Shown: in pieces, positions 1 to 19,218 of the stretch | Layout: each line of letters begins with the position of its first letter | Position numbering within the stretch: position 1 is the stretch's first letter | Assembly (NCBI RefSeq): GCF_015207735.1 | Contig: NZ_JADEWG010000122.1 | Coordinates: 1-19,218, forward strand | DNA: 19,218 bases | Source of the DNA: [Phormidium] sp. LEGE 05292 | GTDB lineage: Bacteria > Cyanobacteriota > Cyanobacteriia > Cyanobacteriales > Aerosakkonemataceae | Direction: 5' to 3' | Program-made: the position numbers and the translations under genes | The notes under the pieces: generated by a model | Told to the model about the DNA's origin: nothing | Databases searched by the model: none | What the model saw: the letters and a program-made list of their open reading frames with translations, nothing else

Positions 1-121
1 TGTGCCGTTTTATGATTCTAGCTACTTTGTAATGGCTTTCTTATTGGAACGAAGGAATTACTATCCTCGGCTTCTTGAGTGCCATTTTATCCTTCTAGGC
101 TAGTGCCATTTTTTCTTTCAA

Positions 122-697
122 GTGGCAAATCGTGCCATTGATGTTAAAGTTTATCCGGGACGGGCGAGTGTCATTGACTTTAGCCAAACCGATGAGGTGA
201 TTGGCTATGTGTTGATTGCTGACCCCTCTCATCTGGTGTTCGGTACAGATACAGAATTATCAGGCGGTCGTGCTAAAACTATATTCTTGCGCTCGATTCT
301 ACCATTGCGCTTTCCTGGTGCTACTACCGCTAACATCACCAGCCTTTCTATCAAAACAATGGATTCCCAACACAGACAACGACTTTATACTTTTAACGTA
401 ACACTCGCTAATAATCGACCAGAGCAATTAGGAATTCAGATTGCTACAGTTCCATCTGCAAATAGGCAAACTTTGGATATTAGTGCTGGTCAAACTATTA
501 CAGCATCAGATGTAGAAAGAGGCTTGAAAATTGCTATCCAAAGAAGGTACACCACAGCTAACGACCCAGTTGTTTATCAGGTGCAACGGTTTTTAGACAA
601 ATTGAAAAATCACAATCTATCACCAACCGATGCTGCAATGGAGGTAGGAATAGATTTTTCAGTGCTTATTGAACTTGTCAAGATTGCTCGAGAGTAA
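122..697 (+). CDS. Hypothetical protein (191 aa). Probable GTG start, with a stop 21 nt upstream in frame. Its stop lies 9 nt before the histidine kinase start, so the two are likely co-transcribed.
   Basis: Long ORF in the same orientation as the downstream kinase and tightly coupled to it. No motif I recognise, and no N-terminal signal peptide or TM segment. Confidence 0.5.
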   Translation: MANRAIDVKVYPGRASVIDFSQTDEVIGYVLIADPSHLVFGTDTELSGGRAKTIFLRSILPLRFPGATTANITSLSIKTMDSQHRQRLYTFNVTLANNRPEQLGIQIATVPSANRQTLDISAGQTITASDVERGLKIAIQRRYTTANDPVVYQVQRFLDKLKNHNLSPTDAAMEVGIDFSVLIELVKIARE

Positions 698-706
698 GGG
701 TTTTTC

Positions 707-3082
707 ATGTTCAAAAAGAATTCACAGCCTGTATCGCTGCGTTTACTCTTAACAATTCCCTTGGCTCTTGTAATTACCCTATCCGTTGGATTAACTGGTT
801 GGATATCTTTAATTGTCAGCAAGCAGACAATGAACGATTTAGTAACACAGTTACTTCAACAAGCAACTCAACGTATCTGCGAACCCTTAGAGTACTTCGA
901 TACTTTCCCAATTGCCGACCTGATAGCTCAAGAAAGCGGACAGTCAATTTTGAATAATTTACAAATCAGTCCTCACAGTCAAACTTTTATCCTCACTCGT
1001 TCTGGAAACATCATTGCCTACTCTACTTCTGCTACAACATATCTTCCCGATTATCTAGCAACTGAACAATCAATTCATCAGCAAAATCTCATTAACTATT
1101 CAGTTCAATTTTTACTCAAACATTTCCTTAATCTAGCTGCTATTACCAAAAGCGAGACGCTGACTTTTACTGCTAATGGCGATAAGTATTTACTTCAAGT
1201 CGAACCTCTTTTTGAGTCCGATGTTGGTAATGAATACAATATAGATTGGTTAATTGTTGCTGTCGTCCCGGAAACTGATTTTATCAACCAGGGGAACGCC
1301 AACACTCGCATCATGTTGGGACTTTGTTTTCTGGCATTGATTCTCTCTATTTCACTCCTTTTATTGATTTCTTGGCGAATTGAACTCAAACTACAGCGAT
1401 TAATTGCCGCTACCCAAGCAATTGCTGCCGGAAACCTCAACCAACAGGTACTCGGAAGTAATGTAGTCGAACTCGAATACTTGGCTCGTGCTTTCAATCA
1501 AATGAGCCAACAATTACAAAAGTATCGTTCTCAATCCGAACACTACTCTCGGATTTTGGAACTGAGGGTCGAATCTAAAACTCGCCAACTCAAACTGAAA
1601 AACCGGGAACTCAAAAAAGCAAAAAAGGCAGCTGAAGCCGCTAATCATGCTAAAAGTTCTTTTCTGGCTAATATGAGTCACGAATTGCGAACGCCGCTCA
1701 ATGCAATTCTTGGCTTTAGTCAACAGATGGCTCGTCACCAACAAACGACTCCCGCTCAACAATTGAGTCTAAATATTATTAATCGCAATGGCTCTCATTT
1801 ATTGAAACTGATTAATAATATTTTGTCTCTTTCTAAAATTGAAGCGGGTGAAATGAAGTTGGATGAAACTGCCTTTGACTTCTATGCTTTACTCGATGAT
1901 ATTGAGCAGATGTTGTTGCTCAAAGCTAAGGCTAAAGGTTTGCAATTAATTTTTGACCGTTCGGAAAAAGTCCCACAATATATCCGCACTGACGAAAGTA
2001 AATTGCGTCAGATTTTAATTAATCTTTTAGAGAATGCGATTAAGTTTACTTCTTCCGGTAGCGTCACGCTTCAAGTTAAAGTGACTGACCGTTTATCTCC
2101 TTCTTCCCACCAGCATTCATTAACAGCTAAAGCTTTACTTTTTTGGATTAGCGATACAGGTTTCGGTATTGCTCCCGAAGAATTGGGGTCTTTATTTAAA
2201 CCTTTTGTCCAAACCCAAACGGGTAGGCGCTCTCAAACTGGAACTGGATTGGGATTGCCAATTAGTCGTCAATTTATTAAGTTGATGAGTGGCGATATTC
2301 GAGTGAAAAGCAAATTAGGAACAGGAACCACTTTTCGGTTTTATATTCGAGTTGGTTTGGCTGATGCTTGGGAAGTGGACAATCACTTCTCATCTCCTAG
2401 AGTTATTGGTTTAGCTCCCAATCAACAAAAGTACCGCATCTTGGTTGTTGACGACCAATGGGAAAATCGGTTGCTTTTAAGTGAGTGTTGTCAGGAAGTA
2501 GGTTTTCAAGTTTGGCAAGCATCTAACGGTAGGGAGGCGATTCAGTTGTGGCAGCAACATAAACCGCACTTGATTTGGATGGATATTCGGATGCCAATAA
2601 TGGATGGCTATCAAGCAACTCAATTCATTAGAAAACAGCCAAATGGTGAACAGACAGTGATTATTGCTTTAACAGCTAGCGTTTTTGATGTGAAGCGGGA
2701 ACAAGCTTTTGATGTCGGTTGCAATGACTTTGTGGCTAAACCTTGTCCAGAGGCGGTGATTTTTGAGAAGATGGCACTTCACTTAGGTGTTCGCTACCTC
2801 TACGAAACTCAATCTTTCCTTCTCCAGCAGCATCAGTTAGTTCCACAACTGACTGCTGAATCGCTTTCTGTGTTGCCTCAAGGATTGCTCGTTCAACTTC
2901 ATCAAGCAGCGGAGCTTGGGGATGACCAAAAGGCTAAACAACTTATTGAGCAGATTCCAGAGTTTTACAATCCACTCAAGATTGCACTGGCTCAATTGGT
3001 GGAAGAATTGCGATTGGATACTATTAGCGACCTTACGAAATTTTCTGTTGGAAGCGAGGGATTGACTGACTCACCGGGTTAA
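707..3082 (+). CDS. Hybrid sensor histidine kinase / response regulator: two TM segments flanking a roughly 280-aa periplasmic sensor domain, then HAMP, coiled coil, HisKA, HATPase_c and a C-terminal REC domain.
   Basis: TM1 [25 protein letters not shown] and TM2 [23 protein letters not shown]-box [15 protein letters not shown]-box [13 protein letters not shown]-boxes ISDTGFGI and [11 protein letters not shown]. Receiver [14 protein letters not shown] ... [12 protein letters not shown] ... ALTASV. AAGGG ribosome-binding site before the ATG. Confidence 0.9.
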
Positions 3083-3100
3083 AAACAAAGTTACTCACAT

Positions 3101-3874
3101 TTAAGCATCTGTTTTTTTTCTGGGATTGAGAACAGTATCGATCGCTTTATCAATTAATTCAATCGATTCCTCACCTGGATAACTAGATACAGGGGTTTTT
3201 CTGTTGGTTAATTTTGGTGGTTTAGTGCCATGTTTTTCGGTGTAGTACTCATCAGCAAAACTTTGGATTAGCTGGATTTGGTCTGGGTTACTTTTAATGC
3301 CCTTTTCTTTTAATCTTTCTGCTACCGTCCAAGCTTTCTTTGTTTTAGTGTTAGTTTTATTGTTAGTTTGATTATTAGCTTCAGTTTCTGGTGATGAACC
3401 ATTACTCCCTTGGGCAACATCGGCTAAATTATCTGGTTGTCTAAAGTAGTCTTCTAAAATTGGAATAACCGAACGATACCACTTTAACTGTGGCCCCTGC
3501 CATTTGTTAGTTTTGGAAGTAGCGAGCAAACTGATACCGTGTTCAGAACCAGCTTCCGTGAGTATCCAGATTCGCTTTTCGTCGTTTTTTTCTTGGTATC
3601 CCAGCTTAACTAATGCCGTGTTTACTTGCTCCGGCTTAATTTTAACCGTTAAGTTTTCTGTTAATAGCGTTGCTAGTTCTGTGGCACTCATTCCTTCTTC
3701 TGGTAGTGAGTGAGTTGCACCAATCAAAGATTTAGCTAATTCTGCTATTTCTTTGAGTTCTGGGTACATGGTGGCTAAAGCATTGAATTTGAATTGAGCA
3801 ATTGCGGCATTACTCAGTCTGGTATTTAAGAGCCAGTTAGATAGTTGGTCGATGGTTTGGATGGCTGTTGCCAC
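3101..3874 (-). CDS. Hypothetical protein (257 aa) with a central low-complexity N/T/K-rich linker (NNQTNNKTNTKTKK). Function unknown.
   Basis: Clean long ORF on the minus strand. The N-terminal roughly 150 aa and the C-terminal roughly 70 aa look globular and are separated by a polar repeat linker. No catalytic motif recognised. Confidence 0.5.
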   Translation of the reverse strand: MATAIQTIDQLSNWLLNTRLSNAAIAQFKFNALATMYPELKEIAELAKSLIGATHSLPEEGMSATELATLLTENLTVKIKPEQVNTALVKLGYQEKNDEKRIWILTEAGSEHGISLLATSKTNKWQGPQLKWYRSVIPILEDYFRQPDNLADVAQGSNGSSPETEANNQTNNKTNTKTKKAWTVAERLKEKGIKSNPDQIQLIQSFADEYYTEKHGTKPPKLTNRKTPVSSYPGEESIELIDKAIDTVLNPRKKTDA

Positions 3875-3990
3875 CTGTTCGGGAGAAGGGATGAGGCAAT
3901 AAAAAGCTTTTCCTCAGATTAAGCTCTTAGTGTGATTATAGTCCAGCCTGCAAATAAAAAATTTATTTTCTCGTTTTATTTCTTCTAGAT

Positions 3991-4761
3991 TCAAAAATTC
4001 CCTAGTTCATGAAATTGAATTGAAGCCCAATAAGCATCTATGTCTGCAATTTTACATTGCTCAATTTTAACTCCTTCTGCTAATAGCGCTCGCTCTTGCT
4101 CTATTACATATTCAAATAACAAACGACCATCTGCTCTCACAATCCGATGGATTGGTAACTCAGAATTAGCTTTTTTGAGGAAGGTTGGAATAGCACGAGC
4201 ATAAGCTTTAGACACTCCCATCGCCATCAATAAGTCAGTAGTTTTTACAACTTTTCCAGATGGAATTCGTTGTACGAACTCAGCAAATCGCCCTTTGGCT
4301 TCATCAGGAAGAGGTTTGAATTGATAAGGTGCTAATGTTATTTCATCCCCCGCTAAAACTTGTCCATCTCTAACAATCATTCCCAGAAAACCTCGCTTTC
4401 CCTTAATTCTTTTGGCTAACCCAGGCTGAAGTTCATTTAAATAACTACAAGGTTCGCAAGGCAAAGTTAATCGAATCAAGGCTGATGAGCCTACTTGTAA
4501 AACTGTTCCTGATGAGAATTGTTCTATAAGAGTATCAACTAACAAATTTTCTTTTAACTCACCTGGCTTTAAACCAAATTCAGTTAGAGTTGAGGTACTC
4601 GCAATTAACACTTGACGCGGGTTTCCAGGTAACGCATTCACATCACCTAAAATTCCATATCCTCTTTGTAGGTTTAGTGTTTGAATCTCTTGCACTCTGG
4701 CACCAGGCTTATCTTTGATAAAGAGTTTCACTACTCTTATAGAGCAATTGTTATGGCTCAT
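3991..4761 (-). CDS. MOSC-domain protein (YiiM-like) fused to a C-terminal MGMT-family DNA-binding domain that lacks the acceptor cysteine (alkyltransferase-like, ATL-type).
   Basis: MOSC hallmark LTLPCEPCSYL with the conserved Cys in a beta-barrel-like N-terminal half. The C-terminal IPSGKVVKTTDLLMAMGVSKAYARAIPTFLKKANSELPIHRIVRADG matches the MGMT helix-turn-helix/wing region, with IHR in place of the PCHR active site. The start overlaps the rarA stop by 4 nt. Confidence 0.75.
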   Translation of the reverse strand: MSHNNCSIRVVKLFIKDKPGARVQEIQTLNLQRGYGILGDVNALPGNPRQVLIASTSTLTEFGLKPGELKENLLVDTLIEQFSSGTVLQVGSSALIRLTLPCEPCSYLNELQPGLAKRIKGKRGFLGMIVRDGQVLAGDEITLAPYQFKPLPDEAKGRFAEFVQRIPSGKVVKTTDLLMAMGVSKAYARAIPTFLKKANSELPIHRIVRADGRLLFEYVIEQERALLAEGVKIEQCKIADIDAYWASIQFHELGNF

Positions 4762-6977
4762 AGGCTAGCTTTAACAAAAACAACAGTTGTTGACCAAGGT
4801 AATGTTTGGTGGAGTAAGTAGCGGGTGAATAACTCTTGTATTTTCCCAACTTCCTTTTGAGATAAAATTTGAGCTAAACGTTCTGCTAATGTAGGGCGAG
4901 AGGAATTAGAGTTAATAAACCAGCGTTCTAATAAGCTCGGTGTAATATGCAAATTCGTTTGTAAATGTTCGGGAAAAATTTCTACCGTTAAACCAACAGA
5001 CAAAAAAGCTTTCTGCAAATCTTCCACATCCCAGTTAACCATTGAATCTGATGGGTCTGCATAAATGCTTTCTTCCGCCATTACCAACCGTTCATACAAA
5101 GAAGGCTCAAACTGTTTCGGGTCTAGCCAACGGTAAAGACGTTGCGTATGACGCGGTACGCTTTCTGCTAACACTAAAACACCTGATTTAGGTAGTAATT
5201 CAGCTAATTTCTGTACGGCAATATTTTTATCTGGTTCTTGTGTTAGTACGTTACGTCCGATGATGTAGTTAAACTCTACATTGGCAGCTTCGACTGTTAG
5301 GACATTTGGTAATTCTGCTAAAGTCGATGTCAGCACAAATGGACGGATTAATTCTGGTAATGCAACTGCAAGTTCTTCTAATGCTGAGGCTTCTTGTGGA
5401 GTGCGAACGCAAGCATAAACACCACCTTCTGGTACTTGGCGAACGGCTTCCCAGGTAAGTAATCCACTACCTGCATTGAGGTCAAGTATTACATGATGTC
5501 GCTGGAGTTGAACTAAACTAAAAATGCGCTCGCGTACCTTCGCCAATTGTTCTCCAACTTGAGATAAAGTACGCTGCAACCAGCGTTCGGTTGCCTTGTC
5601 AGTTGTCCCATAAGTCAGTACTTCTGCTGGTGCTATTCCCATACCTTCTAAGGAAGCAGCTAGTTGTGCTTCTCGACGACGTGCAACAGTCGAAGCGATT
5701 CCTGCTTCAAATCCTTGAAGTGAAGGTTGATAAAATACTTGTCCTTGCAAGCTGGTGGGTAAGTATTGTTGAGCTACCCAATGGTCGCGGTAAGCGTGAG
5801 GATATAAATAACCTGCACCATGTCCAAATCCTTTTTTATCTCGATTAGCATCTTTTAAATGATTAGGTACTTCTGCTTCTTTTTCCTTTTCCACTACAGA
5901 TAAAGCATCGAAAAATCCCATCACGCTATTTGATTTGGCTGTATTTGCTAAATACAAAGTGGCTTGTGCTAAATGGTAGCGTCCTTCTGGCATTCCTACT
6001 CGGTCAAACGCTTCGGCACAAGCATTCACTACTACTACCGCATTGGGGTCAGCAAGTCCTACATCTTCGCTGGCTAATATCAACATTCGCCGAAAGATAA
6101 AACGGGGGTCTTCTCCGGCATAAACCATTTTGGCTAACCAATACAATGCGGCATCTGAGTCAGAACCGCGTAAGCTTTTAATAAATGCACTGATGGTGTC
6201 AAAATGTGCGTCTCCTTCTTTATCGTAGAGAACTGCTCTTTGCTGGATTGATTCTTCTGCTACTGAATCGGTAATGTGAATGATTCCTACTTTATCTGCT
6301 GGTGTAGTTTCTACTGCTAGTTCTAAAGCGTTGAGTAAAGAACGAGCATCGCCATTGGCAACATTTACTAAATGTTCTACAGCATCGGATTCTAACTTAA
6401 TTTTAAGTTTGCCATAGCCGCGTTCAGAATCATTGAGAGTTTGCTCGATAATCCGGTGTAAATCTTCATTGTCGAGCAGTTTGAGTTGAAAAATTCGCGA
6501 ACGGCTAACGAGTGCTTTGTTGACTTCAAAGTAAGGATTTTCGGTGGTAGCGCCAATCAGGATAACTGTACCGTTTTCTACCCAGGGCAATAATGCGTCT
6601 TGTTGGGATTTATTGAAACGGTGTACTTCATCGACAAACAGAATAGTGCCTTGGGAGTACTTTTTTTGTGTTTCTTGGGCTGTGGAAATGGCATCTCTAA
6701 TTTCTTTGACTCCTGAAAGTACGGCGTTGATGGCAATAAAGTGAGCTTTGGTGGTGTTGGCGATGATGCGTGCTAAGGTGGTTTTGCCCGTACCCGGTGG
6801 GCCTGAGAAAATTATTGATGATAGTTGGTCGGCAAGAATGGCACGACGCAATAAGCGTCCTGGGCCAATGATATGTTCTTGACCGATAAATTCTCCCAGG
6901 GTGCGCGGTCGCATTCTGGCTGCTAGGGGTGCTTCGGTTAAAGCAAACTGTGGTTGATTTTGAGCGAATAAATCCAT
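4758..6977 (-). CDS. rarA: Replication-associated recombination protein A (RarA/MgsA AAA+ ATPase) with a roughly 300-aa C-terminal extension carrying a SAM-dependent methyltransferase-like motif I.
   Basis: Walker A FSGPPGTGKTTLARI. Walker B ILFVDEVHRFNKSQQDALL. MgsA C-terminal motif GYLYPHAYRDHWVAQQYLP. The extension contains VILDLNAGSGLLTWEA (a D-x-G-x-G Rossmann MTase motif I). Confidence 0.85.
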   Translation of the reverse strand: MDLFAQNQPQFALTEAPLAARMRPRTLGEFIGQEHIIGPGRLLRRAILADQLSSIIFSGPPGTGKTTLARIIANTTKAHFIAINAVLSGVKEIRDAISTAQETQKKYSQGTILFVDEVHRFNKSQQDALLPWVENGTVILIGATTENPYFEVNKALVSRSRIFQLKLLDNEDLHRIIEQTLNDSERGYGKLKIKLESDAVEHLVNVANGDARSLLNALELAVETTPADKVGIIHITDSVAEESIQQRAVLYDKEGDAHFDTISAFIKSLRGSDSDAALYWLAKMVYAGEDPRFIFRRMLILASEDVGLADPNAVVVVNACAEAFDRVGMPEGRYHLAQATLYLANTAKSNSVMGFFDALSVVEKEKEAEVPNHLKDANRDKKGFGHGAGYLYPHAYRDHWVAQQYLPTSLQGQVFYQPSLQGFEAGIASTVARRREAQLAASLEGMGIAPAEVLTYGTTDKATERWLQRTLSQVGEQLAKVRERIFSLVQLQRHHVILDLNAGSGLLTWEAVRQVPEGGVYACVRTPQEASALEELAVALPELIRPFVLTSTLAELPNVLTVEAANVEFNYIIGRNVLTQEPDKNIAVQKLAELLPKSGVLVLAESVPRHTQRLYRWLDPKQFEPSLYERLVMAEESIYADPSDSMVNWDVEDLQKAFLSVGLTVEIFPEHLQTNLHITPSLLERWFINSNSSRPTLAERLAQILSQKEVGKIQELFTRYLLHQTLPWSTTVVFVKASL

Positions 6978-7028
6978 AGCCTAATCCTAGCCATTTTCTC
7001 GTTATGTTCGCTCATATCAAACAGTAAT

Positions 7029-8156
7029 TTATTGTGGTGACAACATGGATTCTATTTCATGTAACTTGGAAGCAAGAGCAACTTTTAGTGCTTCCAATTC
7101 TTGTTGTTCCATATTATCGATCGCTATTTCTTGTACTTGCCGAATCATACTTGTGGCACGAGATGGCGTTGACCCTTTTGCTTGTTCTTTTTGATAACTG
7201 CTAATCTCTGATGAAACTAATGCCCTAGTTTTAGCCACAGATAATTTTTCTTGCAAAATTCGCTTAACTAACTTGGCTCTAACTTTTTTAGCCTCTGCTT
7301 CCTTGATTCCCAACGCTTTGGCATTACAACGCTGCACGGCAATTGCCTGTATTCCTCCCAGTCCTTGAGTACGCATAGCTTGTTTTAAATCTGCTGCTAA
7401 TCCCAGCATGGGAAAAATATTGGTATTTATGGAAGCTGGGTTTAATTGTAAAGATAGTAATACGCTAAGTACGCTCTTTTCTGATGAGTTGAGTTCTAAT
7501 TCGGCTAAAACTTCTTGTTGTGACTCTGGGCTAACTACTACTATTTCACTAATTTGATTCGTTTTTCCTTGTCTTTCTAGTCGTCGGACTGCGGTTCTTA
7601 AGATGCGAGGAATATCTTGCTCGTTTAAATTACTTGTCTGAGCTATTTCTTTGATTAACGCTTCTGCCATATCTAGCGGATTTAAGTTTTCCCGATGCAA
7701 GTTGGCAAGGAGAACGCGACGGTGCAACGCTTCGGGACAAGGGATAATTACTGCTTTTATCGTACCCCACTGCAATTGCAAAGCCGCACGCCAACGTCGT
7801 TCTCCATCAAATAGTAGATACCGTCCATCTGGTTGTTCTATGAGGATAATTGGTTCCTGCTGTCCGTCGCTAGCCAGGGAAACCATCATCCCGTTAATAC
7901 TTTCCGGTGAAAATGTCTGTCTCGGTTGGTCTGGGTTAGGATCTATCTGCTCCACTGATATGTCTATTACACCCCCTGATGTGAGAGTTGAACGCAATTC
8001 TTGGACTTTGGTTTCAACTTGTTGAGAGCCAACGGAACGCAATTGCTCTATTTCGGCTTGCAGTTCGGTTATCTTAGTTTCTAAGGCGTGGACTTCTTGG
8101 GAATATTCCGCACCAGAAAACAGATTGGATAGGTCTATTTGTGGTTTTTTACTCAT
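7029..8156 (-). CDS. ParB-like protein with a ParB/Srx N-terminal domain that has an arginine-patch (CTP-binding type), preceded by a roughly 60-aa coiled-coil N-terminus.
   Basis: PIILIEQPDGRYLLFDGERRWRAA matches the ParB GxRRxRAA box. The following ENLNPLDMAEALIKEI resembles the ParB ENLxxxExAxAY region. N-terminal heptad-like segment ALETKITELQAEIEQLRS. Confidence 0.7.
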   Translation of the reverse strand: MSKKPQIDLSNLFSGAEYSQEVHALETKITELQAEIEQLRSVGSQQVETKVQELRSTLTSGGVIDISVEQIDPNPDQPRQTFSPESINGMMVSLASDGQQEPIILIEQPDGRYLLFDGERRWRAALQLQWGTIKAVIIPCPEALHRRVLLANLHRENLNPLDMAEALIKEIAQTSNLNEQDIPRILRTAVRRLERQGKTNQISEIVVVSPESQQEVLAELELNSSEKSVLSVLLSLQLNPASINTNIFPMLGLAADLKQAMRTQGLGGIQAIAVQRCNAKALGIKEAEAKKVRAKLVKRILQEKLSVAKTRALVSSEISSYQKEQAKGSTPSRATSMIRQVQEIAIDNMEQQELEALKVALASKLHEIESMLSPQ

Positions 8157-8215
8157 GTTTAGTCGTGTTATCAGATAGCGGAAAAATAGAGTGGTTCGGA
8201 GTAAAAGGTAGTTTT

Positions 8216-8578
8216 TCAGAATCCATGTTTTTGAGCCAGAAAATCACGGATATCTTGATTTCCTTTGGCTTGGTTGCAGGGATGACAGGCTAACGTTAGG
8301 TTAGAAACTCGGTCAGAGCCACCTTGTTTAAGTTCCATGCGGAACACAATACTTTCTCCGCACTGGATGGCAAAACCTGTCCACTCGGAACCTGGGTCGA
8401 TTTTGAGGGTGTATTGCTTGGGTTTAGGATTTTCAACCTGACTTTGCAGGATTAGGACGTAAGGGTATTGACGAATTGGTTTAGCTTTTCCTTTAGACTG
8501 CAATTCCCTTGCTCTGGCAGGATGTACCTGGTCTAATGGCACTCTATCAGCATTCAAAACAAACACATAATTTTGCAT
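8216..8578 (-). pseudogene. IscB (OMEGA RNA-guided nuclease, IS200/IS605 family) remnant. It keeps the PLMP/RRXRR-family N-terminal domain and the RuvC-I motif, joined in frame to the C-terminal tail of the HNH domain. The bridge helix, RuvC-II/III and the HNH catalytic core are deleted. The ORF is intact, 120 aa, with a strong SD.
   Basis: YVFVLNADRVPLDQVHPARARELQSKGKAKPIRQYPYVLIL matches the IscB PLMP N-domain. YTLKIDPGSEWTGFAIQ matches RuvC-I (catalytic Asp). GGSDRVSNLTLACHPCNQAKGNQ matches the distal half of an HNH ββα-Me domain, without the upstream D-H catalytic pair or the first CxxC. AAGGAG sits 7 nt upstream of the ATG. Confidence 0.55.
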
Positions 8579-8785
8579 TTCTGCGCTCCTTAAGGGTTAA
8601 GTTTGCATCGACATTGCTTGCAGGCTTGTCATGGGTTACGGTGTTGCATCATCACGACCTTGATCATGTTCCTTCCCCGACGCTTAGGACTTGCCCGATC
8701 CTATTAAGTCATCACCTACAAGCATTCATCTAGCGTAGCTGGGTACTCTGAATTCCTGCATTTCCCTCCGAATTACTCCGGTTCG
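8579..8785 (-). ncRNA. Candidate degenerate omega-RNA-like structured leader upstream of the IscB remnant, or alternatively just the 5' UTR of that ORF.
   Basis: A 207-nt non-coding interval lying exactly where IscB elements encode their omega-RNA, immediately 5' of the nuclease ORF. The minus-strand transcript has several local hairpins: CCGGA-GUAA-UUCGG (GNRA loop), CAUGACA...UGUCgAUG, and CUUAA-ccc-UUAAG overlapping the SD. Confidence 0.2.
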
Positions 8786-17299: not shown

Positions 17300-19117
17300 T
17301 CAGAGATTCTCTGGCAAATCAAACAGATTGCCCTGTCCACAGTTACCATTGATAATCTCTAAGAGTGCAGCACGTTCAGTTTCGTTAAAATGCCATCGCC
17401 ATACCCAAAGCGTCCGCATTTGCCCGTATTTTTTGGCGATCGCTTCCCAATCCGCCTGACACTGGATCGCTGCCAAAAGTTTCGCTATTTGACGTGGTTC
17501 CTTTGTTTGATTGTACCCCCTAGTACCTGGATACTCGGCTGGCAATTGGATCGACGTATCATCTGAAAGTTTCAGAGTGATAGCACGAGGCGTATTGTCC
17601 TCTAACACCAAACTAGATTCCCCAGAGGCAGGTGAAACTGGTGAAACCAGATGAAACTGAGGTAAAACTGAAGCGGTTTCAGGTTCAAACCCTTGATTAG
17701 TAAGAGTTTCAGTCGGTAAACCCGTTGAAACCCAATCTTGAGAACTAGAGACTAAATCTGTTTTTTGAGTTTCTTGGTTTCCTTCACAGCTATGAGAGGC
17801 TGAAACAGTTGGTATTAGGTGATTAGAGCCAGAAACTGAATTTAGTTTCTCATCAGTTTCACTATCAACGACAACTTCAGTGTCAGGAGGCATATCGTCA
17901 CCACCTGGATGATTTGGGCAATCGCCAGGGCCATTGTCAGGTGGATCTGTGTCGTCGGGGTCAATACCAAACAACTCAACTGGGATTAACCACGCCTTTT
18001 TCATCTTCTTTTGCGGGGGGTTAGGTTTAAGCAACCTCCCTTGGGAATCGTATCCTGCCGTTAACAAAGCTCGCTTGTAGGCTAAAACTTCATCTCGTGA
18101 AGCATCAAAACGGACAGAGCGATCGACTATGCCACCTATCTTAAGTAAAGTAGCTTTCAGCGACTTTTGATTGTAAGTAGCAGGTCTAAAAGCTTTTTGT
18201 ACCTCACTCCAAACACTCGCCGGATGAATAGCTACCCACTGTACACCGTCGTCATCAGTCAACAAACGCTTATCCCAACTACCAACTTCGTCTTTGCCTT
18301 CCAACGCCTGAATGCAGCGAATAAAATCAGCTAATGGATTGCCATTATTCTCTTCATCATTCTCGATCGGTGTTAAGTTATCCAAAGCCCAAATACGGGG
18401 TTGTTCGTTTCCCCCTACCAGTTCAATTACCTTTTGGGCATAATAGACAATCAGTGCCAAATTCCAAGCAATACGTTCGTGTGCTAAAGGTAATCGCGCC
18501 AAAAATTCACTGCAAATAGCATTAATTTCCTGGGGATGATAGCCAATTCCAATTAAAGTGGAAAAGGAACCGGAAGCTAATTTCATCGCCTCCTTCAGCT
18601 GAGGAATCGCTACAGTGTCACCACCTGGATAAAAAGGAACTCTGGCAAACCGAGTAAAAGCCGCATCGTGTTCGCCGCCTAGTATATGGTTACTGGTAAA
18701 GCCTAAAGGACTATGCGGCGTTTGACGATTTCCCCTGACTACACGCGGTTTGGCGTTGTACATCGCCTTACAAAATTCGTCCAACTCTCTAGTACTGTCG
18801 CCGTTGCGTGGCGGATCGTCCCAGATTACGGGTAAACTACCTGTTTTACTCAGGTGTTCGTAGACAGCAGAGATGGTAACTTTGCTAATCATTCCCAAAG
18901 ATGCCCAGTTTGTCCCAACTAGAGAAAGTGCGGCTTCTAAGGCAACGGTTTTTCCCGTACCAATAGCACCATAGGCATTAAGAATCGGGAACCGTCCTTC
19001 TTTATCTAAGATTGTTTGAAAATGAAGCCCAGCAATTACCCAACCACAACAAAGTAAAAATTGATTGATATTATCTGCACCAAAAACAATTGGTTCTTCC
19101 GTACTTACTGTGCTAAA
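17300..19117 (-). CDS. SF3 helicase-like P-loop NTPase protein (phage/plasmid primase-helicase C-terminal module) with an acidic/proline-rich disordered linker and a small C-terminal domain. The 5' end is unresolved: the frame stays open upstream of the 18898 TTG (or the ATG at 18892) through a Walker A motif to a stop at 19118-19120 with no ATG/GTG/TTG. It is probably 5'-truncated.
   Basis: Translating the minus strand upstream of 18898 gives ...GRFPILNAYGAIGTGKTVALEAALSLVGTNWASLGMISKV... Walker A GAIGTGKT. Walker B-like LPVIWDD. Motif C-like LGFTSNH. This pattern resembles P4-alpha/D5-type SF3 helicases. Confidence 0.45.
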   Translation of the reverse strand, partial: FSTVSTEEPIVFGADNINQFLLCCGWVIAGLHFQTILDKEGRFPILNAYGAIGTGKTVALEAALSLVGTNWASLGMISKVTISAVYEHLSKTGSLPVIWDDPPRNGDSTRELDEFCKAMYNAKPRVVRGNRQTPHSPLGFTSNHILGGEHDAAFTRFARVPFYPGGDTVAIPQLKEAMKLASGSFSTLIGIGYHPQEINAICSEFLARLPLAHERIAWNLALIVYYAQKVIELVGGNEQPRIWALDNLTPIENDEENNGNPLADFIRCIQALEGKDEVGSWDKRLLTDDDGVQWVAIHPASVWSEVQKAFRPATYNQKSLKATLLKIGGIVDRSVRFDASRDEVLAYKRALLTAGYDSQGRLLKPNPPQKKMKKAWLIPVELFGIDPDDTDPPDNGPGDCPNHPGGDDMPPDTEVVVDSETDEKLNSVSGSNHLIPTVSASHSCEGNQETQKTDLVSSSQDWVSTGLPTETLTNQGFEPETASVLPQFHLVSPVSPASGESSLVLEDNTPRAITLKLSDDTSIQLPAEYPGTRGYNQTKEPRQIAKLLAAIQCQADWEAIAKKYGQMRTLWVWRWHFNETERAALLEIINGNCGQGNLFDLPENL

Positions 19118-19145
19118 TTATTAGGGAAGTGTTAAGCATCAAAGA

Positions 19146-19218
19146 GATGAAGAATAGATTACTGACTAAGTTGCTAAACCTACCAGGAGTTATAGTAGAA
19201 GAAAGTCAAGAAACAGAA
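19146..19218 (+). mobile_element. Start of an IS transposase ORF, ISL3-family-like, running off the window end. It may be the left end of the IS that truncated the helicase-like gene.
   Basis: ATG at 19146 gives MKNRLLTKLLNLPGVIVEESQETE..., which resembles the N-terminus of ISL3-type transposases (L.LPGV.V...QETE pattern). It starts 26 nt beyond the end of the open minus-strand frame. Confidence 0.25.

Follow-up and report, generated by a model that had tools for sequence, protein, structure and literature searches.

ISC transposons are IscB-encoding, non-autonomous members of the IS200/IS605 group (Kapitonov et al. 2016, PMC4810608). They carry a lone iscB and no tnpA, measure about 1.5 kb at full length and are abundant in cyanobacteria; a short specific motif adjoins the insertion, there is no target-site duplication, the ends hold subterminal repeats, and borders were checked in that work by empty orthologous sites. 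The guide of IscB lies outside the element end named RE and is transcribed from an upstream co-oriented gene (Meers et al. 2023, bioRxiv 10.1101/2023.03.14.532601). Homing endonucleases, in turn, pass through a cycle of invasion, fixation, degeneration and loss (Goddard and Burt 1999, reviewed for OMEGA systems in PMC13565253). Here we describe a locus in a 19,218-nt stretch of DNA from [Phormidium] sp. LEGE 05292, the whole of which we call the window. It resembles ISC transposons in gene content, full length, insertion and ends, with borders likewise checked by empty sites, but the window copy has lost 306 of the 426 codons of IscB and the motif next to it is of another type. We conclude that the interval between its parA-like and parB-like genes is very probably an internally deleted relic of an IscB-only transposon, whose arrival seems to have been lateral and most likely of the homing type (Table 1).

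Table 1. Features of the IscB relic and its neighborhood (window coordinates)
Feature	Position	Strand	Basis or remark
Whole IscB relic (ISC, IS200/IS605-type), 631 nt	8165..8795	-	Empty-site alleles and collinear full-length ends
parA-like ATPase gene, upstream, co-oriented with relic	8786..9586	-	3' end rewritten by insertion
Putative guide-encoding flank (...CTGCTCAAGAAATCAAA), last native parA bases, 5' of scaffold	8796..8812	-	
First 10 element bases, now last parA codons and stop (..K SS-stop versus ..KTKHE-stop)	8786..8795	-	
Putative omega-RNA scaffold and ORF-proximal end ("RE" sensu Meers et al.), starts GAGTAGCTAACGAACCGGAG	8579..8795	-	217 nt
Shine-Dalgarno AAGGAG	8586..8591	-	ATG 7 nt downstream; direct sequence reading
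Remnant ORF, 120 aa, MQNYV...AQKHGF-stop	8216..8578	-	NCBI annotation "RRXRR domain-containing protein"
Codons 1-84: PLMP-type N-terminal domain and RuvC-I strand with IDPG aspartate	8327..8578	-	Collinear with L003 IscB residues 1-84
Deletion junction 1	8324..8331	-	blastn break between L003 3606 and 4001; protein alignment A4
Codons 86-117: C-terminal half of HNH (GGSDRVSNLTLACHPCNQAKGNQDIRDFLAQK)	8228..8323	-	Collinear with L003 residues 216-248
Deletion junction 2	8226..8227	-	blastn break between L003 4100 and 4629
Last codons, stop and ORF-distal transposon end (...CCGCTATCTGATAACAC)	8165..8226	-	Collinear with L003 4629..4690
GAC just outside ORF-distal end, candidate target/TAM-type motif	8162..8164	-	
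parB-like gene (ParB_N protein)	7029..8156	-	

A sequence-only reading of the window had placed between these two genes a 120-aa ORF with an intact frame and an AAGGAG Shine-Dalgarno sequence, and had ascribed it to IscB. Both the position and the ribosome-binding site stand, and the neighbors are a ParA-type ATPase and a ParB_N protein. The profile searches that it had suggested are both significant: residues 5-88 match Pfam RRXRR (PF14239; profile positions 1-84 of 174, E=4e-18) and residues 82-108 match Pfam HNH (PF01844; profile positions 21-47 of 47, E=7.6e-6). The NCBIfam model guided_IscB (NF040563) matches in two stretches (E=2.9e-30), with a score of 105.5 bits that lies below its curated equivalog cutoff of 175 bits. 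Among the sequences of solved structures, residues 5-73 and 84-109 match two TbaIscB segments about 190 residues apart, the former aligning with TbaIscB 498-566.

Full-length, 426-aa IscB parents (L003, L004, L050 and L052) occur in related cyanobacteria at 87-92% amino acid identity, within elements of about 1.55 kb (reference copy L003 3142..4690). The N-terminus of the remnant is 86% identical to L003 IscB over 87 residues (tblastn), the RuvC-I motif K59-I60-D61-P62-G63 is invariant in an alignment with full-length IscBs (alignment A4), and the HNH-tail segment differs from L003 at 12 of 96 nt. In a metagenome scan with the parent IscB, L052 was the sole close relative; the other matches had at most 54% identity and gave no help to the omega alignment. 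An alignment of fragmentary protein matches from the first round (A1) was too gappy for use.

Three segments of the window (8796..8331, 8325..8227 and 8226..8162) are collinear with the full-length copies, and the breakpoints between them locate two in-frame deletions. Deletion 1, of 130 codons (parent residues about 85-215, GFRRHRRSQLRYR included), removed the arginine-rich bridge helix (RRxRR), RuvC-II, the first HNH CxxC and the HNH catalytic His; CAYCG...EIEHIHP is gone and CHPC alone is kept. Deletion 2, of 176 codons (parent residues about 249-424), removed RuvC-III and the C-terminal TAM-interacting domain down to the final GF and the stop. The inventory proposed from the sequence alone, with PLMP, RuvC-I and an HNH tail retained and the bridge helix, RuvC-II/III and the catalytic half of HNH missing, is borne out by the parent alignment. 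Its in-frame jump to the end of HNH is also real, but it had counted one deletion where there are two: GF and the stop are the original IscB C-terminus, and the codon for the preceding His was created at the junction. The breakpoints have no long direct repeats, with microhomology of at most about 3 nt. By these alignments and profile matches, the 120-aa protein is a fragment of an IscB family member and not a functional member. It would be a translatable by-product, unable to cut or to bind guide and target as IscB does, and its coding sequence, which NCBI annotates as a normal gene, is effectively a pseudogene. The Shine-Dalgarno region TAAGGAGCGCAGAAATG does not vary among L003, L004 and L050, all of full length, so the remnant owes its ribosome-binding site to the parent element.

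A sister allele, L001, has the same site and the same ends but a single in-frame deletion of 248 codons; its relic retains the C-terminus and not the HNH tail, unlike that of the window. A third internally deleted copy, in the relative L002, has a broken frame. All three deletions at the parA/parB locus (two in the window and one in L001) are in frame (p=0.037, one of them being ascertainment-biased). As a selection signal we rejected this count, since adding the out-of-frame L002 gives three of four (p about 0.11, not significant), although with three of the four known deletions in frame some selection to preserve translation may act.

The borders of the relic were fixed by comparison with seven related alleles that are empty at this site (L044, L081, L082, L042, L043, L080 and L045); L045 is empty, yet it has deletions in both parA and parB. 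Empty alleles fuse window position 8796 straight to 8164 (...AAATCAAA/GACTAAACATG, the slash marking the junction). Where they read AAATCAAA/GACTAAAC, the occupied allele reads AAATCAAA, GAGTAGC...AACAC and GACTAAAC, and target duplication is absent. Because GA(G/C) is present at both junctions, the border is ambiguous by 2-3 nt. The empty junction reads ...CTCAAGAAATCAAA/GAC, or in longer form ...CTGCTCAAGAAATCAAA/GACTAAAC, and L044, L081, L082 and L043 all carry this GAC although unoccupied. It abuts the distal end in all seven independently located elements (the window, L003, L004, L050, L052, L046 and L002). Located just downstream of the insertion in iscB orientation, it is none of the published ISC motifs GT/GG, GT/GA and N/ATGA (PMC4810608). 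L003, L004, L050 and L052 share the ends of the relic in unrelated flanks, starting with GAGTAGC... and ending with ...CTATCTGAT-N5 (for L004 the shared distal end only is visible); L046 and L002 carry diverged versions of the relic ends, again in unrelated flanks. An imperfect inverted repeat of 32 nt (8189-8220 versus 8747-8778, 72% complementary) has one arm in the ORF-distal end and the other in the omega-proximal end, and there is a small CCGGA/UUCGG hairpin; both are candidates for the subterminal structures that a Y1 transposase would recognize. There is no tnpA within the 19-kb window. A promoter and terminator scan of 7900..9900 remained at or below shuffle expectation, with no terminator inside the relic.

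The insertion has altered the end of parA and its junction with parB. Window ParA has 266 aa and ends in KSKSS, whereas the ParA of the empty alleles has 268 aa and ends in KSKTKHE; the occupied type, of 266 aa, accounts for 2 of the 15 listed members of a 19-member ParA cluster. Five intact empty alleles encode the 268-aa ParA, with a stop codon that shares 8 nt of overlap with the start of parB at its ATG. This overlap is lost in the window, where the parB ATG is 8 nt past the element and 59 nt past the remnant stop. The second deletion, the retained omega scaffold, the rewritten parA end and the broken parA/parB overlap were all absent from the sequence-only reading. That reading had also noted that HIP1 octamers (GCGATCGC) stop at the ORF, which is approximate only: all 10 copies are at or above 9245, the last of them lying within parA, some 450 nt away from the edge of the element. 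We rejected its proposal that the HIP1 boundary is a recombination or insertion scar, given this position of the last copy and given that the empty-site L044 is equally HIP1-poor over this stretch, having that one HIP1 copy and then 2.9 kb free of them.

The putative omega-RNA scaffold aligns, with no indels, to the sequence that precedes the full-length L003 IscB, from which it differs about half as often as the adjoining ORF does from its counterpart (15 of 217 versus 35 of 248 differences from L003). The Rfam HEARO model (RF02033) found no match in the window at the gathering threshold, nor at E<=10 over 7900..9900, and none in L003 and the closest full-length copies, although it recognizes HEARO at 12 other cyanobacterial IscB loci. 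The same Rfam scan of the window returned chance snoRNA and lncRNA matches only. The homologous region of L046, whose IscB is 75% identical, has a weak, sub-threshold HEARO match (38 bits, E=1e-4), and at loci positive for HEARO our subfamily nhmmer model weakly matches the HEARO 3' end. Covariation in the omega region is thin, with 4-6 compensatory pairs from few sequences, and the folding energy of 8560..8800 is not exceptional (z=-0.72) in single-sequence folding, which is uninformative here. By the published IscB architecture, the 3' end of parA is the putative source of the guide, the candidate guide sequence adjoining the scaffold being CUGCUCAAGAAAUCAAA. The putative guide-encoding flank is identical in the empty alleles L044 and L081, where GAC follows it, and the co-orientation of the relic with the upstream parA fits the requirement published for IscB guide biogenesis.

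The comparison of alleles (read sets SRR31200898 for L001, SRR27453492 for L044 and SRR33230362 for L081) revealed a marked difference between element and flanks. Window and L001 differ at 3 of 512 nt in the elements versus 60 of 1016 nt in the flanks (Fisher p=3e-8); the ORF part has no differences in 231 nt, synonymous sites included, versus 35 synonymous codon changes in parA. The first flank differences are found 34 nt from one junction and 28 nt from the other. On the tree built from the flanks, the empty alleles L081, L044 and BLCC-F50 lie at distances of 3.0%, 3.5% and 4.1% from the window, versus 5.9% for the occupied L001. The element thus looks far younger than the surrounding DNA, and a young element in flanks about 6% divergent, with three closer alleles empty, suggests, from these two occupied alleles, that it came in laterally not long ago at one and the same position, as in homing, and that the copies then decayed fast and separately. 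L001 is a 2-kb Logan contig, in which the parA-side linkage could in principle be chimeric. Logan assemblies use k=31. On the parB side the first variant is 28 nt from the junction, so one 31-mer covers both variant and junction.

We read the history of the locus as follows. A full element (omega scaffold, 426-aa IscB and short distal end) inserted at ...AAATCAAA/GACTAAAC without target duplication, at the overlap of the parA stop and the parB ATG and in the orientation of parA, replacing the last four ParA residues and splitting parB from parA. It probably reached this site recently and from another strain, and its most likely route would be an omega-guided cut of the empty site, with recombinational repair from an occupied allele. 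Two in-frame deletions, of 130 and 176 codons, then stripped IscB and left the omega scaffold and both ends intact. The nuclease gene presumably decayed after arrival and separately in the two lineages, in the manner of the classic homing-endonuclease cycle. With scaffold and ends intact, the relic would be at most a non-autonomous passenger, active only where other loci of the genome supplied full-length IscB and a Y1 transposase in trans.

The closest rival goes one step further and overlaps this history, differing solely by claiming present activity: the relic would be a working non-autonomous element, with an omega RNA produced by parA read-through, a full-length IscB paralogue acting in trans to cut empty alleles, and a Y1 TnpA mobilizing it, so that the protein gene alone would be dead. 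The scaffold without indels and better conserved than the ORF, both ends with the inverted repeat, the guide-side flank and GAC intact in empty alleles, and the documented gene-less PATE derivatives of IS200/IS605 are all in its favor. We nevertheless regard it as unlikely, though worth keeping in view, given that no full-length IscB named as LEGE 05292 is found among the best 120 relatives of the parent protein (most entries being nameless), that the window lacks tnpA, and that a divergence of 0.6% is too brief for conservation to indicate constraint. A quite different proposal, that the 120-aa protein is a domesticated small protein, was one of two offered by the sequence-only reading; it would be a mini-IscB whose frame selection preserves, for instance a regulator or an omega-RNA binder, perhaps with a link to parAB expression. 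The intact ORF and strong Shine-Dalgarno sequence speak for it, as do the three deletions at the locus in multiples of three and the fact that an ORF within the operon is probably transcribed. It is nonetheless very improbable. The protein (P0001) is a singleton cluster among 5.8 billion clustered proteins, the allele L001 keeps other parts, and at least seven related alleles lack it. Its ribosome-binding site is inherited; it has lost the first zinc-site CxxC of HNH together with the bridge helix and the TAM-interacting domain; the frame count is not significant once L002 is included; and an ORF part with no substitutions from L001 offers nothing to gauge selection by. The other proposal of that reading, a recently decayed IS200/IS605 OMEGA element, is the one supported, by both ends, the omega scaffold, the seven empty alleles and the differently deleted sister.

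Two further rivals concern the arrival. Independent TnpA-mediated transposition to the same site, by chance or at a hotspot and without an RNA-guided step, would be in line with the short specific target motifs of ISC elements and with the GAC next to all seven distal ends. However, a motif of 3-4 nt occurs thousands of times per genome, and two lineages would hardly share both the exact nucleotide position and near-identical elements unless homology-directed copying were involved, so we give this rival little credence. Slightly less credible still is an old single insertion before the split of window and L001, with several precise losses and with copies homogenized by gene conversion. IS200/IS605 elements do excise precisely, and multi-copy IS families can undergo concerted evolution. 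This rival, however, requires at least two precise losses (in the L044/L081 clade and in BLCC-F50) and conversion tracts that end at both element borders in both lineages, and it must accommodate an ORF part without differences next to a parA with 35 synonymous codon changes.

In itself, the relic is an ordinary dead copy of a well-known transposon family, and its decay is of the ordinary kind. Its interest lies in the series to which it belongs: the window, its sister and the empty alleles, together with full-length parents elsewhere, form a natural series with two decay products, in which IscB elements shrink toward gene-less derivatives that retain guide scaffold and ends. Moreover, the contrast in age between element and flanks is the pattern that populations should show if OMEGA elements home between strains, for which field evidence is scarce. 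Since the guide RNA of this subfamily escapes the Rfam HEARO model, HEARO-based surveys under-count such elements. A bolder reading, which we would sooner doubt than assert, is that the locus records the full homing-endonuclease-style life cycle of a chromosomal IscB, with lateral copying, collapse within about 0.6% divergence and a possible guide-only passenger. If true, a chromosomal IscB would have carried out "non-restorative homing" between strains with flanks about 6% apart; its nuclease gene would have collapsed within that 0.6%, by different deletions in each lineage and with scaffold and ends surviving; and the survivor could be a guide-only passenger dependent on full-length paralogues.

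Among known systems, the IsrB/TldR-type relatives are also natural IscB/TnpB derivatives that have lost nuclease parts. They are, however, families conserved across strains that keep an RNA/DNA-binding core, whereas the window protein is restricted to one strain, has neither bridge helix nor TAM-interacting domain and lacks most of RuvC; as a singleton, with a different architecture in its sister and mostly empty sites, it does not behave as a TldR-like family. The locus also resembles IscB-omega RNA (OMEGA, HEARO RF02033), with a conserved scaffold, some 220 nt long, that immediately precedes iscB and is bounded by the transposon end, and, by analogy with Meers et al. (2023), a guide that would lie outside the element and be transcribed by an upstream co-oriented host gene. 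It departs from OMEGA in a subfamily scaffold unrecognized by Rfam HEARO and in the destruction of its nuclease partner. With the homing-endonuclease cycle the locus shares a young element in old flanks, the same site in non-sister lineages, persisting empty alleles, and a nuclease gene that degenerates independently in the window and L001; in the two occupied alleles, which are not monophyletic, element divergence is far below flank divergence. IscB experiments have shown "restorative" homing to sister chromosomes only, and the lateral ("non-restorative") kind has so far been shown for plasmid-borne TnpB only; for the present locus, lateral homing is what the allele comparison would imply. 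Finally, PATEs, the internally deleted derivatives of IS200/IS605, likewise keep their ends, have lost their interior and are potentially mobilizable in trans. PATEs have no ORF, whereas the window relic still has an in-frame ORF of 120 aa and a full omega scaffold, and it thus represents an intermediate stage.

In the window, which spans the whole 19,218-bp contig of Phormidium sp. LEGE 05292, an IscB-derived ORF between the parA-like and parB-like genes, as proposed in the sequence-only reading, is real and far beyond chance. Its product (P0001, 100% identical to the ORF) is recorded as 'RRXRR domain-containing protein', and the profile search for RRXRR and HNH found both domains (see table). 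The NCBIfam model 'RNA-guided endonuclease IscB' matched in two stretches (E=2.9e-30; 105.5 bits, below the model cutoff of 175 bits), and in a search of solved structures residues 5-73 and 84-109 matched two TbaIscB segments about 190 residues apart. The stretch 8165..8795 is an ordinary decayed IscB element, which had been recognised correctly.

Scanning species-representative genomes, we found closely related 426-aa IscB genes in a Phormidium MAG (L003) and in Floridaenema flaviceps BLCC-F50 (L004), both in unrelated genomic contexts. Additional copies are L050/L051 and L052; L046-L049 represent a relative at 75%. DNA comparison with L003 resolved three collinear blocks, and therefore two deletions in the remnant ORF, of 130 and 176 codons (426-120=306), where a single internal jump had been described; microhomology at the breakpoints is at most about 3 nt. 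Protein alignment with full-length IscB showed which parts are deleted: the arginine-rich bridge helix (GFRRHRRSQLRYR), RuvC-II, RuvC-III (HSIDAACV), the entire C-terminal domain and, from HNH, both the first CxxC and the catalytic EIEHIHP portion. Still present are the PLMP-type domain, the RuvC-I strand with IDPG, GGSDRVSNLTLACHPCNQAKGNQDIRDFLAQK and, at the C-terminus, GF.

Coordinates of the remnant, its neighbours and its full-length relatives (window positions unless a locus is named)
Feature	Position	Strand	Detail
Remnant ORF	8216..8578	(-)	120 aa
Shine-Dalgarno AAGGAG	8586..8591	(-)	ATG 7 nt downstream
Pfam RRXRR	ORF residues 5-88		profile positions 1-84 of 174; E=4e-18
Pfam HNH	ORF residues 82-108		profile positions 21-47 of 47; E=7.6e-6
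ParA-type ATPase gene	8786..9586	(-)	relic neighbour
ParB_N protein gene	7029..8156	(-)	relic neighbour
Full-length IscB ORF	L003 3359..4639		Phormidium MAG
Full-length IscB relative	L004		Floridaenema flaviceps BLCC-F50
Block 1	8796..8331 = L003 3141..3606	(-)	217-nt upstream region and codons 1-83
Block 2	8325..8227 = L003 4001..4100	(-)	HNH tail
Block 3	8226..8162 = L003 4629..4693	(-)	last codons, stop, distal end; alignment extends 3 nt beyond the element, into flanking GAC
Major Vault Protein-type ORF	14051..16762	(-)	Pfam Vault E=1.9e-68, MVP_shoulder E=7.9e-53, Vault_2/3/4

HEARO, the Rfam model of the IscB guide-RNA scaffold, had no match in the window or in L003; at 12 other cyanobacterial IscB loci it scored 84-165 bits. 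The 217 nt upstream of the ORF are nonetheless indel-free and collinear across the window, L001 (the sister-strain locus with the same insertion), L003, L050 and L052, and diverge from L003 roughly half as much as the ORF does (15/217 versus 35/248 differences). The homologous region of L046/L047 matches HEARO below threshold over the model's whole length (38 bits, E=1e-4), and a subfamily nhmmer profile finds weak matches, consistently placed at the HEARO 3' end, in HEARO-positive loci. Taken together, these comparisons suggest an intact but divergent HEARO-class omega scaffold. Its structure is putative: RNAalifold returned a plausible multi-stem fold with only 4-6 compensatory pairs, and single-sequence folding was unremarkable. 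Group II introns have inserted into other members of the subfamily, as RF00029 (domain V/VI) matches adjoin the elements at L004 (59..136) and L029 (1266..1342). At L004 they lie inside omega DNA, scaffold homology resuming (model position 102) exactly at the intron end, and at L029 inside iscB, residues 203-426 beginning at 1344 after the intron match.

Relatives might have encoded the same 120-aa protein between parA and parB, but seven related alleles are empty (L044, L081, L082 from BLCC-F50, L042, L043, L080 and L045), with flank divergence from the window, measured for the first six of these, ranging from 3% to 14%. In the five intact empty alleles the end of a 268-aa ParA overlaps the parB start by 8 nt (ATGAGTAA). 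The empty site reads ...CTCAAGAAATCAAA|GACTAAACATG and the occupied site ...AAATCAAA[GAGTAGCTAACG....CTGATAACAC]GACTAAACATG, which delimits 631 nt (8165..8795, ambiguous by 2-3 nt) without target duplication. The ParA stop and last codons now come from the element's first bases (KSKSS* versus KSKTKHE*); among the 15 listed members of a 19-member 90% ParA cluster, this 266-aa form is confined to the window and L001. As parB now starts 8 nt past the element and 59 nt past the remnant's stop, the native parA/parB coupling is broken. Seven subfamily elements at independent locations all have GAC directly after their ORF-distal end and an unrelated flank on the other side. A 32-nt imperfect inverted repeat has one arm in each end of the element and was also seen as minus-strand nhmmer matches. 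In the empty allele L045 (JGI 3300075567) frame-breaking deletions have removed 292 nt of parA (window 9171..9462) and 419 nt of parB (window 7401..7819); in this lineage the pair is itself decaying, and the operon hosting the relic appears to be weakly constrained.

HIP1 octamers (GCGATCGC) are strongly enriched in the window overall (10 versus 0.08 expected from shuffles). They had been said to stop at the relic: the lower 9.2 kb indeed contain none (1..9244; P about 1e-4 to 1e-3), but all 10 copies lie at or beyond 9245, a position within parA. Because the boundary falls inside parA and the empty L044 is equally HIP1-poor over the corresponding stretch, it is not an insertion scar; HIP1 poverty is a property of the gene block, not of the relic.

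The surroundings vary among strains. Synteny is lost outside the parA-parB pair in L042 and L043 (ParB 88-91% identical to the window's), the former flanked by a rubrerythrin and a CHAT/TPR gene and the latter by different neighbours again, which places the pair in a rearranging neighbourhood. L044 (570..754) and L001 (1..122) lack the dhaK 3' part, dhaL and dhaM (window counterpart 9686..13698). In these two, about 185 nt of unrelated DNA separate the truncated dhaK from the parA upstream region; in BLCC-F50 (L082) dhaM adjoins parA, as in the window. Pfam matches to a 739-aa MgsA/RarA-type AAA+ ATPase (4758..6977, minus strand) stop near residue 433, with no domain at E<=1e-5 in the C-terminal ~300 residues; L081 and L082 share this architecture. 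The contig also carries a 903-aa ORF with eukaryote-type Major Vault Protein repeats and shoulder domain.

L001, a 2-kb Logan contig, has the same parA-element-parB order and identical junctions. Its element carries one 248-codon deletion that kept the C-terminus and removed the HNH tail (P0002, 178 aa). Neither pattern is derivable from the other, so both go back to a more complete element in this position, and their decay is recent and independent. A third element (L002 7483..8299), of the same omega subfamily, lost residues 144-391 with a broken frame and kept its omega region and distal end with GAC; internal deletion with retained ends is therefore recurrent. Three of the four deletions in these elements are in frame, which is not significant. 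Parents, ends, empty sites and the second deletion product support the earlier suggestion of a recently decayed IS200/IS605-family OMEGA element. Its alternative, a domesticated small protein, is disfavoured: P0001 clusters with no other protein, the sister allele has a different architecture, the site is empty in most relatives, the core domains have been lost and the Shine-Dalgarno was inherited from full-length copies. A less likely alternative is that the relic is a 'guide-only passenger' still served in trans.

Between window and L001, parA differs at 47/801 positions (35 synonymous codon changes) and the parB start at 13/215, versus 2/447 in the omega region and ORF N-terminus (ORF part 0/231) and 1/65 at the distal end (Fisher p=3e-8); the flanks first differ at distances of 34 nt and 28 nt from the junctions. 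By flanks, the window groups with the empty L081 (3.0%), L044 (3.5%) and BLCC-F50 (4.1%), with L001 at 5.9%. On these sequence comparisons, the element appears younger than its flanks. One old insertion followed by losses predicts about 6% element divergence, so this scenario is rejected except with the help of gene conversion. With a motif of 3-4 nt, a second insertion is unlikely to have hit the same nucleotide by chance. Since Logan uses k=31, the parB-side linkage of L001 is secure; on the parA side a chimeric contig is possible in principle. The most economical reading, drawn from two occupied alleles, is that an occupied allele served as template for homology-directed copying into empty ones, after which the nuclease gene would decay. 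Such 'non-restorative homing' has been discussed for OMEGA systems (PMC13565253).

The relic is worthwhile for its exact insertion into the parA/parB overlap, for a putative guide scaffold invisible to the HEARO model, and for a population signature suggesting lateral homing then rapid decay. Degeneration of the nuclease gene following copying, proposed here for an IscB element, would follow the Goddard-Burt homing cycle. The relic's boundary features, with no target duplication and an adjoining GAC, agree with the description of ISC/IS200-IS605 elements (Kapitonov et al., PMC4810608). In the IscB systems of Meers et al. (bioRxiv 10.1101/2023.03.14.532601), the transposon RE gives rise to the scaffold, the guide sits immediately beyond the RE, and guide production needs transcription from a co-oriented upstream gene, which at the window site is parA.
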